This document shows, piece by piece, positions 1 through 64,000 of a stretch of DNA of 64,000 nt. The notes beneath the pieces were generated by a model. The model did no database searches. It was not told the origin of the DNA and was given only the letters and a program-made list of their open reading frames with translations. The stretch is from the sequence record OR352958.1, one strand, 5' to 3'. The stretch is from Escherichia phage AV128. Position 1 is the stretch's first letter, and each line of letters starts with the position of its first letter. The translations under genes were made by a program, and so were the position numbers.

Positions 1-110
1 TGACTTTCCAATTATGTGTTAATATTTTATTCATATTATAGTTTGCTTGAGACAGCTATATCAAGTAAAATTGTGATTCCAGCTTAGTAGTGGATAAAGG
101 GTGATCTTTT

Positions 111-140
111 ATGGCCAGAAATAATCTGGCCATTTTTTTA
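111..140 (+). terminator. Rho-independent terminator
   Basis: Perfect 8-bp stem atggccag/ctggccat, 7-nt loop, followed by T6. Confidence 0.5.
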
Positions 141-159
141 ATTTAAATTCACAAAAAGT

Positions 160-187
160 TTGCCTTTCTGAAATTCTGCATTATAAT
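160..187 (+). promoter_or_regulatory. sigma70-like promoter (TTGCCT-16-TATAAT)
   Basis: -35 and -10 hexamers with 16-bp spacer, about 25 bp upstream of the 214 start. Confidence 0.45.
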
Positions 188-213
188 CATATTAACTCAA
201 AACCGGAGGTAAT

Positions 214-429
214 ATGAAACTCATCGACCGCGCCATCAAATCCATTGATAATCACTCCACAGCGATTGCTTTCGTAATGGGATTTTGTTTCACTGCTGCG
301 TTTGGCGACGTTCAAACATTCAAGTCTGTCATCTTGTGCTGGTCCATCTGGTCACTTATTTCTCTGGTTTTGATTCTTCCGATGACGTGGCTTGTTCTTA
401 CTTGTCTTGAATCTCAAGGTGAAGACTGA
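214..429 (+). CDS. small membrane protein (two hydrophobic segments, acidic C-terminus)
   Basis: GGAGG RBS 4 nt upstream of ATG; hydrophobic stretches in translation. Confidence 0.5.
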   Translation: MKLIDRAIKSIDNHSTAIAFVMGFCFTAAFGDVQTFKSVILCWSIWSLISLVLILPMTWLVLTCLESQGED

Positions 430-650
430 TGAGACTATCAATCAAAGAGCGGGTAAAGCGACCCAAAAGGAGTGAGCCAAAGGCCAAATACACATGCATC
501 GGCGGACCTTTTGACGGTCAAGCGATGTGGCTTTCAAAATCTAATCCATCGACGGTTGAGTTCAGCCTTCATGGAATGCGCGGCAGATACCTGCTAAATA
601 GAGAAACAAGTGGCAGCACATTTGTGGAGTGGAAAGAAAATGGCAAATGA
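429..650 (+). CDS. hypothetical protein
   Basis: ORF start overlaps previous stop (ATGA); same-strand block. Confidence 0.4.
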   Translation: MRLSIKERVKRPKRSEPKAKYTCIGGPFDGQAMWLSKSNPSTVEFSLHGMRGRYLLNRETSGSTFVEWKENGK

Positions 651-873
651 ATTGACTTTAACAGTACCAAAAGAAGTGATAGACAAGGCATGCGCGGATT
701 CAGTGAAAGAATTGGCTGGAGTTCTTGGAATTGAAAATGAATTCAGCGTTCAGGTGCAATTCCTTAAGGATACTCTTCAAATCAAAGAGAACAAAGAAGC
801 TGGCGGCGGTGCGCCTTTAGCTTTGGCAATAATCTATGCGGGATTAATTTTGAAGTCTGGAGGTGAACTGTGA
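640..873 (+). CDS. hypothetical protein (C-terminal hydrophobic segment)
   Basis: Internal ATG at 640 chosen over GTG at 610; start uncertain. Confidence 0.4.
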   Translation: MANELTLTVPKEVIDKACADSVKELAGVLGIENEFSVQVQFLKDTLQIKENKEAGGGAPLALAIIYAGLILKSGGEL

Positions 874-1025
874 ATCGTTGGTGCAGTTGGAAGCTGAAAC
901 GTCTCGCCTGGGCCAATGCCGCCAATTCTGCTGGCTCAATCGCTGCTGGTGTTGGGTCGATATGGGATGGTGAAGGCCGTTGGGCCTCGCTGTGTGGCAC
1001 GCGCCTATTCTTTCGTGTAAAATAA
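870..1025 (+). CDS. possible small Trp-rich protein (GTG start)
   Basis: GGAGG 4 nt upstream of GTG; 51 codons; below ORF-track size cutoff. Confidence 0.2.
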   Translation: MNRWCSWKLKRLAWANAANSAGSIAAGVGSIWDGEGRWASLCGTRLFFRVK

Positions 1026-1068
1026 TATTCACCCTTCCCATATCGGGAAGGGAATTAAAGAGGTTATC

Positions 1069-1410
1069 ATGAACAATACTTTATCACAACTGCTAATCTG
1101 GACAATCGCTGCTATCATTGGCACCGTTATTATGATGTCAAGCGCAAAGGCTGAAACGGATATTTGCGCCAGACTTATTTCTGAGAATGGCGAGATTTAT
1201 TATGGAAACTCAAAAGGTGATTACATATCACCTGAAGTTTGCGCTCAGAAGAAAGCAGAAATGCAAAAGCAATATCATGAAGATCAATCTATATCTCAAG
1301 CCGCTCTGATTGAATTAAGTATATCAGCCATCATCTTTCTAATCGTTTTTATGCTCATTATTAAACCAAATAATGACAGCAACCGTCATATTCCTCTCAA
1401 AAGAAATTAA
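1069..1410 (+). CDS. exported membrane-anchored protein (signal peptide, C-terminal TM helix)
   Basis: N-terminal hydrophobic signal ending AKA-ET, two Cys in mature part, C-terminal TM; AGAGG RBS. Confidence 0.55.
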   Translation: MNNTLSQLLIWTIAAIIGTVIMMSSAKAETDICARLISENGEIYYGNSKGDYISPEVCAQKKAEMQKQYHEDQSISQAALIELSISAIIFLIVFMLIIKPNNDSNRHIPLKRN

Positions 1411-1448
1411 GGTTATAATACGGTTGTCGACAAAACGAGGACCGTAAA

Positions 1449-3446
1449 ATGCCAAGGCTAATATTCAAAAACAACTTTGAGGTCGCGCTGGCTCAACCAA
1501 CGACGACTTCAGACACCACAATCACAATTCGCTCAGGGTCAGGCTTTCCGACCTTGGGCGCAAACGAGCGTGTAGTGGCGACAATCGTCGACGCTGCAAC
1601 AGGCCTCCAATTTGAAATCGTCACAGTAACAGCCGTGGTTGGAAACGTCCTGACCGTGCAGCGTGCACAGGAAGGTACTGCAGCGCGTGCATGGAGCGTC
1701 GGAGATTTTTTATCCATAAGGGTGACGGCTGCCATATTGACAAGCACAGTAAGGAATTTTGGAGAATTACCTTCTGGAATAAACTTAAATGCCCTTACTG
1801 GTTCTTGGTTCGGTCAATACCAGCAGTCTTCTAATTCTGCGGCTTCGCAAGTTCTGAATTATCCTGTAGCCCAATCAGGCAGCCTTGAGGTTATTTGCTC
1901 GGCAAACAACTCTGGTGACCAATCTTGCACGCAAATATACAGCACGAATCCTGACAACAAGCAGTACAAAAGAACTTATAATTCAGAAACAAGCACATGG
2001 TCTACTTGGGCTAAAATATATAACTCTTCCGACGTGATTCCAGTCTCCAATGGAGGGACTGGTGTTTCAGACACAGGATCAATAAGAAGAGCAATACTGG
2101 TTCAAGGTGTAGTTTGTAACGATCAGACGGGGCCGCAGTCGTATAACAGCTATCGTTCACCCAACAGCACCTACACTTTCAAGGTTGACAACTCAGGCCA
2201 GGTGGCCTCAATCAATACGGGTACTGAAGAGGTTGTCCCGTTCGCCGTAAGCGCTGGCGGTACAGGGGCAACTAACGCTTACGACGCTCGCATCTCATTA
2301 GGTGTGGGAAGATTCAGCGAGCAAACCAACGAGACTAAAGTTCTAGCACCCAACTTTAGCACTTACATTTACGTGAACGACACCGACTGGGGATGCTTCA
2401 GCCCTACCGTTGGCGGTCGTATTGCGTTGAGTGTGGCGAGTGGTGGTACAGGGGCAACTAACGCTGCTCAAGCACGTACTAACCTCGGCATTGGTTCCGC
2501 AGCAACATTCAACACTGTACCGTTAGCTAACGGTGGTACAGGGGCAACCTCCGACGCTGCTGCTCGCGTCAACTTGAAGGTGGATAAGCTCGTTCAAAGT
2601 TCAACTGACACTAAACTTTTAGATGGTTCAGGAGAGCATACTTTCTTTATTACAGATGGGGATTGGGGGTATTTCAATAATTCTGACTCTTCTCGAATTG
2701 CTCTACCGGTAATTAGCGGAGGTACGGGAGGGAAAACCCCAGCAGAAGGTTCTGAAAACTTAGGGGCAATGCACTGTTGGTACGGTTCCTCAGTCTACTA
2801 CGGTGGTGGTGATTTACCAACTGGTATTGGATTCTACAGCGGGGACACGTCACCTTTTCCGGGAGGTAATGGGGCACCCTTCATATATGCGGAGATAATG
2901 ACTATTGCTGAAGGTGGTCGTGGAGGTAACTGGTCCCAAATAGGGTTCTCTACTATCACATATGAAGCCCCTCGCTACAGACAAAGGACTGCTGACCCTG
3001 CTTTAATTACTAACTGGAGAGATTTCTTGATTCGTGATCTCAACACTACAGTTGACAGTAACGGTTTCATTAAAATCGCATCCCCTATCGTGAAAATCAA
3101 AGGTGACGGTGGTGCTGAGTACAACGACGAGTCTGAAGGTTGTACAGTGGAACGCATCTCGAAAGGTGTCTACCGGATTTCAGGCTGCCTCGGCTTAAAC
3201 TCTGACGCATCGTGGGGCGGCACTGACGGCGGCTTCGAGATACCACTCGACCGAAACAAGCAACCTCGTATTTGGCTGGACTATAAAGTGAATGAAGATG
3301 GATCAATTGATATTTTCACGTATCACAGAACGCACAGCAACGCACCAGTATTTGCAAGGAATAACCTTGAAGGTTATGCAGACGGAGACCCAATAGACAT
3401 ACCAAAGGATGCATTTATCTCTGTGAGGGTGCAAATGCCAAAGTAA
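1449..3446 (+). CDS. tail fibre protein with phage tail-fibre repeats
   Basis: Four copies of xGGTGATNAxxARxNLG-type motif typical of the phage tail fibre repeat family; 665 aa. Confidence 0.8.
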   Translation: MPRLIFKNNFEVALAQPTTTSDTTITIRSGSGFPTLGANERVVATIVDAATGLQFEIVTVTAVVGNVLTVQRAQEGTAARAWSVGDFLSIRVTAAILTSTVRNFGELPSGINLNALTGSWFGQYQQSSNSAASQVLNYPVAQSGSLEVICSANNSGDQSCTQIYSTNPDNKQYKRTYNSETSTWSTWAKIYNSSDVIPVSNGGTGVSDTGSIRRAILVQGVVCNDQTGPQSYNSYRSPNSTYTFKVDNSGQVASINTGTEEVVPFAVSAGGTGATNAYDARISLGVGRFSEQTNETKVLAPNFSTYIYVNDTDWGCFSPTVGGRIALSVASGGTGATNAAQARTNLGIGSAATFNTVPLANGGTGATSDAAARVNLKVDKLVQSSTDTKLLDGSGEHTFFITDGDWGYFNNSDSSRIALPVISGGTGGKTPAEGSENLGAMHCWYGSSVYYGGGDLPTGIGFYSGDTSPFPGGNGAPFIYAEIMTIAEGGRGGNWSQIGFSTITYEAPRYRQRTADPALITNWRDFLIRDLNTTVDSNGFIKIASPIVKIKGDGGAEYNDESEGCTVERISKGVYRISGCLGLNSDASWGGTDGGFEIPLDRNKQPRIWLDYKVNEDGSIDIFTYHRTHSNAPVFARNNLEGYADGDPIDIPKDAFISVRVQMPK

Positions 3447-3453
3447 TTAAATC

Positions 3454-3480
3454 AAGGCGCTGAAAAGCGCCTTTACTTTA
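3454..3480 (+). terminator. Rho-independent terminator after tail fibre gene
   Basis: Stem aaggcgc/gcgcctt, loop tgaaaa, T-rich tail. Confidence 0.5.
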
Positions 3481-3499
3481 TGCTATATTAAGTTATACT
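3472..3499 (+). promoter_or_regulatory. sigma70-like promoter (TTTACT-16-TATACT)
   Basis: Hexamers and spacing read directly; upstream of 3530 gene. Confidence 0.4.
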
Positions 3500-3529
3500 C
3501 ATTATACGTTAACAAGTGAGGTGGATGAA

Positions 3530-3811
3530 ATGAAATTTGAAGACATCGACAAGGCCCAAAAAGCAAAGGCGCTGCCTAAATATGTCATCTGTGGTATTGA
3601 CCCTGAAGATAACCGCTTGGTTTTCTTAAAGCAAGTTGATAGCAATGAATCTGGCGACGCAGCTAATTGGTGCATCCCTTTGTTTGAGACAGCAGAAGAA
3701 GCCCAGAAGGTATTGTCAGAAAGCAATTTACCTAAACACTACAGTGTCGTTTCACAAGATGACATGGCAAAATTAGTGTTTAATTTTTATGGATATGGGA
3801 GAAGATTCTAA
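3530..3811 (+). CDS. hypothetical protein
   Basis: ATG at 3530 with GAGGTGG RBS; track start 3521 is GTG. Confidence 0.45.
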   Translation: MKFEDIDKAQKAKALPKYVICGIDPEDNRLVFLKQVDSNESGDAANWCIPLFETAEEAQKVLSESNLPKHYSVVSQDDMAKLVFNFYGYGRRF

Positions 3812-4020
3812 TGGAAATTAAATTATTGTCTGATTTCGTAAAAAGTATTGAAGCCAAAGGCATGACAATCAAGGCTAAGAAAGGCGGCATTGTCTGCATT
3901 GACAAACAACAAAGCAATCAAGGCATATCACTTGATGATATCAAAACTATGCAAAAGCTTAATAAGAAAGGCGACTTGCACAAGTTCTTGAAGGATATTG
4001 GAGCGGTGGACAATGGATAA
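3811..4020 (+). CDS. hypothetical protein
   Basis: GGGAG RBS; ATG overlaps previous stop. Confidence 0.45.
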   Translation: MEIKLLSDFVKSIEAKGMTIKAKKGGIVCIDKQQSNQGISLDDIKTMQKLNKKGDLHKFLKDIGAVDNG

Positions 4021-4111
4021 AGAGTCACGACGCTTTGCATTTTGGGGCACGGTATGTATTGCCGCGCTGTTTGGAATCGCTTATGCAATTGTTTACGCTG
4101 CAGCGGCATAG
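4013..4111 (+). CDS. possible 32-aa hydrophobic peptide
   Basis: Short ORF MDKESRRFAFWGTVCIAALFGIAYAIVYAAAA filling gap; weak RBS. Confidence 0.2.
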   Translation: MDKESRRFAFWGTVCIAALFGIAYAIVYAAAA

Positions 4112-4113
4112 TT

Positions 4114-4509
4114 ATGATCATCGATATTGAAAAGGCACTCAAGCGTGAATTGACGCCAGGTGCGACCCCTGGCGAAGAAGCCTACTACCGACCGAAAGCG
4201 CAGCGCACCAATGAGATTCCGGTTGTTAAGCGGACAGTGAATAAGAACGGTCAAAGGTCGCGACCGCGCTCTATCCGGTCCGGTGAAAGGCTGAAAACGA
4301 TTCGCCAGTGTCTACAACGACTCGAAATCATGGGTTGTCGCGCTTATATCGACCCTGATGGAAAGGTTTTGGTGAGAATTGGCAATAGTACACATCTGCA
4401 AGACGGATTGCCCTGCGGCGAATCCAGACCCATAGCCAAGACCGACCGTGTGGCTACTGGCCGCGAAATTGAGGAAAGCTGGTTGGGTGCTTTCTTATTA
4501 AAATATTGA
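4114..4509 (+). CDS. hypothetical protein
   Basis: ATG at 4114 directly after small ORF; track ORF 4042 starts earlier, start uncertain. Confidence 0.4.
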   Translation: MIIDIEKALKRELTPGATPGEEAYYRPKAQRTNEIPVVKRTVNKNGQRSRPRSIRSGERLKTIRQCLQRLEIMGCRAYIDPDGKVLVRIGNSTHLQDGLPCGESRPIAKTDRVATGREIEESWLGAFLLKY

Positions 4510-4516
4510 GGTTAAC

Positions 4517-4765
4517 ATGAATAAAAATGAATCAGTAGCATTCTTGCAATGGCTGGAAGGCGTGGTGGAGTATCGCGCGACAAGCGACCGTTTCATCTTT
4601 CAAGGCAAAAGCTTCAAGCGCAAAGGACAAGCCCAGAAAGCAGCGCGTAAGTACTGGAAGGAAGTTTATTCAGAATTTTTCTCTCAAATGGGAATCATCG
4701 GTGCAACCGTATCCGGCGACCCTGCGCAGTTGGTATCGATTGATGAATCCAATCGTTACAATTAA
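4517..4765 (+). CDS. hypothetical protein
   Basis: GAGG RBS 6 nt upstream of ATG. Confidence 0.45.
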   Translation: MNKNESVAFLQWLEGVVEYRATSDRFIFQGKSFKRKGQAQKAARKYWKEVYSEFFSQMGIIGATVSGDPAQLVSIDESNRYN

Positions 4766-4838
4766 TAAACCGATTTGAATGCCGCGCTATGCGGCTTTAT
4801 TATAGTTATTGTTAATCACCCTCATGAAAGGTAATGAT

Positions 4839-5219
4839 ATGTCAAATAAGAATGATTCTATTCACAACACATATACTAAAGGCAGCGGAATGGCCTTTGG
4901 TGGAAGCATCAAAATTAACGTGCCATCTTGCGATTATGATGGATTGGAAGTCGGCAACCGCGACTTAACATGGGTTTTACGTCGCCAATCCGATTTAGAA
5001 GAGAAGCTGGAAAATATTGAGCGTTCTCTTGAAAGTCTTCGCGACCAGCTTTTTGGTTGTCCTGAAGATGAGTCAAAACCTGAATCACATGCAGCCAATC
5101 GCGGTTTGATTGATAATATGCTTGCTATTACCGCTCGATCAATTGGTAAAACTGTGTCCATTGAATCATTGATCAGCCAGATTGCGGATGGCTTTGGTGA
5201 TGCCCATAAGAGTGAATAG
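4839..5219 (+). CDS. hypothetical protein (coiled-coil region)
   Basis: ATG at 4839 with AAAGGT RBS; track start 4809 is TTG. Confidence 0.45.
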   Translation: MSNKNDSIHNTYTKGSGMAFGGSIKINVPSCDYDGLEVGNRDLTWVLRRQSDLEEKLENIERSLESLRDQLFGCPEDESKPESHAANRGLIDNMLAITARSIGKTVSIESLISQIADGFGDAHKSE

Positions 5220-5292
5220 TGGGTGTTGCTGATTTAACCGTGAATCGTGGGTCGCTGTGGCGGCCCTTTCTTTTGCCTGCCGCGCAGGAGTG

Positions 5293-5399
5293 TACTGCAA
5301 ATTTACTGTGGGCACAAAATAGTACGGTACTGTCTAGGACTTTTTCTTTGAAAAGTTAGTGGACCAAATGTGTCGTATTTTGATTAGTGTACTGCAAAT
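5293..5399 (+). repeat. two direct copies of GTGTACTGCAAATTT (variant of the ATAGTGCAAAT motif) 96 bp apart
   Basis: Exact 15-mer at 5291 and 5387 in a non-coding stretch. Confidence 0.6.
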
Positions 5400-5489
5400 T
5401 TCATCAAGTACCAAAACGCACCAAAAGACCCATGCCCTAAAAACCACACGAACGCAATAATCAATCGCCGTTACAGTTTCCAGCGTTAC

Positions 5490-5760
5490 AATTAGAAAGC
5501 GAATGATTCGATGCATAATAATATGAAACATAATGATTCGAAAGCGAATGATTGCGTGTAGGATAATATCGGTGGGGATTATTATATATGTCGGTAATTT
5601 CGCATGCGTACTATTTTCGGGCGAAGGGTCGGCATATTCCTCGTTTTAGTTCGGAACGAAGGGAAAGTTTTGCGCCTTTATAAAACAACGACTTACGCGA
5701 CCCGCCTTAACGGTCCGATATAGGTGTCTATATAAAACAAGGACTTGCGCGATGTTCTCC
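5490..5760 (+). repeat. cluster of short direct repeats in non-coding DNA
   Basis: AAAGCGAATGATT twice, TATAAAACAAsGACTTrCGCGA twice, several CGAAGGG copies. Confidence 0.5.
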
Positions 5761-5916
5761 ATTTAACGTAATACCTGTTATGCGAACTAAGGAGCATCTC
5801 GAAGAAGATTATGCGACGACGAAGGGAAGGATAAAGGAGTTTTCGCGTAGGAGCGCACCGAGATAGGGACGAAGAAAAGCCGCGACTAAGCGCGGCCTAT
5901 TAGTAACGGAAGGGTA

Positions 5917-6207
5917 TTATAAGGAGACGATTTTAAAATAAGTCACTTCGCCGCCGAGTTGCGGTACAGCGATATATTCGCCGCCGATTTCGGTAATCGT
6001 ATAGACGAAGCCGTTAATCGTTACGCGGCAGGATACGATGTCCTCGTCGCGATACTTGTAAAGGTCGAGGAAGTTGATCGGCTCATAAATAGACTCGATA
6101 GTTGCGTCGACGTTAGAGAGATAAACGCTCTCTAAGGTTTCGCCAAATACGTTAGAGTTTTCGGAAGTCTCGACGCGAGCGGAACGGATAGCGGCTAAAG
6201 TAATCAT
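5917..6207 (-). CDS. small protein, paralog family member A
   Basis: AGGAG RBS; shares VY..NVD.TIE and NG...EIG motifs with 6493-6795 and 7020-7304 products. Confidence 0.55.
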   Translation of the reverse strand: MITLAAIRSARVETSENSNVFGETLESVYLSNVDATIESIYEPINFLDLYKYRDEDIVSCRVTINGFVYTITEIGGEYIAVPQLGGEVTYFKIVSL

Positions 6208-6274
6208 AATAATCTCCTAGTTGGTCGGGCGGGTAGCGACCTATTCGCTACCTCATCCCCTCTCGATATAAAAC

Positions 6275-6303
6275 ATTATAGTCTTAGTGTACGAAGAAGT
6301 AAA
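6275..6303 (-). promoter_or_regulatory. sigma70-like promoter (TTTACT-17-TATAAT) for paralog A
   Basis: Hexamers on minus strand; flanking sequence conserved with the other two paralog promoters. Confidence 0.5.
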
Positions 6304-6322
6304 GCACTTTTCGTTATTTTTT

Positions 6323-6475
6323 CTATTTATTTAAAGCGCGTCTCCCAAGTTCGACGACCCAAGCGGCGGCATCTTCCGCCTTATTAAATTCGTATAGATG
6401 CTTCTTATCTTCGAAGACGTAAAATAAAATACGTCCGAACTTATTAGCCTTCGCGCTTAACTCGATAGTTTTCAT
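6323..6475 (-). CDS. small hypothetical protein (50 aa)
   Basis: AAGGAG RBS 6 nt upstream; below ORF-track cutoff. Confidence 0.4.
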   Translation of the reverse strand: MKTIELSAKANKFGRILFYVFEDKKHLYEFNKAEDAAAWVVELGRRALNK

Positions 6476-6492
6476 CTTCTACTCCTTTTTCG

Positions 6493-6795
6493 TTATTTTG
6501 CGATAAAATATTTATAAGCCTTATCGCCTTCTACGTCGATATACTCGACGATAATTAACGCTTCGCCGCGCGGCGTAACCGTCTCGATAAGGGTAACGGC
6601 TTCGTCGTCGGTCTTCGCGAAGCGGATGGCACTACGTTCGGCGTACTTAATATCGTCGAAGGAAAGGCCGACGAAAGCGACCGCGCGGACCTTAATGATG
6701 GTGGATTCTAGTTCCGCGTTAACGGCGGCGATAAGAGAACGAACGGTTAAACGGTCTTCGTCGTAAGTAATGATAGAAGAGATTAAAGTGGTCAT
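6493..6795 (-). CDS. small protein, paralog family member B
   Basis: ATG at 6795 with GGGAG RBS; track ORF extends to 6852. Confidence 0.55.
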   Translation of the reverse strand: MTTLISSIITYDEDRLTVRSLIAAVNAELESTIIKVRAVAFVGLSFDDIKYAERSAIRFAKTDDEAVTLIETVTPRGEALIIVEYIDVEGDKAYKYFIAK

Positions 6796-6851
6796 AATAA
6801 AACTCCCGATGCTAGTAGAAGGAAGGGCCATCGCCCGTCTCGATATAAACA

Positions 6852-6879
6852 AGTATACGCGAGTGTACGAAGAAGTAAA
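6852..6879 (-). promoter_or_regulatory. sigma70-like promoter (TTTACT-16-TATACT) for paralog B
   Basis: Near-copy of the 6275-6303 promoter element. Confidence 0.5.
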
Positions 6880-6923
6880 GAAAAAAGATAAAATAATTTA
6901 TCTCATTTTTATCGAAAAAGTGC

Positions 6924-6951
6924 TTTACTTTTTTCTACACTATATTATAAT
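6924..6951 (+). promoter_or_regulatory. sigma70-like promoter (TTTACT-16-TATAAT) for paralog C
   Basis: GTGCTTTACTT...TATAAT conserved with the two minus-strand copies; divergent from 6852-6879. Confidence 0.5.
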
Positions 6952-7019
6952 GTACTCATATCGGGACGGGATGAGTTAACGAATAGGTCGTTAACGCCTC
7001 TCCCAACTAGGAGTTTAAA

Positions 7020-7304
7020 ATGGCTATTCTTAACGTTTCTTCTATTCGTAACGCTATCGTCGAGAACTACGGCGTAAAACAAATTTTATCCGAAGTCTAC
7101 GCCGCGAACGTAGACCAAACTATCGAGGCGGGTGGGGTAACGGTCGCCGAGGCGTTTAAACTTTACGCGGCGTTACCGGAATCGGACCGCGAAGCCTTCG
7201 AAGTAAACGTTAACGGATATTTCTTCGAAGCGGTCGAAATCGGTAATATCTTACTCGTTATGGGCGAAGAAGAATTTGAGACCTTCTCCCTCGTCGAAGC
7301 GTAA
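7020..7304 (+). CDS. small protein, paralog family member C
   Basis: AGGAG RBS; protein motifs shared with paralogs A and B. Confidence 0.55.
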   Translation: MAILNVSSIRNAIVENYGVKQILSEVYAANVDQTIEAGGVTVAEAFKLYAALPESDREAFEVNVNGYFFEAVEIGNILLVMGEEEFETFSLVEA

Positions 7305-7384
7305 GAGAGGATTTTTAGAGCGTCGTGCGCGGCGCTTTAATAAAATTCTTTCGCGCCTAGCGCCCTAACAAATAGGAGTTTATT

Positions 7385-8011
7385 ATGGTTAGCTTAAATC
7401 GCTTTTCTACTAGCGGCGACGTTATCGCAACTAAGACCGCCGACCTCGTTGCATTCTATAATGCAAATTCCGGCTCAAAACCGATTAAGAAGTTTGCGGA
7501 CCGCCGGACCGCCGAGACTCGCGTAATCGCGTTAATCGAGTCCTTAAACGCGCTCGATGAGCCGTCCAACGAGTCGCCCATCCCTGACGCGAAGCCGCGC
7601 GAGGAAGTGTCCAGCGATGTAAAAACGCATAAGGCGCGTGCGGTCGTTAAAAAGGCCGAGCCGACCCAGGAAGAACTCGATGCGATGAGCGATGAAGAGT
7701 ATGAAGCCTTCGTTAAGAGCGGCTTAAACGATAGTGCAAATTGCGTAGTGCAAAATGGAACTCCTTCCCATCGCCGTTCGAATAGCGAAGGTATTGCAAA
7801 AAGTTGGGATAACAAGGAAGTGGCGCAAAAGCGTCTCACCCGTAACGGCGTTATTGTCGAGGGTGTAGGAGAGTTCAAATCGGTCCGCGTAGCGTTTGCT
7901 GCGCTGGGCTTACCAGATAGCAAGCACATTCGCTTCCGCATGAAGCTTAAAGAAGCTGGACGCTTGAACTTCGAGTTCGGCAACAAGTCCTACACCTTCC
8001 AGATCATCTAA
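7385..8011 (+). CDS. hypothetical protein
   Basis: AGGAG RBS; contains two motif copies (7731, 7746) near its 3' end. Confidence 0.5.
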   Translation: MVSLNRFSTSGDVIATKTADLVAFYNANSGSKPIKKFADRRTAETRVIALIESLNALDEPSNESPIPDAKPREEVSSDVKTHKARAVVKKAEPTQEELDAMSDEEYEAFVKSGLNDSANCVVQNGTPSHRRSNSEGIAKSWDNKEVAQKRLTRNGVIVEGVGEFKSVRVAFAALGLPDSKHIRFRMKLKEAGRLNFEFGNKSYTFQII

Positions 8012-8017
8012 TCGAAT

Positions 8018-8041
8018 GGCGGCCCTTCGGGGTCGCTTTTC
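8018..8041 (+). terminator. Rho-independent terminator
   Basis: Stem gcggccc/gggtcgc with ttcg loop and TTTT tail, 7 nt after stop. Confidence 0.5.
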
Positions 8042-8061
8042 ATAGTGCAAATTGGTGGCTT

Positions 8062-8325
8062 ATGAACACGCTTATTCTCATCGCTACGTTGTCCATCGGA
8101 AGTGGTCGCGCCTTATCCCTTTATGACCATAGTGCAAATTGCGCTTACCCAACGCGCGTTGCGGCGATAGTTAATAGTGCAAATCGAATGCTATTTGAGA
8201 CTTGTTGGCGGGTAGATAACGAGAAAGGGCGCATCGTCTTAGGTTATAGTGCAAATCTGCTGGTGGAGTCGTTCGATTGGACGGCGGAAGGTCGTAAATT
8301 GTTACGTAAAGTGACTAAAAGATGA
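8062..8325 (+). CDS. doubtful ORF inside motif array
   Basis: GGTGG RBS and bracketing terminators, but three SAN tripeptides are translations of the DNA motif. Confidence 0.2.
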   Translation: MNTLILIATLSIGSGRALSLYDHSANCAYPTRVAAIVNSANRMLFETCWRVDNEKGRIVLGYSANLLVESFDWTAEGRKLLRKVTKR

Positions 8326-8384
8326 CTTATAATAATACACTTTCTAACGCGTTTATGGTTGTAGCCTTCCCCGTCGTATTACCG

Positions 8385-8426
8385 ATGGCCCTAGAAGTTG
8401 AGAAAATGTGTTCTAGGGCCATTTTA
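8385..8426 (+). terminator. strong Rho-independent terminator
   Basis: Perfect 12-bp stem atggccctagaa/ttctagggccat, 14-nt loop, T-rich tail. Confidence 0.6.
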
Positions 8427-8439
8427 TAGTGCAAATTGG

Positions 8440-8913
8440 CTAGTGGCGGGAGAATTGCTCACCCTCTTTGGCTGCCTCTCCAAAATCCTTGTAGAAATCG
8501 TCCATGGAACGGCCCATTTTACTATTGCCATTTTCATCAATCATCGTGATGCCGTAGATGATATTCAGTTCACGGATAGCATTAAGCTTGGCTGATGCCG
8601 CGACTTCTGGATCACGCACAAGCTTCACTAAATTGTGGATGGAACTCTTTACGCTCCACAATTCCTTCAATGGCATCTCTTCCATACGCTTTTTGTAGCG
8701 CATCTTGTAGTACGGATTGCGCTGCGTGCAGAGGATTCGCTGGCCAGTGTAGTTATCGGTCGCAACCTCCATGCCAAATACTAGTGCAAAAGCTGCGCGC
8801 ATGTCATGGCCCTGAATAACAAGGTCAATGAACTCATCGAATAAAGCCTGATTGTGCTCTGCAAATCGCGGGTCTTCAAAGTCCTCAGGCATCGCTACAT
8901 AATCTTGACTCAT
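8440..8913 (-). CDS. hypothetical protein (about 157 aa)
   Basis: Long ORF downstream of a strong minus-strand promoter; no Shine-Dalgarno; start 8913 or 8928. Confidence 0.45.
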   Translation of the reverse strand: MSQDYVAMPEDFEDPRFAEHNQALFDEFIDLVIQGHDMRAAFALVFGMEVATDNYTGQRILCTQRNPYYKMRYKKRMEEMPLKELWSVKSSIHNLVKLVRDPEVAASAKLNAIRELNIIYGITMIDENGNSKMGRSMDDFYKDFGEAAKEGEQFSRH

Positions 8914-8948
8914 AGTGCAAAATCCCATAGTGCAAATTAATAGTGTGA

Positions 8949-8977
8949 ATTATACAATGATTGAACATTATATTCAA
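8949..8977 (-). promoter_or_regulatory. sigma70-like promoter (TTGAAT-17-TATAAT)
   Basis: Near-consensus hexamers on minus strand about 35 bp upstream of the 8913 start. Confidence 0.5.
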
Positions 8978-9140
8978 GTGCAGATTGATGTTCAAATTGG
9001 CTGTAAACGTACACAAACCATAGTGCTGAATGAATATCGGACCGTGGTGCGTGGTGTACTGTTTGATACGTATAAAAGAAATCCATCCCTTTCGCCGCTT
9101 GTTATGCAAATCAATGACTTAGCCGCTGCTGGATGGTTGA

Positions 9141-9430
9141 AGCGTATCATGAAGTATCATCCGTATTGCCGCAAGTCTTTGTTTTTACTTATATCTTACG
9201 GATGATACGTATAAATATAAGTTTAGTATAAGTATGAGGATGTAGAAAAAAATTAATTTAAATTAATTCAAAATGGAGTTAATTGTTTTTTTTCAAAGTT
9301 GTATAAAGTATAGCGGCGACGCGTATCATCCGTATCATCCGTAAGATGTACCACTGAACCCAGTCGCGGCGCACCATAGAAGTGTGTGGAGTGAACTACG
9401 GATAGGTCCAAATCTTACGTCATTATACGC
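9141..9430 (+). repeat. iteron-flanked AT-rich element A
   Basis: TACGGATGATACG at 9197; AT-rich core 9241-9300; inverted CGTATCATCCGTATCATCCGTA at 9322; homologous to 61620-61900. Confidence 0.65.
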
Positions 9431-9539
9431 TTAAATTCTATGCGTAAGGTTAGCCAGCTAACTATATCTCCTTTTTAATTTCAAGCGGCAATCCCATAGA
9501 CGGCGCAGCCTACAGGCCCACACACCACGGTACACGCTC

Positions 9540-9720
9540 CAATTCCTAGTGATTCCCTCTACAATCCCACAGCACCACAGTACAATATTCTTCCAAATAC
9601 GCACACATATTCAAGACACACAAATCACGTCACAATCCTCGTTTCACACCATCCTCTAATAGATTTACACAAATCAATCGCTTTATCCGATAATAAAGCC
9701 TCACAAACAACAGGCAAACA
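9540..9720 (+). other. G-depleted CA-rich non-coding tract
   Basis: About 14 G in 180 nt on plus strand by hand count; CACA-type runs; no ORF. Confidence 0.6.
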
Positions 9721-9738
9721 AAAAGGGCCAATCGGCCC
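9714..9738 (-). terminator. Rho-independent terminator ending the minus-strand early block
   Basis: Stem agggcc/ggccct with aatc loop; U-run on minus strand. Confidence 0.6.
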
Positions 9739-9756
9739 TCTTAACATTAGTCAAAA

Positions 9757-10209
9757 TTAAAATATAAAATTCTTCACTCCTAGCCTTTTAAATTCTTTCC
9801 TTAACATTATATTAAACTTCTTCAATTTAGTTTTATTCATCCTTAGCGGATTGTAGGTGAACACCTTTTCTATTACTTCCTCGCTCATTTTTGAGCGCAT
9901 ATTAGTTGCGTAATAGTTCTTGAACGTATAAATAAGGTAATTTGCTTCAAGCTTAAGTTCAATTACTTCCTCCGATTCATCAAGCTCAAGCAATCCTCTT
10001 TGCGTAAGAATATCTCTTAATATATCCTGACATTTCTTGCAATCACCTTTGCCTAAAAGCGAGTCGATATAATCGCCGCTGACGCGCTCATCACCGAAAT
10101 ATGTTGCGCGACCGCAAAGGCTTTGCACTTCTCCTTCGTCAAAGTAATGCGCACGATGGCCCCACTTCGGTATGGCCCAACCAGCGGCGATAAGCCGTTT
10201 GCCCATCAC
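9757..10209 (-). CDS. hypothetical protein (Cys-containing)
   Basis: ORF in tightly packed co-oriented early block. Confidence 0.4.
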   Translation of the reverse strand: MMGKRLIAAGWAIPKWGHRAHYFDEGEVQSLCGRATYFGDERVSGDYIDSLLGKGDCKKCQDILRDILTQRGLLELDESEEVIELKLEANYLIYTFKNYYATNMRSKMSEEVIEKVFTYNPLRMNKTKLKKFNIMLRKEFKRLGVKNFIF

Positions 10210-10631
10210 CCCTCCTTAACGACCCGATAAGCAATAATGTCACTGCCTTTGAGTGCTCCTATATGACCCCAGTGAAGATGGTCAGAAAGTCTCGACAGTA
10301 CTTTATCACCTCCATTGCGCAGCTTGTATTCAACAATCTCGCCAGGCACCGGATTCTTTCCACCAAGCCACACGGTCCACGCACCATCCTTCGGCGCACT
10401 TTCCTCTTCGATTCGCGTGGCAACAACGTCGTGCAACTGCTTAACGAGCGCCGACGCATCACGGACCTGTGAGCGTAATGCAACCAACTCGCGTTGCGCT
10501 TCACTGTATTTCGCTTCCAGCGCGGCGTAGTCCTCATATGCAACAAAACGTCCTTTGTGACTTTCTGGAACAGGAGTGATGTCGAAATCTTCTGTCGCCA
10601 CATCGTATGTCAGGTCGTAACGTTGTACCAT
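10206..10631 (-). CDS. hypothetical protein
   Basis: ORF in co-oriented early block, stop-start overlap. Confidence 0.4.
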   Translation of the reverse strand: MVQRYDLTYDVATEDFDITPVPESHKGRFVAYEDYAALEAKYSEAQRELVALRSQVRDASALVKQLHDVVATRIEEESAPKDGAWTVWLGGKNPVPGEIVEYKLRNGGDKVLSRLSDHLHWGHIGALKGSDIIAYRVVKEG

Positions 10632-10634
10632 GAT

Positions 10635-11027
10635 TTAATCCTGTTTGTATTGAATAGTTAATTTGACGTAAGCCTTTCCGATTACTTTTGCGCGTTTATA
10701 TTCGATTGCGCGAAGGAGTTCGAAACGCATCCAAGTGGTGCGACAAGGTTGACCGTCGACAATCTCATAGATGATGCCGTCGCTATCATCACTTGTCGGG
10801 AATGCATAAATGCTTCCAGAAGAATTGACCATTTTGACAACGGTGTATTCTTCGCCTGCCGTTTTCATAAGGTCAATTTGCAAGTCACGATGGGCCAGTT
10901 CAGCAGCGATGTCAGACTTGCTGTAAAGTCCTTCGTGAGTCATGGCATAGATGTGGCGCGTATAATAGCCGCCCTCGTCGAGTTGCTCGATGTCACGTTG
11001 CCCGACTGCGTATTGTTTATCGGTCAT
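10635..11027 (-). CDS. hypothetical protein
   Basis: ORF in co-oriented early block. Confidence 0.4.
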   Translation of the reverse strand: MTDKQYAVGQRDIEQLDEGGYYTRHIYAMTHEGLYSKSDIAAELAHRDLQIDLMKTAGEEYTVVKMVNSSGSIYAFPTSDDSDGIIYEIVDGQPCRTTWMRFELLRAIEYKRAKVIGKAYVKLTIQYKQD

Positions 11028-11431
11028 AATTTCACCTTCTCATAAACGGTTGCCACTGCACCTTCGCCTTTGTTGATGTGCAGTTTAATGATCACGTGCA
11101 TAACGGCGCGTAAGGGGTTGTCATGCCAGCCGCTGCGCTTGAATGATGCGATGTCCATACTGTCCAACGCGACGTAAGCCGAGTAGTCACGGTTTGGTCT
11201 CTGGTTGCCGCAGTTGCGAACGACGCTGACATCATTGGCAAGCATCACGGGCCAAGCTGCTGTGATGTCGTTGCAATAGTCTCGCGGATAAGGGAAACGG
11301 CCTTGCGGGTCGACTAGCCCGTGCACATACTCGTTGATGATTGCATCGCTTAACTTGAACAGTGAGTCATCGCCGCCGTAAAGCTCGCCGCGCACCAGTT
11401 CTTCTAAACGTTCTTTATGTTGATTCATCAT
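11024..11431 (-). CDS. hypothetical protein
   Basis: ORF in co-oriented early block, stop-start overlap. Confidence 0.4.
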   Translation of the reverse strand: MMNQHKERLEELVRGELYGGDDSLFKLSDAIINEYVHGLVDPQGRFPYPRDYCNDITAAWPVMLANDVSVVRNCGNQRPNRDYSAYVALDSMDIASFKRSGWHDNPLRAVMHVIIKLHINKGEGAVATVYEKVKL

Positions 11432-11758
11432 TTATTCCTTGACTGGATAAAATTTAGGATTGTTCTTGTAGAATGCCTTGAGCCACGCCTTTGCTTCGGC
11501 AATGCTGCTGAACTCTTCCTTGGAGAGTCCGGTGCGGTCCTCGCCTGCGACCTTGAAATGAATGCGCACCTTGAGCCGAAGGTTGGTTGCTCTCGCGTAG
11601 TGGCCTTCATAGCCGTGATGGTCGAGGCTTACGATGGCGGCAAGCAGCTCGCAATCTTCTTTATCGGGATTACCGTTGTAACAAGTCGGCCAGCCGCGAC
11701 GTTGGAATGACCTGTATTGGCCTGTTGGCTCAGGGTCCACATACCATTTCAATTTCAT
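11432..11758 (-). CDS. hypothetical protein
   Basis: ORF in co-oriented early block. Confidence 0.4.
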   Translation of the reverse strand: MKLKWYVDPEPTGQYRSFQRRGWPTCYNGNPDKEDCELLAAIVSLDHHGYEGHYARATNLRLKVRIHFKVAGEDRTGLSKEEFSSIAEAKAWLKAFYKNNPKFYPVKE

Positions 11759-12096
11759 TTAACCTTCTCCAATTGGAATCTTGCTTCTGGAAAGCCTGCG
11801 ACAAACATGTCACGGCCATCGACATCACGCTTCACGAACCAACGCATGCCGTTGACAACCGTGAAGACAATTTGCCTTCCATCAATAATAAGTCCTTTTG
11901 CCTCATAAAGCAAATAAGTCTGACCGACTTTGAAGCTTAACATATCCTTGCTTGTGCTGGTGCACTTGAGCCGCCATTGGGTGAGATTGGATTCGCTCGC
12001 CTCAATGTCAACAACCTTACCGCGCAGCGGCGATGTGCGCTGAAGCTCTTTCATTTGCTCGTCGAACGTGAGCTCACGGCCTTCTTGCTCTTCCAT
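11755..12096 (-). CDS. hypothetical protein
   Basis: ORF in co-oriented early block. Confidence 0.4.
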   Translation of the reverse strand: MEEQEGRELTFDEQMKELQRTSPLRGKVVDIEASESNLTQWRLKCTSTSKDMLSFKVGQTYLLYEAKGLIIDGRQIVFTVVNGMRWFVKRDVDGRDMFVAGFPEARFQLEKVK

Positions 12097-12422
12097 TATT
12101 CAACCTTCTCCTTCAAATGCTCATGCTTCTCCCCGATGTGAGCGACAGGTTGACGGCTTCCGTAATAGAATGCCAACGCAACGTCGTAGGATGGATGGGT
12201 GTTGGATAAGCAGATGTCATCACACCAAAGCTCCATGGTGCGCGACTTAAGCGTCATCATATTAGTATACCACTCGATGGTGTAGTGGTCGTTAAGGTTG
12301 CCGACGATATAGAAGTTGCGACAAAAGTGCGCAGCATCATCCGACTTCTCGCGGCTATAGCTTCTGATTGCGCCAGCCTTTACCGCCATTTCCAATACTG
12401 CTTCGAGTTGTTCGATTTTCAT
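12096..12422 (-). CDS. hypothetical protein
   Basis: ORF in co-oriented early block. Confidence 0.4.
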   Translation of the reverse strand: MKIEQLEAVLEMAVKAGAIRSYSREKSDDAAHFCRNFYIVGNLNDHYTIEWYTNMMTLKSRTMELWCDDICLSNTHPSYDVALAFYYGSRQPVAHIGEKHEHLKEKVE

Positions 12423-12655
12423 TTCTTTGCTCCGAGTTCAATTTGATAGCCGATTGACAATTCATTTTCGCCGATGTTGAATGCATCAACGGGCTGCGAC
12501 ATCACCGCCTTTAAATATACCTTCTTGCGCCGCTTCGCCTTGTACAAGCAACGGTTGCCGCTGCGGTTGTAAATGTTAAGCCAGGTGCGCTTACTAATCT
12601 TATATGGCACATGCGGCTTAATGAATAATAAACGGGCCTTAAGATTTGATGCCAT
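12419..12655 (-). CDS. small basic protein
   Basis: ATG at 12655 with GGAGG RBS; track start 12697 is TTG. Confidence 0.4.
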   Translation of the reverse strand: MASNLKARLLFIKPHVPYKISKRTWLNIYNRSGNRCLYKAKRRKKVYLKAVMSQPVDAFNIGENELSIGYQIELGAKK

Positions 12656-12660
12656 AATAT

Positions 12661-12969
12661 TCACTTCCCTCCAAACGTTGCAACACGGATTCCGCAACGT
12701 TCAAATGTCAACATAGGGTTAAGGCCGTCGGCACAAGTGATGAATAAATCATCAACAACAAGCTCATACCCTCCGACGTAAAGTATAAACTTATCATCGG
12801 TGTTATTTAACAAAAGGATTGCGGCGATGCCGCCTTGATTATTACTAAATCCTATTGCATTCTCTCCGCTGACTTGCGCCTCATTAAACTCTTTGATAGC
12901 ACCACAGTTCACGCCTTCTTGCAAAGCGTTCAAAATCTTTTTCTTCAACGCTTCGGTACTCATAATCAT
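12661..12969 (-). CDS. hypothetical protein
   Basis: ORF in co-oriented early block. Confidence 0.4.
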   Translation of the reverse strand: MIMSTEALKKKILNALQEGVNCGAIKEFNEAQVSGENAIGFSNNQGGIAAILLLNNTDDKFILYVGGYELVVDDLFITCADGLNPMLTFERCGIRVATFGGK

Positions 12970-13211
12970 TCCTCCTCAGAAAATATGGCGCACAATCCAT
13001 CTAATTTTTTATCCTCAGAGAGAAAGTAATAGAACAAGCCGCTTGAAGACTTCTCGATGTTCAAACAGCCAGCTCCTGGTGATAGCGGGTCCATATAGTA
13101 ATGCGAAACGCCATCATCACCCTCTACTGATTCCACTACATAGGTCTCACCAAAAGATGGCTTGAATTCAGAATTAATCTTGCTGTAAATACAAACTGTT
13201 CTAATACTCAT
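12966..13211 (-). CDS. hypothetical protein
   Basis: ORF in co-oriented early block. Confidence 0.4.
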   Translation of the reverse strand: MSIRTVCIYSKINSEFKPSFGETYVVESVEGDDGVSHYYMDPLSPGAGCLNIEKSSSGLFYYFLSEDKKLDGLCAIFSEEE

Positions 13212-13510
13212 AGCTCACCCTCTTTAAAAACAAAGCCGCTGATAACAGATTGATAGTAGGTCACGCCGCGCACCTCTACAGCCTTGCACCGATGAGCCTG
13301 ACCCTTGTATTCTATCCACCAGACTTCCATGTCAGGCAAGTTGTTGCGACGCGCCAACCAGCCGTGAAACAGCTTGTGTGTTTCGCCGACCTTAAAAGGT
13401 TTCAGCGTACCGTAAGAATCAACCTTGAATGCGCAGACAACATCTTTGCTGTCTTTGTGTACAGCGTCATGAAATAATCCGCTTCTGCCAAACCTTTCGT
13501 CGTAACTCAT
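13208..13510 (-). CDS. hypothetical protein
   Basis: ATG at 13510 with AGGAG RBS; track ORF extends to 13570. Confidence 0.4.
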   Translation of the reverse strand: MSYDERFGRSGLFHDAVHKDSKDVVCAFKVDSYGTLKPFKVGETHKLFHGWLARRNNLPDMEVWWIEYKGQAHRCKAVEVRGVTYYQSVISGFVFKEGEL

Positions 13511-13588
13511 AATCATTTCTCCTTTGCTTGATGAACTAAGTATAATACAGGCAAATAAAAAGGCAAGCATTTAGCTCACCTTTTTGAA

Positions 13589-13849
13589 TTAAATATTCTT
13601 CGCCTCTTCGTGAAGGCCGACCGACCTTAGTTTGCGCCGCAAGTAAGCTTTCTTTTCGCTCTCCCGCCCTTTCGGAGTAACGCGCCAGCGTAATGTGTTC
13701 TCCAGATTCTTGCGTCGGTTGTGCTCGTCGAGTAGCTCTACCAGTGCCTTTGCATCGTCTAGTGTTAACGCCACGGGCCGCGACCCATTAACGGCTTGCC
13801 GAAGCTTCCGCGCGGCAACGGCTAACTTAGTCATCGGACCCTTGTTCAC
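13589..13849 (-). CDS. small basic protein
   Basis: ORF in co-oriented early block. Confidence 0.4.
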   Translation of the reverse strand: MNKGPMTKLAVAARKLRQAVNGSRPVALTLDDAKALVELLDEHNRRKNLENTLRWRVTPKGRESEKKAYLRRKLRSVGLHEEAKNI

Positions 13850-14229
13850 GGCAACTCCTTATTCATAGGCGTGATAGACAACACCTTCACTTCAGTTATG
13901 TCACGGTTGTATTCGCGCTTCATTTGTAGAATCTGAGATTGGATGCGCGCAATAAAGTGCGGCGTGACTCCTTCCTTAACGTTAATCCAAGCCGCAAGCT
14001 GAATTGAGTCGATGTCGCTTCTCAATGTTGTTGGACAGTAAATCGTACTTGGTGCGCCGTAAGAACGTTGCACTTCATAAGCAGAAGCTTTGAATGACAC
14101 CAAGAACATTCTTTCTTCAAGTTGGCTTTCGCTATTAGGATTCTTATCACAGTTAGTCAAGTGCTGCACAAACTCTTCGTGTGGAAGGTGCATTACATTG
14201 TGGCAGTAAGGGCAACGCTTCATTCTCAT
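13846..14229 (-). CDS. hypothetical protein (N-terminal CPYC...H...H...C, zinc-finger-like)
   Basis: Cys/His cluster in translation; early block. Confidence 0.4.
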   Translation of the reverse strand: MRMKRCPYCHNVMHLPHEEFVQHLTNCDKNPNSESQLEERMFLVSFKASAYEVQRSYGAPSTIYCPTTLRSDIDSIQLAAWINVKEGVTPHFIARIQSQILQMKREYNRDITEVKVLSITPMNKELP

Positions 14230-14444
14230 TTTGCATACTCCATAGCATATTGCTGCAATTTATAAGCAGCCTTTCGTAATTGTTGGTGACGTTCAAATAA
14301 AGTCTCACGCTTTTCAGCAGGGCAATCAGCGCGAAGCATCGTGATGGCAAGCTTTGACATTGCGTTCAATACAAATTGAAAGCGCGACACCATACGCAAC
14401 TCGTTGCGCTTGTTAAAAGACAGCTTACCCAGCGCGGCATTCAT
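14226..14444 (-). CDS. hypothetical protein
   Basis: Internal ATG chosen to avoid 22-nt overlap; start uncertain. Confidence 0.35.
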   Translation of the reverse strand: MNAALGKLSFNKRNELRMVSRFQFVLNAMSKLAITMLRADCPAEKRETLFERHQQLRKAAYKLQQYAMEYAK

Positions 14445-14758
14445 AATTGCACCTCGACACACGATTCACTAGCCTTGAAGCTCCAACCTTCCAGACCGAC
14501 TTCGCCGCAACAGCGTGCCTTTGCCCATCCAGTCATCAACCATTGGCGGTGCTTCTCGAAATACGTTGGCCTTTCTGAATAACAATGAACAAGGCCGTTA
14601 TCGTCAATGGCCACGTAACGCGTCCAAGGTGCAACGGGTACAACTACGTCGGGGTGACCCTCTGGCCAAGGCTTGATGTGTACAGCTGTGTTCAAGTCTA
14701 CGTTTAACACGCTTCCTAACCGCTCGTCTTGTTCCTTGTCGATGCCTAAGTAAATCAT
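14441..14758 (-). CDS. hypothetical protein
   Basis: ORF in co-oriented early block. Confidence 0.4.
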   Translation of the reverse strand: MIYLGIDKEQDERLGSVLNVDLNTAVHIKPWPEGHPDVVVPVAPWTRYVAIDDNGLVHCYSERPTYFEKHRQWLMTGWAKARCCGEVGLEGWSFKASESCVEVQL

Positions 14759-14843
14759 AATTCACCTCACTTGTTCGTCTTGATGAAAAGAGTATAAGTA
14801 TTGATAAAAGAAAAGGCAAGCATTTAGCTCACCTTTTTGATAT

Positions 14844-15176
14844 TCATTTTACATAGTGGAGTAGGTCAATCTCTATCTCGTGCCTTGTCCTTGTTATCTT
14901 TGTATCACCCGTCCTGTGGGAGAATTGATAGAAGAAAGAGTCTTTGTGAGCACCTCGTTCAAACGTCATGCTGGCAATTCTGCACCCGCATATTGCATCA
15001 AGCTTTGCTCCGTTAGACAAAAGGTTGAATGTCAAGACGGTGTTATCCATCCTTGCGTTTTGTTTGATGCAAGACTTTAAGAACACATAAGAGTCAGCAA
15101 ATGATTTGTGCCTTTTACAAATCTCTTTCACCTTCTCACGCTCATGCGCGGCGAGTATCTGATCACGGGTCATCAC
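14844..15176 (-). CDS. hypothetical protein
   Basis: ORF in co-oriented early block. Confidence 0.4.
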   Translation of the reverse strand: MMTRDQILAAHEREKVKEICKRHKSFADSYVFLKSCIKQNARMDNTVLTFNLLSNGAKLDAICGCRIASMTFERGAHKDSFFYQFSHRTGDTKITRTRHEIEIDLLHYVK

Positions 15177-15412
15177 TGCACCTCTGTTATTCCGGTAATT
15201 CGAACGATGACTGTGTCATCCAAATTGAACTGCTGCCGCGCGACGCGTTTGATGTCGTCCTTAAGGTCCGCAATCAACTCCCTTGTCAACACTGTACGCT
15301 CTGAAACGTCGTATTGAACGTCAAAGGTATACTCGCCATAAAATACCGCGCCATTGGGAAGTTGCACGACATAGAATGCCATATACATCGCGTTAATATA
15401 ATCTTCCATCAT
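15173..15412 (-). CDS. hypothetical protein
   Basis: Trimmed from track ORF 15173-15523 to avoid overlap; start uncertain. Confidence 0.35.
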   Translation of the reverse strand: MMEDYINAMYMAFYVVQLPNGAVFYGEYTFDVQYDVSERTVLTRELIADLKDDIKRVARQQFNLDDTVIVRITGITEVQ

Positions 15413-15756
15413 GCATTCTCCACGGGTCGACGGATGAGTTTGCGTAACCCTTCGGGCCACACCTTCTTGATCACAGCTTTCGCTGGGCTGGATGAAAGCT
15501 TCTTCAGTTTCAATAGAACACACCCCTCATCATCGTTCGGTTGTACCTGGATAACGACGCGCGCTTGTCGGTCGATGACCATGACATCGCCAATGCGAAT
15601 GTCTTTTACCAACACGCCCATCTCTTTCGTGCCGGATACGCCAATCACATGGTCGCATCGAACGCGCGGCGGTAGCAGCGTGCCACCGGAAGCCATCTCA
15701 CGCACGCGCTTCTTAATTTCTGCGCCATACAACACTTCGTCTTTAACATGAGCCAT
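15409..15756 (-). CDS. hypothetical protein
   Basis: Internal ATG at 15756 with AAGG upstream; start uncertain. Confidence 0.35.
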   Translation of the reverse strand: MAHVKDEVLYGAEIKKRVREMASGGTLLPPRVRCDHVIGVSGTKEMGVLVKDIRIGDVMVIDRQARVVIQVQPNDDEGCVLLKLKKLSSSPAKAVIKKVWPEGLRKLIRRPVENA

Positions 15757-16234
15757 GGTCGAGTACCTTATAGAATTTAGTGGTGAATCGCTCGTCGCCA
15801 TAGTAGCGATATTTGCCGCCGCCAGTGTTATCAAACCTTACCCATTGAATTAAAGTCTGATCAGCGTCGTGCGACACGTGAATCACTCGGCCATTGACAG
15901 GAATTGCACCCTCTTCCGCGTCCTTGCTTATGATTGAGTCGCCTTTCTTTATGTCAAATATGTCAATTGGCTTAAGGCGCGGCTTTTTATCAACATAAGT
16001 TTTAATAGGAACTCTTACGCAACGTGATTGATGGCAAATGGGTCTTGTTGCACCTTTGACGTTGCGCTTCAGTAATTCATCAATGGCATAGTCAACGTCA
16101 TCACTTTCAAACTCCTTCATGATAAAGTCTCTCACCCTTACACGAAGGTTAACATCTGCCTCTGCACGTCTCAATGCGTGTAAAATTTCTTCACACTCTT
16201 CTTTGTTTAACATTAAAGGGCGATGTATGATCAT
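15743..16234 (-). CDS. hypothetical protein
   Basis: ORF in co-oriented early block. Confidence 0.4.
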   Translation of the reverse strand: MIIHRPLMLNKEECEEILHALRRAEADVNLRVRVRDFIMKEFESDDVDYAIDELLKRNVKGATRPICHQSRCVRVPIKTYVDKKPRLKPIDIFDIKKGDSIISKDAEEGAIPVNGRVIHVSHDADQTLIQWVRFDNTGGGKYRYYGDERFTTKFYKVLDHGSC

Positions 16235-16388
16235 AATTAACCTCTGATTTGTGACACAAAACGTTTATAATGCTCTTTGGCCAGGACGCGTGCGCGCTCT
16301 TTCGTATGGCCGCTGGCTTCAAGTACGCGGCGAAGCTGCTTGATTGCGTCTGCCTTACTGATTTTGTTATCGCTAAATTGATATTTAT

Positions 16389-16610
16389 TCATGCTTCACA
16401 AGCCGCCTTGATTTGACGTGGAGTTACAATGACGACTTCACCAACCAGTGATTTGTCATCTTCTTTAACTGTATCGATTCTGACGCGGTAATGATTGCGA
16501 CCGCGCGAATCAGTAAGGTATTGATCCAGCTCAAGGATGGTGCCTGCACGCATGTGCTGTCCTGACATCCAACGGATACGGTCGCCAGCCTTAAGGGTTT
16601 TCTTGCTCAT
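16389..16610 (-). CDS. hypothetical protein
   Basis: Track ORF trimmed to internal ATG to avoid 158-nt overlap; start uncertain. Confidence 0.3.
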   Translation of the reverse strand: MSKKTLKAGDRIRWMSGQHMRAGTILELDQYLTDSRGRNHYRVRIDTVKEDDKSLVGEVVIVTPRQIKAACEA

Positions 16611-16617
16611 CTTCAAC

Positions 16618-16896
16618 TCACTTATAATATTTAAACATTGCCGCGCAAAAGTCTTGCATGGCATTCTTAATTTGCTTCTTGAACAACGGATCATGCATCG
16701 TCTCAACATTCGTCTTGATCCGAACGTGACCGATAACATCAAACGCAGTTGCTGGCATCGGCTCATAGATTTCATGATCGTTCAAGATTATATCTAGCCT
16801 TGACTCAGAAATCACGGGATAATTCTTTCCAGCAGTAAATTGGTCATCAATAGATGATGTGCACTTGACAAAGAACACTTTGTATGTAGTAATCAT
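16618..16896 (-). CDS. hypothetical protein
   Basis: ORF in co-oriented early block. Confidence 0.4.
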   Translation of the reverse strand: MITTYKVFFVKCTSSIDDQFTAGKNYPVISESRLDIILNDHEIYEPMPATAFDVIGHVRIKTNVETMHDPLFKKQIKNAMQDFCAAMFKYYK

Positions 16897-17102
16897 AGCG
16901 AGTCCTTCGGGCCGCAGTAGCGCCCGTCCAGGTAGCGGTCATATTGGATTAAAGCGAATGTTTTTAAAGAAAGGTTACGGCGCTTAAACAGATTGCCAGT
17001 TGCTGGATTCTGCTCGTGCGCCGTTGGATAAAGGCGTGACAGGTAGTGGATGAGGACTTGTAAAGCCCTACGTTGATTTGTTATTCTCCCCTGTGTATTC
17101 AT
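16893..17102 (-). CDS. hypothetical protein
   Basis: ORF in co-oriented early block. Confidence 0.3.
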   Translation of the reverse strand: MNTQGRITNQRRALQVLIHYLSRLYPTAHEQNPATGNLFKRRNLSLKTFALIQYDRYLDGRYCGPKDSL

Positions 17103-17292
17103 GGCTGAATCTACCCTCTGTCAATATCCGGTCGTGGATAACTATACCAGTGCAGCGCAGGCGGTTGGCATTGCTTCGCGCCTTTGCTGCTTGATGAGGA
17201 TTGAACAAGCCAAACAAACTAGCCTTAAAAGCAAACTGGTAATATTTGATTAAGGTACTAAGTGCTAACTCAATCCTGTCTAAATTAATCAT
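17068..17292 (-). CDS. hypothetical protein
   Basis: ORF in co-oriented early block; overlaps neighbour by 35 nt. Confidence 0.3.
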   Translation of the reverse strand: MINLDRIELALSTLIKYYQFAFKASLFGLFNPHQAAKARSNANRLRCTGIVIHDRILTEGRFSHEYTGENNKST

Positions 17293-17331
17293 AATATCAC
17301 CTCGTCAGAAAAGCAAATATTTTGATGATAA

Positions 17332-17979
17332 TTATCCTGTGGCCTGCATATTGCGTACATACTTCTGCTCTAATGAATAGATGAAGTCGGCGACAGTCAA
17401 TCCCTTCGTGTGCCATTCATACATGGTGAAGCCTGTATTCAGGAAATAGCCGCGCACCTTGTCCATCGCTTCAGCTTCCTCCATTGAAGCCATCAGCGCG
17501 GCGACGTTGTCATAAGAAGGCACAAATCCCTTCTTGCGTAGCGCATTGCGCAAATCTTTAGTTCTGAAGCCAATCTTGCAAGGGTCATCACGACCAGTGG
17601 ATGATGCAACCTTTGGAAGAGCAAGGAACTCTTTAAGGAACATTGCAATGTTCAAGTCGCCTGCGTCATCAAGCTTCTGGATTCGGTTGCGACCGCGCCC
17701 CTTGAATTCACTCGCACGAGGGTGAGCGCCAAAACAGTGCGCCCCTTCCAGTTTAGGGTCGATGATCATTACATCTTTACCAATGCGAAGCTCTACGTAG
17801 TAAAGATAAGACTCATCGACAAGCTTTGTGCGCTTGCAAGTGATTGAGTCCTTATCATAACCAAAGCCGCGCAACACTGTTGAAATCATCCGGTTCATTT
17901 CTTCGCCGTGAACATCACTCTCTTTGTTCAGTTCACCAAGATGTTGAAAGAATTTAGCGATGTTGATTGCTTTATTCAT
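17332..17979 (-). CDS. hypothetical protein (215 aa)
   Basis: ORF immediately downstream of the helicase gene. Confidence 0.45.
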   Translation of the reverse strand: MNKAINIAKFFQHLGELNKESDVHGEEMNRMISTVLRGFGYDKDSITCKRTKLVDESYLYYVELRIGKDVMIIDPKLEGAHCFGAHPRASEFKGRGRNRIQKLDDAGDLNIAMFLKEFLALPKVASSTGRDDPCKIGFRTKDLRNALRKKGFVPSYDNVAALMASMEEAEAMDKVRGYFLNTGFTMYEWHTKGLTVADFIYSLEQKYVRNMQATG

Positions 17980-19649
17980 CAGAATTCATCCTTATCTCTT
18001 CCCAAAGAACGTTTACGCTCAATAACCTTCTTCAAGAATTCAATATCTTCAGGGTCAGACTCATCGCGGATAAGATACGCTAAGATGGTCATCAAATCAG
18101 AAATGTATTCACCTGCTTCATTCTTAATCAGCGGCGTAAAGTAACCACGCTGGTTGCGATAGGTTGCAGGCTCAAATCCAAGCTTCGACATGTGCGGCGC
18201 AAGGGTACGTGAGAAAGGCGACTTGCCACACTTAGCTCTGAATCCCATAGCGATTGCACCACTGGTAATGTGCCAGCGTCCGCTGTGATGTCGGTCATAA
18301 GGCGCGGTGATGACGACTTCAACAAGGTCGTTGTCGACCATCTCATCACGGATAACGCCGCGAGCACGTTCCATTTCGTTCTTGCTGAACTCAGTAAGCA
18401 TGCGAGACGTTTCACCAACAAAAGCGTTGTAACCTGCTTCGCCGTGTTTCTCCATCCACGCAGCACACTCAGCCATCAACTGCCAAACGTCTTCTTTCAA
18501 AGTGGAAAGGTCAGCTTGGAAGTCTTTAGACCAGTTCGGTTGCCCGTCCTTGTCAGCGAGTTGGCCAACAAAGATAGGGTAAACACGACGGTTGCCCGTA
18601 TCGTCACGCTGCATGCCTGCGTATTCGTTTCCGTCCATGATAGCAATCCACTGGCGTGGTTTAACCTGCGTATCTTCAAATTTGAAGTCCAGGTCATCTT
18701 CCGTCTTAGTCAGGAATGCTTTCATGTTTTCGATGTCAGCCTTTTTAAAGCCTGTCATCTCGCCAACGTTCGCGATAATTGAGCGACCAGTAATAGCTCG
18801 CAAGAACGGGTTGAAGTTCTGCGCGGCCAAGTTCAACGGAATCGGTGTTGCGTGGCGGTCGTTCATAATGGCTTCGCAAAGTAGCTTGCTAAAATAACTC
18901 TTCCCTGCGTTCTGGCCGCCGATGAGCGCAATGGAGATTGGCGCTTGACAGCCAGGGTTGGTCAGGCGGTTATAGAGCGATAGCCAAAAATACACACCGA
19001 TTTGTCGGTTTAACTCTGTATCGAACGGTCGGAATAGCTCGATAAGGTATTTCTCAATGCGCGCAGTACCGTCCCATTCAGGCAGCTTCTTGTAGAAGAA
19101 GTCCATCAGGTCGTCACGCTGATAACGCATGGCCCATTCCTTATAGGACTGAGCTACCTGACGTGAGTTTGGGTTGGACAGTCCTGCTGCGTCGACAGCG
19201 GCAACTATCTCTGTGACTTCCAACGTCCGGTCGGTGAATGTTTCGCCGCGATGGTCGACTAAGCGCCCACGAAAAGTATCTTTGTGAGGGAATGGAACAA
19301 CGCCGCTTCCCTTATCAAACAACGCGTCGAAAACCGCATAACGGTTCATGTCACTCGTCCGGTCCGCCTGAAGAACAAAATCATCTTTCGTCGGTTTGTA
19401 GTGAGGGAACTTGATTACCTGAAGTGAGGCGAGCAAACGTGCTCTTTCAACCAAGTCTTCTTCACCGTAGCATTCCATGCGCTCTGCATCTTTCTCAACA
19501 GCCTTGTGCTGGAGGCTGATTTTAGCTCTGGTGCCTTGCTGCTCTGCCGCTTGCATTTCTTCTGAAACACCAGCGTCTTGAATTTCGTCAAAGATTGCAC
19601 CAAATTCATCACCTGTATCCTCTGGAAGATTGTCATGTTCAATTGACAT
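17979..19649 (-). CDS. replicative helicase with Walker A P-loop (possibly D5/P4-type SF3)
   Basis: IALIGGQNAGKSYF Walker A; 556 aa; SF3 family assignment is a guess. Confidence 0.6.
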   Translation of the reverse strand: MSIEHDNLPEDTGDEFGAIFDEIQDAGVSEEMQAAEQQGTRAKISLQHKAVEKDAERMECYGEEDLVERARLLASLQVIKFPHYKPTKDDFVLQADRTSDMNRYAVFDALFDKGSGVVPFPHKDTFRGRLVDHRGETFTDRTLEVTEIVAAVDAAGLSNPNSRQVAQSYKEWAMRYQRDDLMDFFYKKLPEWDGTARIEKYLIELFRPFDTELNRQIGVYFWLSLYNRLTNPGCQAPISIALIGGQNAGKSYFSKLLCEAIMNDRHATPIPLNLAAQNFNPFLRAITGRSIIANVGEMTGFKKADIENMKAFLTKTEDDLDFKFEDTQVKPRQWIAIMDGNEYAGMQRDDTGNRRVYPIFVGQLADKDGQPNWSKDFQADLSTLKEDVWQLMAECAAWMEKHGEAGYNAFVGETSRMLTEFSKNEMERARGVIRDEMVDNDLVEVVITAPYDRHHSGRWHITSGAIAMGFRAKCGKSPFSRTLAPHMSKLGFEPATYRNQRGYFTPLIKNEAGEYISDLMTILAYLIRDESDPEDIEFLKKVIERKRSLGRDKDEF

Positions 19650-19785
19650 TTAATCCTCCTGATACGGCTTTGTTATATTGTTGCATGGATATATCCTTTC
19701 AGGGTGCGGTAAATAAACGCCAGAAATCTGGCGTTGTATATTAATATAGTAAAACTCAATTTAAAGCAATATAACTGGTGAACTA

Positions 19786-20076
19786 TCAGCAAGGAAATTG
19801 GTTGGCGTATGCCTTTCTCAATTTGTTTACTGATTGAACAGCATGAAGGTATTGGCAATCGGTGAAGATGCGGCGCAAATGATCCATAGAAGACAGGTCA
19901 TCGTTAGTAACCACCAGAATCTCTTCCGAAGGACAGCCAGCTTCTTTGACAATCTCATTGAGATTTGCGCCACTAATTTCTTCAACACGTTTCACCTCAT
20001 CGATACCGTAAACATCAACGGCAACTTCGATGTCGTCATCGCTGATATTTTCACCATAAAGAATTACAATATTCAT
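19786..20076 (-). CDS. hypothetical acidic protein
   Basis: Internal ATG at 20076 with GGGGTGAG RBS; hairpin acgccag/ctggcgt at 19714-19731 downstream. Confidence 0.35.
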   Translation of the reverse strand: MNIVILYGENISDDDIEVAVDVYGIDEVKRVEEISGANLNEIVKEAGCPSEEILVVTNDDLSSMDHLRRIFTDCQYLHAVQSVNKLRKAYANQFPC

Positions 20077-20196
20077 CCACTCACCCCTGCCAAATAATAT
20101 GCCATATCCAATACATATAATAGCCCCAGGATGATGACAAGGGAAATGATTAATGTGTATTTTCTTTACGGCTTTCATAAGTATCTATACCTAAAT

Positions 20197-20463
20197 TTAC
20201 TGTTGAGGATCACCAATGGAGTCTGTTGCATCCCATTCAACGCGTGCTGTGCGCTCTGCTGGTGGGCAACCTTCGCCAGCGTAAAGCTCCACAACGCCTT
20301 CATGAGAGCAGCACTGGCACTCTACAAGGTCGCCATCTTCCCAGGCACCTTCCTCCGCGTTGCGATGCTGCCGCACCTTGATAACATCGCTCGCACAGTT
20401 AGGACAAGTCGAGAGATTGCTGGTAACGTTCCAGATGAACTCGTTACGGAAAGCGCCCATGCT
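20197..20463 (-). CDS. small Cys-rich protein (CPNC...CQCC, zinc-ribbon-like)
   Basis: Cys cluster in translation; internal ATG chosen. Confidence 0.35.
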   Translation of the reverse strand, partial: SMGAFRNEFIWNVTSNLSTCPNCASDVIKVRQHRNAEEGAWEDGDLVECQCCSHEGVVELYAGEGCPPAERTARVEWDATDSIGDPQQ

Positions 20464-20752
20464 ACACCTCTTGATCTCTTTGCTGTTGAATCGCGGCTGA
20501 AGCTTCGTCAAAATTGACTGGCTCAACGGTGAACGTTGCACTGACTGTAAGGTCTTTAATAGTCAGCAGCGTGTTGAATCGCTCGGCCTGAAGATTCATA
20601 GCTACATGCGTGGATACGTTAAGGATTGCACCAACAACTTCCTCCACCGCGTAGCCTGCAAACAAAGGAAGAATCTGGTTGACAAGCTTAAGCTCGTTTT
20701 CAACACGAAGCTTTTGCGCTTCTTCAACGGTCATCATTTTTGGTTCGTTCAT
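20462..20752 (-). CDS. hypothetical acidic protein
   Basis: ORF in co-oriented early block. Confidence 0.4.
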   Translation of the reverse strand: MNEPKMMTVEEAQKLRVENELKLVNQILPLFAGYAVEEVVGAILNVSTHVAMNLQAERFNTLLTIKDLTVSATFTVEPVNFDEASAAIQQQRDQEV

Positions 20753-20754
20753 CT

Positions 20755-20901
20755 TTATTCCTTAACAAATTCAGAGTAGTGTTTGGCCGCAGCCGCTTGA
20801 TGGTGAGCCATGACGCCTTGAAGGGTCGGAAGCTCTGCTGGTTTAGGTTCTAACGACTTTAACAGACATTCAACCTCGATGTTCAATTCTTCGCTTTGCA
20901 T
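20755..20901 (-). CDS. small hypothetical protein (48 aa)
   Basis: GAGGTGA RBS; fills gap; below track cutoff. Confidence 0.35.
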   Translation of the reverse strand: MQSEELNIEVECLLKSLEPKPAELPTLQGVMAHHQAAAAKHYSEFVKE

Positions 20902-20959
20902 AAATCACCTCTGCTTCAGTTCATAAAATGATTATAGTTGCTATGAAAATAAAAGCAAA

Positions 20960-22042
20960 CTATTTTATGCCACCTGCACGACGATTTATCATGTCAAGTT
21001 GATTCTCAATATAAGGCATGACGATTGCTTCAACAAAAGCAGTCCAACCTTTCTTGCCTTCCCCTTTACGGTGACAGTCGTGGGCGCAACCGAACACAAA
21101 CTCATGCTCTGCACCAGGGATAGGGCCGCGAAAGTACGCGCCATACGGGTCGCCGTTGGTGTGCTCTTCACCCCAAGGACAGATTATGCGGCACTTGCCT
21201 GACATGTTCTCGATGACGTCGCCATCAGACCCTTCACCCATCTTGTTGCGCGCAAGAATTTGCTGGGCTATCTTATACCAAACAGCATCGTACTTGTATT
21301 CATCGACGTCAATTTGAATCTCACGCTTTTGCGGCATTACAACGTGAAAGCCGAACGCCTGACAGATGTCTTCGATGGTGTAGCGCAAGGAGTAGTCTGC
21401 ATGGACAAGTCGGCAGCGAAACGGGTCGCCGTTCTCATCGACATATTTATAGGGGCCGTCGTGAGTCACACGCTTATTGTTGATGCACCCAGGAACACGG
21501 CCCACGCGCGTTACGTCTTTAATCGTGTTGTCGCCGCCCTTCTTGAGTACCATGTTAACGAAAGACCCAAGGAACGCTTTGAACTGAATAAGATGGTCAA
21601 TCGGTTCTTTAAAGAAGTACCACAGCTGGTGGTTGTTCGGTGATGTCTCGACGATGACAGTCGGCTTCAGTCGCTCGAAAAAGAATTCCAAATCTAAATC
21701 GCCTTTGGACCCTTTACCGTGGCCGATGTCGTCGACCATCATCGCCATACCGTGACCAAAGGCCGACTCTGTACGCCAGTATCGCATCTCACCCGTCTTT
21801 GGGTTGGGAGACTTACGCATTGAACTGATGCACGCATAGCCGTTTTGGTGCTGCATGAGCGGCTTGCCCAACTTCCAAGGCTTAGGCCAGAAGCTGCTGT
21901 TGATCTTCTTGCCGCGCTCGTCGGTCTGTACCGTTGCTTCAGGAGCAAACACCGTCATGACGCGCTCATCTTCTGGGATTCCTCTTTGGAGTTCTGTTAA
22001 AAACTCTTCAATTATTTTTGCTTCTTCTCTTAAACTAGCCAT
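20960..22042 (-). CDS. putative primase-polymerase (archaeo-eukaryotic primase-like) with C-terminal Cys/His cluster
   Basis: hhhDD-like MAMMVDDIG and SxxNxHxxW-like ETSPNNHQLWYFF motifs; GAAGGAAAG RBS. Confidence 0.45.
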   Translation of the reverse strand: MASLREEAKIIEEFLTELQRGIPEDERVMTVFAPEATVQTDERGKKINSSFWPKPWKLGKPLMQHQNGYACISSMRKSPNPKTGEMRYWRTESAFGHGMAMMVDDIGHGKGSKGDLDLEFFFERLKPTVIVETSPNNHQLWYFFKEPIDHLIQFKAFLGSFVNMVLKKGGDNTIKDVTRVGRVPGCINNKRVTHDGPYKYVDENGDPFRCRLVHADYSLRYTIEDICQAFGFHVVMPQKREIQIDVDEYKYDAVWYKIAQQILARNKMGEGSDGDVIENMSGKCRIICPWGEEHTNGDPYGAYFRGPIPGAEHEFVFGCAHDCHRKGEGKKGWTAFVEAIVMPYIENQLDMINRRAGGIK

Positions 22043-22202
22043 CTTTCTTTCCTTCGGTGATCAATACCTGCAGTATAATATTGAGTGATACAAAGTCAAC
22101 AATATTTACCATTTAGTTCACAATTTCGATTTACTTTGCTTTATACTATATCTGCAATTATACTATCAGAAAATATTTCCGCACTAACAAAGGTCGCCTG
22201 AA

Positions 22203-22529
22203 ATGAACGAAAAAGAGACGAAGCAACGCGAACGTGCAACACACGTCGGAATCGTTGAGTCCTTCCTTAATACAAGATTGAATTCAAGCCTAACAATCAT
22301 GCGATTCCTGGGTCAACCAGACAGAATCAAATTTATTTTTGCCGCAAATCCGGTATCGCTGTACATCCCTGTTGAATCCATGGCGTACTTAGTGCGCGAC
22401 GAGAAAGGATGGAAGATACCAAACACAACTGTTTTCTTCAGCCATGTTGATGGTGAGATGTTTGAACGAAAAGAAGATTGCCATTTTATTCCAGTATATC
22501 TGGACCTTGAAAGCGTAGTGGAGTTATAA
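22203..22529 (+). CDS. hypothetical protein
   Basis: First plus-strand ORF after divergent region 22043-22202. Confidence 0.45.
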   Translation: MNEKETKQRERATHVGIVESFLNTRLNSSLTIMRFLGQPDRIKFIFAANPVSLYIPVESMAYLVRDEKGWKIPNTTVFFSHVDGEMFERKEDCHFIPVYLDLESVVEL

Positions 22530-23713
22530 TGAACATTCCAGAATTTAATGATGAGCCAGTGATTCAGTTTAACGCGCAACAAATCGATGCCATCGAGAAG
22601 GCCGTTGCATGGTACAAGCGATTGCAGGACGGTAAAACGACGAAGCGTGTGTTTTTCATTGCTGGCTATGCAGGGACTGGTAAAACCTCTATTGCTCGCG
22701 AGATTGTGCGCCGCTGTGTCGGTGAGTACGGCGCTATCTATATTGCGCCGACCGGAAAGGCTGCAAGCCGATTAAAGCAAAAAGGCTGTCGTGGCGCTAA
22801 GACCCTTCACCAGTTCATCTATAACGTGCGCGGCGTAAATGACGACAATGAGCCAATCTTTTCGAGAAAGTCAAAGCTGGATGAAAGGCCGCACCTTGTT
22901 GTACTCGATGAAGCGTCGATGGTTGGCGAGTGGGACACAGAGCGTCTTCTTGATCACCGCATCCCTGTGCTGGCATTAGGCGACATTGGACAAGTCCCTC
23001 CGGTAAAAGCCGCCGCCTACTTTACTGAAGAAGCTGTTGACGTTCTGTTAACAGAAATCATGCGGCAGGGGAAAGAGTCCAACATCATCCGTGCCTCCTT
23101 CTTCGTGCGCCAAGGCAACCGCCTTCCTCCGCGTGAATACGATGACGTCAAAGTATTGGCAGAATCGCCGCGCGTTACTGCGTTGAAGAAATTCATGGGC
23201 GAAGATGATCAAATTATTTGCTCCTATAATAGCACCAAAGACAAATGGAATTCATTATTACGGCAAGTGAGCGGACGTATAACGCCAATGCCAGGAATCG
23301 GCGAGAAGGTTATTTGCACCTTCAACCAACACGGCCCAGGATTCTGTAATGGCGAGCAAGGGATTGTTATTAGCTATGAGCCAGTGCCGGACTTTGAAAG
23401 GGACGAAGACGAGTCCAATGAAATCATGTATGTCAATTTGCGCTCGCTTACCGATGGCAAAGATATAAAGGTTAAGATTAATCCTCTTTCCTTCTCTACT
23501 GATCAGGAAGTGCGCAAAGAGGCCCAACGCGCTGTTGGAGGCATGGACTATGGCTATGTCATCACGGTGCACAAATCGCAAGGCAGCGAGTGGGACAATG
23601 TGTGCGTGCTGGAAGAAATCCTGCGCGGCGTTCCGTACTCCAAGATGATGTACACCGCTATCACCCGTGCTAAGAAGAATCTGACCGTGTACCGTGATTT
23701 GAAAGCGCGTTAA
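22529..23713 (+). CDS. Dda/RecD-like SF1 DNA helicase
   Basis: Walker A GYAGTGKT, Walker B VLDEASM, C-terminal TVHKSQGSEWD motif. Confidence 0.75.
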   Translation: MNIPEFNDEPVIQFNAQQIDAIEKAVAWYKRLQDGKTTKRVFFIAGYAGTGKTSIAREIVRRCVGEYGAIYIAPTGKAASRLKQKGCRGAKTLHQFIYNVRGVNDDNEPIFSRKSKLDERPHLVVLDEASMVGEWDTERLLDHRIPVLALGDIGQVPPVKAAAYFTEEAVDVLLTEIMRQGKESNIIRASFFVRQGNRLPPREYDDVKVLAESPRVTALKKFMGEDDQIICSYNSTKDKWNSLLRQVSGRITPMPGIGEKVICTFNQHGPGFCNGEQGIVISYEPVPDFERDEDESNEIMYVNLRSLTDGKDIKVKINPLSFSTDQEVRKEAQRAVGGMDYGYVITVHKSQGSEWDNVCVLEEILRGVPYSKMMYTAITRAKKNLTVYRDLKAR

Positions 23714-23872
23714 TGTTGACGTAAATTTACGAAAAATAAAACTGAAAATCAGTTTAATTAAAGTGGCATTGCCGCCATAGTTTTTAGTTGCTACTGGCGG
23801 CGACTGAAGGCATAATTAAGTTATCCCAAACGGGGAATATAAAATAAACTAATTTATTTAAGGACTGTGAAT

Positions 23873-24712
23873 ATGGCCGAAGCAATCAAAGTATTATCTA
23901 AAGAAGAAAAACAAGCAGCCGCAGCAGAACGTCGTCGCGTGGCTGAAGAAAAACGCCTGGCTAAAAAGAAAGAAGCCGAAGAAAAACGCCAGAAGCGTGA
24001 GCAGGAAAAACAAGCCAAGCGTGAAGAAGCCGCGCTGAAGCGCAAACAGGCTGCTGATGAGAAGGCTCAGAAGCGTGCTGAAGAAGCAGCTAAGAAAGCT
24101 AAAGAGCGTGCAGAAAAGGCTGCTGCTAAGAAAGCAGAGCGTGAAGCCGCTAAAGCAGCAAAAGAAATCGAAAAGGCAAAGGCCAAAGAAGAAGCCAAGC
24201 GCCTGAAAGCTGAACAAGCTGCTGCTAAGAAAGCAGAGCGTGATCAAGCCCGTGCTGCAGCAAAGGCCGAAAAAGAGAAGGCTAAAGAAGAAGCGAAAGC
24301 GAAACGCAAGGCAGAGCGTGAAGCTGCTAAGATCGCGGCGAAAGAAGCTGCAGAACAGCAAAAAGAACAGCGTAAGAAAGAAGCTGAAGAACGTCGCAAA
24401 GCCATCGCAGAGCGCAAGGCTGCCAAAAAGGCAAACGGTCAGCGCCGTGCAAAAGCTACTCACTTCATCTACACTGGCAACGGCCTGAGCCAGCCGCAGG
24501 AGCACTCCACCCGTGGGCGCGTTCTGGCGGCGATCAAAGAAGGCGAAGTTGGCGTGGCGCAGTCTATCGATGAGCTGGGCGAGAAAGTTAAAGATCAACT
24601 GTTTGGCGCTTCCGTTCGCTCCTACCTGAGCAAGCTGGAAGAGATGGGCCACATCGAGTTTGTCGATGTTGAATCCAACGACGATGCCGAAGACGGTGAT
24701 CAAGCGGAATAA
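23873..24712 (+). CDS. Lys/Glu/Ala-rich coiled-coil protein with globular C-terminal domain
   Basis: About 200 aa of KEA low-complexity repeats; about 100-bp tandem duplication in DNA; AAGGA RBS; track start 23867 is GTG. Confidence 0.6.
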   Translation: MAEAIKVLSKEEKQAAAAERRRVAEEKRLAKKKEAEEKRQKREQEKQAKREEAALKRKQAADEKAQKRAEEAAKKAKERAEKAAAKKAEREAAKAAKEIEKAKAKEEAKRLKAEQAAAKKAERDQARAAAKAEKEKAKEEAKAKRKAEREAAKIAAKEAAEQQKEQRKKEAEERRKAIAERKAAKKANGQRRAKATHFIYTGNGLSQPQEHSTRGRVLAAIKEGEVGVAQSIDELGEKVKDQLFGASVRSYLSKLEEMGHIEFVDVESNDDAEDGDQAE

Positions 24713-24740
24713 CCTGTAGGACGGTTATATAGCGGTAATT

Positions 24741-24768
24741 GACCCACACTTGTTGTGGGTCTTTTTTC
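24741..24768 (+). terminator. Rho-independent terminator
   Basis: Stem gacccaca/gtgggtc, loop cttgtt, T6 tail. Confidence 0.65.
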
Positions 24769-24793
24769 GTCTGTACTAAATAGAAATGACTTG

Positions 24794-24822
24794 TTGCTGT
24801 AAAATAATTTAGCTATTATACT
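24794..24822 (+). promoter_or_regulatory. sigma70-like promoter (TTGCTG-17-TATACT)
   Basis: Hexamers and spacing read directly upstream of the enzyme cluster. Confidence 0.45.
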
Positions 24823-24846
24823 TCTCATATCACCCACAAAGGACAA

Positions 24847-25842
24847 ATGAACATGAAACAACCTGTAATGATTATCGGCGGCGGTTTGGCAGGACTTATT
24901 ACCGCGTGTCACTTCCCGAACTCTATTGTGTACGAAGCAGGGGAACGAGCGCAACAGCACAAGGCGCTGCTACGCTTTCGCGGCGAAGAAGTAAGCCGTA
25001 TTACCGGAATCCCTTTTAAGGCCGTGACAGTTGACAAGGCTGTGTATTTTCGCGGCAACTACTACCACGACCATTGCCCAATCAACCTTGCCAATATGTA
25101 TTCCATGAAGGTCACCAATCAGTTTGGCAGCCGTTCAATCATGAAGCTTAAAACTGCAACGCGTTATATTGCGCCTGATGACTTTTATGATCAGCTTGTC
25201 GACAAACTGGGTGACCGCATATTCTTTAATACTCCGGTAGATACTCTTTGCGGCTATAGCGAGACGCCAATCATCAACACGTCGCCGCTGCCAGTCATGA
25301 TGAAGCTGGCTGGGATTGATCAAAAGCTTGATTTCTCATTCGATAAAGCAAACATTCGTGTTTACCGCTTTAAGATTAAACGTAAGTGTGATTTGTATCA
25401 GACAATTTACTTCCCTGACTACTCCGTCAGAACTTATCGCGCATCAATTACTGGTGACACGCTTATCATTGAAACAATTCCTTTGGTCAGCGTGAGTGAA
25501 GCTGCAGTTGAAGCCGCTGGCGGCATCACTCGTTACCGTGACATGAAGCTGCGCGCAGAAGTCGACGAAGTGTTGACAGCCTTTGGCCTCTCATGGAGTG
25601 ACATTGCTCTTGAAGAAGTTGAAAAGGTCGACCAGAAATATGGCAAGATTGTCGACATTCCGAAAGACTTGCGACACGCCCTACTCCTGCAGCTGACTAT
25701 GGATTTGAACGTGTTCAGTGTCGGTCGATTTGCTACCTGGCGCAACATTTTGCTTGATGACGTTGCCCATGACCTTGTTGAAGTTGAAAAACTCATCAAA
25801 GCAAATAACTATCAAAAATTTGCTTATATTGCTAATAAATAA
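24847..25842 (+). CDS. FAD/NAD(P)-binding oxidoreductase
   Basis: N-terminal Rossmann dinucleotide motif MIIGGGLAGL; 331 aa; start 24847 or 24853. Confidence 0.6.
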   Translation: MNMKQPVMIIGGGLAGLITACHFPNSIVYEAGERAQQHKALLRFRGEEVSRITGIPFKAVTVDKAVYFRGNYYHDHCPINLANMYSMKVTNQFGSRSIMKLKTATRYIAPDDFYDQLVDKLGDRIFFNTPVDTLCGYSETPIINTSPLPVMMKLAGIDQKLDFSFDKANIRVYRFKIKRKCDLYQTIYFPDYSVRTYRASITGDTLIIETIPLVSVSEAAVEAAGGITRYRDMKLRAEVDEVLTAFGLSWSDIALEEVEKVDQKYGKIVDIPKDLRHALLLQLTMDLNVFSVGRFATWRNILLDDVAHDLVEVEKLIKANNYQKFAYIANK

Positions 25843-25850
25843 TTTGCTTT

Positions 25851-25887
25851 CTGCTTCAATGGGCGTATACTTTAATCATTGAAGCAG
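25851..25887 (+). other. intergenic hairpin (11-bp perfect stem) without U-tail
   Basis: ctgcttcaatg / cattgaagcag with 15-nt loop between the FAD gene and the next gene. Confidence 0.3.
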
Positions 25888-25907
25888 AACTCATAGAGGA
25901 AACGAAA

Positions 25908-26354
25908 ATGAAACGAATCACTGGAATCGCGCTTGCCGCTACTGCTATTCTCGGCACCATGTATATGGAAGCGACTGAAGCTGCCATCCGCACTTCCGAT
26001 TCAGTCGCTGTTTACGATTGCGAAGCGATGGACGGTAAGACCGCAGCAACGACTGGTGCGAAGATTACCACTTACATCGGTGTGAATGAGCAAGAAGGTC
26101 TGAATATTCAGATTCAGGGATTCACAGGGAAAGGTGCCAACCGTACTCCGTGGATGCAACGTTTCACTTTCGTCCAGCCTCGTTCAACTGGCGGCTTTAT
26201 CAATCTGATTGGTGAAAACCGTTCTGGTGCAGAAATCTTTACATCAATGAGTTCTAATAATGAACCAAAGAAAAGTTTTCAGTTGCTTTATAACGCACAA
26301 TTCGTTTATCATTGCACCTTCTCTGGTGATCAGCAACTAGTGAATTACCGTTAA
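25908..26354 (+). CDS. secreted protein (signal peptide, two Cys)
   Basis: N-terminal MKRITGIALAATAILGTMYMEATEA signal-like segment; GAGGAA RBS. Confidence 0.55.
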   Translation: MKRITGIALAATAILGTMYMEATEAAIRTSDSVAVYDCEAMDGKTAATTGAKITTYIGVNEQEGLNIQIQGFTGKGANRTPWMQRFTFVQPRSTGGFINLIGENRSGAEIFTSMSSNNEPKKSFQLLYNAQFVYHCTFSGDQQLVNYR

Positions 26355-26367
26355 TAGGACAATTAAA

Positions 26368-27171
26368 ATGAAAGTTGAATTAATTCGATACACCCAAGAT
26401 GCACTTGACCTTTTGCTGGAAACAAAGAACACGCGCATGACTGGTAAGCCTGTCTCTGAGATGACGGAATCAGAGAAGCAAGAGCATTGGCGCTACATGC
26501 TTGATACAATCAAGTCTCCTTTTGACTTTGTGGACTATATCTTTGATATCACAGCTGTATCAAAGAACATGACCCATCAGATGGTACGCACACGCACAGG
26601 CGCATATCAAGAACGCACCAGCCGCGCTCAGGAGTCGTCTGCATTTGATGCGATTCGTCCTGCTAAATTCACTTACCCAGAGGATGATCCAAAGGGATGG
26701 ACTCGCCATGACGAGAAGGCCGCTGAACTGGCAGAGAAGTGGGATGATGCGATGGCGACTATCGATGCTTTGTATCAAGAGCTTCGCGCGGCTGGCGCAG
26801 AGATTCAAGATGCACGTGCCGTATTGCCTTCTAATATGCAAACGCATATCATGGCAAAGTTCAACTTGCGCACGCTGCAGCAGATGGCGTCAAACCGCTT
26901 GTGCACGCGCACGCAAGGAGAGTATCAAGAAGTATTCCGCGCAATGGTTGCGGAAGTCCTCAAGGTGCACCCTTGGGCGAATCCATTACTGCAGCCGCAA
27001 TGCATTGGTATGGGTAAGTGCGCATTTCCTCGTCACGGTAAAGCCCATTGCCCTTGGTATCGTGATTGGATGGATACCACGGCACAGCAAGAAGAGTTGC
27101 GCATCCAGTTTTGGAGTGCGATGCCAATCACCAACAATCCAGTTGCTAAAGATGGAGTATCAAAAGGATGA
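26368..27171 (+). CDS. thyX: ThyX-like flavin-dependent thymidylate synthase homolog (divergent)
   Basis: Segment VRTRTGAYQERTSR resembles ThyX RHR-x7-S-x-R motif with H replaced by T; ARAVLPSN...NLRTL block also ThyX-like. Confidence 0.6.
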   Translation: MKVELIRYTQDALDLLLETKNTRMTGKPVSEMTESEKQEHWRYMLDTIKSPFDFVDYIFDITAVSKNMTHQMVRTRTGAYQERTSRAQESSAFDAIRPAKFTYPEDDPKGWTRHDEKAAELAEKWDDAMATIDALYQELRAAGAEIQDARAVLPSNMQTHIMAKFNLRTLQQMASNRLCTRTQGEYQEVFRAMVAEVLKVHPWANPLLQPQCIGMGKCAFPRHGKAHCPWYRDWMDTTAQQEELRIQFWSAMPITNNPVAKDGVSKG

Positions 27172-28040
27172 GCATTAAAAACAGCGAAATCTTAAACGTA
27201 TTCGACCTTGACGGAACGCTGTTTGATGACCGTTGGCGCTTAGACCGCATCAAGGTGGCAGGTCCGTTGTCAGACTATGATGATTATCACAGCGGTATTG
27301 GTTATGATCAGTTCTATCCTCACATTGCATCAGCAGTAGAGTCGGCATCTCTTCGCGGTGAGGCGGTTGAATATTGGACTGCAAGGCCAGAAAAATACAG
27401 ACAAGTGACTTTTGAACGTCTGGACAATGTTTTTCCTTTTGATGAATTTACAATCAAGATGAGAGACTATGGCGACAAACGTCCATCAACTATTATGAAA
27501 TCTGCATGGCTATCGCACGCATTGCGGCACGGCGATTATCGAATCATCAATGTATTCGACGACCGACAAGACGTACTCGCGCGGATGCAAGATGAAGCAT
27601 TGTATTATAATTCCGTTGCTCAAAATAAAATCTCTTTTACATTTAATCTTTGCAAGGCAGGTGAAGTGGTGCAACAATTAGCAATTGATCCAAGCGCAAC
27701 AGGGCAAGAAGAGACTAAGGCTGTGGAAGTTGAACAATCTCCGGCAACTGCCGCCGATATTCTTGATGCAATGGCAGCAACCTTCCGTGAGCGCAACGCT
27801 GTCTATGGCGATAACGCTGTGATGGTAGGTCAGGTTATGCAAGTGCTTTTCCCTAATGGCGTGACGTTGAAAACGCCGGAAGACTACCACATGTGGCATC
27901 TGTTCGAACTTAAGATTGTCAAGCTTACACGCTTCGCAATCAGCGGCCTGAAGCACGAAGACTCTATACACGATGATGGTGTTTACAGCGCCATGTGTGA
28001 ACGTCTTGTTAACACCCATAATATTAATTTCAATAAATAG
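27168..28040 (+). CDS. HAD-superfamily phosphatase-like protein with extra C-terminal domain
   Basis: VFDLDGTL motif I and VFDDRQDV motif IV-like; C-terminal 120 aa unassigned. Confidence 0.55.
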   Translation: MSIKNSEILNVFDLDGTLFDDRWRLDRIKVAGPLSDYDDYHSGIGYDQFYPHIASAVESASLRGEAVEYWTARPEKYRQVTFERLDNVFPFDEFTIKMRDYGDKRPSTIMKSAWLSHALRHGDYRIINVFDDRQDVLARMQDEALYYNSVAQNKISFTFNLCKAGEVVQQLAIDPSATGQEETKAVEVEQSPATAADILDAMAATFRERNAVYGDNAVMVGQVMQVLFPNGVTLKTPEDYHMWHLFELKIVKLTRFAISGLKHEDSIHDDGVYSAMCERLVNTHNINFNK

Positions 28041-28069
28041 TTTACTTGTGCGTTTCGATGAGTTATATT
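28041..28069 (+). promoter_or_regulatory. sigma70-like promoter (TTTACT-17-TATATT) with conserved leader TCATCGAAACGAA
   Basis: Hexamers read directly; homologous to promoter at 35032-35060. Confidence 0.45.
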
Positions 28070-28105
28070 TATCTCATCGAAACGAAGTCCAAAAAGGATA
28101 AATAA

Positions 28106-28789
28106 ATGAAAAAAGTAATTGTTGTAACTGGCTGCAATTCCGGTCTTGGTAAATCCATTTTTGACACCCTTGGCGCTTACGGTCATGAAGTTGTCGGTAT
28201 TGATTTGGAGAACGGCTATGACATCCGTAACGCGAAACAGATGAAAGAGCTTCTCTCTCAATACGACGTAGAAGGCTTGATCAACTGCGCTGGCGTCAAC
28301 TCCAACAACTGGTTCGAAGATGTTAACTACGAAGAGTTCAATCGCGTTATGCACACCAACGCCTTCTCTTTCGTCAACACGACTCAGGCCGCGCTGAAAA
28401 GTCTTATTGACAACAAAGGTTTTGTGATCAACATCGTTTCCAACGCTGCGCATATTCCTATGACGTCCAGCTTGTGTTATAATGCTTCCAAGGCTGCTGC
28501 GCTCATGATTAGCAAGCAGATGGCTCACGAGCTTACGCCTAAATACGGGATCACGGTATTCTCTATTAGTCCTAACAAGCTACGTGGTACTGGCATGTCC
28601 AAACAGATTGAAGATGCTGTTTGCGCGACTCGCGGCTGGACTCCTGAGTATGCTGCTGAATACCAGAAAAAGGCGTTGATGAATGGATTGGAGACTGAGC
28701 CGCAAGTAATTGCTGACTTCATTCGACATATCTTAATTACGGGCGCATGGCGCTTTATGTCTGGCACTGATATTCCATTTGGTAAATAA
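28106..28789 (+). CDS. short-chain dehydrogenase/reductase (SDR) family oxidoreductase
   Basis: VTGCNSGLGKS cofactor-binding motif and YNASK catalytic motif. Confidence 0.7.
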   Translation: MKKVIVVTGCNSGLGKSIFDTLGAYGHEVVGIDLENGYDIRNAKQMKELLSQYDVEGLINCAGVNSNNWFEDVNYEEFNRVMHTNAFSFVNTTQAALKSLIDNKGFVINIVSNAAHIPMTSSLCYNASKAAALMISKQMAHELTPKYGITVFSISPNKLRGTGMSKQIEDAVCATRGWTPEYAAEYQKKALMNGLETEPQVIADFIRHILITGAWRFMSGTDIPFGK

Positions 28790-28885
28790 ATCACGAACAC
28801 TTGAAGTTATCACACCCGCTCCTGAAAAGAAACAGGACGAAGACAACACAGTAATCAATCAATAATATTTAATTAAGGAAACAAA

Positions 28886-29437
28886 ATGCCACATTTTAAA
28901 ATTGAACAAATCGCCCTGTCAATTCCAGATGCTCAGCGCGCACAGGATTTCTTGGCTAAAATTGGTCTGACAGAGTGGTTCCATGATCACGTTGTTGCTA
29001 CTGGTCGCGTATTTGAAGCTGATGAATTCAAAGGTCAGCGTGGATATTGCACCAATGAAGCTGACTTGCGCTTCAATTATCAAGCTGGAAACGGAACTGA
29101 TGGCGGCGCTGGTAAGCCTCTTGAGCTTGAAATCCTTGACTACACAAAGGGGTGTAACTGGATCAGCGAAAACATTGAAATGCTCGATGCGCACGACAAT
29201 CAGGTTAGCCATCTTGGTATGCACGTGACTGCCGCTGAACTTGCTGAATGGCGCAAGTTCTTTAAAGAAGAAGGCATTCAGGTTGCGCAGGAAGTTGTGA
29301 CCGGCTCTCACACCAACCCAAACATTGCTGGTCAGCGTCGTTACAACTATGTGATCTTTGATACGCGTGAAATCATTGGTGTTGACCTTAAGTTCATCGT
29401 GCGGTTGAATCAAGACGGTACTCCGTACACTGTATAA
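28886..29437 (+). CDS. possible glyoxalase/VOC-fold protein
   Basis: N-terminal pattern loosely resembling VOC fold; weak assignment. Confidence 0.35.
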   Translation: MPHFKIEQIALSIPDAQRAQDFLAKIGLTEWFHDHVVATGRVFEADEFKGQRGYCTNEADLRFNYQAGNGTDGGAGKPLELEILDYTKGCNWISENIEMLDAHDNQVSHLGMHVTAAELAEWRKFFKEEGIQVAQEVVTGSHTNPNIAGQRRYNYVIFDTREIIGVDLKFIVRLNQDGTPYTV

Positions 29438-29453
29438 CGAATCGTGAATCTGT

Positions 29454-29478
29454 GGCCGTCCTAATGGGCGGCCTTTTT
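29454..29478 (+). terminator. Rho-independent terminator
   Basis: Stem ggccgtcc/gggcggcc (one G-U), loop taat, T5 tail. Confidence 0.6.
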
Positions 29479-29491
29479 GTAGGAGGCCAAT

Positions 29492-30034
29492 GTGTTATTT
29501 CTCCCTTATGACTTCGAAACAACCGGATTAACCGTGCACCCGAAAGCGCCGCTTGGGATGCAGCCGCGCCCTATTGAATTTGCAGGCCTGTTGACGGACG
29601 GCAAAGAGATTCTTGAAACGTTCGAGTTCATAATTAATCCTGAAATTGTGATTGAAGAAATCATCACAAAGATTACCGGATTAACAAATGAAGACCTTGA
29701 GTGCAATCCACCATTCATCCATTTCGTTCCGCAACTAAAAGAAATATTCAAGAAGACGGATGCAACTATAGCGCACAACCATGCGTTTGATAAAAACATT
29801 CTTGACTATGCATTACAGCGCGAAGGTCTTACACTTGGTGATGTTAATTTTCCAGAAATAAACATTTGTACAGTAGAGCAAACCTTGCCTATTTTTGGCC
29901 GAAGAGTTAAGCTTCAAGAGCTGTATGAATTATATTTCGGAAAATATGAACAGAAACACCGTGCATTAGACGACGTAATATTGCTGCACAAAGTTTGCCA
30001 ACAAATTGGCGTATATGACATCTGGAGCAAATAA
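29492..30034 (+). CDS. DnaQ-like 3'-5' proofreading exonuclease (DEDDh)
   Basis: Exo motifs DFETTG, HNHAFD, HRALDD; GTG start with AGGAGG RBS. Confidence 0.75.
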   Translation: MLFLPYDFETTGLTVHPKAPLGMQPRPIEFAGLLTDGKEILETFEFIINPEIVIEEIITKITGLTNEDLECNPPFIHFVPQLKEIFKKTDATIAHNHAFDKNILDYALQREGLTLGDVNFPEINICTVEQTLPIFGRRVKLQELYELYFGKYEQKHRALDDVILLHKVCQQIGVYDIWSK

Positions 30035-30188
30035 TATGTGGATTCTATTAATATTGGCAATCGGTGGCACAACCATTTCGCCACATCCAATTGAGTTCAA
30101 ATCACAAAATGCTTGTGAAATTGCAAAGGAAAAGGTTGAACGTAATTCTTCAAGCTATACAAATGTAATTTGCGTATCAAAGGAATAA
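30035..30188 (+). CDS. small hydrophobic N-terminus protein (51 aa)
   Basis: ATG at 30035 with GGAG upstream; track ORF starts 30006. Confidence 0.3.
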
Positions 30189-30191
30189 CAT

Positions 30192-33089
30192 ATGTTTCCA
30201 CAATTGAGAGTTCGCAGCGGTTACACGTTCAAAGAAGTATATGGACGGCATCCTGAAATTATAGCACGGCTCAAAGAGTTGGGCTGCGAAGTCGCGGCAT
30301 TAGTTGATAACAATACATGGGGTCACGTCCGATGGGAAAAGGAATGTCAGAAGAATGATATCAAGCCTGTGTTCGGCATGGAGATTCCAATCATCGACCC
30401 TGATGCAGACCCGAAAAAGGGATTCAAACCGAAGGCTTGGATATTGGCTCTTGACCTGAAATCCTTTTACAATGCGACCACGCTTGCAACACAACGCGGC
30501 GGACTGACCCGTGCAGAGTTCGGGGCGCTCGATGGAGTCATTAAATTCTGTGGCGGTGCCGTGGAGTTGCTGCGACCAGAGGACTACGATTATATAGACG
30601 TCAACCCATCATCGTTCCTTTTGGCCAAGCGCCAGGTATTGGCTCACCGCAGCAACGGAAGGCCGCTTGTTTTAACCGGATACAACCACATGCCTTCACC
30701 TGCGCACGTTGACTTTGCTTATGCTTGGGAAGTTCGCGACACGGTTAAGCCGCACTGCATCGTTGACGCGGAAGACTTGCGCAAACAGCTTAAAGGAATC
30801 CTGACCGAAGATGAGTTGAATCAAGCAACGGCCAATGCGGTTGACATTGCAAACGGAATCGTGGGACTTGACCTGAAGCTGCGCAAGGCACCGATTATCC
30901 ACCTTGCTGGTGACATGGTAAAACTTGCTCGCGAGGGGATGGAGTACCGCCTTAAGGCAGGTCACATCAAAGAATGGACTCAGGAATATGAGGACCGATT
31001 CAACGAAGAGATTCACCAGATTCAGCTGAAAGATTTCGACTCATACTTTCTGGTGGTAGCGGACCTTGTTCGATTCGCAAAAACAAAAATGCTCGTCGGA
31101 CCCGCTCGCGGCTCATCGGCTGGTTCACTGGTTTGTTATTGCCTCGGCATCACGGAAGTCGACCCAATCCCGTATAAGCTGCTATTTGCCCGATTCATCG
31201 ACGTAAGCCGCGCCGACCTTCCTGATATTGATATTGACTTTGAGGATACCAAACGCTATATGGTGTTTGATTACCTTAAAGAAAAATACGGCGAAATGAA
31301 CGTTGCAAAGCTTGGCAACATCAACACGCTTAAGGCCAACTCAGTAATGGCTCAGGTTGGTAAGAAGTTCAACATTGGCTATCACGAAACGGCCAACATT
31401 AAAAACGCATTGCTTGAATACTCATCCGGTGACGCCCGTTATGGTCACGGCCTGGAGGATACCTTTGCAACAACGACCACGGGTCAAGAGTTCGTGGCGA
31501 AATATCCTGATGCCGCGCGTTGCATGGGCGACCTTGAGATTCACCCGTCCCACACAGGGGTGCACGCAGCGGGAATCATTGTGTGTAATGACCCAATCTC
31601 TGATTACTGTACTGTAACTGCAGAAGGGATTGCGCAAATCGATAAGCCTGACAGCGAATACCTTAACCTTTTGAAGCTTGATGCACTGGGCCTTCGTACT
31701 CTCGGCATTATTTCTGATACAGGCGTTATTGATGCTGAAACGCTTTACGGAATCAAGCTTGATGATCAAAGCGTACTTGACATTCTTAACGAAAACAAGA
31801 TGTCAGGCATCTTCCAGTTTGAAGGTGACGCTGTACGCTCAGTAACAAACTTTGTGCACGTCGACAACTTTAACAAAATCGACAACCTGACAGCTTTGGG
31901 TCGACCTGGCCCGTTGTCATCCGGTATGGCCCAGAAATACATTGAACGCGCGGCAGGGCGTGCGCCGATTGAATACGACGTGCCGCAGCTTGAGCCGTAC
32001 TTAAAAGAGACTTACGGAGTGTTTCTTTACCAAGAGCAAATCATGGCCGTGGTTAAAGAGATTGGTTCATTTGACTGGGCGAAAACGTCCGCTGTACGTA
32101 AGGCAATGTCAGGCCGTAAGGGTGAGGAATACTTCAACAAGCTTGGCGAGGACTTCGTTGCAGGCGCAATAAATAACGGCGTACCGGAAGCGGATGCAAG
32201 AAAGCTTTGGCAAGCAATGGCTACGTTCGGGTCATGGGGCTTTAACAAGTCGCACTCCGTGTCATACGCGGTCGTGACCTACTGGACATTGTGGCTTAAG
32301 CGACACTACCCGTTGGAATTTGCCGCTGCCTGCTTACGCGCTGCTAAGGACGAAGACCAGACGATTGCGATATTACGTGAACTTGCGAAGGAAGGCGTGG
32401 ATTACGTTCCAATCGACCCTGATCACTCTTCAATGAACTGGACAATCGCGAACGGAAAGCTAATCGGCGGCATTATGAACGCGAAAGGGTACGGAATGGT
32501 GAAGGCGATGAAGTACATCGAAGCGCGTGAAGCCGGAACCTTAACGCAGAAGCAAAAGGACGCATTGGCCAATGCTGAAGTAAAATATGGCGACCTTACA
32601 GAGATGCACACAAAGTTCGGCTGGGCGTATAATGACCCGTATCTGATTGGTGTGACGTCCGGCGCTTCAATACGCCAGATGAAGGAAGTCGGTGATGACG
32701 AGCGCGCAATAGTAATCGGCAAGTTGACAAAGAAAGTGCTTGCGGACGAGAACGAAGCAACACGCATCCGTAAACGACTTGAGCGCGGCATCTATACAAA
32801 GCACGGCAAGCTTAAAAAGGGTCTTCAAGCTGATGGCCGCTACGCAGAGTTTGACCAGTACGGGAACAAGCTTGAGACTCAGTTCATCGACCTTATGTGC
32901 AAAGACGACTCGACCGACTCGCCAATGCGCTTCAGGATTCGTCCAGAGAAGTTCCAGAAGTACGGGAAGTACATCGCTGAAAACGTCGGGAACGGCGCAT
33001 TCTTCCTGATGAAAGGTCGTAAGCTTGAAGGCATTGACATGTTCATCGTTGACGTGATCAAACAGGTGTATCCAGATGGCAACAAATAA
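30192..33089 (+). CDS. dnaE: DNA polymerase III alpha-like replicase (DnaE family, PHP domain), short form
   Basis: Blocks GPARGSSAGSLVCY, PDIDIDF, RPGPLSSGM, FGSWGFNKSHSVSYA match conserved DnaE motifs; 965 aa. Confidence 0.9.
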   Translation: MFPQLRVRSGYTFKEVYGRHPEIIARLKELGCEVAALVDNNTWGHVRWEKECQKNDIKPVFGMEIPIIDPDADPKKGFKPKAWILALDLKSFYNATTLATQRGGLTRAEFGALDGVIKFCGGAVELLRPEDYDYIDVNPSSFLLAKRQVLAHRSNGRPLVLTGYNHMPSPAHVDFAYAWEVRDTVKPHCIVDAEDLRKQLKGILTEDELNQATANAVDIANGIVGLDLKLRKAPIIHLAGDMVKLAREGMEYRLKAGHIKEWTQEYEDRFNEEIHQIQLKDFDSYFLVVADLVRFAKTKMLVGPARGSSAGSLVCYCLGITEVDPIPYKLLFARFIDVSRADLPDIDIDFEDTKRYMVFDYLKEKYGEMNVAKLGNINTLKANSVMAQVGKKFNIGYHETANIKNALLEYSSGDARYGHGLEDTFATTTTGQEFVAKYPDAARCMGDLEIHPSHTGVHAAGIIVCNDPISDYCTVTAEGIAQIDKPDSEYLNLLKLDALGLRTLGIISDTGVIDAETLYGIKLDDQSVLDILNENKMSGIFQFEGDAVRSVTNFVHVDNFNKIDNLTALGRPGPLSSGMAQKYIERAAGRAPIEYDVPQLEPYLKETYGVFLYQEQIMAVVKEIGSFDWAKTSAVRKAMSGRKGEEYFNKLGEDFVAGAINNGVPEADARKLWQAMATFGSWGFNKSHSVSYAVVTYWTLWLKRHYPLEFAAACLRAAKDEDQTIAILRELAKEGVDYVPIDPDHSSMNWTIANGKLIGGIMNAKGYGMVKAMKYIEAREAGTLTQKQKDALANAEVKYGDLTEMHTKFGWAYNDPYLIGVTSGASIRQMKEVGDDERAIVIGKLTKKVLADENEATRIRKRLERGIYTKHGKLKKGLQADGRYAEFDQYGNKLETQFIDLMCKDDSTDSPMRFRIRPEKFQKYGKYIAENVGNGAFFLMKGRKLEGIDMFIVDVIKQVYPDGNK

Positions 33090-33498
33090 CCGTGAGCAGA
33101 AATACATATTCGTGCCTTTGAAGAAGCATTCAGAATCGGTATTGAAGCTTCAACGAATCGAGTCGATGACTGGTGATGGCGTGCCGGACGTAATCGGCAC
33201 CAACCGGAAAGGGCGCGGCTTTTGGCTTGAAATGAAGTTCTTTGAATCGTGGCCTGCAAGGGCCACCACTGCACCTTTCAGAAATGCATTTGAGAAAGGT
33301 CAATGCAGCTTTCTTTCTTCTTGGAATGATTGGAGATACCCATCATTCGTTTTGCTTAAGGTTGATTCTGAGAAGATGTTTTATTTAGTCCACCCTTCGA
33401 TTGAATTAAAGCGTTATAATACTGCAGACGTTCAACGTGAGATAATCGTGAAGGGAACTATTCATCACATCATCAAGTATTTAGAGGAATTGTCATGA
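33076..33498 (+). CDS. PD-(D/E)XK nuclease (VRR-NUC-like)
   Basis: GVPDVIG...GFWLEMKF resembles PD...E.K catalytic core; next to SNF2 helicase. Confidence 0.5.
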   Translation: MATNNREQKYIFVPLKKHSESVLKLQRIESMTGDGVPDVIGTNRKGRGFWLEMKFFESWPARATTAPFRNAFEKGQCSFLSSWNDWRYPSFVLLKVDSEKMFYLVHPSIELKRYNTADVQREIIVKGTIHHIIKYLEELS

Positions 33499-35018
33499 AA
33501 ACACAAGGGATGCGCCACCAATTATTGGCGCTTGATAAAGCAGGCCGCAGAAAATACTTTGCTTATTTTATGGAGCAGGGCCTTGGCAAAACCTGGACTG
33601 CTTTGGCAGAGTTTGAAAAGCACTTCACCGCTGGCGCGTTTGATGCCATGGTTGTTATCGCTCCAAACGGTGTACACTCAAACTGGATTCGTCGTGAAGC
33701 GCCAGAGCACCTTTCCATCAAGTGGATTGGGCATTACTGGCGCGGCAATGACAAGATGAAGACTAAAAAGGGCAAGGCGCTTTGGGAGAAGATGTTTGCT
33801 GATCACTACCCTGAAGGCGAAGTGCCTGCGCGCATCTTCTCATTCAACATTGACACCGTCAACACACCAGTCGGTTATCAACACATTGAGTCGGTCTTGA
33901 AGAAATACCGCTGTTTGATGATCATTGATGAATCGACGCGTATCAAAAATAACACAGCCAAACGCTCCATCAAGGTTGTAGAATTGGGACGGCTGGCAAA
34001 GGCCCGTCGAATCCTTTCTGGTACGCCGCTGCCACGCTCGCCTGCTGATATTTACATGCAATATCACTTCCTTGAGGCCGGCTTGCTTGGCACCAAATCG
34101 TTCCGTGCATTCAACTCTGAATTCACAGTGCTACTTGAAGCGCACGACCCAGAGATGCAGGCCATTCTCAAGAAAATCGGCGGCAACGGTTATGGCATTC
34201 CGCAAGTGCCGCGCAAAGACCAGTTTGGCCGACCGATGTACAAAAACCTTGACAAGCTTATCCGGCTGATGGAGCCGCACTATTTCCGCGCGACAAAAGC
34301 GGAATACCTGCCGGACCTTCCAGAGAAGGTGTACAAGTTTATCGACTTCGAGTTGTCGCCTAAGCAGCGCGATGTCTATGATGAACTCAAGAATGAGTAC
34401 AACTATCTGATGGAGTATAAAGGAGAAGAAGAAAACGTTAAGTTTGAGATGATCGCATCTCGCACTAAGATGAAGCAGGTGACATCAGGCTTTGTTAAGG
34501 TGTATGATGAGATGGTCTACATGGAAGATAACCCACGATTCACGGCCTTTAAGGATTATGTGGAAGGGGTGTTGGAAGATGACCCAGAGCGCAAATTCAT
34601 TGTGTGGGCCATCTTTAAGGAAGAGATGAACCAGATTAAGGATTGGCTTGAGTCTGAAGGCGTGGTCACTGGTGTATATAACGGTGAAACATCAAAAGAG
34701 CAGCGCGAGTTCTTGATTGATGACTTCCAGAAGAACACAGTTGAGAACGGTGGAACGCAAGTCTTAGTTTGTCACGCTGCAGCGGCAGGCATCGGAATCA
34801 CGCTTACCGCCGCCGACTTGGCAATCTATTATTCTTGCAACTATGACAACGAGCTGCGCAAGCAATCCGAAGACCGAAATCACCGCATCGGCACCAAATC
34901 AAGTGTGTTGTATGTTGATTTTATTGGTGTTGATACCATCGATGAAGAAATTCAGCGATCACTAAGCATGAAATCTATGCTTGCTGATCACATCCTCGAC
35001 GGCAAAAAGATGAATTAA
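33495..35018 (+). CDS. SNF2-family helicase/ATPase
   Basis: Motif I QGLGKT, motif II IIDESTRIKN, motif III SGTPL, motif VI QSEDRNHRIG. Confidence 0.8.
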   Translation: MKTQGMRHQLLALDKAGRRKYFAYFMEQGLGKTWTALAEFEKHFTAGAFDAMVVIAPNGVHSNWIRREAPEHLSIKWIGHYWRGNDKMKTKKGKALWEKMFADHYPEGEVPARIFSFNIDTVNTPVGYQHIESVLKKYRCLMIIDESTRIKNNTAKRSIKVVELGRLAKARRILSGTPLPRSPADIYMQYHFLEAGLLGTKSFRAFNSEFTVLLEAHDPEMQAILKKIGGNGYGIPQVPRKDQFGRPMYKNLDKLIRLMEPHYFRATKAEYLPDLPEKVYKFIDFELSPKQRDVYDELKNEYNYLMEYKGEEENVKFEMIASRTKMKQVTSGFVKVYDEMVYMEDNPRFTAFKDYVEGVLEDDPERKFIVWAIFKEEMNQIKDWLESEGVVTGVYNGETSKEQREFLIDDFQKNTVENGGTQVLVCHAAAAGIGITLTAADLAIYYSCNYDNELRKQSEDRNHRIGTKSSVLYVDFIGVDTIDEEIQRSLSMKSMLADHILDGKKMN

Positions 35019-35031
35019 TATCAAAAATAAT

Positions 35032-35060
35032 TTGACTTGTCATGGAAGATGAGTCATAAT
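35032..35060 (+). promoter_or_regulatory. sigma70-like promoter (TTGACT-17-CATAAT) with conserved leader TCATCGAAACGAA
   Basis: Homologous to 28041-28069. Confidence 0.45.
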
Positions 35061-35092
35061 TACTTCATCGAAACGAAACAGAGGAATACAAA

Positions 35093-35317
35093 ATGGTACG
35101 CATCCTTGAACGTTACAAAAATGAAGCTACTGGCGCAATCGCTTTCAAACGTCTTTTGGTCAAAGAAATTGACGGAATGTTTCGCGTTGTTAAAGAGTTT
35201 GATTATGGCAACGGTGCTGGGGTGAATACCGTCATCATGCCTGGAATCAAGGCATATAAAACCTTAAAAGGCGCTGAGAAGGCTTTGGCGGCTTGGAACC
35301 TGAACGTTATCAAATGA
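35093..35317 (+). CDS. hypothetical protein
   Basis: ORF downstream of promoter; AGAGGAA RBS. Confidence 0.4.
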   Translation: MVRILERYKNEATGAIAFKRLLVKEIDGMFRVVKEFDYGNGAGVNTVIMPGIKAYKTLKGAEKALAAWNLNVIK

Positions 35318-35351
35318 CCCGTGTTGAAGGGCTAATGCAAGAAGGTAAAAT

Positions 35352-35909
35352 ATGAGCAATATTAATTGGGAAGATGATTTGCCGCAGGTTGCTCCTGAGA
35401 GCATTCAAGAGCGCCTTGCGCGCTTAGTATCTGAACTGGCAGAACGCCAAGAAGCTTTGACAGAGCTTGAAGATGAAGCTGATATGCAAAAGCAGCGTAT
35501 CAGTGAAATCAAAACTGTTTTGCTTCCTGGCGTTATGGATGAGCTTGGCGTGTCCGAAATCAAGCTTGAGGACAAGACCAAAATCAAGGTCGAGTCCAAG
35601 GTGAATGCTTCAATCAAGAAAGAAAACGAATTAAAAGTTTTCGATTGGCTTGTAAACAACGGTTACGGCGGCCTGATCAAGTCCAGCGTCACGGCTGAGT
35701 TTGGTCGCGAAGAAATCGAACAGGCGCAAGAGATTGTTGCCGCGCTGCGTGAAGATGGTGTTGAAGCCACATTGAAACAAGGCGTTCATTCTGCTACACT
35801 GAAGTCATTTGTAAAAGAACAGCTGGAAGCAGGCAATCCAGTTAGTGAAGATATTAGCGTTTTTGAATACAAAGAAGCTAAAATAACCTTGCCTAAAAGC
35901 AAAAAGTAA
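35352..35909 (+). CDS. hypothetical protein with N-terminal coiled coil
   Basis: AAGGTAA RBS; heptad-like N-terminus. Confidence 0.45.
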   Translation: MSNINWEDDLPQVAPESIQERLARLVSELAERQEALTELEDEADMQKQRISEIKTVLLPGVMDELGVSEIKLEDKTKIKVESKVNASIKKENELKVFDWLVNNGYGGLIKSSVTAEFGREEIEQAQEIVAALREDGVEATLKQGVHSATLKSFVKEQLEAGNPVSEDISVFEYKEAKITLPKSKK

Positions 35910-35968
35910 TTTAACCTTTATCTTGAAATCAGGTTGCCACGAAACTTGATACTATAGGAAAATATCAA

Positions 35969-36829
35969 ATGTCTAAGAAAGAAACTACCGAAGTTGCAGC
36001 GAAAAACACCCAGATGTCCGCTATGGCTGATTTTGTCGACATGACCGATTTTGGCGCTGGTTTTGAAGGTGCCGATGCCGATGCGTATGCCATTCCTTTT
36101 ATCGTCGTCCTGCAGAAGATGTCTCCTATGGTCGACGAAGATGATCCAAAACACGTTCCTGGTGCAAAAGCTGGCATGCTTTACAACACCGTAACGGGTG
36201 AGTTGTACGACGGAAAGAAAGGCGTTCAGATCATTCCTTGCGCATTCAAACGCACCTTCATCCTTTGGGGCGGTCGCGAATCCGATGATAAAGGCTTCAA
36301 AGGTGAATTTACTAAAGAGCATGTTGACGCAGAAGTCGCGGCAGGCCGCGCTGTTGAAATCAACGGTAAGGTCTTTGTGCCGGACGAAAATGGCAAGGTG
36401 CACGAGAAGAAATCACCTTACTACGCTGATACGCGCAACCACTTTGTGATCCTTTTGAACGAAGAAACAGGCGAATTTGGCAGCGCCATGCTTTCCCTGA
36501 CTTCTTCAATGATCAAGCCGTCTCGCATGCTGATGACCGCGCTTCAGCAGAAGAAAGTTCAGACTCCACAAGGTCTGAAAACGCCGCCGACCTTTATGAA
36601 CATTGTTCGCATGGGCACTGCATCTCAGTCCAAAGACGGCAACACCTGGTCAGTTCTTAAGTTTGAGCTGGAAGGTCTGGTGCAGGATAAAGGTCTGTAC
36701 GAAGTCGCTAAAGCATTCCACAACGACGTAGTTGGCGGCAACGTTAACATTGACCGCAGCAAGCAGGAAGAAGCAAGCGGTGCCGCTGGTCCTGTCAATG
36801 AAACTCCTACCGACGCAGAAGAGTTTTAA
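35969..36829 (+). CDS. possible ssDNA-binding protein (acidic C-terminal tail ending in Phe)
   Basis: C-terminus TPTDAEEF resembles SSB acidic tails; function by analogy only. Confidence 0.35.
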   Translation: MSKKETTEVAAKNTQMSAMADFVDMTDFGAGFEGADADAYAIPFIVVLQKMSPMVDEDDPKHVPGAKAGMLYNTVTGELYDGKKGVQIIPCAFKRTFILWGGRESDDKGFKGEFTKEHVDAEVAAGRAVEINGKVFVPDENGKVHEKKSPYYADTRNHFVILLNEETGEFGSAMLSLTSSMIKPSRMLMTALQQKKVQTPQGLKTPPTFMNIVRMGTASQSKDGNTWSVLKFELEGLVQDKGLYEVAKAFHNDVVGGNVNIDRSKQEEASGAAGPVNETPTDAEEF

Positions 36830-36848
36830 TCGACAATCAAATCAACAA

Positions 36849-36874
36849 GGCTGCCGATTGGCAGCCTTTTATTT
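36849..36874 (+). terminator. Rho-independent terminator
   Basis: Perfect stem ggctgcc/ggcagcc, loop gatt, T-rich tail. Confidence 0.6.
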
Positions 36875-36886
36875 ATCTGGTGCATC

Positions 36887-37405
36887 ATGATAGAAAGAAT
36901 TGTACCGCTCTTGAAGATTCTGGCCCTTGTTGGCGCGTTTGCCGCTGGATCATACGTTGAAGACCTGCAGCAAACCAACGCATCACTGGCCAAGGATAAT
37001 CAATATCTGACATCGCTTAATGAGCGTAAGGACAAGATAAATGCACTCGAAGAGCAAATTGCATCTTTACAGGTTGAATCGGCATCGGCATATGAGAAAG
37101 GTCGCCAGGAAGCGCAACAGGTTGCTGATGACACTATTGCTCGTTACAAGTCTGGGAATATCAAGTTGCGCGCGCAACTCAGCTGCTCCCGTGAGTTACT
37201 CAGGAGTATGCCCGACTCTGCGACCACTGGACGCCTCTCTATCCCAGAAGGAAACTGTGGACTATCAGAAGAGGATGTCAGATTTCTTGTTCAGTTCGCC
37301 GCAGAAACAAATCGATTAAAAGAGAAAGTTAATAGCTTGATTGATACTTATAATCAGGCTAAAATAAAAATCGATCAATTCAATGCATCAAAGGAAAATA
37401 AATGA
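36887..37405 (+). CDS. Rz: i-spanin (Rz-like inner-membrane spanin)
   Basis: N-terminal TM helix, long coiled coil, embedded lipoprotein ORF in +1 frame. Confidence 0.6.
   Translation: MIERIVPLLKILALVGAFAAGSYVEDLQQTNASLAKDNQYLTSLNERKDKINALEEQIASLQVESASAYEKGRQEAQQVADDTIARYKSGNIKLRAQLSCSRELLRSMPDSATTGRLSIPEGNCGLSEEDVRFLVQFAAETNRLKEKVNSLIDTYNQAKIKIDQFNASKENK
37092..37319 (+). CDS. Rz1: o-spanin (Rz1-like outer-membrane lipoprotein) embedded in i-spanin
   Basis: Basic n-region, hydrophobic core, lipobox ISSC, Pro-rich mature part; wholly inside 36887-37405. Confidence 0.55.
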   Translation: MRKVARKRNRLLMTLLLVTSLGISSCARNSAAPVSYSGVCPTLRPLDASLSQKETVDYQKRMSDFLFSSPQKQID

Positions 37406-38025
37406 AACAGATTTATGCAAACATTCGCCAGTGGGCTTCTGACCGTAACATCATCCAAGGTTGCGACCTTAAGGACCAATACCCGAAGCTTATCAGCGAG
37501 TTCGGGGAGTTAACCGACCACGTTGATCAACTCCATGACCTTGTGTTCTTCGACCCTGAAATTGGATATACAGAGCAAGCCATCTGTGACTTGCAGGCAG
37601 CAATTAAGGACGACATCGGCGATTGCCTTGTTGTGTTGACCATCCTGGCAGCGCAAAACGGTACTGAAATCGAAAACATTAATGGCGGCGGTTGCGCTGA
37701 TAAAGGTGCTCACCCTCATTCATTTATCCTTCGCCTGGCAAAGACCCTTGGACGACTTGGTGATGCAATCGCTAAGAATCAGACCATGGATATTGACGTG
37801 ACCATCATGGCCGCAGTCGATTACCTTTCCGGCGTAGCGCATGATTATGGCCTTCGCTTATCCGACTGTGCGCAAGCGGCCTACGAAGACATCAAGGACC
37901 GCAAAGGTGTCATGTACAACGGAACGTTCATCAAATCTACTGATCCAGCTTATGAGCACTCCTGCAAAATGGTAAAGAAGCTGGAACTTGAAGACCGTGT
38001 GATCAGAGAAGTTACAGGACAATAA
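37402..38025 (+). CDS. MazG-like all-alpha nucleoside triphosphate pyrophosphohydrolase
   Basis: EFGELTDHV and DDIGDCLVVL resemble MazG/HisE metal-binding motifs. Confidence 0.5.
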   Translation: MKQIYANIRQWASDRNIIQGCDLKDQYPKLISEFGELTDHVDQLHDLVFFDPEIGYTEQAICDLQAAIKDDIGDCLVVLTILAAQNGTEIENINGGGCADKGAHPHSFILRLAKTLGRLGDAIAKNQTMDIDVTIMAAVDYLSGVAHDYGLRLSDCAQAAYEDIKDRKGVMYNGTFIKSTDPAYEHSCKMVKKLELEDRVIREVTGQ

Positions 38026-38027
38026 TT

Positions 38028-38990
38028 ATGACAGCATTAAAACCAATGAAGGGTTGCCAACGTAAGCAGATTATCGAGCGCGGCGAGGACGTGCCGCTGC
38101 CTTGCGGACTGTCATTCAAGGTCGATGGCATACGTGCAATGGCGTATGACAAATTGCCAATGGGCACTTCCGGCATGCCGTTGCGCAATGTTCAAATCAA
38201 AAAAGAGTTCCTCTTCTTGGGTGAATTAATTCACGGACTTGATGGAGAGCTAATCGACGGCAATCCGAATGACAAGAACGTCATGCAACAGGCCTATACT
38301 GCATGCATGAATACTGATGCAATCACTAACTTTACATGGTGGGTGTTTGATGACTTCAGCGACCCTGATTTGCCTTTTGAAAAGCGTTATGCAAACTATC
38401 GAGCTAGAGTTGCTGAGGTCAATCAGCATCTCATCAACCATGGTCGACGCCCATTCCTTCGCGCTCTCGAATATCGAAACATCGAAAATATGGAACAGTA
38501 CGCGGCGATGCAAATCGAAGCAGACCAGCTTGGATATGAAGGCTTGTATGGCAAGTCTTGGACGGGCAAATACAAGCATGGCCGCGCAACGCCAAAGTCA
38601 CGTGATGTATGGAAGGACAAGCCGTGGACGGATGAAGAAGGATTGATCATAGACTTCGTTGAGATGATGGAGAACAACAACGAAGCATTCATTGACGAAT
38701 TGGGTCGCACCAAGCGTTCAAAAGAGGCTGAAGGTTTAGTTGCGAAAGGATACCTTGGCTCATTCGTAGTCGTCAATCCAAAATATGTGGATGAGAAAGG
38801 TGAAATGATTCCTTTCCGCGTCTCCGCTGGTTCGATGCCTATGGCAGAGAGAAAAATGCTTTGGGAGAATCGCGAGAACTATCGCGATAAATACCTGACA
38901 TACAAATTCTTTAACTTTGGCATCGTTGACGTGCCGCGCTCTGCTTTGTATAAATGCTTCCGTGATATTACCGATATGGAGTATTTTTAA
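38028..38990 (+). CDS. ATP-dependent DNA ligase
   Basis: Motif I KVDGIR (KxDGxR adenylation site); EGLIID and later Lys-rich blocks; 320 aa. Confidence 0.65.
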   Translation: MTALKPMKGCQRKQIIERGEDVPLPCGLSFKVDGIRAMAYDKLPMGTSGMPLRNVQIKKEFLFLGELIHGLDGELIDGNPNDKNVMQQAYTACMNTDAITNFTWWVFDDFSDPDLPFEKRYANYRARVAEVNQHLINHGRRPFLRALEYRNIENMEQYAAMQIEADQLGYEGLYGKSWTGKYKHGRATPKSRDVWKDKPWTDEEGLIIDFVEMMENNNEAFIDELGRTKRSKEAEGLVAKGYLGSFVVVNPKYVDEKGEMIPFRVSAGSMPMAERKMLWENRENYRDKYLTYKFFNFGIVDVPRSALYKCFRDITDMEYF

Positions 38991-39166
38991 GACACTAGAT
39001 AAATAATTGGTGCGGATAATCTATCGCGTTGTTTTATAGAATTTAATATACAGTGTATACATAAAGCCGGAAATCTCCGGCTTTTCTTTTATTTACCTTT
39101 CGCCTTATTTACTTTCAAAACCTTCGGCCTATACTATTAATATTCGTAATCAAAAGGTGAATTATA

Positions 39167-39709
39167 ATGAAATCGAAAACTTTAAAGATTGTTTTGATCA
39201 CCATCATGGCTATGCTGACAGTCTTGTTCTTCACCAAAAGTGCAGCGGCTGAAAGTATGTTTACGCCGCCAAATAGTAATGCCAAAGTGTTAACGAGATA
39301 TTTTAACAACGGCCAATCGTTCGAATTTTGCTGGAACAAATATGATGTGATAAAGGAAAGGTTTGATAAGGAAAAGATGTGCGTAATGAATGATCGCGGT
39401 CGCCAAGTCGTTTCGTTTGTGTTCGGAATGTCAATTGCAAAAGTTGATGCCGCTGAAATCGTTGTCAGGTATAATACATTGGACAGCGGCCTTGTCGACA
39501 AGACATACCCTGTTGCAGTAGACAGCAGGACAGGCGGCGCACTCATACTCACTCCAGAAGATAAATCAGATGTCGTTAACATGCTCATCAACAGCAAAGA
39601 CGTAATCGTGTTTTATCATGTTGAAGGCGTATCAGACTACCAAATGGCCTACTATCCACTGCCCTTAAGAGATGCTTCAGGTAATGTTAAGACACAGGAT
39701 GTGCGTTGA
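39167..39709 (+). CDS. secreted protein (signal peptide)
   Basis: N-terminal MKSKTLKIVLITIMAMLTVLFFTKSAAAES signal-like segment. Confidence 0.5.
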   Translation: MKSKTLKIVLITIMAMLTVLFFTKSAAAESMFTPPNSNAKVLTRYFNNGQSFEFCWNKYDVIKERFDKEKMCVMNDRGRQVVSFVFGMSIAKVDAAEIVVRYNTLDSGLVDKTYPVAVDSRTGGALILTPEDKSDVVNMLINSKDVIVFYHVEGVSDYQMAYYPLPLRDASGNVKTQDVR

Positions 39710-39723
39710 CATGGGTGGTAGTT

Positions 39724-39936
39724 ATGCAGAAAGATTTGGAAGAAAACAAAAGGCTGAAAAAGGCTTTGACGTCTCAAATCTTGTCCCTGTTGGTAAAGCT
39801 TATTGGGGAGTCAATCAGCAACAAGGTGGCACGGGCCGCGATTGTTGGCGTGATTGGCATGGCGGGGTATTACTTCGACTTGCCAGACATTGATACAAGT
39901 TCCGCGCCGCCCGTCCAGGTTGAAGCCGTAAAATAA
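39724..39936 (+). CDS. small single-pass membrane protein (holin candidate)
   Basis: ATG 39724 with GGTGG RBS; one TM segment AAIVGVIGMAGYYF; track start 39706 is TTG. Confidence 0.3.
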   Translation: MQKDLEENKRLKKALTSQILSLLVKLIGESISNKVARAAIVGVIGMAGYYFDLPDIDTSSAPPVQVEAVK

Positions 39937-39962
39937 ACAAAGGCCCATATGGGCCTTTTTCT
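39934..39962. terminator. bidirectional Rho-independent terminator between convergent blocks
   Basis: Stem aggccc/gggcct with atat loop, A-run upstream and T-run downstream. Confidence 0.7.
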
Positions 39963-40606
39963 TACATAACTGCTAGTGCATCCTTGTAACGCTTCCGTCG
40001 CAAATCTCCATGGTTAGCCGTATTCGGCGCGGCCCCGTTAATCCGCTTCACAGTCGAATCAAATGCGCCAGCATCAGCAATTGGAATGCAACCGCTGTTC
40101 TTGAAGAACCATGCCGCGCTGTCAGCGATGTATTTCGGCTCAGTCAAAATGTCAGGGTTATTCAGTGCATCATACCCTGATTGCTTTGAATACTCTGCAT
40201 AGTTAGCCTTTCCAGTCAGCTGAATGGCACCACGGCCACGGTACTTCCAACCGTCTCCCGATGCTACCGAACCGTTGCCCATGCGGTTTGCATATGTATT
40301 ATTGGCGATTTCCATTGGTTTACGGGCAATCGACAATGCCAAGGAGTTGGGTGCACCGCCGAAACGACCGCTGGCGCTGTAACGGCTAGGCCATGTATTA
40401 GCAAGACCTTGAGCGGAATAATTCAAGTTTTCCACAAATGTCTTCAGACTGCCTGTTTCCACTCCTACGTTTGCAAGCAGCGCCGCGATGGCATTCTTGC
40501 TTTTGATTCCGTAGTGCTCACAAGCCTGCTTGAAAGGGTCCAACCACTTCTCTGCGACATCCATGCTGCATCCGGTCCCTTTAGATATTACGTTTGCATT
40601 AATCAT
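39962..40606 (-). CDS. endolysin, glycoside hydrolase family 19 (chitinase-like)
   Basis: YRGRGAIQLTGKANY and surrounding blocks typical of GH19 phage lysins; AAGGTGA RBS. Confidence 0.75.
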   Translation of the reverse strand: MINANVISKGTGCSMDVAEKWLDPFKQACEHYGIKSKNAIAALLANVGVETGSLKTFVENLNYSAQGLANTWPSRYSASGRFGGAPNSLALSIARKPMEIANNTYANRMGNGSVASGDGWKYRGRGAIQLTGKANYAEYSKQSGYDALNNPDILTEPKYIADSAAWFFKNSGCIPIADAGAFDSTVKRINGAAPNTANHGDLRRKRYKDALAVM

Positions 40607-40614
40607 AAATCACC

Positions 40615-42402
40615 TTATGCGCTTCTGTACCAGCCGTTCAAGACGACATATCGCGGCAGAGTTGAAACAGCCGTTGGAACGGACTGTCCTGCATTGCCAG
40701 TGTTACCGACCACATCGTGAGTGTGAGCGGGTAGGGTATAGCCATGGCTGTGATTGCCAGCATAATTTATATTCAACCCATGAGTGTGTGACCCAGAGGA
40801 TTGAATATTGTGGACGTGGTTGCCGTTAGTCGAGGTGTTGTATTTGTAGTTGTCCCAGTCGCCGCCCTTTCGACTACCGAAGTTGTTGTGCGTCCCATCA
40901 TAAACGCCGTACCGCGCATCGCTAGTATTGGCTTCACCCCAGCTGCTGTCATGGTGATGGTTGCCTGCCGTATCCATTCCATGCACGTGAGCACCGTTTT
41001 GGCTTGTATCACCTGTGTGGTTATGGTTGCCTGCGTCTCCAGTTGTATTGGACCATGGACCACTTTGTCGCGTGGTAATGTTCACGCTGTGATTGTGGAG
41101 AGGAAGCATTGCAGCGGTGAGAGTAACAGAGTCCGCGCCGCCAGTGGCAAGACCGTTTCGCGCCGCTCCAGATGTTCTGATAACCATGTTATCAGGCAGT
41201 CGTGTCCATACCTGACCGTAAGCGCCCAGTTTAGTATTTGGGTCTGTGCCGTTGGTCAGGAATCGAGTCTCACCTACTTCGAATACGTCACCCATAGTGA
41301 TCAACTTCGCAGCCAAAGCATCGAGTTGGCGCTTTGTAACAAACTGTTGCGGCTCAGTAGCGTCAACGCCGATTTGCGCCGCGCCAAACGCCTGAAGGAG
41401 ACGCCAAACAGTGCCGTCATAAATGATGGTGAATGGCAACAAGCCTACGATAGCGCCAGCTGGTAACTCGCCGCCGTCGAATCCAAGAACGGCAACTTTG
41501 TTTACACCAATGGTCACGGTGACAGGTCCGGTAGTAGTCACGTCATTGACGATGGTCAAACGACTACCCGCAGAAGGTGGCCATGAATACCCTGCTGGAA
41601 CGGTGAGGATTATATCTTGCGCGCCTTTACCAGATGCAAGGTTTGGAGTTCCGATTTGCACGTCTTGAACAGTGGCATTTTGAATCCAAGCACTCCAAGC
41701 ACCAGAAGTGTAAGAGCGAGTAAACAAATAGCCATTCATTGATGTATATTGCTGCAGCGCAAACGTTTGTGCATCGACCTGCCAAGCGCAAACCTGAAGG
41801 CGACCTGCAACCTTCGTCGCGCCAACCGCATTCGGAATATTAGAGCACAAAGCGGCAACGGCATCGGATTGAATGACGATAGTTGTGGAAGTCGTAATAT
41901 TATCGAAGTCCACAAAACTTGAAATCAATCCGCGAACGAAGTACGGGTTTTGCGCATCGCCGCCGGCAGGCATCGGAATGTATTTTCGCGCTTCGCTGGG
42001 CAGCGTTAATTCCTGCCAAGATTCCGTTTCTCCGTTAGCTGGTACGGCGCTTGTGTTGCCGTCGACCACGCTTTGAAAGATGCGCCACTCAGGCGCTGAA
42101 GGTGTTCCAGAGTTGCTGACAACAATGGCGTTTTTCGGGTATCCATCCGGCTTCAAGTCAGAAGAGAAATACTGTTGAGCGCCATGATCTTGAATAAACA
42201 TAAGGTTGTCTGTAATCAAATTCAGCAACCAGTTCATCGATTCGCGCTCAACAGCCTTCGCGGCGACGTTTCCGGCCTCCAGCGCAAGCGCATAGTCAGG
42301 GGTGTAGCCGCGCTGGAAGTTCACATAACCGCTTGGGCTTGCATCCGGCACCACGGATACATCACCGCTTTGCGCGAAAGGTCTGTTAATAAGTGTTGGC
42401 AT
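40615..42402 (-). CDS. tail fibre with His-x-His repeats in C-terminal domain
   Basis: C-terminal GNHNHTGD, GAHVHG, GNHHHD, GNHVHN, GSHTHG, GNHSHG, AHTHD repeats; ATG 42402 with GAGGAA RBS. Confidence 0.75.
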   Translation of the reverse strand: MPTLINRPFAQSGDVSVVPDASPSGYVNFQRGYTPDYALALEAGNVAAKAVERESMNWLLNLITDNLMFIQDHGAQQYFSSDLKPDGYPKNAIVVSNSGTPSAPEWRIFQSVVDGNTSAVPANGETESWQELTLPSEARKYIPMPAGGDAQNPYFVRGLISSFVDFDNITTSTTIVIQSDAVAALCSNIPNAVGATKVAGRLQVCAWQVDAQTFALQQYTSMNGYLFTRSYTSGAWSAWIQNATVQDVQIGTPNLASGKGAQDIILTVPAGYSWPPSAGSRLTIVNDVTTTGPVTVTIGVNKVAVLGFDGGELPAGAIVGLLPFTIIYDGTVWRLLQAFGAAQIGVDATEPQQFVTKRQLDALAAKLITMGDVFEVGETRFLTNGTDPNTKLGAYGQVWTRLPDNMVIRTSGAARNGLATGGADSVTLTAAMLPLHNHSVNITTRQSGPWSNTTGDAGNHNHTGDTSQNGAHVHGMDTAGNHHHDSSWGEANTSDARYGVYDGTHNNFGSRKGGDWDNYKYNTSTNGNHVHNIQSSGSHTHGLNINYAGNHSHGYTLPAHTHDVVGNTGNAGQSVPTAVSTLPRYVVLNGWYRSA

Positions 42403-42412
42403 TGCCGTTCCT

Positions 42413-45151
42413 CTACACGATGTATTTAATTTTTGATAAAAGGGTTGATGCCCAATCACCAGTTAAGTCAGTTATATTCATGCTTGAAACATAACCACCA
42501 GCAGCACTTCTTGGAAAGTTTACTGTCGCTACAACATCCCCATTCGAAGCTATCAATTGAACTCCAGTCGCCAGCGACCCTGGGTTTTTGATGTATATAG
42601 AAGTTGCAGTTTTCTTTGCAAAGTCTTCGCTTGTTGAAATCGCAAGCGCATTCATCGTATTACCAGAAACAAGCATCAAGCTTAAAATATCAAGTTCAAG
42701 AGTCGTACCAACTTCGGTCGGCAAGTCTTTCCCTGATATCAAGCCAATGCTTATTCCACCTGTCGAACCATCCCAAGTCGTTCCTGCAACAATCTCAGCG
42801 GCAAGGTCAACTTCGATACGTTGCAAATCACCTGCGCCTATGCTGTAGAATTTAGGGATATAGCCGCCCATACCATCCGGTACGGTTACGAAAAGTTTTT
42901 GACCGTTTACCGTGTTGTTTTTAACTATTGCGATAAATGACAAAGGACCAGTCAGGCTGCCAGTGTATTTAGTAGCAAGTACAGCGCGTGCATAACCGGA
43001 CGCTGGCACAGTTCCTATTGTAGCGGAAAGCTTGAATGATGGGAACTGGTTGGGCACACCGCTGATTGGCGTCACCGTTACCGTGTTAGCTCCGTCCTTG
43101 ACGATATTGCCAAAAGATGTACCGTCATTGGGCTGTGTGTATCGCCAGTAGTTAGTGATCGCAGCACGTGGGATTTCGCGACCAAAATCATCTCTTGAAG
43201 CTTTTGAGATTGAATAGTCGTTGACAAGCGCGCCATCGATAACTTGGTTAACACCTTTCAAAGCCTCAAGTTGTCTTATGACACCGTTAAAGTTGTTCAA
43301 CGGCCACTCGTTAATGCCGCCAACTCTGATGATCCCGTCAGTGTTAATCCATGCAACACCTTCCGTTTCGAATCCTACTCGCGTGTCTGTTATGTTGCTG
43401 ACAGTCAAATCAATATCAGATAAGTCTGCGACTTCTTGGTAAAGCTGCCAACGTATTCCGGCATTTGCTGGCAAGAATCCTTCATTCCTGTCGCCAACTA
43501 GCGTCTTAAAGTTGTCGGATAAGTTGTTGGCGAAATAAGGCCCGATGACATATTCCATGTAATAGTCAGCGGTCGGCGGCGGCGGTACGCCGTCCAATCG
43601 GCTAACGTTCCATGAGCGTCTGATGCCGTCAGTCTCTGCAATCAATGTTGCGTTTCCTGGGTACGGGTAGCCGCCGATTGAACCAGAGTACGCAAGTGAT
43701 GACCCAGGCTGCATAAATGACTCGCCCACCACGCCATTTCTTGTCGTCAACGGACCGTTTGCGCAAGAAATGTTGTTGAGCGTTCCTGCCGTAACAGACA
43801 AAATTGCTGTGCCATCTGCAGGCGGATTTTGAGTCCCATAGAAATAAGGCTCAGGCCCATTAGGATTCTGAACAGGGTCGCAAACACAAATTGAGTATCC
43901 AAAAAGAAGCGCATCAGACCCTTCAGGCAATTCGCGAGTCTGAGTTGATCCAGCGGCAGTTGCTTTCAACTCAATTGAAAAGCTTGTGTTTACCCCAGCT
44001 GTCGCGTTCGCAGTTTGTTCTACAATCCAGATTCTGTACCAATCGCCGCCGATTGCCTTGATGCCACCACGGTTTGATTCCCTTCTCACACCGTCGAACT
44101 TGCCTGTGATGAAATAACTCAAAGAAGAGTCAAGGTTGAACTGTCCAGTCACTGGGTCGAAAAGTTTTCCATTACTCGATGCATCACTGTTCTCTGTTAC
44201 GGAAACAGAAGCCACGTTTTCAGAAAGCACTTTTATGTAGAAGCTATAGCAAACGTTGACACCAGCCTGAGAAGGAAGCGCAATAGATTGGGCGCTTGGA
44301 TTACTGGCCAAAGAATACACAGGCTCGCCGCTGGAAGCGGTCTTGATGACCCGTACTGCGTTGGCGAAATTCTCTATGGCTTCTCCTGGGTAATCACCAC
44401 ACAGTTGGCCGTAATAGTCAGGGCCGCCATATTGGCGTGTATCACCGCCGACAATACCAGTGCCGGACCCGTTACCCCATGAATACCAGTCTGGGTGCGC
44501 CATTCGCGAAACGGTCCCTGCCACCCCACTTATGGTAAGTCCTGCGTTGTTGCCGTGACTCAAAAGAATTTGTTTATAATCGTGTTGAATCTCAGTTGAC
44601 CCCTGCCAGTCGTACAGAAGGAATGAACCGTTTGTTGATTCAGAAGAAGACACCGCGCCTTGAGTATTGTCTGTCACGTATGCATAGCGCGATGAAGAGT
44701 AATCCCAATCTTCTCCACGGTTAAAAATCCACTTAAGCATACGGTTGATGCTTTCGATGCGGCCATCACTTGTAAGCGTCAGATAACGAAGCTTTAGAAG
44801 GATGCGCGCTTCTTCAATGTTTTTCACAACCTTTCCGCCAGCACCAAAGAAGTTGCCGCCGATATTGTCCGTCCCTTCAAAGTTGTCGCGTGTTGGCCCG
44901 AATGCCCAGTTGTGCTCATAGTTACTTAAGTCAACAAAATCCCTTGGTATGCATAGGATGTCGCACCAAATATAGATGCCCATTGCATCGCAAGTATCAA
45001 TGTTGAATATGTTTTTGTACCAGTCAATCCAAAACTGATCTTGATATCGCTCATACCAGTCACTCTTCTTCTGAACTAAAGATGTGATGTTTGGCGCGTT
45101 GTTTTGCATCCACTTAAGGTTTTGCAACAGGTTTGTGTCAAACTTTTGCAT
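42413..45151 (-). CDS. large tail/baseplate structural protein (912 aa)
   Basis: Position between baseplate-like gene and fibre; GAGGAA RBS. Confidence 0.5.
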   Translation of the reverse strand: MQKFDTNLLQNLKWMQNNAPNITSLVQKKSDWYERYQDQFWIDWYKNIFNIDTCDAMGIYIWCDILCIPRDFVDLSNYEHNWAFGPTRDNFEGTDNIGGNFFGAGGKVVKNIEEARILLKLRYLTLTSDGRIESINRMLKWIFNRGEDWDYSSSRYAYVTDNTQGAVSSSESTNGSFLLYDWQGSTEIQHDYKQILLSHGNNAGLTISGVAGTVSRMAHPDWYSWGNGSGTGIVGGDTRQYGGPDYYGQLCGDYPGEAIENFANAVRVIKTASSGEPVYSLASNPSAQSIALPSQAGVNVCYSFYIKVLSENVASVSVTENSDASSNGKLFDPVTGQFNLDSSLSYFITGKFDGVRRESNRGGIKAIGGDWYRIWIVEQTANATAGVNTSFSIELKATAAGSTQTRELPEGSDALLFGYSICVCDPVQNPNGPEPYFYGTQNPPADGTAILSVTAGTLNNISCANGPLTTRNGVVGESFMQPGSSLAYSGSIGGYPYPGNATLIAETDGIRRSWNVSRLDGVPPPPTADYYMEYVIGPYFANNLSDNFKTLVGDRNEGFLPANAGIRWQLYQEVADLSDIDLTVSNITDTRVGFETEGVAWINTDGIIRVGGINEWPLNNFNGVIRQLEALKGVNQVIDGALVNDYSISKASRDDFGREIPRAAITNYWRYTQPNDGTSFGNIVKDGANTVTVTPISGVPNQFPSFKLSATIGTVPASGYARAVLATKYTGSLTGPLSFIAIVKNNTVNGQKLFVTVPDGMGGYIPKFYSIGAGDLQRIEVDLAAEIVAGTTWDGSTGGISIGLISGKDLPTEVGTTLELDILSLMLVSGNTMNALAISTSEDFAKKTATSIYIKNPGSLATGVQLIASNGDVVATVNFPRSAAGGYVSSMNITDLTGDWASTLLSKIKYIV

Positions 45152-45157
45152 AGTTCC

Positions 45158-46429
45158 TCACACAAATTTAACGTTTATGAAGCCGCGCATAGTGTTGGCC
45201 TTATCCCAAGGATTGGCAATCCACTCGCTGCCATAATCGGAAGGATAAGTTGGCGCTGCCTGTCCGCTTTTAACTGCTGCAATTTTGCAATCTTTGATAT
45301 AAAGTCCTGGATATTCGCAGGATACTGCTGAAGCAATTTCAAAAGAAGATTGAGATTGGCCTACTGTATATCCCTGCTCACCGTTAAAATTGCCATTTCC
45401 GTAATTTAGTACAGCAGCAATAATAGACTCTGCATCAGCGGTCGCCGTTCCTCTTGAAACGGTTATGTCAACATACAAATCATATATCACTGCAGTGTTA
45501 AATTTGACGAAATAAGACAACTGTGATTCTGCATCGACCACTTCGATTCCATCAGGCGAGTTTACCGGATTTCCTTGATTAGCAGCGCCAAAGTCCCAAG
45601 GTTGACCGCCCATCTTCGCCTTGAATATCGTCTCCGCAAACACCTGCTTGTCAAATGTTCCGCTTGCGCATACCCAAACACCGTTAGGCGTTGAGAACGT
45701 AATGCCGCGCACCGTTCCAGGCGCTCCTGTGTCATTCTCCACGACCATCACAGACTCTACACCGTCGACCGACATGGCGCGAGCGCGGATGGCACCAAGC
45801 GATGCAATGCCCTGCTGGTAAAGACGCTTAACGCGAGCGGCCTTTAATGCTCCGTCGCCCATGTATTGCGTGCCTGGCACGGTCGTCGTTGCTGATGTTG
45901 AATACGTTCTTGACCATCCGATGACGTCATAACCTTGCACCACTGTAAACTCTTCATCAGGCGCAACGGTAAATGAGCCATAATCTTTTGACGCAAGAGT
46001 CATGTTGCTTGTCTTGCCAGTCGAAGTGATTTGAACGTCTTCCAGCACATACCAGTATGTACCATTTGAATCAGTAAGAAGACTTCCAGCAGGAATTTCC
46101 AGCAGCGGCGTTCCCTCTGCAGTAACACCTTTCAACATTGTGCTTACATTCTTTGTGCGCTCGATGCCAAGAAGCGCCGCGATTGCATCAAGGTATACTC
46201 CATATGAGTAGTTAGGGTTGATGAGACTTCCCAATTCGGCATTATTCTTCATCACTGAAGTTCTTGCCAACGTCTCTGTTGCGATTAGCGTGCCTTGCGG
46301 CGTCGAAGCATCAACATCAAGCCCGACCCCTAAAGACTCAATCCATTCACCTTGAACATCAGCCAATAAATCTGCCGTGTCAATGGTGATCACACCAGTG
46401 CTTACTATGTAAGAATATTGTGCACTCAT
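45158..46429 (-). CDS. possible baseplate J-like protein
   Basis: Size (423 aa) and position after spike-like gene; no motif recognised. Confidence 0.4.
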   Translation of the reverse strand: MSAQYSYIVSTGVITIDTADLLADVQGEWIESLGVGLDVDASTPQGTLIATETLARTSVMKNNAELGSLINPNYSYGVYLDAIAALLGIERTKNVSTMLKGVTAEGTPLLEIPAGSLLTDSNGTYWYVLEDVQITSTGKTSNMTLASKDYGSFTVAPDEEFTVVQGYDVIGWSRTYSTSATTTVPGTQYMGDGALKAARVKRLYQQGIASLGAIRARAMSVDGVESVMVVENDTGAPGTVRGITFSTPNGVWVCASGTFDKQVFAETIFKAKMGGQPWDFGAANQGNPVNSPDGIEVVDAESQLSYFVKFNTAVIYDLYVDITVSRGTATADAESIIAAVLNYGNGNFNGEQGYTVGQSQSSFEIASAVSCEYPGLYIKDCKIAAVKSGQAAPTYPSDYGSEWIANPWDKANTMRGFINVKFV

Positions 46430-47151
46430 TCTATCATATTCCCAGTTCTGTTTCCAGGCCCGTTACCGATATGCCCGTGAGTGGATACATCAATGCCGCC
46501 GACCGTTGTGCCAGTCGGAAGCGTTGCCGTCGTTCCTTCTTTGCCTTCTATCCCACCATTGAATGTTGCCTTTCCATTTACTATCAATTGTTGATCGATA
46601 GTGGTTATCGGGGTCTTGACGTTTACTCCAGCAGACGCAGTTATGTTTATTGAGTCATCGCTTAGTGCAATTCTCACAGCGCCGCTGAGGGATTGAATTA
46701 CCATTGACCCTGCATCCTCTCCGCTTATGGTGTATTTTCGGAATACATCCGGTATGAACAGTCCATCAGCGAAAGTTTTTGCACGGCCATTGGTAGGCGC
46801 TGTCGGCTTCAATTCTTCAAGGAATGTCGACAACTCGCGGTCGCCAGCGAATATCCAGCCCAAGTCGCCTTCCTTCAAAGGGAAGTTGATCACGAATCCG
46901 CCGCCGCCGATTGCCAGTACCGGAATTGACACCAAAGGTTGACGCTCCACTGGCTTATCATCAAGACTTACGAAATGAATAACAGGTTTTATGACTGCTA
47001 AATTTTTCTTGCGGTCATAAGATATTACTTGCGCAGGAATCATGCCATCAGTGGTATACTTGCCACGGTCCAGCATTCCCTGAAGCGCGGCAAACATACT
47101 TGATTTGTCAGTTTGGTTGGGGCTTGTAAGTTGGGTTAACTTTTCTGCCAT
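46426..47151 (-). CDS. possible baseplate spike protein
   Basis: C-terminal VSTHGHIGNGPG His-x-His motif; AAGGAG RBS before ATG 47151. Confidence 0.45.
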   Translation of the reverse strand: MAEKLTQLTSPNQTDKSSMFAALQGMLDRGKYTTDGMIPAQVISYDRKKNLAVIKPVIHFVSLDDKPVERQPLVSIPVLAIGGGGFVINFPLKEGDLGWIFAGDRELSTFLEELKPTAPTNGRAKTFADGLFIPDVFRKYTISGEDAGSMVIQSLSGAVRIALSDDSINITASAGVNVKTPITTIDQQLIVNGKATFNGGIEGKEGTTATLPTGTTVGGIDVSTHGHIGNGPGNRTGNMIE

Positions 47152-47211
47152 CATAGACTCCTTATATCTGATTAACAAATTATAATCTATAAGGAGTCTA
47201 TAAGCAATATT

Positions 47212-47733
47212 TTAGCGATTTGACTTTGATTCTTTAATGGCAGCTTCGTTTGAGTAGGCTTCATTAAGTGATTTTGCTATTAGTCCATCAAACATAGCGA
47301 ATGCATCACGCAATGAATAATATTCTTCCAATTCTTTTAACGAAGCAAGACCATTGTTTATTAGGCTTGCAACCATCGGCTCAAGATAATTAGGCTCTAC
47401 GGTCGGGACGTCAGCCAAGAATCTATTTGGAATCTTAGTGCCTTTCCAATCACTGAGGAATCCAAAATTGTGCTTCTTTACCGCTTCCATTAGAACTTTC
47501 AATACAAGGTTGGGCGGCAAGTGATTTGGCACACTTTTCACTTCTTCACTGATGGCCTTCTCAGAGTTTAATCTGACTTTAGTTCCGTCATATTTAATAA
47601 CGTGACATTCACTTAATAATTCAAGTGGAGTTAATATGCTTATCGCATCAACCATTTCAAACGCGTCTATTGCGCTGAATTGATGAATTTCATAAGTTAC
47701 GCCAAACAAGTCGATTATTTTGTTCTTTCTCAT
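47212..47733 (-). CDS. hypothetical tail-module protein
   Basis: ORF in late block; ATG 47733 chosen, track start is TTG. Confidence 0.4.
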   Translation of the reverse strand: MRKNKIIDLFGVTYEIHQFSAIDAFEMVDAISILTPLELLSECHVIKYDGTKVRLNSEKAISEEVKSVPNHLPPNLVLKVLMEAVKKHNFGFLSDWKGTKIPNRFLADVPTVEPNYLEPMVASLINNGLASLKELEEYYSLRDAFAMFDGLIAKSLNEAYSNEAAIKESKSNR

Positions 47734-47734
47734 A

Positions 47735-48607
47735 TTATGCCGATGGTGCAACGCCGCCCGTCACCGTAAATATATCATCACGACTCGCTAAATCATATTC
47801 AAGTTGCATGATGACAAATGTGGTGTCGTTCAAGCTTGGGTTTAAGACTGATTTGAATTTAACACCTTGTGCAAGCTTCAAATCTGCGTTATACATACAA
47901 GTGAAGTCTGCACCCCACTCATTCCACATCGGTATTCCGACAAATTCCTCAATGACCGTTATCTGGTCTGGATTTAGAATTTTGTCTTTGTCCTTAACAA
48001 TTAACGTATCGTCATCAATGTATGCCGCGATTGAGTTGCGTTGATAGTTCTGGATCTCAAGCAGCAGCGCAGCAGCAACATATGTCGTTCTTCCTGGATT
48101 CACAAGGCGCTGATTGTTAATCGACGTGTCGCAAATAACAGTATCAATGTCCATTTGCTTTGCAGACCATTCCACAAACTCTTTGAAAGTCGGGTTGGAT
48201 GGTGCGGCTTGAGTTATGAACTTCGTTCTGTTTATTTGGTTGGTGTAACAAGTGATTCTGATAACAATATTCGGCGGCGGCGCGGTGATCTCAACTGTCG
48301 TCACCTGTCCCTTGTATACCAAGTTGCTGCTGATTACGCTCCCTTCTCTGTATCCAGCTTCAATAGTCACATTAACGTAGTTCGCCGCCAACTGGCCTTG
48401 ATCACGCAGACGTTTGTTGAATGCCGTGAAGTTGGAAAGCAGGTACTCTCTCAAGTACCCTGTTAATCCTGCGACTTCAATCGTGGCCTTATTCTGAACG
48501 GAAAGTGCTGCCTTTTTGATTCGGCATCTGAGCATCAATCCTTCATCAAGAACTTGGCTTGTGCCATCCGGCATAGATAAGGTGACCTTAAGGATTCTCT
48601 TTTTCAA
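47735..48607 (-). CDS. hypothetical tail-module protein (290 aa)
   Basis: Immediately downstream of tape measure gene; start uncertain (TTG or internal ATG 48574). Confidence 0.4.
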   Translation of the reverse strand: MKKRILKVTLSMPDGTSQVLDEGLMLRCRIKKAALSVQNKATIEVAGLTGYLREYLLSNFTAFNKRLRDQGQLAANYVNVTIEAGYREGSVISSNLVYKGQVTTVEITAPPPNIVIRITCYTNQINRTKFITQAAPSNPTFKEFVEWSAKQMDIDTVICDTSINNQRLVNPGRTTYVAAALLLEIQNYQRNSIAAYIDDDTLIVKDKDKILNPDQITVIEEFVGIPMWNEWGADFTCMYNADLKLAQGVKFKSVLNPSLNDTTFVIMQLEYDLASRDDIFTVTGGVAPSA

Positions 48608-48611
48608 ATTA

Positions 48612-50792
48612 TCACCACTTCAAAGGTGTAGCAGTAAGGTTGTTTATGTCGTTGATATCATCTTGTTCAAGCACACGCTTAGTCTCAATCGCCGTGCTTC
48701 TTGGGTCTTGAGCGCCGTTGACGTTGATGACAACGTTTTTCTGACCCATAGTAATATCACGCCCACCAGGTCGACTATTCGCGGAAAGGTCGCCGCCGTA
48801 TTTCTGGAATGCTTCAAGCTGGAATGCCGCAAGACGAGCATTCTTCATGGCTTCGGCCTGAATGTTCGGCCTTACACCTGGAGTTGAAGCCAGCTGCATG
48901 TTTTTAATATAATCCCTTTGCGTTCCAAGTTTAAGGTAAGTTTGAGCAAAGTCAATATCACCTTTGTTGACTTGTCCTTGCATCAGCTGCTCAACTGGCA
49001 CGTTGAGGTATCCTGCAATAGCTTCTTGCAGCTGTCTGTATTGCACCGTTTGGCGGGATTGGCCCTGTACTGGAGCGTAGCTGCCTTTTGGCGCTTCTAC
49101 TCCGCTACCGCTAAGCACTGGAGTAACTGGTGCACCTTGCGGCGCTCCCGTGGCGTATTCTCCATTTGCCTGTCGTTCGAGAGCGGCCATCACCTTGCCA
49201 GGGTATGCGCGGGTGTTCTTTCCCCATCCGCTGCGGTCATATCCGCCGTGATACATAGTCAGCGCAAGATTCCAATCGCCATTGGCAGCAGTTAAATATT
49301 CCTTGAGAAGTTGAGCGCCGCCCATAATGTTTTGTCTTGGGTCGTTACCGTCTGTGATGCCAAGTCCCTTGAAGTTGGAAGGCATTATTTGCATCAATCC
49401 GGTCGCGCCTGCTCCGCTTACGGCATTAGGGTTGAATCCAGATTCGACTTCTGTGACGGCCTTCATCATCGCAACAGGGATTCCATAACGCTTGGAGGCT
49501 TCCTCATAGATTGAGTCATATGCAGTCGGATTTCCTGACCCCAAGTTGTTACCTACGGTCGCACCAGTGCTTAGTGCTGGCGTGCCAGGCATTGCGGATT
49601 GGCCTGCGCTTCGTCCTATCTCACCAGCCCATGCAGCCCACGCTTGTCGCTCATCAATAACACCAGCAAAGGTTGAAACGGCGCTTGAAAACAGGTTTAT
49701 ATCGCGAGTGAAAAGTGCTTGCGCAGAACGTTGTTCAGCCGCGTTTTGCTCCTGGTTCCTCTGGCGTTTCACATCGCCGTCGGCCATCTGAGTGATCCAT
49801 CTATCAACGGCACGCTCGTGACGCTCGTTAACAGCCGCCTGTTTATCGAACGGGTGTTTCAAATCAGCGATGAAATTGTCGACAAATTCAGACCATCCAT
49901 CAGACATCCTTTGGAACATCATCTGGAATCCTTCGACTGTATCGGCAGTCTTGCTGACAAGCGTCGAGAATGCAGGCATCACGTTCTCACCGATTACCAG
50001 TTCAATGCGTCGCCAGTCTTCTTGAATTTGGCCCATGCTGTTTCGTATCGTTTCAAGCGCAGCCTGCTGTCTTTGCAGCTTCGCCGTTTCTTCGTCGCTT
50101 ATACGGGTGCTTTCTTTGACTGATTGATTTCGCTCACGAAGCGCACGGACTTCATCGGCGGTAAAACCTGCCAGAGCACCAATAGCACGAGCGGTTTGCT
50201 CATTCACACTTCTCAGCTTTGTGCCAATTTCATCAAGCAGCTGGTTTGTGTCTTTGATGCCGCCGTTACTGTTGAAAGGACTGGTCCCCATCTTGTTCAG
50301 CAGCAAGTTATCCTTGTTCATCACATCGGGGTTGGTGTATGCGTTGAATGCGAGATTAGAAGCCTTGCTGATTAAATCCCTTGACCCTTGCGCACCAAGA
50401 ACTCCGCCTGAACTTTCATTCAATTGTCGCTGTAATTGCTCTACGCCAATTGGTGAAAGACCTGCTTCAAATCCAAGCTTCCTTTGCGCTTCGTATTCTT
50501 TTCGAACATCAACGATAGATTTGACTACGACAGCCAATCCTGCGACAACAGGGACGAGCGCGGCAAAGCGATAAGTAAGCCGCGCAAGGATTCCGTCAAT
50601 AGACCCCAGTTCAGCTGTGAGAGGCTTCAACTCACCAAACACATCCTTGAATGCTCCAGTGAAGTCTTTGCCAGCGGACTTTGCCTTTTTGTTTGTCTGA
50701 TCAACCTTATCTTGCAATTGCTCAAGACGATTGATGGACTCTTTCAAGTCCACCGTGTATTGAAGAACAAATTTTTCTAATGAGTCAGACAC
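48612..50792 (-). CDS. tail tape measure protein with lytic transglycosylase (SLT) domain
   Basis: Long coiled-coil N-terminal half; C-terminal AVTEVESGFNPNAVSGAGATGLMQIM SLT motif; GTG start with AAGGGG RBS. Confidence 0.8.
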   Translation of the reverse strand: MSDSLEKFVLQYTVDLKESINRLEQLQDKVDQTNKKAKSAGKDFTGAFKDVFGELKPLTAELGSIDGILARLTYRFAALVPVVAGLAVVVKSIVDVRKEYEAQRKLGFEAGLSPIGVEQLQRQLNESSGGVLGAQGSRDLISKASNLAFNAYTNPDVMNKDNLLLNKMGTSPFNSNGGIKDTNQLLDEIGTKLRSVNEQTARAIGALAGFTADEVRALRERNQSVKESTRISDEETAKLQRQQAALETIRNSMGQIQEDWRRIELVIGENVMPAFSTLVSKTADTVEGFQMMFQRMSDGWSEFVDNFIADLKHPFDKQAAVNERHERAVDRWITQMADGDVKRQRNQEQNAAEQRSAQALFTRDINLFSSAVSTFAGVIDERQAWAAWAGEIGRSAGQSAMPGTPALSTGATVGNNLGSGNPTAYDSIYEEASKRYGIPVAMMKAVTEVESGFNPNAVSGAGATGLMQIMPSNFKGLGITDGNDPRQNIMGGAQLLKEYLTAANGDWNLALTMYHGGYDRSGWGKNTRAYPGKVMAALERQANGEYATGAPQGAPVTPVLSGSGVEAPKGSYAPVQGQSRQTVQYRQLQEAIAGYLNVPVEQLMQGQVNKGDIDFAQTYLKLGTQRDYIKNMQLASTPGVRPNIQAEAMKNARLAAFQLEAFQKYGGDLSANSRPGGRDITMGQKNVVINVNGAQDPRSTAIETKRVLEQDDINDINNLTATPLKW

Positions 50793-50795
50793 AGT

Positions 50796-51212
50796 TTACC
50801 CCTTGTTTGGAGTCTCGCCGCTGAGGAATGGCGCGATTAATCGCATCGATTCGCCAATAAATGCTGCAGCCATTTCGCCGCCAGCCTGTTCCCAGTATCC
50901 TTCACGTTCAGCGTGAGTCTCTGGGTTTATTCCGTTTTCCATCAACACCGCTTCGAAAACCAATTTCAAGTTTTCCCAGTCGCCAAGATGGTTGTCAATC
51001 AGTGCGCCAGTGCTCAGAGGAATTTCTTGCCCTACATCAAGTTCAACCTTTGCAAAGCTTAATACTTCCATTGTATATTCTGAACGAAATGCAGGGTCCT
51101 TTGACATTGCAAATTCGATGAATCGGCGCTGTATGTTCCAACCTTCCATCGCAGTCATTTTGCTGATTTTAATTTCTACTTTGCGACCAGTTTGTTTATT
51201 GGTGATCTTCAT
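50796..51212 (-). CDS. possible tail assembly chaperone
   Basis: Small acidic protein directly upstream of tape measure gene. Confidence 0.4.
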   Translation of the reverse strand: MKITNKQTGRKVEIKISKMTAMEGWNIQRRFIEFAMSKDPAFRSEYTMEVLSFAKVELDVGQEIPLSTGALIDNHLGDWENLKLVFEAVLMENGINPETHAEREGYWEQAGGEMAAAFIGESMRLIAPFLSGETPNKG

Positions 51213-51213
51213 T

Positions 51214-51774
51214 TTATATTCCTACTGTTGATTTTATTTTATTATATAACGAACTCACAGTTGTAGTCAAACTGACTGGCTCTTTAATAGCCACGCCATT
51301 TGACGATTCATCTGCGGACTGTTTAGGGTCAAAGCTTCCCTGAATACTAAATGACGTCTGTTCAAATGTTATTACAATTGAGACTCCATTCAGGTTTTCT
51401 TCTGACTGAGTTATTTCGACATCAGACATCGACATTTTGCTTGCAATTATGCTTCGAGAAGTTATTGAAAATGTAACTTCATCATTGTCGAATGTATTAA
51501 TTATGTTTTCAATAGTCGATTGGTCATTGCAAATTACGTTTAGCGCCATGTGCGCTGGCATTATTACTTTTGCCGCCTGTAAATTGCTTACTGAGGATGT
51601 GCTTGATACTTCCACCACCTGCATCGCCGTTCCAGCAAGTGGAAATTGAGTAGTTTCTGCTGGTGATGTTATTTCTGCAGACACTGGAGAAAGCTTTGTC
51701 CATACAGGAATCCCTGTTGACTCATTCGTTATGGTCAGAGATTGACCAGAGAGCAGAATCGAAACAAAGTCCAT
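51214..51774 (-). CDS. hypothetical tail-module protein
   Basis: ORF in late block. Confidence 0.4.
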   Translation of the reverse strand: MDFVSILLSGQSLTITNESTGIPVWTKLSPVSAEITSPAETTQFPLAGTAMQVVEVSSTSSVSNLQAAKVIMPAHMALNVICNDQSTIENIINTFDNDEVTFSITSRSIIASKMSMSDVEITQSEENLNGVSIVITFEQTSFSIQGSFDPKQSADESSNGVAIKEPVSLTTTVSSLYNKIKSTVGI

Positions 51775-52307
51775 CAGAACATCCCCTTGATGCCATTCAT
51801 CACCTTTGTTGCAACGCCAGTGACGCTGGCAGTAGTCTCTTTTATATAAGCGATGCCGCGCTCAATGACAGTGGAGTCGGCTGCTTGCGCTGTTTGAATA
51901 GACACATCCTGCTGTGTTAATATCTCATGGAAGACCAGTTGTATGGGTTGTGAGGTTATATTGTCAGCATCTTGGCTGAAATTGTTATTTTGCAGCACCA
52001 TACGTTCAAAGATTAGCCCACGAGAATTTATTGTGTATATAGTGGACCTGTTCTGCAACATCTTTGCGATTGCGTCGGACGCGCTTTTTGTCTGCGCTAT
52101 TACAGTCACAGTCAATATTCTAGGCATTTTGACTCTGCCATCGACAATATAGCTTCCATCTTCCCTTTGGTTCTTGAATATCTTTGCTTGGAGTCTTATT
52201 TTAACGTTAACAATCGCCCAACCAAGCGTTGACACTTCCCCAAGGTTGAAGCTTCTTATTGTGAAGCTTCTGTTGGAAAGACTATATGACAATAAATCGA
52301 TAGCCAT
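51774..52307 (-). CDS. hypothetical tail-module protein
   Basis: ORF in late block. Confidence 0.4.
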   Translation of the reverse strand: MAIDLLSYSLSNRSFTIRSFNLGEVSTLGWAIVNVKIRLQAKIFKNQREDGSYIVDGRVKMPRILTVTVIAQTKSASDAIAKMLQNRSTIYTINSRGLIFERMVLQNNNFSQDADNITSQPIQLVFHEILTQQDVSIQTAQAADSTVIERGIAYIKETTASVTGVATKVMNGIKGMF

Positions 52308-52804
52308 TAAATTGACCCCAATATGCTCTGCACCACGCCTTTTGCAATTTGCGATGTGCTCTGTGCGCCGCCGTAGCTGGCAAACACGAATGTGTATCTG
52401 TTTGTCTTACGACGACCGGACTGCTCAATGGAGTCGCCAAGCGGACCGCTGATGATGGTCCCGTTCGAAAATGCTACTCTGCCGCCATCAGGATATGTAA
52501 TAAGCATTGATGTGACATCCTGTATAGGAAGCCACTTGAATCCGCCTTTACGAGCGGAAAGCAAAAGCTTTAGGTTTATGTCATCTTCAGTGTTTGGGAT
52601 CACCGCAATGGATACGCGAACGACGGCGGCCTTGTCATAAATACAAATGCCGCCGTCGTAAGTAAGTTGATAGCCTACTGATTCAACTTCCTCAATAATT
52701 AGCGAATCCTGGTCATCAGACAAAGAACTGATATTCAGCCCAACAGGGAAAGATTGGAGAGCGACAATTCTAATGCTTGTGCCAAATCCACTAATATTGA
52801 CCAT
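52307..52804 (-). CDS. tail tube-like protein, paralog 2
   Basis: N-terminus MVNISGFGTSIRIVAL matches MINVSGFGASIRLVAS of 53755-54222. Confidence 0.45.
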   Translation of the reverse strand: MVNISGFGTSIRIVALQSFPVGLNISSLSDDQDSLIIEEVESVGYQLTYDGGICIYDKAAVVRVSIAVIPNTEDDINLKLLLSARKGGFKWLPIQDVTSMLITYPDGGRVAFSNGTIISGPLGDSIEQSGRRKTNRYTFVFASYGGAQSTSQIAKGVVQSILGSI

Positions 52805-52806
52805 GT

Positions 52807-53073
52807 TTACTCCGCAGATGCAGATTTAACTGCCGCAAGAATTTCATCCTTATAAGAAAGACCTTTAATGTCAATCTCATGTTCCTTTGCATAAGCCTTC
52901 AATTCAGAGACGCTCATTGAATCAAAATCAACTTTTGACTCTACTGTCTTCTCTTCTACCTGTTCTTTCTTCTCCGCAACAGGGTTTGAAGTCTTTTTGA
53001 ATAATTCCGATGCGTCTTCAAATTTTTCGCCAAATTTCATGACGCCATTAGCAAAATGAATTACTTGTGCCAT
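52807..53073 (-). CDS. small protein with Rho-N/HeH-like motif
   Basis: MSVSELKAYAKEHEIDIKGLSYKDEILAAV resembles helix-extension-helix motif. Confidence 0.4.
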   Translation of the reverse strand: MAQVIHFANGVMKFGEKFEDASELFKKTSNPVAEKKEQVEEKTVESKVDFDSMSVSELKAYAKEHEIDIKGLSYKDEILAAVKSASAE

Positions 53074-53429
53074 TATTGATTACTCACCTTTATACGTTCG
53101 CCATAAATAGTCACCACTTCAGCGGTGAATCCAAGAATACCGTTTTGGATGGTGACAGTCAATGAGTCGATTCCGGCAACGTCTGCTTTCTTCAGAATAG
53201 CATCTGCAATCGACTTTCTCGCACCGTCTTCATCAACGGGCGATTTGAAAACAGTGCCCAAATAATCGACTCCGTTTTCAACATCGTACAAGTCTTCACC
53301 AAGTCGCATTTGATGCGCCGCCTTGATAACTTGTACCATGGCCTTTTCTCCTGACAGAATATTCAAATTTCTTCCATCAGGCAGAAACAGGTCATTGTTA
53401 TCATTAACTTCAATCGTTAGAGTTGTCAA
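53073..53429 (-). CDS. possible baseplate wedge protein (gp25/GpW-like)
   Basis: DLFLPDGRNLNILSGEKAMVQVIKAAHQMRLGEDLYDVENGVDYLGTVF fits the family pattern. Confidence 0.45.
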   Translation of the reverse strand: MTTLTIEVNDNNDLFLPDGRNLNILSGEKAMVQVIKAAHQMRLGEDLYDVENGVDYLGTVFKSPVDEDGARKSIADAILKKADVAGIDSLTVTIQNGILGFTAEVVTIYGERIKVSNQ

Positions 53430-53755
53430 ATTGCAAACTCCGCTTCAGCAGTTTTCTGGAATTCAGCCAACTCAGATTCTGACATGTAATATAAATTACA
53501 GCCGCCAGAGTTAAAATGCTCATAATCGGGTACGCTGTCAAAAATAAAGTTGCCGTACCCAATCATGAGATATTTATAAGGCACCATTGGTATACCACCA
53601 AAACAACGTACCCCCTGAATCAACAATTCGCCATTGCGGTAAACATCTGCGCACATGTGCTCAATTGCGGCGAATATGTGCAGCTGCCAATAAGCACCGT
53701 CAACGTTAAAGCTGATATTCTGGTTAGGTACGCTGTCAAGTGGTATTTGATACAT
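53426..53755 (-). CDS. hypothetical tail-module protein
   Basis: ORF in late block. Confidence 0.4.
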   Translation of the reverse strand: MYQIPLDSVPNQNISFNVDGAYWQLHIFAAIEHMCADVYRNGELLIQGVRCFGGIPMVPYKYLMIGYGNFIFDSVPDYEHFNSGGCNLYYMSESELAEFQKTAEAEFAI

Positions 53756-54222
53756 TATAAAATCTCTTGGTTGCTCACGCCAGTTTTGACTACGTTCTCA
53801 AACTTAAAGCGATATTGACGTGTTTTTACACGACCCTGAGACTGGATGCCAGGAATCACTGAACCAGTCGTCAAAGTTCCCTTGTTCAGTGTGATTACCA
53901 TGCCAGAAGGGTAGGTCAGAATAAGGGTGATCACGTCTTTCGCAGAGTTCTTGCGCTTGCCTACACGGTTAGCCGCTGCCAGAACATCTAAGTTTACATC
54001 GCTTTCAGAAGTAGGGATGATGTTGACGCCTACTTCAAGAGGGTTGGCACGGTTCCAGACTACCAAGTCACCGTTCAATCCCATTGCCGCTTCAGAGATT
54101 TGAAGATCAGGCGCGTCAATCGGATCAGCATCATCTGCGAAATCAGAAAGAGTTACACCATTTGGAAAAGTGTTTGATGCCACTAAACGAATCGAAGCGC
54201 CAAAACCGGAAACGTTAATCAT
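53755..54222 (-). CDS. tail tube-like protein, paralog 1
   Basis: 155 aa directly downstream of the 512-aa sheath-like gene; paralog of 52307-52804. Confidence 0.45.
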   Translation of the reverse strand: MINVSGFGASIRLVASNTFPNGVTLSDFADDADPIDAPDLQISEAAMGLNGDLVVWNRANPLEVGVNIIPTSESDVNLDVLAAANRVGKRKNSAKDVITLILTYPSGMVITLNKGTLTTGSVIPGIQSQGRVKTRQYRFKFENVVKTGVSNQEIL

Positions 54223-54269
54223 TACAGATTCCTCTCAGAGAGATGGCCGCCAGTTACGGCGGCAATTAT

Positions 54270-55808
54270 TTAGATAAGAACGTCACGACCTTCAACGCGA
54301 CGCACAGCATCATCTTTAGAGTAGATTAGCGTGTATGTTGCATAGTATTCGGTGCGCCCATCGGAAGTGGTTTCAGTATCAAAATCTACAGTCAGCCAGT
54401 AACCGATAGTTTCAACCTGCCGCCAAGCAGTGTTGTCACCGGAAGTTTGCGTGATGTATTGTTTCTGAATCTCAGTCAGCGCCTTGCCAACAGAGATGGT
54501 GCCGTTAACCTTCGCATTGTCAACAGCAACTTGAATCATGGCTTGTACAGTCGCTTTACCTTCTTCGTTTGCAGGCACGCGACCAAGATTCAAGAACATG
54601 CTGAACAGCTGAGAAGTGATAGCAGATTTAAGCCACATCTCATTGGCATAAGTATTCATGTCAACTGCTGCGGTAGACCCGCCCATCAATACGCCGCGCT
54701 GGAAGAATGCCAAGGTTTGTCCGGCCTGCTGAGTTGCACCGATGTAGTTAGCACGGTTTTGATCAGCAGTATCTGCGCGAGAGTCAGTTGAAACAGTCAC
54801 GTTGCGAGTATCAAACTGATAATACATGTAGTTTTGAGTCGCATTCACAGTATTATAGTTCGTCGCCGCGAGGATTTCAGCAGGTGCTTGGTCGATGTAA
54901 TCGTTTGCAAGGTTAGTGGCGCGAATCATCATGCCAACGCCTGAGTACCCTTTCAGAGCGGTGTAGTATGACCCGATATTAGCGAACGAAGTCGAGAATA
55001 AATACATGTACATATTATTCTGCGAATGATTCCACGCTGCCACAGCGGTAATTTCTTCCAGAGTTCGGTCAGCCCCAGCAAAAAGGAATGAGCCGAAGTT
55101 GTTGGAGATTTCCACAGATGCTGCGATTGCTTCTACCGGACTTGAAACGCCCTGGCCTGCAACGGTTACGGTGCCAGTGGTGGTCCAACCCAATGCTTGA
55201 GACGGGTCGGTCGGTTGGCCTGTGACGTTGATAGACAGGTTGCCTGCGCCAGCGGTCGACGGCGCTGCTTCCAGCGTGAACTGCTGAGTATTAGCGTTCC
55301 AATACACTTCTGCATCAGCAAGTGCAGGCACCGACGTGCCACCTTCTGCTGCAAATTTAGTATTGATTGCCGTTTCCAGAAGTTCAGCCACATTCGCCAG
55401 ACTTGTTGCCGCTGAAAGGTTAATTGCGTCAGTCAGGTAGTCTGTGCCATCATAAGTGATGCTTAAAATAGCGCCAGTGAATGATTGAAATGTAGCAAGC
55501 ACTTTAGGCTCAGTATCACCGATGACCATTGCTGGAATCGCAGTTGAAACAATACGCGAGAAGCTGATTGAATCAGGCGAGTTTATTTGCTTGCTGATGA
55601 ATCCAAAATATAATGCTGCGCGCTTATATTCTTCGGAAGAATAACCGAAATATGATCCAACAGCATCAGCCGTTGAAAATTCTGCTACAATGCCCGGCGG
55701 CAGAACTGTATTAGAAGTCATGACGCGAAGCGACAGTTTGCGAACTGCAACAGCCGCGCCTGCTCCGACCCCTGATACAATTTTAATATAACGAGATTGA
55801 CTGATCAC
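54270..55808 (-). CDS. major tail protein, possibly tail sheath
   Basis: 512 aa, Ala/Thr/Ser/Gly-rich, upstream of tube-like gene; sheath assignment by size and order only. Confidence 0.4.
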   Translation of the reverse strand: MISQSRYIKIVSGVGAGAAVAVRKLSLRVMTSNTVLPPGIVAEFSTADAVGSYFGYSSEEYKRAALYFGFISKQINSPDSISFSRIVSTAIPAMVIGDTEPKVLATFQSFTGAILSITYDGTDYLTDAINLSAATSLANVAELLETAINTKFAAEGGTSVPALADAEVYWNANTQQFTLEAAPSTAGAGNLSINVTGQPTDPSQALGWTTTGTVTVAGQGVSSPVEAIAASVEISNNFGSFLFAGADRTLEEITAVAAWNHSQNNMYMYLFSTSFANIGSYYTALKGYSGVGMMIRATNLANDYIDQAPAEILAATNYNTVNATQNYMYYQFDTRNVTVSTDSRADTADQNRANYIGATQQAGQTLAFFQRGVLMGGSTAAVDMNTYANEMWLKSAITSQLFSMFLNLGRVPANEEGKATVQAMIQVAVDNAKVNGTISVGKALTEIQKQYITQTSGDNTAWRQVETIGYWLTVDFDTETTSDGRTEYYATYTLIYSKDDAVRRVEGRDVLI

Positions 55809-55820
55809 GTCGGTGTCCTC

Positions 55821-56306
55821 TTATTTAATGACTTGGCTGCTGACAGATTGCCACATGAGGCTAGTGTGAATCAAAGGCTTGTCGAATCCCTTCACACGTA
55901 CAGTATATCTGGCATTTGGTTGCCACGGTCCGTTTTTAATTGATTCGACAATCTTTGCTTCCATCGCAAGCCCAATTTGACCTAATGCCTGTCTAGCGTC
56001 TATTTTACCGGAAAAAATCTTTTTAGCAATTTTATTCTCTATTTCACTGCGCTCACTAACGAATAATTCATAGGCATATCTCATGAATGGTCTGGGTGGA
56101 ACTTCTACCCTGACTGGCCCTTGTCCAAAGTTCAAAACGGCTATGTGACCAAATTCATTAAGCCGCGCGACTTCTGACACCAACATTCCTTCTCCACCAG
56201 TTTCTGAAGGGTATCTGGTTGAATCAAACCATCCTGCCTCAACAGTAAGACCCTTCATAGATTGAAGTGCCTTAATCTGTTTTTCTATCATTTTTGATTT
56301 TGTCAT
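55821..56306 (-). CDS. hypothetical head-tail joining region protein
   Basis: Start trimmed to ATG 56306 abutting upstream stop. Confidence 0.4.
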   Translation of the reverse strand: MTKSKMIEKQIKALQSMKGLTVEAGWFDSTRYPSETGGEGMLVSEVARLNEFGHIAVLNFGQGPVRVEVPPRPFMRYAYELFVSERSEIENKIAKKIFSGKIDARQALGQIGLAMEAKIVESIKNGPWQPNARYTVRVKGFDKPLIHTSLMWQSVSSQVIK

Positions 56307-56307
56307 A

Positions 56308-56889
56308 TTACACCGGAACGTCACCCAAGTCATTATTAACAGCTCTTGCAACTGCAGGAGTATCAATTGAAATTGCGTTTCTGTGAAGTATTACTAAATC
56401 AAAAGAAGGGAATGATTCAAATTGCGACATGTCATCATAAAACTTTTCATTATTATTCATGTCGATTCGATACACTGAAGCTTGGTGCTTTTTGAACCAA
56501 TCTCTCAGATTAGCCTTATGAGTTATGAATCTTGCCAAATAAGTCAACACGTCATTAGCAGTAGGCTTTTCTGGATTGCCAGGAACTTCTGGAAATAAGC
56601 CGCTGATTTGAAAACGTGTAGCGTATATTTGATCTTCAATATCTTTGAATTTTCCGTTTACAAATTGAGACTCATCATTGACAAATTCACTTTTCCTCAT
56701 GGACCATCCAAACGGAACTGAGAATAAAAGGTTAAACCAAATTTGGTCACCAGTCGGAATACCCTGTTGAGTCGGTTGATACTTTTTCTGGACCGGAACA
56801 GCAGAAAGGTCTGCACGACTATACGCCGCCAGACCTTCTTCAATTCGCGTTGCCAGCATGTCAATCAGGTCGACATCTGTCATATACAC
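56308..56889 (-). CDS. hypothetical head-tail joining region protein
   Basis: ORF in late block. Confidence 0.4.
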   Translation of the reverse strand: MYMTDVDLIDMLATRIEEGLAAYSRADLSAVPVQKKYQPTQQGIPTGDQIWFNLLFSVPFGWSMRKSEFVNDESQFVNGKFKDIEDQIYATRFQISGLFPEVPGNPEKPTANDVLTYLARFITHKANLRDWFKKHQASVYRIDMNNNEKFYDDMSQFESFPSFDLVILHRNAISIDTPAVARAVNNDLGDVPV

Positions 56890-56890
56890 C

Positions 56891-57277
56891 TCAAGTAGAC
56901 ACTGGAAAGCTTTGTTTTACTTCCACGGCAAGGCAAGTCGTCCAACCATCTTGGTCAAACCATGTCGTTTCATCTTCCATTTTATACGTTTTCCCACCAA
57001 ACACAAAATAGTCGCCGGAAGCGTCGCGGTCAAGGTCAACAATGTCTTTGTCTACCCAGATTTTGACATAGTTCTTTTGAAGCTCTAACCCAAGCTCGAC
57101 GTATTGATTTCGAAGTACAGCCTGCACCGAAGCAAGCAGGGTGATTGGTTCTTCATAAGTGGTAACATAGTTGCGCATCTTATCAAGAGTACGCCCCTTG
57201 TACATGTAATATTGAATCGGTTGGCGACCGATGACCTTTGTCGCAACTCGATATAAGTTTACGCCAGGAATCCTCAC
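56891..57277 (-). CDS. hypothetical head-tail joining region protein
   Basis: ORF in late block. Confidence 0.4.
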   Translation of the reverse strand: MRIPGVNLYRVATKVIGRQPIQYYMYKGRTLDKMRNYVTTYEEPITLLASVQAVLRNQYVELGLELQKNYVKIWVDKDIVDLDRDASGDYFVFGGKTYKMEDETTWFDQDGWTTCLAVEVKQSFPVST

Positions 57278-57738
57278 CAGAACACCCCGCCAATTTTACG
57301 AAATCCTTCGCGCTCTGGAAGCCCACCGAATGACAAGCCGCCAACGGCCAGTGCTTGAAGAAGCGCCCACAACGCCATGCCATAAGGAGTGCTTGAAAGC
57401 CAGTATTCCCAACCATCACTCGCAGGCGGCGCTACCTTATTCACGGTGATGTCACCGATTGTTGCACCAGTCACGAAGCCGCCTTGTTCAACTCCGTCAC
57501 CAGAAGACACAGACACCTGTTGGTCTGCGGCTATGCATAAAAGATGAGCCGTCATATATTCCAATGCCAGCTCCAATTTACTGCCATTTAAAACACGACA
57601 AGGACTGTCTTGTGATTCAATAAATTCACATGCCATGTCATAGAATACTTGAAGCGTTGCGTCAGGGAATTTTACCTGATCAGCAAACTGTGGAAATTTT
57701 ATTCTGAACTTTTCGTAATCTAATGACATGGCATTCAC
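57274..57738 (-). CDS. hypothetical head-tail joining region protein
   Basis: ORF in late block. Confidence 0.4.
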   Translation of the reverse strand: MNAMSLDYEKFRIKFPQFADQVKFPDATLQVFYDMACEFIESQDSPCRVLNGSKLELALEYMTAHLLCIAADQQVSVSSGDGVEQGGFVTGATIGDITVNKVAPPASDGWEYWLSSTPYGMALWALLQALAVGGLSFGGLPEREGFRKIGGVFW

Positions 57739-57743
57739 CTTAT

Positions 57744-58208
57744 TTAAACGCGGAACAAATCATCTTCTTGTTCGCCGCTCAATTTAACCTTGATGCGCTT
57801 GTCAGCCGTCTCACGCGTCATAGGTGCGAACGGGTCATCTGACATGCCGCGCACTTCTTTAGCGACAGCTTTGTGATTGCCAACGATGTCGTGGTTAACC
57901 ACTTTAACCAGACCTTTTTCAAGGTGCTGCTTGAATACGTGATGATCTTTTAAATGTTCAAAATCAGCATCGCTTACAACGGTGACGATTCCTTCAGGAG
58001 TCCACAAAGGTGCACCATCAGCGCCTTTTGCCATTTCACCAAAGCCGGAAGTTGCCGAAGTAAGACCAGCACCGCCCTTGATCAGAATCTGTTTGCGAAT
58101 ATTTGGAAGAGCGCCTGAACCAGCTTTTGCATTCGGGTTTTCTTTCACTTCCGTATAGAAAGTGTAGTTGACTGACATAGACATAGTTGAAACGATGTAT
58201 TTTGGCAT
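57744..58208 (-). CDS. hypothetical head protein (154 aa)
   Basis: First ORF after capsid gene; 115-bp hairpin-containing gap upstream. Confidence 0.4.
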   Translation of the reverse strand: MPKYIVSTMSMSVNYTFYTEVKENPNAKAGSGALPNIRKQILIKGGAGLTSATSGFGEMAKGADGAPLWTPEGIVTVVSDADFEHLKDHHVFKQHLEKGLVKVVNHDIVGNHKAVAKEVRGMSDDPFAPMTRETADKRIKVKLSGEQEDDLFRV

Positions 58209-58323
58209 TTTGTAGTCCTATTTATATAAGCCTCAGATAAGCCCCTACAGCCCTTGAGGTCTATTGATATGGGGCGAAGCCTTTCGACCACGCCCCATGT
58301 GTTTTACTGTGTAATCACAGCAA

Positions 58324-59463
58324 TTAGATACCAGTCATACGGACGACTGCGAAAGGACGCTTGAGCAGAACGCCTGCTGTTGCGTTTGCGTAGTCTTCAA
58401 CGTAGCTCTTAGCACGTTTCTCAACGCCCAGAGTCATGAACTTAGTCTGAACCAGCTGGCTGAATACGGAACCATCGTCGCTTGAGCCATCAATTGAGGA
58501 ATCGATGTGATCAGCGTACAGATATGCCACGTTCAGGAAAGTCGGGTCACTGCCAAGTGCGCCGTTGAGTTCCGGTGCAGATTTGATCTTCATCTTCGGA
58601 TAAGTCTGGGTGATCCAGTCACGTACAGAAATACCGAAGTCAGTGGTGTTTGACAGCCAATCAATAGAGTTGGTCGGCAGCGCCAGAGTCATATCAACCT
58701 TCTCTGGATCAATCTGGTCCTGAGAGTTGACACGGATTTGACGAACCATCAAACGGATGTCTGCAGTCACCTGTTGGAAGGTCGCAGTGGCCCAGCCGGA
58801 AGTGGTGTTTGAAGTCATCGCTGCTGGCAGGTTTGGATCATTCAGGAAGCCGAACGTGCGGTTGTTCCCGTTGTACCAGCCATAGAAGCCGATTGCGTTA
58901 CGCATGATTTCCAGAGATACAGCAGCCTGCTGGCGCTTGGTCTCTGCGGAGTTCAGACGCATCGCAGACGCGCGACCTTCTTCCAGCATACCGACTGCCA
59001 TGCCCATTTCACCGCGAACGATGGAACGTCGCTCAAAGTTTACGTTCCAGCTTGCCAGAGGAATAGAGGTGAAATCACCATATTCAACTGCGGTGCCAGC
59101 TGGTTCAACGATGCCCTGAACGATTTCCGCATCTTCCCACTGACCAACGGTGTCAATGCCAACCAGCTCGTCGATTTTACGAGCAGCGGTCATGATTTTG
59201 ACGAAGCCAGGCAGCCACTGTTGCAGGAACTGCAGCGGGGTCGGGATTGATGGCGTGGTCTGCGGCGCAGTAAACGCGGCGTCACCTACGCGGAAAGCGC
59301 CTGCACGGTTTAAGTGCTCAATCTGATCACGCACAATCGCGGAATCAAACACAATACCGATACGAGCAAGCTGGGAAACAGCCGCGTCGGTGACGGATTG
59401 CATATCAAAAGGGCGCACCTTGCTCGCTGGGAGGCGAGAGTGTGTTTGGCTAATGCGAGTCAT
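58324..59463 (-). CDS. putative major capsid protein
   Basis: 379 aa, downstream of scaffold-like gene; by gene order and size. Confidence 0.55.
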
Positions 59464-59477
59464 TATTCACCTGCCTA

Positions 59478-60095
59478 TTAACGAGTCAATTGTACAATGG
59501 TATAAGTGGAAGACTGGACGCTTGGGCCGGAAAGGGCAATAGTCGTCGGGTCAATCACAATACCGCCTGGGATGGCAACCATGCCAGTTGGCAATGAGCC
59601 AGTATAGGCGATAATTGCACCAATAGGCAAGTTGTTCGGGTTGTTACCGCTGGAAATGCCTTTAGGTACATAAGCAAGCAGGTCGCCATAGTTAAGCGTC
59701 TGCGGACTGGTGCTTGGGTTGAATACTTCAACTACGAGGCCCGTGCACATATCGTAGAACTCGCCTTCGCTATATTGAGGCAGAACCATGCTGGCACCCA
59801 AAGGACCAGTAGAGTTGCCATACAGCGCGTAACGCTTGCTATTGCCGAGGATGCCGTAGTAGTTAGTGCCGCCCAGCTCAACTTCAAAGTCCTGCGCGCC
59901 CAAAGTTTTGGTTTGACCAGTACCCATTAAGGATACGTCAGTCTTAAAACCGAACACACGGCTGATGGCGTTTACGTTTGCGCCTTCGTTAGCGTTGGCA
60001 ATTCGGCCTGGCTTCCCACGCTGTGGGCCGTCGCGAACGATGTCGCCAGGAAAGCCAGTTGTATATTGACGGCCTACACTAGTTTGGAAAGTCAT
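59478..60095 (-). CDS. hypothetical head protein
   Basis: Between scaffold-like and capsid genes; start trimmed to ATG 60095. Confidence 0.4.
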   Translation of the reverse strand: MTFQTSVGRQYTTGFPGDIVRDGPQRGKPGRIANANEGANVNAISRVFGFKTDVSLMGTGQTKTLGAQDFEVELGGTNYYGILGNSKRYALYGNSTGPLGASMVLPQYSEGEFYDMCTGLVVEVFNPSTSPQTLNYGDLLAYVPKGISSGNNPNNLPIGAIIAYTGSLPTGMVAIPGGIVIDPTTIALSGPSVQSSTYTIVQLTR

Positions 60096-60097
60096 GT

Positions 60098-61516
60098 TTA
60101 TTCCCCTTTCAACCAAGCTTCAAATGCTTCGTCAGTTGCTGCAGAATCCGCAGCAGCCTTTTGTTTTGCGACTACACGCTGTTTTTGACCGTGTTCAACG
60201 CCGCGCAGATAATTATCCACCACGTCAAACTCAGCACCATCAACGCACTTCAAGCCTAACTTTTTAGCGCCATATTTCGCTACGGACTTGGAGTCCATAG
60301 TTGCATGATCAAAGGCACCAACAACTTTAGACAGGCGCTGGTAGAGGCTATTCTTACGAGCAGAATCAGCGTAGAAAGCAGCAACTGCTGAATCAGATGC
60401 CATTGAGTGTTCCCCTTTTGCTGGACCTGGCGACGCTTTCGCCGCTTTTGTCGGTTTGTCATCTTTTTCGACCGAAGCCCCCTTTACGTTGCTGTTTTGC
60501 AGGCCGCTAACCACATCTTCAGCTTTGTCGCAAGGTGATACATCTTCAGCCTTGACTTCAACTTCTTCGTCTTTGACTTCGGCTTCAACTTCTTCTTCAT
60601 CACCTACCGCGCCACCTTTCAGTTTTGCAATAAGTGCTTCGATTTGGCTGATCAGTTGCGGAAGCTCGCCGTCAGCGTGAGATTCAGTTTCAACTTCAAA
60701 CTTCTCTTCACCTTCTGGAGTCTCTTCAGCTTCTGCTTTAACTTCTGGATCAACCATCACTTCTTCATGTTCTTCGGTTGAATCCTTCTCTTCTGCTTTC
60801 ACTTCGACTTCGTCCTGATGAGCAGCTTCGGTGCTCTCTTCATTCAGAAATTGTTCGAGCGCAGGGATCAGTGATTTCAGCTGTTCAACAGCATTATCAC
60901 GCGCTTTACCTTTTAACGGTTTTGGCATGTCTAAATCCTCGTTGGATGGTGTTACAGTCGTCAAACAAAGATGGTCAAAGCAACGACCATCCAGCACCCG
61001 TGCACCTGGTACTCGACCAACGTCCACGAGAGCAATGTGGTTGCCGCGAAGAGTTGTCTGTACCACTTCATACGGCTGCCCGTCAAACTCTCCAGACTGT
61101 ATGATGAATTCACAGTCATAGCCCAAAGACAAGTCAACCTTTCCAGAATCGATGGCCTTCTTCAGACGGCGGCTAAAAACTTTGAGGTCGCCGCGCATCC
61201 ATGGCTTGTCATAATAAACATTGCCAGTTAGAACGCCATCAACACCATACTCTTCGGGTGCTGTGTTATCCTCATCACCTTCGAATCCAGAAAGCATTTC
61301 GTGATTGTCGATGAAAGGGATATTTTTGAATGAATCTATCGCTTCGGGGTCTTTCACCGCTGACTCTGGGCGATAAACTTTTACGATGCGATTCGGATCA
61401 CCATCAAGTCCAACCTGACCTGCAGAATAGTCAAAAATGCCAAATGACGAAATGGGACAACCCACAATCGTCAAGAATCCATTTTTGTCAATTTCGCGTG
61501 CCGTTTGCATTCGCAT
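60098..61516 (-). CDS. putative scaffolding/prohead core protein (acidic coiled-coil middle region)
   Basis: Glu/Lys-rich central region; TATAAT about 35 bp upstream. Confidence 0.45.
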   Translation of the reverse strand: MRMQTAREIDKNGFLTIVGCPISSFGIFDYSAGQVGLDGDPNRIVKVYRPESAVKDPEAIDSFKNIPFIDNHEMLSGFEGDEDNTAPEEYGVDGVLTGNVYYDKPWMRGDLKVFSRRLKKAIDSGKVDLSLGYDCEFIIQSGEFDGQPYEVVQTTLRGNHIALVDVGRVPGARVLDGRCFDHLCLTTVTPSNEDLDMPKPLKGKARDNAVEQLKSLIPALEQFLNEESTEAAHQDEVEVKAEEKDSTEEHEEVMVDPEVKAEAEETPEGEEKFEVETESHADGELPQLISQIEALIAKLKGGAVGDEEEVEAEVKDEEVEVKAEDVSPCDKAEDVVSGLQNSNVKGASVEKDDKPTKAAKASPGPAKGEHSMASDSAVAAFYADSARKNSLYQRLSKVVGAFDHATMDSKSVAKYGAKKLGLKCVDGAEFDVVDNYLRGVEHGQKQRVVAKQKAAADSAATDEAFEAWLKGE

Positions 61517-61619
61517 CCACCCTCAAATAAGTATTGTGTATTATATCTAATGAAAAAAACTTAGGCAAACAATAATTATGGTTTGAATATGTATAACAAC
61601 CGATATAGCCGCGCCTTAA

Positions 61620-61900
61620 TTAGTGTGATACGGATGATACGGATAAAATGAGGCGTATTTTTATCCGTATCGGTGTATAAGCCGCGCTATCACTGGTGTG
61701 CTACGGATGATACGGATGATACGGATACTTTTCATATATAAGAGTTTATAAAAAAAATAAAATTAAATTAGATATATAATTTTAAATTAATTTATTTGAA
61801 TTCCTATAAAGTATCGCGGCAACGCGTATCATCCGTATCATCCGTAAGATTCTTTTGAAAACAACTACTTACTTGATACGGATGATACGTCATTATACGC
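61620..61900 (+). repeat. iteron-flanked AT-rich element B (paralog of element A)
   Basis: GATACGGAT tandem units at 61627 and 61702, AT-rich core 61741-61800, inverted CGTATCATCCGTATCATCCGTA at 61825, GATACGGATGATACG at 61875. Confidence 0.65.
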
Positions 61901-61933
61901 GTAAAACCCTGCGGCAATCCATTGCCAGGCGAT

Positions 61934-62071
61934 TCAGTGAATATTAAAAAGCACTCCAGCAACTAAAACGCCAATCAGCATCGAGTCGTAAACAGCCCAT
62001 TTCCAAGAAAGCAAAGAGTTGCAATTAATATTTCGCACTTTAACGTAACGTGACTGAATAATCTTTTGCAT
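61934..62071 (-). CDS. small membrane peptide (45 aa, C-terminal hydrophobic segment)
   Basis: AAAGAGGAAG RBS 4 nt upstream; below track cutoff. Confidence 0.3.
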   Translation of the reverse strand: MQKIIQSRYVKVRNINCNSLLSWKWAVYDSMLIGVLVAGVLFNIH

Positions 62072-62081
62072 AACTTCCTCT

Positions 62082-63002
62082 TTAGTTCAACTTAATTGCG
62101 GTGATCTGTCCGTAAACGGTAGATGTCAATGCGTCTGTGCATTGATAGTTTAGATACACATTGCCAGGCGCGGCAAGAGTAATTATCTTTGTTGGAATAT
62201 TGCCGCCGAAACGACCTGCAGCCCGAATGCCAGCAGACATCGTGAATGCATCATCCGTAATATCTGAATTACTTGTTGACAATTTTACTGTAATTCCGGT
62301 ATTCGCTTGAACTCCTTCTGTTGCGACAGTCAACTGACTTGCTGTCACAAGCCATTTCCCTGCAGGCAGGTTTAATGTTGCCAGATTCACCAGAGTTGTC
62401 GGAGGATTGCTTACACTATTGCTTGTGTTTTGCACATTGCTTGCAGCAGCGTTAAGAACTCCAGAACCATCAATTGATAGTGTCGTTCCTACTTTTACGC
62501 CACCCAAGGTTGATGCTGATGCAATCGGTAATGAGTATTGAGTAACACTAATTGTACCGTCACCTGCAACACTTATGCCACTTCCTATCTTGACGCCGCC
62601 GAGAACAGAAGCCGTTGCCGCTGGTAACGTGTATTGGTTGCCGCTGGATTTGACTACCTTAACGGCGACAGCATTCTTGGACCCTCCAGACTCCATGCCT
62701 ATAATCACTGCTTCTCCAAAAGCGATGGTGATTGTAGATGCAGTTAAACCAGTCTGCACGTCTGTTATGTCCATTTTGGGAACTGAAAGTGTCAGATTCG
62801 GCTTGCTGGTAGAATCGCCATCATTACCGATCATAAAGAATTGGCCGACTGAATTGTATCCAGATGCCAATGGCGGACTCAATGGAACAATCAAATTTTT
62901 ATCGGATGTAAATTCTGAAACAATCGCCAAGCCGTTAGCATATACAGCAGGCAATACTGGCGTCTGTCCAGATAGAGGAAACGTGCTGATTGGTATCGTC
63001 AT
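62082..63002 (-). CDS. repeat-containing structural protein (fibre-like)
   Basis: Repeated ASxLGGVKxG...DGxxxV blocks; ATG 63002 with GAGGT RBS; track start is GTG. Confidence 0.45.
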   Translation of the reverse strand: MTIPISTFPLSGQTPVLPAVYANGLAIVSEFTSDKNLIVPLSPPLASGYNSVGQFFMIGNDGDSTSKPNLTLSVPKMDITDVQTGLTASTITIAFGEAVIIGMESGGSKNAVAVKVVKSSGNQYTLPAATASVLGGVKIGSGISVAGDGTISVTQYSLPIASASTLGGVKVGTTLSIDGSGVLNAAASNVQNTSNSVSNPPTTLVNLATLNLPAGKWLVTASQLTVATEGVQANTGITVKLSTSNSDITDDAFTMSAGIRAAGRFGGNIPTKIITLAAPGNVYLNYQCTDALTSTVYGQITAIKLN

Positions 63003-63009
63003 AATGACC

Positions 63010-63924
63010 TCAAATGATTGGTATTTTTCTGCACTTGCAGTGTATCGCCCATCCAGGAGGACCGATGTCACCCTTTTTGAACTTCAACTCTCCGCCCACT
63101 TCCCATAGACGCTTGTCATCAAGTTTGAATCTCATTCCGTCGACATGTTCATGAGAGATTCGCGGCTCCTTTCCTGCTCCTGAGTGCGCCCATTCAAATT
63201 CTTCAACTCCATTCTGGCGCATCCTTTCATCGCTTAGAACGCAATACAATTTGCTTGTCTGGTCTTTAGCGATTAAGTCGACTCTCTTTGCAGAGAAGTG
63301 TTTTACGTTTCGCAGCGCCGCCTGAATGCCTGACGTGCCTTGCTGGGCTGGGTCGGGCGAAGTCAGCGAAAGCATTACTGCTTCGTACACTCTGTTGTGA
63401 ATGTCCTCGCCAACCTTAGTCACTAGAGTCGTGTTAAACGTCTCGCTTGTTCTAAGAGTGTTCTCAACGAATTTGTTATATGTGGCCTTTGGCGCTTCTA
63501 TGCCTGCGGACTTAAGGCTTGCGAATGTAGCAGAAGTGGCACCCTTTTCGACCGATTTGATAAAATCAGCGGCAATCTTCGACCCAACACGTGCAAACGC
63601 CCTTGCCCATTTCAGCTGCAGACGTTTCATAAGAGTCTGGAATGTTGAATCAGCAGAGTCTTGCGCAAAGAACTTCTGCACCTGCTTCTTTTCAAGCCAC
63701 TCTGAAATTCCTGCCTGATAGTCATCAATCATCGCATAGCAAAGACCTTTCATCTCACGACGGTAGGCCATCGCAATAGCGTTTGATGGGATTATCGGAC
63801 TGCCGCGCCCGATTCTATCGGGTGAGCGGCGTTCACGTTTTTTCGAAGCTTTAAAAGCCATATCAACCTTGCTTCGGTGAATTAGTAGGATTATTGAGTG
63901 CTCCGTATGCTTGAGAGCAATCAC
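63010..63924 (-). CDS. Mu F-like minor head (head morphogenesis) protein
   Basis: C-terminal PPGWAIHCKCRKIP matches HxxCRC signature of Mu-F/SPP1 gp7-like proteins; GTG start. Confidence 0.65.
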   Translation of the reverse strand: MIALKHTEHSIILLIHRSKVDMAFKASKKRERRSPDRIGRGSPIIPSNAIAMAYRREMKGLCYAMIDDYQAGISEWLEKKQVQKFFAQDSADSTFQTLMKRLQLKWARAFARVGSKIAADFIKSVEKGATSATFASLKSAGIEAPKATYNKFVENTLRTSETFNTTLVTKVGEDIHNRVYEAVMLSLTSPDPAQQGTSGIQAALRNVKHFSAKRVDLIAKDQTSKLYCVLSDERMRQNGVEEFEWAHSGAGKEPRISHEHVDGMRFKLDDKRLWEVGGELKFKKGDIGPPGWAIHCKCRKIPII

Positions 63925-64000
63925 CCTTCAACCACTCCTTGAATGAGTTCACATCTAATTCGTGGATTGAGTCGAATCCGTTCCAACCGTTACCAAATGA

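Follow-up and report, generated by a model that had tools for sequence, protein, structure and literature searches.

A conserved phage gene trio with an atypical ThyX beside the replicase gene as a candidate pathway for thymidine hypermodification

The window analyzed here, a stretch of 64,000 nucleotides from Escherichia phage AV128 (OR352958.1), comes from a Wifcevirus coliphage and is 98% identical to vB_EcoM_WFH. Between positions 24847 and 29437 it contains six co-oriented open reading frames on the + strand, all of which were verified where a previous sequence-only reading had placed them, upstream of exonuclease and polymerase genes. These are gp1 (24847-25842, 331 amino acids), gp2 (25908-26354, 148 amino acids), gp3 (26368-27171, 267 amino acids), gp4 (27168-28040, 290 amino acids), the start of which overlaps the end of gp3 by 4 nucleotides, gp5 (28106-28789, 227 amino acids) and gp6 (28886-29437, 183 amino acids). 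Directly 3' of the operon lies a DEDDh exonuclease gene of the RNase_T type (29492-30034, + strand), followed by the PolIII-alpha replicase gene (30192-33089, + strand). Across 28 Wifcevirus records, the operon DNA is 93-98% identical.

Two strong intrinsic terminators on the + strand bracket the six genes. The left boundary is set at 24741-24761 (GACCCACAC-TTGTT-GTGGGTC, then TTTTTT) and the right boundary at 29454-29473 (GGCCGTCC-TAAT-GGGCGGCC, then TTTTT), where the terminator predicted earlier was confirmed as an 8-bp stem with seven GC pairs and a T-run. The deposited annotation of the Mansfield phage places terminators at both corresponding sites. The gene upstream of the left terminator is rich in Lys, Ala and Glu. 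A promoter of the operon's own had also been claimed, at 24794, and did not hold up: the best sigma-70-like match is weak (24781-24808, + strand, TAGAAA-16-AATAAT, 9/12), and promoter-like sites are in no excess there (13 found versus 10.3 +/- 3.4 in shuffled sequence), leaving this promoter unproven.

The product of gp1 has a confident flavoprotein fold and a GxGxxG motif. Its fold is of a divergent, FAD-type UGM/protoporphyrinogen-oxidase/amine-oxidase-like class, with UDP-galactopyranose mutase (UGM) as the best structural match. UGM is a flavoenzyme that acts on sugar substrates. The proposal of an FAD oxidoreductase is consistent with motif and fold, but gp1 finds no sequence match in Pfam, NCBIfam or the PDB, nor one to a PHROG of assigned function; phmmer and profile searches of the PDB with gp1 matched amine oxidases, and these only over the GxGxxG stretch. 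The Mansfield annotation gives an HHpred match to UGM 1I8T, and the UGM sequence signature was not detected in gp1 with GLF and NAD_binding_8 profiles or as similarity to UGM in the PDB.

The ThyX-like assignment of gp3 was upheld by a strong match to PF02511 (E=2.9e-30; 105.9 bits, cut-off 24.8) and by matches to PDB ThyX sequences down to 3.7e-5. Against the NCBI equivalog TIGR02170, gp3 scores 81.8 bits, under the cut-off of 87.9, and in place of the ThyX motif RHRxxxxxxxS(x)RY it reads RTR....TSRA. In T. maritima numbering, His53 is changed to Ile, His59 to Phe, Ser88 to Thr and Tyr91 to Ala, and the replacement of RHR by RTR removes His79. The ThyX literature describes these residues as conserved and functionally important: His53 stacks on the folate pterin and hydrogen-bonds Tyr91, mutation of which slows flavin oxidation ~1000-fold (PMC11940539). 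The dUMP-binding residues Gln75, Arg78, Arg80, Arg90, Arg147 and Arg174 are all kept in gp3 and its clade, with which gp3 could conceivably still synthesize dTMP from dUMP. Among the top 150 representative clusters, ~120 share the ISF-type signature, marking a large and successful subfamily. Compared with the canonical ThyX of T. maritima (TM0449), gp3 shares the fold, the family and the dUMP-binding Arg/Gln set, but differs in the substitutions and equivalog score given above, in a Cys-containing C-terminal extension and in its near-constant linkage to a UGM-like gene.

Residues ~1-175 of gp4 form the HAD phosphatase that had been proposed, here assigned to the PNKP type (HAD_PNKP, 5e-8), with HAD motifs I-IV (DxDxT, T/S, K, DD) and a Pnkp-like core fold; residues ~190-290 form a highly conserved, four-helix DUF6378 domain. 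A P-loop 5'-kinase domain was not found in gp4, unlike T4 Pnkp and Pnkp1, and its place in the C-terminal half is taken by DUF6378. As such, the RefSeq name 'polynucleotide kinase/phosphorylase' is misleading. The SDR call for gp5 was equally sound (adh_short, 1e-31): the translation reads VTGCNSGLG, NCAG and YNASK, corresponding to the classical TGxxxGxG cofactor motif, NxAG and the catalytic S...YxxxK. For gp6, the VOC-like assignment is weak, with a match to Glyoxalase_4 (E=0.004, 17.8 bits) short of the cut-off of 27; its homologues occur in 54 phage records, and few of the 120 listed (690 found) carry PF13669. By its signal-peptide-like N-terminus (MKRITGIALAATAILGTMYMEA), gp2 is a putative secreted protein. 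Profile searches with gp2 returned no family matches, tblastn matched only the 28 Wifcevirus records, and the equivalent slot in Pbunavirus holds five unrelated small ORFs; gp2 is a genus-specific insert that probably stands outside the pathway.

We examined 80 loci, which are the best gp1 matches and biased towards relatives; the counts that follow refer to 40 distinct IMG/VR loci in which at least 6 kb of sequence follows the gp1 homologue. All 40 loci have ThyX, HAD and DUF6378 occur in 39 each, and the order is identical in 39. The exonuclease and the polymerase are each found in 39 of the 40, and lie downstream of the cluster in nearly all relatives. SDR and VOC are less constant (30 and 31 loci, respectively) and travel together, with both present in 30 loci, neither in eight and a single one in one. 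Co-occurrence thus supports a core of three genes, gp1, gp3 and gp4, with SDR and VOC as an optional pair, rather than the single six-gene unit first supposed. The trio was also found in Pbunavirus F8 and 14-1 and in phages of Ralstonia (40 kb) and Rhizobium (206 kb); in the Rhizobium phage, the cluster lies near dUTPase and RNR. In podoviruses of Cronobacter and Vibrio, the gene in third place encodes a weak HAD with DUF3310, not DUF6378, and among distant ThyX relatives (39-42% identity) a gp1 homologue is still directly upstream. Gene order is thus kept far beyond the genus, ruling out a chance arrangement, and the UGM-like gene always keeps company with ThyX and the replicase rather than with genes for lysis or receptor recognition. 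Inserts of a modification or tailoring kind in the clusters of relatives include the 'nucleotide modification associated' Nmad5 (PF18757, 2e-14), a homologue of the pyrimidine DNA glycosylase Pyr_excise, a sulfotransferase and a second HAD; homing endonucleases (HNH, GIY-YIG) are frequent inserts in this region.

The Pseudomonas relatives may connect this trio with a reported DNA chemistry. In an END-nuclease study, about a quarter of T in the DNA of Pbunavirus F8 and 14-1, in TG context, proved to be replaced by modified thymidines with masses of 362 and 390 Da, which the study describes as a tetrose sugar-alcohol and a cyclised derivative of a pentose; it names no biosynthetic genes. F8 and 14-1 bear different modifications. 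Homologues of gp1 (~40% identity), gp3 (~49%) and gp4 are syntenic in Pbunavirus, beside the corresponding exonuclease and polymerase. The differences are that SDR, VOC and gp2 are missing there, and that the evidence for a modified nucleoside comes from Pbunavirus alone. When F8 and 14-1 are compared, identity is 80% for the HAD fusion and 78-82% for the small ORFs next to it, versus 96-99% for neighbouring replication proteins, which speaks for a role of the cluster in the modification; ORF070, outside the cluster, is more divergent than the HAD fusion at 57%, which speaks against it.

We propose, with a probability of about 0.5, that the operon core encodes a new, ThyX-based pathway of thymidine hypermodification. 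The trio would then be the best available candidate for the genes behind the sugar-like thymine modification of the Pseudomonas relatives. The support is circumstantial but substantial: a tight trio, an atypical gp3, a UGM-like gp1, the inserts in relatives, the modified thymidine of Pbunavirus and the restriction resistance of Wifcevirus phages. The earlier suggestion of nucleotide or DNA modification around ThyX, made alongside that of a metabolic takeover module, gains from this evidence, whereas its extension to all six genes does not. We infer both the link from genes to chemistry and every enzymatic step. In outline, gp1, gp3 and gp4 would build a C5-substituted thymidine bearing a sugar or polyol in the phage DNA, as in F8 and 14-1. 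The gp3 enzyme would bind dUMP and generate a C5 exocyclic methylene by flavin-N5 one-carbon chemistry, with its carbon-donor/folate site remodelled; this methylene, or a 5-hydroxymethyl product, would acquire a group derived from a sugar that the UGM-like gp1 processes. The phosphatase gp4 might dephosphorylate an intermediate, be it a sugar-phosphate, a nucleotide or a DNA-3'-phosphate, and the SDR gp5 and VOC-like gp6 could provide optional tailoring by reducing or isomerising the appended sugar.

A more specific and rather improbable version has gp3 taking its carbon from a sugar aldehyde (an aldose or aldose-phosphate) instead of methylene-tetrahydrofolate, through the flavin-N5 carbinolamine/iminium chemistry known with formaldehyde, with the UGM-like enzyme opening or delivering the sugar and the HAD phosphatase trimming the product. 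This would yield a deoxyuridine nucleotide with a C-C-linked polyhydroxyalkyl or C-glycosyl group. The masses reported for Pbunavirus agree with such products: dU plus an aldopentose minus O gives 362.3, the value of 'thymidine + tetrose sugar alcohol', and dU plus an aldohexose minus H2O gives 390.3, that of 'thymidine + cyclised pentose'. The formulae are identical for O-linked isomers of 5-hmdU, so mass alone is indecisive.

Restriction phenotypes bear on the hypermodification proposal in both directions. Hosts with EcoRI, EcoRV, type I or EcoCFT_II systems do not lower the plating efficiency of Wifcevirus phages, which modified DNA would explain. Bas98, with 36 EcoRI counts (18 sites), forms plaques on EcoRI, EcoRV, EcoCFT_I and EcoCFT_II hosts at numbers close to the vector control; EcoP1 is the sole system restricting Bas98, and the authors of that work note no known mechanism of protection. 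In favor of the proposal, TG is absent from the EcoP1 site (AGACC/GGTCT) and occurs twice in the EcoCFT_II site, inferred as CACAG/CTGTG. A TG-specific modification leaves the resistance to EcoRI (GAATTC) and EcoRV (GATATC) unaccounted for, and F8 DNA is cut by EcoRI whereas the Wifcevirus Bas98 is unrestricted by it in vivo. Such a modification also requires a DNA-acting enzyme, and the lack of a demonstrably DNA-directed protein among the six argues against the proposal.

The chief alternative, that the operon serves dTMP supply in an unusual form, we consider possible but doubtful. Here gp3 would be a divergent viral ThyX making dTMP, gp1 its flavoprotein partner (for example a reductase, or a supplier of one-carbon units or formaldehyde independent of folate) and gp4 a nucleotide phosphatase that keeps pools in balance, with SDR, VOC and gp2 as unrelated auxiliaries and modification or restriction resistance encoded elsewhere. 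The complete set of dUMP-binding residues favors this, as does the size of the ISF-type subfamily, although Tyr91 substitutions cripple canonical ThyX. ThyX is reported to accept free formaldehyde through a flavin carbinolamine, so that a folate-independent variant is chemically plausible and fits the loss of the folate-stacking His53. The location also suits a supply role, given the adjoining replication genes and the dUTPase and RNR near the Rhizobium phage copy; synteny with the replicase may stem from a replication and nucleotide-supply module passed on vertically, not from a modification pathway. Since ~75% of Pbunavirus T is ordinary, dTMP is needed in any case, and many lineages do without SDR and VOC. 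Nucleotide supply, however, leaves the UGM-like fold, the strictly conserved DUF6378 and the Nmad5, Pyr_excise and sulfotransferase inserts unexplained, and the Pbunavirus modification and Wifcevirus restriction resistance without candidate genes.

It is unlikely that the cluster is an ordinary ThyX together with independently acquired morons that share a transcription unit and have no joint function. The genus-specific gp2 and the optional SDR and VOC would fit such a collection, and the frequent HNH and GIY-YIG insertions suggest a region that tolerates cargo, but UGM-like, ThyX, HAD and DUF6378 stay together in fixed order in 39-40 of the 40 loci, across unrelated phage types, and SDR and VOC co-vary as a pair. 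The O16 O-antigen contains galactofuranose. Takeover of host sugar or envelope metabolism, with gp1 as a true UGM that remodels nucleotide-sugar pools (for example Galf) alongside SDR, VOC and the phosphatase, could draw on the best fold match of gp1, on the need of Bas98-101 for O16 O-antigen and on the genuine UGM of Rhizobium phage RL38J1, itself proposed to supply UDP-Galf for DNA glycosylation; it is very improbable given the undetectable UGM signature, the coupling to ThyX and the replicase, and the retention of the gp1 family in phages that infect Pseudomonas, Vibrio, Rhizobium, Ralstonia and Xanthomonas, regardless of host glycan.

The hypermodification proposal is best set against the systems of phages M6, ViI, phiW-14 and SP10, which use a ThyA-family dUMP hydroxymethylase, a P-loop 5-hmdU DNA kinase, an aGPT-Pplase and tailoring enzymes. 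The literature on thymidine routes agrees with the sequence-only reading that known hypermodification relies on ThyA-type enzymes. A ThyA-type hydroxymethylase, 5-hmdU DNA kinase and aGPT-Pplase were not found in Pfam searches of the cluster and nine other sizeable window ORFs or in the HHpred-based Mansfield annotation; nor were a glycosyltransferase, dioxygenase or kinase in those nine ORFs or that annotation. The missing glycosyltransferase also counts against the proposal. Known thymidine hypermodification proceeds by exocyclic C5-methylene chemistry, trappable by a nucleophile. The proposed likeness is that of a multi-enzyme phage route that decorates C5 of thymidine, replaces part of T and protects DNA from restriction. 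The difference lies in the enzymes, as the cluster described here has instead a ThyX-family enzyme, a UGM-like flavoprotein and a HAD-DUF6378 fusion, and would, if the proposal is true, constitute a ThyX route distinct from ThyA-based hypermodification.

The sequenced stretch represents, on sequence comparison, most of the ~68-kb genome of a Wifcevirus myovirus, because the region shares 98% identity with vB_EcoM_WFH and 93-98% with 28 other Wifcevirus records (including FEC19, ECML-117, Mansfield and the BASEL phages Bas98-101). The six plus-strand open reading frames proposed in the sequence-only reading are present between 24847 and 29437, exactly as placed there: gp1 (24847-25842, a UDP-galactopyranose mutase (UGM)-like flavoprotein), gp2 (25908-26354, called 'secreted'), gp3 (26368-27171, a ThyX homolog), gp4 (27168-28040, a HAD phosphatase fusion), gp5 (28106-28789, SDR) and gp6 (28886-29437, VOC-like). 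The genes for gp3 and gp4 overlap by 4 nucleotides. A good intrinsic terminator, also foreseen, lies at 29454-29473, and a second at 24741-24761 completes the bracketing of the six genes; the Mansfield annotation has terminators at both places. The promoter attributed to the operon is weak, just a 9/12 match to the consensus in a region where promoter-like sites do not exceed those of shuffled sequence.

A RecD/Dda-like helicase is encoded 5' of the operon, and an RNase_T/DEDDh exonuclease and a 965-residue PolIII-alpha 3' of it. Immediately 5' is a gene for a Lys/Ala/Glu-rich low-complexity protein of 281 residues (23867-24712, plus strand; 'TolA protein' in some records), the C-terminal ~90 residues of which are kept in Pbunavirus ORF066 (~53% identity); metagenomic relatives have a protein of 259-306 residues at this position. 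The repetitive composition probably explains, as an artefact, the antisense open reading frame at 23894-24703 (269 residues). The exonuclease gene begins with GTG, 19 nucleotides past the operon terminator (29454-29492), and a second, overlapping hairpin (29470-29488) spans its ribosome-binding region, so the exonuclease and polymerase may need read-through, or a promoter not yet recognised, to be expressed. Mansfield and Bas98 have one or two additional small open reading frames between the SDR and VOC genes, where AV128 has a 96-nucleotide gap (28790-28885). Phages with modified bases are commonly accompanied by a dNTP-clearing enzyme. The same replication module has, about 8 kb further on, plus-strand genes for a MazG-like nucleotide pyrophosphohydrolase (37402-38025; the Pfam match is weak, and Mansfield and Bas98 carry this annotation) and for an ATP-dependent DNA ligase (38028-38990). 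A plus-strand pair at 35352-36829 matches Pfam families for Pam3 gp33-like proteins (DUF7307, 3e-37) and Pam3_Gp34 (4e-86); the same two genes also border homologs of the cluster on environmental contigs, and these phages are therefore tied to a wider Pam3-like replication module.

Searches with gp1 (Pfam, NCBIfam, PDB by phmmer and by profile) returned a GxGxxG motif and nothing further; a fold assignment suggests that the protein is UGM-like, a likeness that does not imply membership of that family. The 148-residue gp2 has a signal-peptide-like N-terminus, and no homologs were found outside Wifcevirus. gp5 is indeed a classical SDR (1e-31, with motifs visible in the translation), while the VOC-like call for gp6 is weakly supported by a match below the cut-off (E 0.004). 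The fusion call for gp4 stood and can be sharpened: the phosphatase domain is of the Pnkp type and much less conserved than its C-terminal partner, a four-helix domain for which 11 of 16 family members give a match to Pfam DUF6378 (best E 3.7e-6). Because these are its only domains and a kinase domain is absent, the label 'polynucleotide kinase/phosphorylase' (RefSeq, PHROG) is a misnomer. Our initial guess that DUF6378 is a MazG/DUF1599-like pyrophosphatase was unsupported, hhalign giving no relation to the phage's own MazG-like protein, nor to a Cronobacter HAD-DUF3310 protein. The literature searched offered no earlier assignment for DUF6378.

The ThyX homolog gp3 (267 residues) matches PF02511 (3e-30), in line with the original call, and scores below the NCBI ThyX equivalog cut-off (81.8 versus 87.9). 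When mapped to Thermotoga maritima ThyX by pairwise HMMER, a 12-sequence MAFFT alignment and hmmalign of 150 representatives, it retains Q75, R78, R80, E86, R90, R147 and R174 (T. maritima numbering), with the substitutions H53 to I, H59 to F, H79 to T, S88 to T and Y91 to A. In ThyX, the conserved H53 stacks on the pteridine of folate or on the reduced flavin and hydrogen-bonds to Y91, and mutation of Y91 slows flavin oxidation ~1000-fold (PMC11940539). When 1.84 billion representatives were searched, the top 150 clusters included ~120 with I, V or L at 53, F at 59 and a non-aromatic residue at 91; the highest-ranked cluster with the canonical H..H..RHR..SRY pattern is number 105. Two distant members of the subfamily defined by this signature ('ISF'; 39-42% identical, RHR being present in one) also have a gp1 homolog directly upstream; an 'LAF/RQR/SRF' subtype has none there. 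The distant representatives checked for placement in cellular genomes all came from short metagenomic contigs and were uninformative. The C-terminal ~60 residues of gp3 form an extension with a conserved cysteine pattern (QPQCIGMGKCAFPRHGKAHCPWYRDWMD), which might bind a metal or form disulfides; the extension is common to Pbunavirus ThyX, partly shared by a mycobacteriophage ThyX, and absent from the T. maritima enzyme.

In a tblastn search of GenBank phage records, gp1 was found in 361 and the gp3 clade in ~356, with near-identical taxon counts (Pseudomonas 292, Escherichia 26 and Serratia 9 in each), and a scan of IMG/VR with a gp1 alignment gave 480 confirmed loci. Among 40 distinct IMG/VR loci with 6 kb or more of downstream sequence, which are the closest relatives of gp1 and owe their conservation partly to shared ancestry, ThyX is present in all 40, and HAD, DUF6378, exonuclease and PolIII-alpha in 39 each, in the same order in 39. 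The SDR and VOC genes behave as an optional pair (both in 30 loci, neither in eight, VOC only in one), carried by enterobacterial, Xanthomonas, Xylella, Luteibacter and Aeromonas relatives. The conserved part of the six-gene cluster thus narrows to a near-constant trio of gp1, gp3 and gp4, the SDR and VOC genes being optional and gp2 confined to the genus. Gene order in Pbunavirus F8 and 14-1 runs from the helicase and Lys-rich protein through the gp1 homolog, five small open reading frames, ThyX and the HAD-DUF6378 fusion to the exonuclease and PolIII-alpha; SDR, VOC and gp2 are missing. The trio also occurs in a 40-kb Ralstonia phage and a 206-kb Rhizobium phage (Kleczkowskaviridae). HAD and DUF6378 are separate genes in some lineages, and the third gene of the podoviruses Cronobacter Ss1 and Vibrio VA-RY-3 encodes a weak HAD plus DUF3310.

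Extra genes within the clusters of relatives could not in general be taken as tailoring enzymes, since most proved to be HNH or GIY-YIG homing endonucleases or unknowns. HNH and GIY-YIG genes repeatedly split the cluster (loci L004, L018, L030, L038 and L087), which makes the region a hotspot for mobile insertions. A few of the other insertions are suggestive. Between ThyX and HAD, two IMG/VR relatives encode Nmad5, 'nucleotide modification associated domain 5' (PF18757, 2e-14; L099:6454-6969 and L085:5389-5904). A homolog of Pyr_excise, the T4 endonuclease V-like pyrimidine DNA glycosylase, occurs in at least six environmental loci (L016/L017, 6199-6561; L063-L066, ~10977-11336), in several of them between the same two genes; together with a 3'-phosphatase of the Pnkp type and the phage's ligase, such an enzyme might, speculatively, make up an excision-resynthesis route. 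Some relatives have a second HAD_PNKP gene within the cluster. Vibrio phage VA-RY-3 encodes a sulfotransferase (Sulfotransfer_3, 6e-7; L007:8369-9124) between the HAD-like gene and the exonuclease, the place of SDR and VOC in Wifcevirus.

Few Pseudomonas phages see more therapeutic use than the Pbunaviruses. These are distant relatives of Wifcevirus (BASEL completion paper), and F8 and 14-1, formerly thought unmodified, contain thymidine derivatives of 362 and 390 Da that replace about a quarter of T, in a TG context; such phages were overlooked because they lack known modification genes (END-nuclease preprint). The largest differences between F8 and 14-1 in this neighborhood are in the HAD fusion (80% identical) and adjacent small open reading frames (78-82%), with polymerase, exonuclease and helicase at 96-99%; ORF070, outside the cluster, is 57% identical. 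Among the nine other sizeable open reading frames of the window that were scanned we found no glycosyltransferase, TET/JBP dioxygenase or kinase. These phages are outside the coverage of the phage T-dioxygenase paper, and the literature searched offered no gene assignment for the Pbunavirus modification and no ThyX-based hypermodification route.

Wifcevirus coliphages resist most restriction systems tested, without known cause; their description paper contains no restriction-digestion data. EcoKI (GTGC) and EcoAI-type (TGAC) sites contain TG. Bas98 has site counts of 36 for EcoRI, 6 for EcoRV, 93 for EcoCFT_II and 82 for EcoP1, and on EcoCFT_I, EcoRI, EcoRV and EcoCFT_II hosts it forms nearly as many plaques as on the vector control, with none on the EcoP1 host (BASEL completion paper). 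Our counts in the Bas98 and Bas97 genomes (L013+L014, L015) match the published EcoRI, EcoRV and AGACC numbers; the corresponding counts in the window are 26, 12 and 76. Because CACAG is the only 5-mer with both 93 occurrences in Bas98 and 115 in Bas97, the published EcoCFT_II numbers, we infer that it is the EcoCFT_II site. Its complement CTGTG contains two TG dinucleotides and the EcoP1 sequence GGTCT none, which parallels the reported split between resistance and sensitivity, and an F8-like modification of thymine in TG context would therefore account for the contrast between these two type III systems. As the cause of the whole pattern the TG motif is incomplete: EcoRI and EcoRV sites lack TG, and F8 DNA has no EcoRI/EcoRV resistance of the Bas98 kind (END-nuclease preprint). 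Any Wifcevirus modification motif must thus be broader than TG, or another factor contributes.

The most economical reading of these associations, to which we give a probability of about 0.5, makes the trio the conserved center of the orphan thymidine modification pathway. Its main competitor, a divergent two-flavoprotein module for dTMP supply with a pool-balancing phosphatase, would suit the intact dUMP site of gp3 and the location amid replication genes; we consider it possible but the less probable of the two, as it offers no genes for the Pbunavirus modification or Wifcevirus restriction resistance and leaves the modification-type cargo unexplained. That the genes are unrelated cargo is improbable, and a takeover of host sugars very much so. 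In a thymidine modification pathway, SDR and VOC would act as lineage-specific tailoring enzymes, as would the Nmad5, glycosylase and sulfotransferase proteins in other relatives. The ThyX reaction proceeds by way of a flavin-N5 adduct and an exocyclic methylene at C5, open to trapping by nucleophiles, and the enzyme can activate the free aldehyde formaldehyde; an O-linked (5-hmdU-type) or C-linked (aldose-derived) product is therefore conceivable, and, being isomers, both agree with the published masses.

A named three-gene core with two optional tailoring genes makes the Pbunavirus and Wifcevirus puzzles directly testable. If confirmed, the trio would allow modified genomes to be predicted from sequence in hundreds of phages (the 361 GenBank records and 480 IMG/VR loci with the gp1 family), of relevance to how phage therapies are designed, to artefacts in sequencing and to how sensitive phages are to END and other modification-dependent nucleases, and would widen the known range of flavin-dependent pyrimidine alkylation. 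Thymidine hypermodification is itself a known kind of system. Its known pathways start with a ThyA-family hydroxymethylase, as the sequence-only reading had stated, whereas the operon here has the ThyX-family gp3; a route through ThyX, a UGM-like flavoprotein and HAD-DUF6378 would be new and, if confirmed, the first of its kind within the literature searched.

Follow-up and report, generated by a model that had tools for sequence, protein, structure and literature searches.

ThyX/FDTS enzymes are homotetramers in which each active site is built from three subunits, and their activity is defined by dUMP-dependent NAD(P)H oxidation, CH2H4folate-dependent formation of dTMP and complementation of thyA mutants. 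In the T. maritima enzyme, Q75, R147 and R174 are also in contact with the nucleotide, the two arginines at the uracil carbonyls. The residues that have been described as hydrogen-bonding dUMP are R78, R80, S88 and R90 (PMC3498832), and in the solved structures the RHR motif forms hydrogen bonds with the phosphates and the ribityl chain of FAD (PMC6514825). On the cofactor side, His53 makes stacking contacts with both the folate pterin and the reduced flavin and has Tyr91 as its hydrogen-bond partner; mutation of Tyr91 slows flavin oxidation about 1000-fold, and this tyrosine also takes part in consuming the flavin carbinolamine (PMC11940539), the intermediate via which ThyX can use formaldehyde (PMC8316439). 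The fold has a described paralogue, PolB of polyoxin biosynthesis, which C5-methylates UMP as well as dUMP (PMC5954106).

The gene considered here belongs to a Wifcevirus phage; the window, by which we mean the whole stretch of 64,000 nucleotides that was analysed, is 98.7% identical to E. coli phage WFH. That its product is ThyX-like, as the first-pass annotation had proposed, is borne out by both profile and fold. The protein matches Pfam PF02511 (Thy1) over the entire profile (positions 2-191 of 191; E=2.9e-30; 105.9 bits, gathering threshold 24.8) as well as the thymidylate synthase family phrog_85 (E=7e-39), and its AF2 model, computed as a monomer only (pLDDT 86.4), retrieved ThyX structures exclusively among the top 50 Foldseek matches in the PDB, all at probability 1.0, with T. 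maritima ThyX as the best of them (E ~1e-9; TM 0.58-0.72, the upper value being target-normalised). ThyX also dominates the matches of a sequence search of the PDB, in which T. maritima ThyX was found at E=4e-5, and the solved ThyX structures are about 20% identical to the phage protein. Its score against the thyX equivalog model of NCBIfam, TIGR02170, is 81.8 bits, which is near the cut-off of 87.9 but under it and so counts against a plain dTMP synthase. Compared with phage Mansfield, the gene has accumulated 46 synonymous and 3 non-synonymous changes, a dN/dS of 0.014 that indicates strongly purifying selection. In some members of the subfamily, inteins interrupt the Thy1 domain. The features of the locus are collected in Table 1.

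Table 1. Features of the ThyX-like gene and its surroundings, in positions of the window.
Feature	Position	Strand	Basis or remark
Terminator-like hairpin with T run, upstream operon boundary	24741..24761	+	Mansfield terminator annotated at same place
FAD-dependent oxidoreductase, UGM/amine-oxidase fold, 331 aa, N-terminal GGGLAG	24847..25842	+	phrog_4828; no Pfam family
ThyX-like CDS, 267 aa	26368..27171	+	Intact ORF; AGGA ribosome-binding site upstream
Ile48 at T. maritima His53 position	26509..26511	+	Residue map; family-invariant
Signature R74-T75-R76-x7-T84-S85-R86	26587..26625	+	phmmer alignment to T. maritima ThyX; hmmalign residue map
Ala87 at T. maritima Tyr91 position	26626..26628	+	Residue map; family-invariant
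C179, C212, C218, C228 (R-L-C-x32-C-x5-C-x9-C-P)	26902..27051	+	Conserved in 121/121
HAD (PNKP-type) phosphatase with C-terminal DUF6378-like domain	27168..28040	+	HAD_PNKP E=5e-8; phrog_4889
Short-chain dehydrogenase/reductase (SDR), accessory	28106..28789	+	Pfam adh_short E=1e-31
VOC/glyoxalase-family protein, last gene of transcription unit, Wifcevirus-specific	28886..29437	+	ORF; Mansfield synteny
Terminator-like hairpin with T run, downstream operon boundary	29454..29473	+	Mansfield terminator annotated at same place
Epsilon-type 3'-5' exonuclease	29492..30034	+	Follows cassette in every related locus
DnaE-type DNA polymerase III alpha	30192..33089	+	Follows cassette in every related locus

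The first-pass annotation had drawn attention to the signature motif, holding that the histidine of RHR is replaced and that the spacing is shifted to RTR-x8-SR. Alignment to ThyX upholds the former and contradicts the latter. Thr75 occupies the column of the RHR histidine both when phmmer aligns the protein with T. maritima ThyX and in the hmmalign map. The phage segment RTR-TGAYQER-T-S-R is, moreover, the column-for-column partner of RHR-IASYNEL-S-G-R in the phmmer alignment, and in both proteins nine residues separate the third Arg of the triplet from the final Arg. Since distance and columns are identical, it is Thr84 that replaces the signature serine, and Ser85, which the annotation had mistaken for it, falls on the 'x' position, where T. 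maritima has Gly and the wider subfamily Q, M or L. The spacing shift is thus ruled out as an alignment error: three independent alignments put Thr84 under Ser88 at an unchanged Arg-to-Arg distance, and the motif is RTR-x7-T-x-R, in register with RHR-x7-S-x-R. Measured by the RHR-x7-S signature (Myllykallio 2002), two of the four specified residues are substituted; the filter built on this signature in PMC2826268 allows up to two deviations, and RTR-x7-T would pass it.

RTR is the normal state of a large phage ThyX branch and not a lesion. It is present in all 120 of the closest database homologues, a result that, together with the dN/dS value given above, rules out a one-off mutation, a pseudogene or a sequencing error. 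Among the nearest 150 cluster representatives the column of the RHR histidine holds T in 73, H in 32, Q in 14, S in 10 and N in 5, which makes Thr the most frequent residue of the surrounding subfamily at this position (73/138). One relative with the same cassette (locus L014) has RHR; His and Thr would therefore be interchangeable here, and the exchange of one for the other is not the decisive change for which it had been taken.

The flanking ThyX blocks are kept, as the annotation had stated. Residues Q75, R78, R80, R90, R147 and R174 of T. maritima ThyX correspond to Q71, R74, R76, R86, R150 and R177 of the phage protein, N163 and R165 are kept as N166 and R168, and an equivalent of E86 is there as well. 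The set of dUMP contacts is consequently retained (R74, R76, R86, R150, R177, Q71 and, by conservative replacement, T84) and is invariant or nearly so in the family. The argument that RHR serves to bind dUMP, and that its alteration therefore points to a new substrate, is not supported, because RHR contacts FAD (PMC6514825) and the residues that hydrogen-bond dUMP are still in place. As contacts to FAD we counted those of the first motif Arg to the isoalloxazine, of RHR to the phosphates and ribityl chain, and those of Ser/Thr55 and Arg165; at these positions R74, R76, S50, N166 and R168 are kept, and His79 is Thr and His178 is Arg. These two replacements go together: 63 of 68 representatives combine Thr75 with Arg181, a pairing that would fit a compensating change.

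Relative to T. maritima ThyX, the substitutions are H53 to I48, H79 to T75, S88 to T84, Y91 to A87 and H178 to R181. The position of His53 holds I, L or V in 121 of 125 subfamily representatives, and the invariant Ile48 and Ala87 in place of the His53/Tyr91 pair count against the reading as a dTMP synthase. The description of the protein as divergent and not a plain ThyX is accordingly sound as regards divergence (a score below the TIGR02170 cut-off, low identity to solved structures, loss of H53, H79 and Y91, all three of them described as conserved in the literature and in current models of the mechanism), but not as regards a changed substrate. If the chemistry is altered at all, the change would more probably concern flavin, folate or reductant than the choice of nucleotide; the candidate variant enzyme may differ from canonical ThyX in its reductant, its one-carbon source or its product.

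Two further peculiarities, a set of four invariant cysteines and a conserved gene cassette, are not mentioned in the first-pass annotation. The cysteines we regard as a putative metal site for Zn or 4Fe-4S. The first, C179, lies in the ThyX core and the other three in a C-terminal extension of about 60 residues, and among the representatives C212 and C218 are found in 70 of the 86 that have C179 as opposed to none of the 58 that lack it; the cysteine pattern as such is present in 197 of 269 sequences. A PDB search with the C-terminal cysteine region returned no relative, only chance matches to triose-phosphate isomerase at E>0.1, and a literature search retrieved no paper on ThyX with iron-sulfur or cysteine motifs.

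The ThyX-like gene is part of a terminator-bounded operon directly upstream of the exonuclease and DnaE genes, and the analysis shows it to be co-transcribed and deeply syntenic with the genes of the flavoprotein and the HAD-DUF6378 protein, the synteny including the DnaE-type replicase. The start codon of the HAD-DUF6378 gene overlaps the ThyX-like stop (ATGA); the C-terminal domain of its product is kept in all related loci, with a weak DUF6378 match in the homologue at L007. On the other side, a homologue of the flavoprotein adjoins the ThyX-like gene at loci L003-L005, L007, L009, L010, L014, L016-L018, L020 and L021. Its AF2 model (pLDDT 86.6) resembles MAO, UGM and CtdE in Foldseek (E ~3e-9), and in phage Mansfield its counterpart bears a UGM annotation that was derived with HHpred. 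With UGM and the flavin amine oxidases it shares the two-domain FAD fold and the N-terminal GxGxxG, but it is only 10-14% identical to them, is shorter (~330 as against 370-500 aa) and, unlike them, belongs to no Pfam or NCBIfam family and always stands beside a ThyX-like gene in a replication module. Sequence searches of the PDB with the flavoprotein and with the HAD-DUF6378 protein gave nothing significant. The slot after the HAD gene is filled by an SDR at L007 and L021 as well (37% identity and E=7e-42 for the latter), and by a sulfotransferase-like gene in a Vibrio phage. The 183-aa gene of phage Mansfield that is syntenic with the last gene of the unit is annotated as a glyoxalase family protein.

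The order flavoprotein, ThyX-like gene, HAD-DUF6378-like gene, exonuclease, DnaE is shared by phages whose hosts differ widely, namely Pbunavirus, Burkholderia, Vibrio and Rhizobium phages, and by five MAG contigs of different phyla. A scan of 185,579 species genomes gave only 8 loci, and all five of those that were long enough to examine are phage-like cassettes; the subfamily is almost confined to phage DNA, and cellular genomes nearly lack the cassette. In the Rhizobium phage, genes for dUTPase and ribonucleotide reductase follow 3-5 kb downstream within the same 10-kb stretch, and neither ThyA nor any other thymidylate synthase is annotated in the examined 40-kb replication and early part of the Bas99 genome.

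Taken together, we favour, with a probability of roughly 60%, the reading that the protein is the thymidylate synthase of the replication module, a flavin-dependent ThyX of a phage-restricted subfamily. With RTR being the lineage norm and accompanied by the four cysteines and the flavoprotein neighbour, the protein most likely still makes thymidylate, with a different cofactor side. According to this model, the enzyme would bind dUMP and FAD and methylate the former, dTMP being the probable product. Its cofactor side would have been rebuilt, such that the His53/Tyr91 pair together with His79 and His178, both ligands of the FAD phosphates, gave way to Ile, Ala, Thr and Arg, with Arg181 and Thr75 perhaps taking over the binding of the FAD phosphates. 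The four-cysteine site would have been added at the C-terminal end, presumably to bind metal, and the neighbouring flavoprotein may support the reductive or one-carbon half-reaction that His53/Tyr91 serve in canonical ThyX. Our literature searches found no paper on the function of Pbunavirus ThyX and no assay or complementation reported for any member of the RTR/Cys4 subfamily.

A more tentative proposal, which we consider rather unlikely, is that the ThyX-like protein, the flavoprotein and the HAD-DUF6378 protein together constitute an undescribed nucleotide pathway tied to phage DnaE-type replicases. This pathway can conceivably take two forms. First, it could contain a thymidylate synthase without the His53/Tyr91 folate/NADPH site that is fed by its partner flavoprotein, be it with a one-carbon unit or with electrons, which might pass through a 4Fe-4S cluster bound by the four cysteines. 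Second, it could provide the entry step to a C5-modified DNA pyrimidine and thereby explain the restriction resistance of Wifcevirus. These phages resist the RM systems tested, and site avoidance is ruled out as the cause, given that the window contains 13 EcoRI, 6 EcoRV and 6 EcoKI sites; compared with shuffled sequence, this is about half the expected number for the first two enzymes and about two-thirds for EcoKI. Resistance in spite of such sites would be compatible with some gene of the phage acting in DNA modification.

The most durable of the rival explanations, albeit one we think unlikely, takes up this thread and assumes a neofunctionalised C5-modifier: the enzyme would bind dUMP but, lacking His53 and Tyr91, would fail to reduce the exocyclic-methylene or carbinolamine intermediate to the methyl, and would hand another C5 product such as 5-hydroxymethyl-dUMP or an adduct to the flavoprotein, the HAD-DUF6378 protein and tailoring enzymes (SDR, VOC, sulfotransferase-like) for conversion into a restriction-protecting base. 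It would account for the loss of catalytic-side residues alongside intact nucleotide-binding ones, agrees with the documented part of Tyr91 in carbinolamine consumption (PMC11940539) and with the varying occupant of the slot after the HAD gene, and has a precedent for switched chemistry in the ThyA-family 5-hydroxy-dCMP synthase (PMC13326640). The RM resistance just described would also fit, but is equally attributable to one of many uncharacterised early proteins, and the occurrence of both His and Thr versions in the same cassette speaks against a new chemistry, as does the examined Mansfield/Bas99 region, in which no kinases, glycosyltransferases or aGPT-Pplase-type enzymes are annotated. 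Hundreds of such genomes have, furthermore, been sequenced, and we found neither a report of base modification among them nor a paper on DNA modification in PB1-like phages. SacII digestion of DNA from JG024, a member of the cassette-bearing genus Pbunavirus, yields the fragments that were predicted, although this is weak evidence against modification because SacII sites contain no T.

That the protein is a paralogue acting on another nucleotide (dCMP, UMP or CMP) in the manner of PolB, whose use of UMP beside dUMP lends the idea its appeal and which stands for the kind of changed substrate that the first-pass annotation envisaged, strikes us as very improbable: the residues that hydrogen-bond the nucleotide phosphate are conserved together with R147 and R174, although specificity for cytosine should have altered them, the sequence match is far better to T. 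maritima ThyX than to PolB, and the setting is a DNA replication cassette. A catalytically dead relic with a structural or regulatory task, such as that of a replisome subunit that binds nucleotides, would make sense of the missing H53, H79 and Y91, which are held important in canonical ThyX, but deserves next to no credence, for the replacement residues are themselves invariant or nearly so, none of the arginines in contact with substrate or flavin varies, purifying selection is strong, and a residue pattern held among phages only 30-40% identical behaves as an active site.

In hundreds of genomes of therapeutic-grade phages, among them Pbunavirus, Wifcevirus and Myosmarvirus, this gene is labelled simply "thymidylate synthase". 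The protein described here is the type member of a ThyX branch without His53, His79 and Tyr91, with a four-cysteine site and genetically locked to a flavoprotein and a phosphatase. Provided that dTMP is still its product, the branch amounts to a natural experiment on what the ThyX mechanism can do without, which is of importance given that ThyX is a target for antibiotics; should it make another product, it becomes a candidate for whatever mechanism protects the genomes of Wifcevirus phages.

Among the known systems, thymidine hypermodification of the Weigele type uses ThyA homologues and not ThyX (PMC8989533); it is recognised by a ThyA-type dUMP hydroxymethylase together with a 5-hmdU DNA kinase and aGPT-Pplase or other transferases, and none of these pathway genes is annotated in the syntenic region of Mansfield and Bas99. 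PolB sets a precedent for recruitment of the ThyX fold beyond the supply of dTMP; its structure (4P5A) is, however, matched by the phage protein at only E=0.25, the phage gene lies in a replication cassette and not in a nucleoside-antibiotic cluster, and the nucleotide-binding residues of the phage protein contain nothing to suggest specificity for ribonucleotides. Canonical ThyX/FDTS (T. maritima TM0449, M. tuberculosis Rv2754c, PBCV-1 A674R) has the fold, the profile family and the register of the signature in common with the phage protein, but neither its Cys4 extension nor the neighbouring flavoprotein and HAD-DUF6378 protein, and the strict coupling to these two partners, foreign to known ThyX systems, counts against the reading as a dTMP synthase. 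Closest in the cysteines is a cellular Cys4 ThyX from metagenomes (P0266, loci L012/L013; a related cluster member comes from a Methanobacteriota MAG), which likewise carries R-L-C...C-x5-C-x(n)-C at the end of the ThyX core and is 28% identical to the phage protein over 223 residues. Unlike the latter, it is canonical at every signature position (H53, RHR, S, R, Y), and its operon contains FolD and formate-tetrahydrofolate ligase without the phage cassette. For this reason we dropped the four cysteines as an argument for a new function; by analogy with L012/L013, the site appears compatible with ordinary ThyX function.

Two alignments to T. maritima ThyX (Tm), one from phmmer and the other an independent hmmalign map, set the register of the signature motif, and both pair mvRTRtgayqerTSRa of the ThyX-like protein with wfRHRiasynelSGRy of the Tm enzyme. 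Thr75 is the counterpart of Tm H79, the RHR histidine, Thr84 stands where Tm has the signature serine S88, and Ser85 occupies the "x" position, where Tm has Gly and relatives have Gln, Met or Leu. So aligned, the actual motif reads as RTR-x7-T-x-R. The first-pass annotation was therefore right that the histidine is replaced, but the shifted spacing that it described (RTR-x8-SR) counted from Ser85; the distance between the triplet and the final arginine equals that in Tm, and hence the spacing is unshifted.

Nor is the threonine peculiar to this phage. All 120 closest database proteins (52-99% identity) carry RTR, nearly all of them on 66-74 kb Pbunavirus-, Wifcevirus- or Myosmarvirus-like contigs, and 1591 relatives turned up at E<1e-3 among 1.84 billion cluster representatives searched. 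Since threonine is the commonest residue at this position among the nearest 150 representatives (T 73, H 32, Q 14, S 10, N 5), RTR is the form that most of a large ThyX subfamily carries. Histidine and threonine alternate inside the clade, because one locus with the same cassette (L014) encodes a ThyX-like protein with RHR, in which Ile stands in the place of H53 and Met in that of Y91. Between the window and the related phage Mansfield the gene differs by 46 synonymous and 3 non-synonymous changes (dN/dS 0.014). In three relatives (P0157, P0166 and P0263) the Thy1 domain is split by inteins, and the post-intein part of the first two restarts at about profile position 71.

The residue map places the changes within the active site. 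The reported dUMP hydrogen-bonding residues of ThyX (R78, R80, S88 and R90; PMC3498832) are all retained, S88 as Thr, together with the equivalents of Tm R147, R174, Q75 and E86 and the FAD contacts N163 and R165, and the substitutions relative to textbook ThyX concentrate on the cofactor side. Tm H53, which stacks on the folate pterin and the reduced flavin and hydrogen-bonds Y91, is replaced by an invariant Ile48, and Y91, mutation of which slows flavin oxidation about 1000-fold (PMC11940539), by an equally invariant Ala87. Tm H178 becomes Arg181, which accompanies Thr75 in 63 of 68 representatives; this co-occurrence suggests that Arg181 may have taken over phosphate binding. The earlier proposal of a new substrate took RHR to be a dUMP-binding element. 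That premise is unsupported, because the dUMP contacts are kept, the substitutions lie on the cofactor side, and RHR itself hydrogen-bonds the phosphates and ribityl chain of FAD (PMC6514825). If anything, a change would concern the handling of flavin, reductant or the one-carbon donor. Two further stretches deserve mention. In phage ManiWeber/Bas99, whose protein is otherwise nearly identical to that of the window, an unrelated and slightly longer stretch takes the place of the loop that follows the active-site loop (window 26659-26727, residues ~98-120); this loop is a mosaic hypervariable segment in an otherwise strongly constrained gene. The C-terminal tail NNPVAKDG-S-G (window 27130-27168) is near-invariant in the family, its variants PVAKDGRTM, PVANKGRTM and QPK being still recognisable in relatives of just 35-45% identity, and it may insert into an active site or a partner protein.

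That the protein has a ThyX fold is clear. It covers the entire Pfam Thy1 profile (PF02511, E=2.9e-30), matches PHROG 85 "thymidylate synthase" at 7e-39 and scores 81.8 bits against NCBIfam TIGR02170 (thyX), slightly below the equivalog cut-off of 87.9. Its top PDB-sequence matches, T. maritima ThyX variants, reach only E ~4e-5, and an AlphaFold2 model built from 65 homologues (pLDDT 86.4) retrieved ThyX structures as all of the top 50 Foldseek matches (probability 1.0, TM 0.58-0.72, identity ~20%). The genome in the window is that of a Wifcevirus myophage; over 24800-28800 it shares 98.7% identity with Escherichia phage vB_EcoM_WFH and 93-98% with 27 further Wifcevirus records.

Features of the ThyX-like gene unit and of a compared locus
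Feature	Coordinates	Strand	Remarks
Terminator-like hairpin, upstream bound of unit	24741-24761		terminator annotated at same place in Mansfield
FAD-dependent protein	24847-25842		331 aa; first gene of unit
Signal-peptide protein	25908-26354		148-aa ORF between flavoprotein and ThyX-like gene; N-terminal signal-peptide-like segment
ThyX-like ORF	26368-27171	+	267 aa; Shine-Dalgarno-like AGGA 5' of start
HAD(PNKP) phosphatase + DUF6378-like fusion	27168-28040		start overlaps ThyX stop (ATGA)
Terminator-like hairpin, downstream bound of unit	29454-29473		terminator annotated at same place in Mansfield
Sulfotransferase-like protein	6369-7121 of L009 (Vibrio phage vB_ValP_VA-RY-3)		Pfam Sulfotransfer_3, E=6e-7

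Between the hairpins the genes run FAD-dependent protein, signal-peptide protein, ThyX-like, HAD(PNKP)-DUF6378-like, SDR and VOC/glyoxalase; an epsilon-type exonuclease and then DnaE come after this unit. The flavoprotein has no family match in Pfam or NCBIfam, and its model (pLDDT 86.6) matches flavin amine oxidases, UDP-galactopyranose mutases and related two-domain flavoenzymes (E ~3e-9, 10-14% identity). The signal-peptide ORF, without a match in Pfam, PHROG or NCBIfam and without a counterpart in the Pbunavirus, Burkholderia and metagenomic cassettes, looks like a Wifcevirus-specific insertion. The C-terminal domain (residues ~188-290) of the "polynucleotide kinase/phosphatase" gene is kept in every related locus and stands alone as a 111-aa ORF in one of them (L005); its link to DUF6378 is a weak match via the homologue in L007, and a MazG-like nucleotide pyrophosphatase role is a guess.

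Homologues of the flavoprotein and of the DUF6378-like domain adjoin the ThyX-like gene in Pbunavirus SN, Burkholderia phage WTB, a 40-kb Vibrio podophage, a 203-kb Rhizobium phage, three metagenomic contigs and five MAG-binned contigs (Desulfocapsa, Alphaproteobacteria, Cellvibrionaceae, Dehalococcoidia and Gastranaerophilales, reported as five bacterial phyla). The cassette (window 24741-33089), whose phage carriers include myophages as well as the podophage and the Rhizobium phage, recurs in the compared loci L003, L004, L005, L007, L009, L010, L014, L016-L018, L020 and L021, with a DnaE-type polymerase downstream wherever the flanking DNA is long enough, except in the Rhizobium phage, where none lies inside the 10 kb examined. 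The flavoprotein family has 1954 database matches; in the phage database it occurs in 361 records, and its counts for Pseudomonas (292), Escherichia (26) and Serratia (9) equal those of the ThyX-like gene. Scanned with a pattern, 185,579 species genomes gave 8 loci in all, and the five long enough to examine are all phage-like cassettes. In the window, L007 and L021 the HAD gene is followed by an SDR, and in the Vibrio phage by a sulfotransferase-like gene, which suggests that this slot is a variable small-molecule "tailoring" position.

On several grounds we consider conversion of dUMP to dTMP the most likely function (probability about 0.6): L014 has RHR, the nucleotide site is intact, the gene stands in a replication module, the Rhizobium phage has dUTPase and RNR genes a few kb further downstream, no second thymidylate synthase is annotated in the Bas99 genome region examined, and the L012/L013 operon described below fits this reading. 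The standard mechanism does not account for the joint loss of H53 and Y91 or for the obligate flavoprotein partner. They keep alive, as a clearly minor prospect, a modified-pyrimidine pathway or a ThyX supplied by its partner with electrons or with the one-carbon unit, as do the differing small-molecule enzymes of the variable slot and the restriction resistance published for Wifcevirus phages. The window holds 13 EcoRI, 6 EcoRV and 6 EcoKI sites, about half the dinucleotide-shuffled expectation for the first two and about two-thirds for EcoKI; their presence rules out site avoidance as the cause, and the resistance therefore needs another explanation. Formaldehyde is usable by ThyX through a flavin carbinolamine (PMC8316439). 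The enzyme is divergent, as first annotated, but the evidence speaks against a switch of nucleotide substrate, which we regard as improbable; a dead enzyme is more doubtful still. We found no literature report of any subfamily member having been assayed. The protein is best filed in a ThyX subfamily that is restricted to phages and is marked by a remodelled cofactor side, a Cys4 site and a fixed partnership with the flavoprotein and the phosphatase.

The Cys4 site comprises C179, two residues past the R174 equivalent, and C212, C218 and C228 within the C-terminal extension, all conserved in 121/121 family members. In the wider subfamily C212 and C218 occur together in 70 of 86 sequences with C179 and in 0 of 58 without it. 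The pattern R-[LM]-C...C-x5-C-x(3-40)-C is found in 197 of 269 sequences; of these 197, 107 have Pro after the last Cys and just 4 have a CxxC pair. The arrangement looks like a putative metal site, Zn or 4Fe-4S; no relative in a PDB search spans the C-terminal cysteine region. Two metagenomic contigs (L012/L013) carry a compact, cellular-looking one-carbon/thymidylate operon, in which the ThyX gene overlaps folD and a formate-tetrahydrofolate ligase lies downstream. Like L014, this locus speaks against reading a new reaction into the odd signature alone: the L012/L013 ThyX has the four cysteines, as the phage protein does, but a complete canonical signature, and the Cys4 site is therefore compatible with ordinary folate-dependent thymidylate synthesis.

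Follow-up and report, generated by a model that had tools for sequence, protein, structure and literature searches.

The 64,000-nucleotide stretch analysed here (the window) contains, with a probability that we put at about 85%, a conserved replication operon of a lytic myovirus of the Wifcevirus/Pbunavirus type. The 64-kb window corresponds to a Wifcevirus-type E. coli myovirus, with DNA identities of 96% to Bas98 and vB_Eco4M-7 and of 95% to ECML-117. The region is 96% identical over 97% of its length to Bas98, vB_Eco4M-7, F13 and other phages, the annotations of which agree with ours. Its genes for an exonuclease, a polymerase, a nuclease and an SNF2 protein are four plus-strand ORFs, closely packed or overlapping, and in relatives all the junctions among them overlap. 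The four ORFs lie exactly at the coordinates given by an earlier note on this DNA, whose family assignments (DnaE-type polymerase, DnaQ-like exonuclease, PD-(D/E)XK nuclease and SNF2 protein) proved right in all four cases, either by Pfam or, for the nuclease, by conserved residues and predicted fold. The module also holds ThyX and PNK, a DNA ligase is annotated in Bas98, and synteny with Pbunavirus DP1 gives the order ThyX-PNK-exo-pol-nuclease-SNF2. Such a module is ordinary and already published: dozens of GenBank records annotate it, at least two papers cover it, and several Wifcevirus-type records already carry the labels Pol III alpha and DEDDh exonuclease for its genes. Published accounts agree with the module of the window (PMC7048862; PMC12390725) and the proteins reported for Banzai, a phage of the sister genus Pbunavirus, include a polymerase similar to alpha, a proofreader similar to epsilon, a resolvase of Holliday junctions and a translocase resembling Ino80/CHD1L (PMC12390725). 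The BASEL paper contains no discussion of the polymerase, and phage DnaE is left aside in a 2026 NAR survey of bacterial polymerases. Regarding RNA elements, the window gave no Rfam match at gathering thresholds and no tRNAs.

The polymerase gene (30192..33089, plus strand) encodes a C-family (DnaE-type, Pol III alpha-like) enzyme of 965 aa, as indicated by Pfam and by its predicted structure. The domain search confirmed its DnaE-like status through matches to DNA_pol3_alpha (3e-63), DNA_pol3_finger (1e-37) and PHP (6.9e-06), and the model shows an alpha-like overall fold with a degenerate PHP domain followed by palm/thumb/fingers, HhH and a C-terminal OB fold. The catalytic Asp triad (D345, D347 and D497) aligns with D401, D403 and D555 of the E. 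coli enzyme and is invariant in 54 homologues. On the other hand, the metal-binding HxH of the PHP domain is replaced by RxR, with 51 of the 54 sequences carrying R6 and 50 carrying R8. As the earlier note pointed out, this polymerase is unlike those of most tailed phages, yet 1,413 of 50,697 phage records contain a match to a DnaE-like polymerase. Identity reaches 99.7% with the FEC19 protein and about 58% with Pbunavirus.

The moderate size of the protein, 195 aa below that of E. coli alpha, together with a following ORF that overlaps its stop by 14 nt, could suggest that a sequencing or assembly error, or a frameshift, has shortened the polymerase and that the missing C-terminal domains are encoded downstream in frame. 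At least 120 homologues are listed, with lengths of 871-1232 aa (mostly 930-1000 aa), many of them on complete-length contigs of about 66-74 kb, and the nearly identical protein of FEC19 points in the same direction. Moreover, the polymerase model closes with a complete OB fold, and the product of the downstream ORF has the fold of a complete and unrelated nuclease domain of the RecU/Hjc type with its own invariant active site. Truncation, to which we leave practically no probability, is thus refuted by the conserved length and by the downstream protein having a fold of its own, and a length of 965 aa is typical of the family and not an error.

The C-terminal region itself was recognised by fold comparison only. 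Sequence searches are silent on the last 181 residues, with no match in Pfam at E<=10 or in the PDB profile search, and hhalign of this region against residues 851-1160 of E. coli alpha gave no match either. In the model, however, the C-terminal OB fold is kept, with six residues between its last strand and the C-terminus. Since the protein ends right after the OB fold, it has no counterpart of the tau-binding domain, which in E. coli covers residues ~1079-1160. A regex scan for clamp-binding motifs of the QL[SD]LF or QxxLxF type, which covers canonical motifs only and, applied to E. coli alpha, picks up QADMF and QVELEF, finds nothing in the phage polymerase but QEQIM at position 614, a conserved finger motif that is the counterpart of QEQVM at 687 in E. 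coli. The earlier suggestion that the enzyme probably lacks the C-terminal domains of bacterial alpha subunits is therefore correct for the tau-binding domain and for a QxxLF clamp motif, but not for the OB domain.

A different reading would be that of a repair or translesion polymerase of the DnaE2/ImuC type, leaving the phage genome to be copied by the host Pol III. DnaE2-type enzymes likewise lack a proofreading PHP domain, and the phage protein scores 333 bits with the error-prone polymerase model of NCBIfam; this is exceeded by the DnaE1 models (497 and 476 bits), although the phage protein stays under the cutoffs of all bacterial DnaE equivalogs, including PRK05673 (496.8 bits against 1002). 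A dedicated proofreader gene adjoins the polymerase gene, which shares its module with the primase, the helicases, ThyX and PNK (and, by the Bas98 annotation, a DNA ligase). In addition, the genome of the closest relative has no other annotated polymerase, and neither an ImuA nor an ImuB partner came up. We consider a translesion role very unlikely, and the 965-aa polymerase would be the replicative enzyme of the phage.

The proofreader gene (29492..30034, plus strand) encodes a DnaQ/epsilon-like DEDDh 3'-5' exonuclease of 180 aa that consists of the catalytic domain only, with clear matches to Pfam RNase_T (1.6e-21; 77.9 bits against a cutoff of 24) and to phrog_192, 'DNA polymerase exonuclease subunit' (1.9e-37). 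The ExoI (DxE), ExoII (D) and ExoIII (HxxxxD) motifs are present as D7, E9, D100, H156 and D161, residues that are invariant in an alignment with E. coli epsilon and the Pbunavirus homologue. By the alignment to E. coli epsilon, the phage protein ends at about residue 186 of the latter, which is the end of the epsilon catalytic domain, and neither the C-terminal segment that binds the PHP domain of alpha nor the clamp-binding motif was found. In this line, its score for the dnaQ_proteo equivalog is 43.6 bits, under the cutoff of 222.7; the best NCBIfam similarities are to NF005906, a DEDD exonuclease-domain model (66.9 bits), and to PolC models (63.6 and 62.1 bits), with a DinG-associated model lower down, all listed scores being far under their cutoffs. 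That the exonuclease is a separate gene initiated at GTG, as previously proposed, is borne out: this codon is the earliest start possible after the upstream stop, it lies six codons upstream of the DxE motif and 4 nt after the Shine-Dalgarno AGGAGG (29482-29487), and the Bas98 record agrees. Directly upstream of this Shine-Dalgarno sequence there is a putative terminator-like GC-rich hairpin followed by TTTTT (29454..29473, plus strand; eight pairs, seven of them G-C), detected by pattern match and also found in Bas98.

The gap between the exonuclease and polymerase genes is filled by a 50-codon ORF that the earlier note overlooked (30036..30188, plus strand). The encoded peptide, MWILLILAIGG..., has a hydrophobic N-terminus and two Cys, and matches phrog_5579 (9.9e-10). 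Bas98 lacks this ORF, and its exonuclease stop overlaps the polymerase start. Neither the peptide by tblastn nor the 157-bp insertion by blastn matched anything among 50,697 phage records, while the exact protein occurs on 16 Logan contigs, in the same position in the six that were displayed. These data show that the Wifcevirus lineage of the window, an uncultured one, acquired a small ORF in an otherwise translationally coupled exonuclease-polymerase junction.

The next gene (33076..33498, plus strand) shares 14 nt with the end of the polymerase gene and 4 nt with the beginning of the SNF2 gene. It encodes a protein of 140 aa that is, by its conserved residues and predicted fold, a RecU/Hjc-like PD-(D/E)XK nuclease and a putative resolvase of Holliday junctions or branched DNA. 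The protein itself matches no Pfam or NCBIfam model, including those of RecU, Hjc and VRR_NUC, and among 62 family members Pfam gave a weak match to RecU in one (0.0011) and to VRR_NUC in another one (0.0055). The PD-(D/E)XK assignment is nonetheless right because E29, D38, E52, K54 and Q76 are invariant across 62 homologues and the predicted fold matches RecU and Hjc, with the catalytic E...(P)D...(D/E)xK signature on an alpha-beta-beta-beta-alpha-beta core. Of 374 records with a match, 30 were sampled, and in most of these the gene of the homologue adjoins the polymerase gene or overlaps it. The segment QKYIF (residues 8-12) was considered as a QxxLF clamp motif and rejected, since it belongs to the first helix and its I and F positions vary in the 62 diverse homologues; it is invariant in the five closest sequences, and across the whole set only E7 is nearly so. 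We also observed that the name "DNA helicase", which the nuclease receives from phrog_2165 and bears in many records, is wrong. The last ORF of the module (33495..35018, plus strand) encodes an SNF2-family ATPase/translocase of 507 aa with both lobes, SNF2-rel_dom (8.6e-22; 78 bits against 24.9) and Helicase_C (5.8e-11; 43.1 bits against 23.5), and a match to phrog_62 (2.1e-106). Together, the SNF2 motor and the resolvase may process branched DNA before packaging, with stalled or regressed forks, recombination intermediates and concatemer branches as possible targets. That both proteins instead form a module for host-DNA degradation or anti-defence, and are not replication or recombination factors, seems to us improbable.

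Other replication genes of the window complete the picture. The helicase and the primase-like gene that had been placed on the opposite strand were both confirmed. The first one (17979..19649, minus strand) encodes a VapE-like/DUF5906 P-loop protein, an SF3-type, D5/SaPI-Rep-like helicase (Pfam VapE-like_dom, 1.6e-28; phrog_4630, 4.2e-255; phrog_256 'DNA helicase', 8e-36), which is likely the initiator and replicative helicase; its Pbunavirus homologue has been described as a SaPI-like self-loading helicase (PMC12390725). The second one (20960..22042, minus strand) encodes an AEP-type primase with a RepB_primase N-terminal domain (4.5e-36; phrog_4861 'DNA primase', 9.3e-198). A Dda/RecD-like SF1B helicase is encoded at 22529..23713 on the plus strand (AAA_30, 1.3e-22; UvrD_C_2, 6.2e-13; phrog_325 'Dda-like helicase', 4e-99). 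The earlier description of the replicase as self-contained was overstated, since the annotation of the closest relative includes neither a clamp or clamp loader nor an SSB. Two conserved module proteins of 281 aa (23867-24712) and 331 aa (24847-25842) gave no Pfam and no significant PDB sequence match that would reveal a hidden clamp or accessory factor, and match only function-unknown PHROGs; one or the other could be an unrecognised accessory factor.

How would these parts work together? Priming may be performed by the AEP primase and unwinding by the SF3-type helicase, with the Dda-like helicase in an accessory role. Because the PHP domain of the polymerase is incapable of proofreading, the separate exonuclease would act in trans, and since it misses the alpha-binding tail of epsilon, a polymerase-exonuclease complex has to be assumed. 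The basis for their coupling is gene adjacency and the overlapping stop and start codons in relatives, whereas the pair has none of the canonical contacts through clamp-binding motifs, the tau-binding domain or the epsilon tail. Given the loss of the tau domain, the clamp motifs and the epsilon tail, and a relative with no annotated clamp or clamp loader, we tentatively advance, at rather low confidence, that both proteins form a minimal C-family replicase, processive without a sliding clamp and with the proofreader held by a non-Pol III interface. Processivity might then come, for instance, from a basic insertion in the OB domain or from coupling to the SF3 helicase. If true, a clamp-free replicase might be one of the reasons why Wifcevirus, as has been reported, completes its infection cycle in a very short time (PMC7048862; PMC11990801).

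As a discovery, the module matters little. What is new is that the domains of a compact C-family polymerase of a phage have been mapped precisely, which raises the question of clamp-independent processivity and of a non-canonical contact between polymerase and proofreader. Moreover, a widespread mislabel of the resolvase-like nuclease is corrected, and the gain of a small ORF at the exonuclease-polymerase junction is documented in one Wifcevirus lineage.

In comparison with known systems, the phage polymerase differs from E. coli DnaE1 in its smaller size, in scoring under all DnaE equivalog cutoffs, in a shorter PHP domain and a shorter linker to the OB domain, in an OB domain with a basic insertion and no sequence similarity to the bacterial one, and in having neither a tau-binding domain nor, by the motif scan, the internal (QADMF) or the C-terminal clamp motif. 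The exonuclease resembles E. coli epsilon (DnaQ) in its DEDDh catalytic residues and in a catalytic domain of ~180 aa, whereas the clamp-binding motif QTSMAF and the C-terminal segment of ~55 aa that tethers epsilon to the PHP domain of alpha are features of the E. coli protein alone. The nuclease shares only 13-16% sequence identity with the RecU (Bacillus) and Hjc (archaeal) resolvases and with VRR-NUC nucleases. Pbunavirus phages (PB1, DP1 and Banzai), Wifcevirus isolates (vB_Eco4M-7, ECML-117, WFH and Bas98-101) and the window all keep the order ThyX-PNK-...-exo-pol-nuclease-SNF2; the exonuclease starts with GTG in Wifcevirus and with ATG in Pbunavirus DP1, and the window differs from Pbunavirus and from the published Wifcevirus isolates in the extra 50-codon ORF between its exonuclease and polymerase genes.

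As located by an ORF scan, the four genes of the replication module lie on the plus strand exactly where an earlier note had placed them from sequence alone: an exonuclease (29492-30034; 180 aa, GTG start; Pfam RNase_T, 1.6e-21), a polymerase (30192-33089; 965 aa; DNA_pol3_alpha, 3e-63, DNA_pol3_finger, 1e-37, and a borderline PHP, 6.9e-06), a nuclease (33076-33498; 140 aa; PHROGs phrog_2165, 'DNA helicase') and an SNF2 protein (33495-35018; 507 aa; SNF2-rel_dom, 8.6e-22, Helicase_C, 5.8e-11). PHROGs calls for the four proteins agree with Pfam. Neighbouring reading frames share 14 nt where the polymerase gene ends and the nuclease gene begins, and 4 nt (ATGA) at the border of the nuclease and SNF2 genes. 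Altogether, the observation was confirmed and its interpretation was largely right, with two corrections; the module itself is already known.

The DnaE-like nature of the polymerase was borne out by the Pfam domain search and by alignment to the E. coli Pol III alpha subunit, in which residues 240-798 match alpha 290-872 (E ~1e-84, phmmer against the PDB), while positions 5-789 of a 54-sequence profile align to E. coli 2-857 with a probability of 100. The catalytic D345, D347 and D497, equivalent to E. coli D401, D403 and D555, are invariant in the 54 sequences. PHP motif I reads R6-V-R8 instead of HxH (R6 in 51/54 and R8 in 50/54 sequences), and the His of motif II is replaced by a variable residue; by analogy with E. 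coli alpha, this domain should neither bind metal nor proofread. Among NCBIfam models, the polymerase exceeds the C-family superfamily cutoff (TIGR00594, 476 vs 434 bits) and falls far under all bacterial equivalog cutoffs, including DnaE1 (PRK05673, 497 vs 1002 bits) and DnaE2 (333 vs 939 bits). A sequencing error as the origin of its short length was refuted, since 120 homologues among the matches listed, many of them on 66-74 kb contigs, span 871-1232 aa and are mostly of 930-1000 aa, which makes shortness a family trait. Some members reach 1215-1232 aa (P0121 and P0103); since P0121 contains an intein-splicing domain (PF14890), some lineages of this phage polymerase have acquired inteins.

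The proposed loss of the C-terminal domains held for the tau-binding domain and the clamp motifs, but not for the OB domain. The AlphaFold model (pLDDT 86.7) predicts, after the HhH region, strand beta1 (residues 838-852), a helix with a basic loop (853-896), beta2 (897-904), beta3 (912-916), a helix (918-931), beta4 (937-944) and beta5 (950-959). Because the chain then ends at residue 965, the modelled polymerase keeps the OB fold and lacks the tau-binding domain that comes next in E. coli alpha. No relative of the C-terminal 181 residues was found at the sequence level. Between beta1 and beta2 there is a K/R-rich insertion (32748-32879, residues ~853-896), about 20 residues longer in AV128 and its nearest kin than in most family members, with a core motif, ENEAIRIKKRGGK, common to the family.

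The exonuclease GTG is the first start codon past an in-frame stop and lies 6 codons before the DxE ExoI motif, thus being the only start that preserves the active site. It is preceded, 4 nt upstream, by AGGAGG, and the identical start is annotated in the closely related phage Bas98, whereas the exonuclease of phage DP1, from the sister genus Pbunavirus, starts at ATG. Residues D7, E9, D100, H156 and D161 have aligned counterparts in E. coli epsilon, but the phage protein ends with the catalytic domain and lacks both the clamp motif and the C-terminal alpha-binding segment of epsilon. A regular expression that recovers E. coli QADMF, QVELEF and QTSMAF matched nothing comparable in either the polymerase or the exonuclease of the phage. 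With catalytic residues aligned and the epsilon tail and clamp motif missing, these sequences make proofreading in trans by the separate exonuclease plausible, through a contact that apparently cannot be the bacterial one. How an enzyme this compact becomes processive and retains its proofreader is a real but modest mechanistic question.

The exonuclease-polymerase junction, overlapping in Bas98, is split in AV128 by a 157-bp insertion (30035-30191) containing a plus-strand 50-aa ORF (30036-30188; MWILLILAIGGTTISPHP...) with a hydrophobic N-terminus and two Cys, which matches phrog_5579 at 9.9e-10. The insertion had no match when 50,697 phage records of GenBank were searched; 16 Logan contigs carry the exact protein, and on all 6 of these among the matches listed it occupies the same position. 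Upstream of the exonuclease, a strong terminator-like hairpin, GGCCGTCC-TAAT-GGGCGGCC followed by TTTTT, lies within 29454-29488 and stops 8 nt short of the Shine-Dalgarno sequence. Another potential hairpin (29470-29488), mutually exclusive with it, pairs AGGAGG with the terminator 3' arm and T-tract. The 29454-29488 sequence is conserved in Bas98.

The PD-(D/E)XK assignment of the 140-aa protein was right, as judged from invariant residues and the model. The protein has no Pfam match; an exhaustive HMMER search gave 319 relatives at E <= 0.001, and most of the best 150 are stand-alone proteins of ~130-150 aa. Residues E29, D38, E52, K54 and Q76 are invariant in 62 aligned sequences, the model is confident (pLDDT 94.4) and restriction enzymes score <=7.1 against the predicted fold. 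The call can be sharpened to a putative resolvase-type nuclease, and 'DNA helicase', as it is commonly labelled in databases, is a misnomer. The nuclease matches 374 phage records, and in most of 30 sampled from them its homologue adjoins or overlaps the polymerase gene.

On the strand opposite to the module are a VapE-like/DUF5906 SF3-type helicase (17979-19649) and a RepB-type AEP primase (20960-22042). The plus strand carries a Dda/RecD-like helicase (22529-23713), ThyX (26368-27171) and a PNK-like phosphatase (27168-28040). Just upstream of the exonuclease gene are those of a FabG-like short-chain dehydrogenase (SDR; 28106-28789, plus strand; adh_short, 1e-31) and a 183-aa protein (28886-29437, plus strand) with a weak glyoxalase-like match; mass spectrometry of vB_Eco4M-7 virion preparations picked up its homologue, a 'glyoxalase family protein' (PMC7048862). 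That the replicase is 'self-contained', as previously proposed, is not demonstrable: the annotation of the entire Bas98 genome includes no clamp, clamp loader or SSB. Within the replication and nucleotide-metabolism block, two conserved plus-strand proteins of 281 aa (23867-24712; phrog_4765) and 331 aa (24847-25842; phrog_4828), both in PHROGs without assigned function and with no Pfam or significant PDB sequence match, are candidate accessory factors of replication that may have escaped recognition.

By megablast, the module region matched 35 phage records, 28 of them over >=80% of the query, with 94-96% identity among the matches listed. These include the Escherichia phages Bas98, vB_EcoM_SP13, F13, vB_Eco4M-7, ECML-117, FEC19 and WFH, of the genus Wifcevirus, whose records label these genes 'DNA polymerase III alpha subunit', 'DEDDH exonuclease / DNA polymerase exonuclease subunit' and 'DNA helicase'. 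Wifcevirus phages were isolated on K-12 derivatives, and their very fast reported cycle is mentioned in the same BASEL paper (PMC11990801). By tblastn, the polymerase matched 1,413 of 50,697 phage records, with identities of 99.7% in FEC19, 66% in Serratia MyoSmar and ~58% in Pbunavirus; more distant matches, in many actinophages and Bacillus phages, are to the core domains (~24-37%). Phage C-family polymerases had been catalogued by Kazlauskas et al. 2016 (PMC4889955). Pbunavirus DP1 keeps the same order of ThyX, PNK, exonuclease (184 aa), polymerase (1036 aa), 'DNA helicase' (136 aa) and SNF2 (519 aa), the last four overlapping at every junction. For the module of Pbunavirus, the 2025 paper on phage Banzai reports homologues of Pol III alpha (polymerase) and epsilon (3'-5' exonuclease) alongside a primase, a ligase, SaPI-like self-loading and Dda-like helicases, a Holliday junction resolvase and an Ino80/CHD1L-like translocase (PMC12390725).
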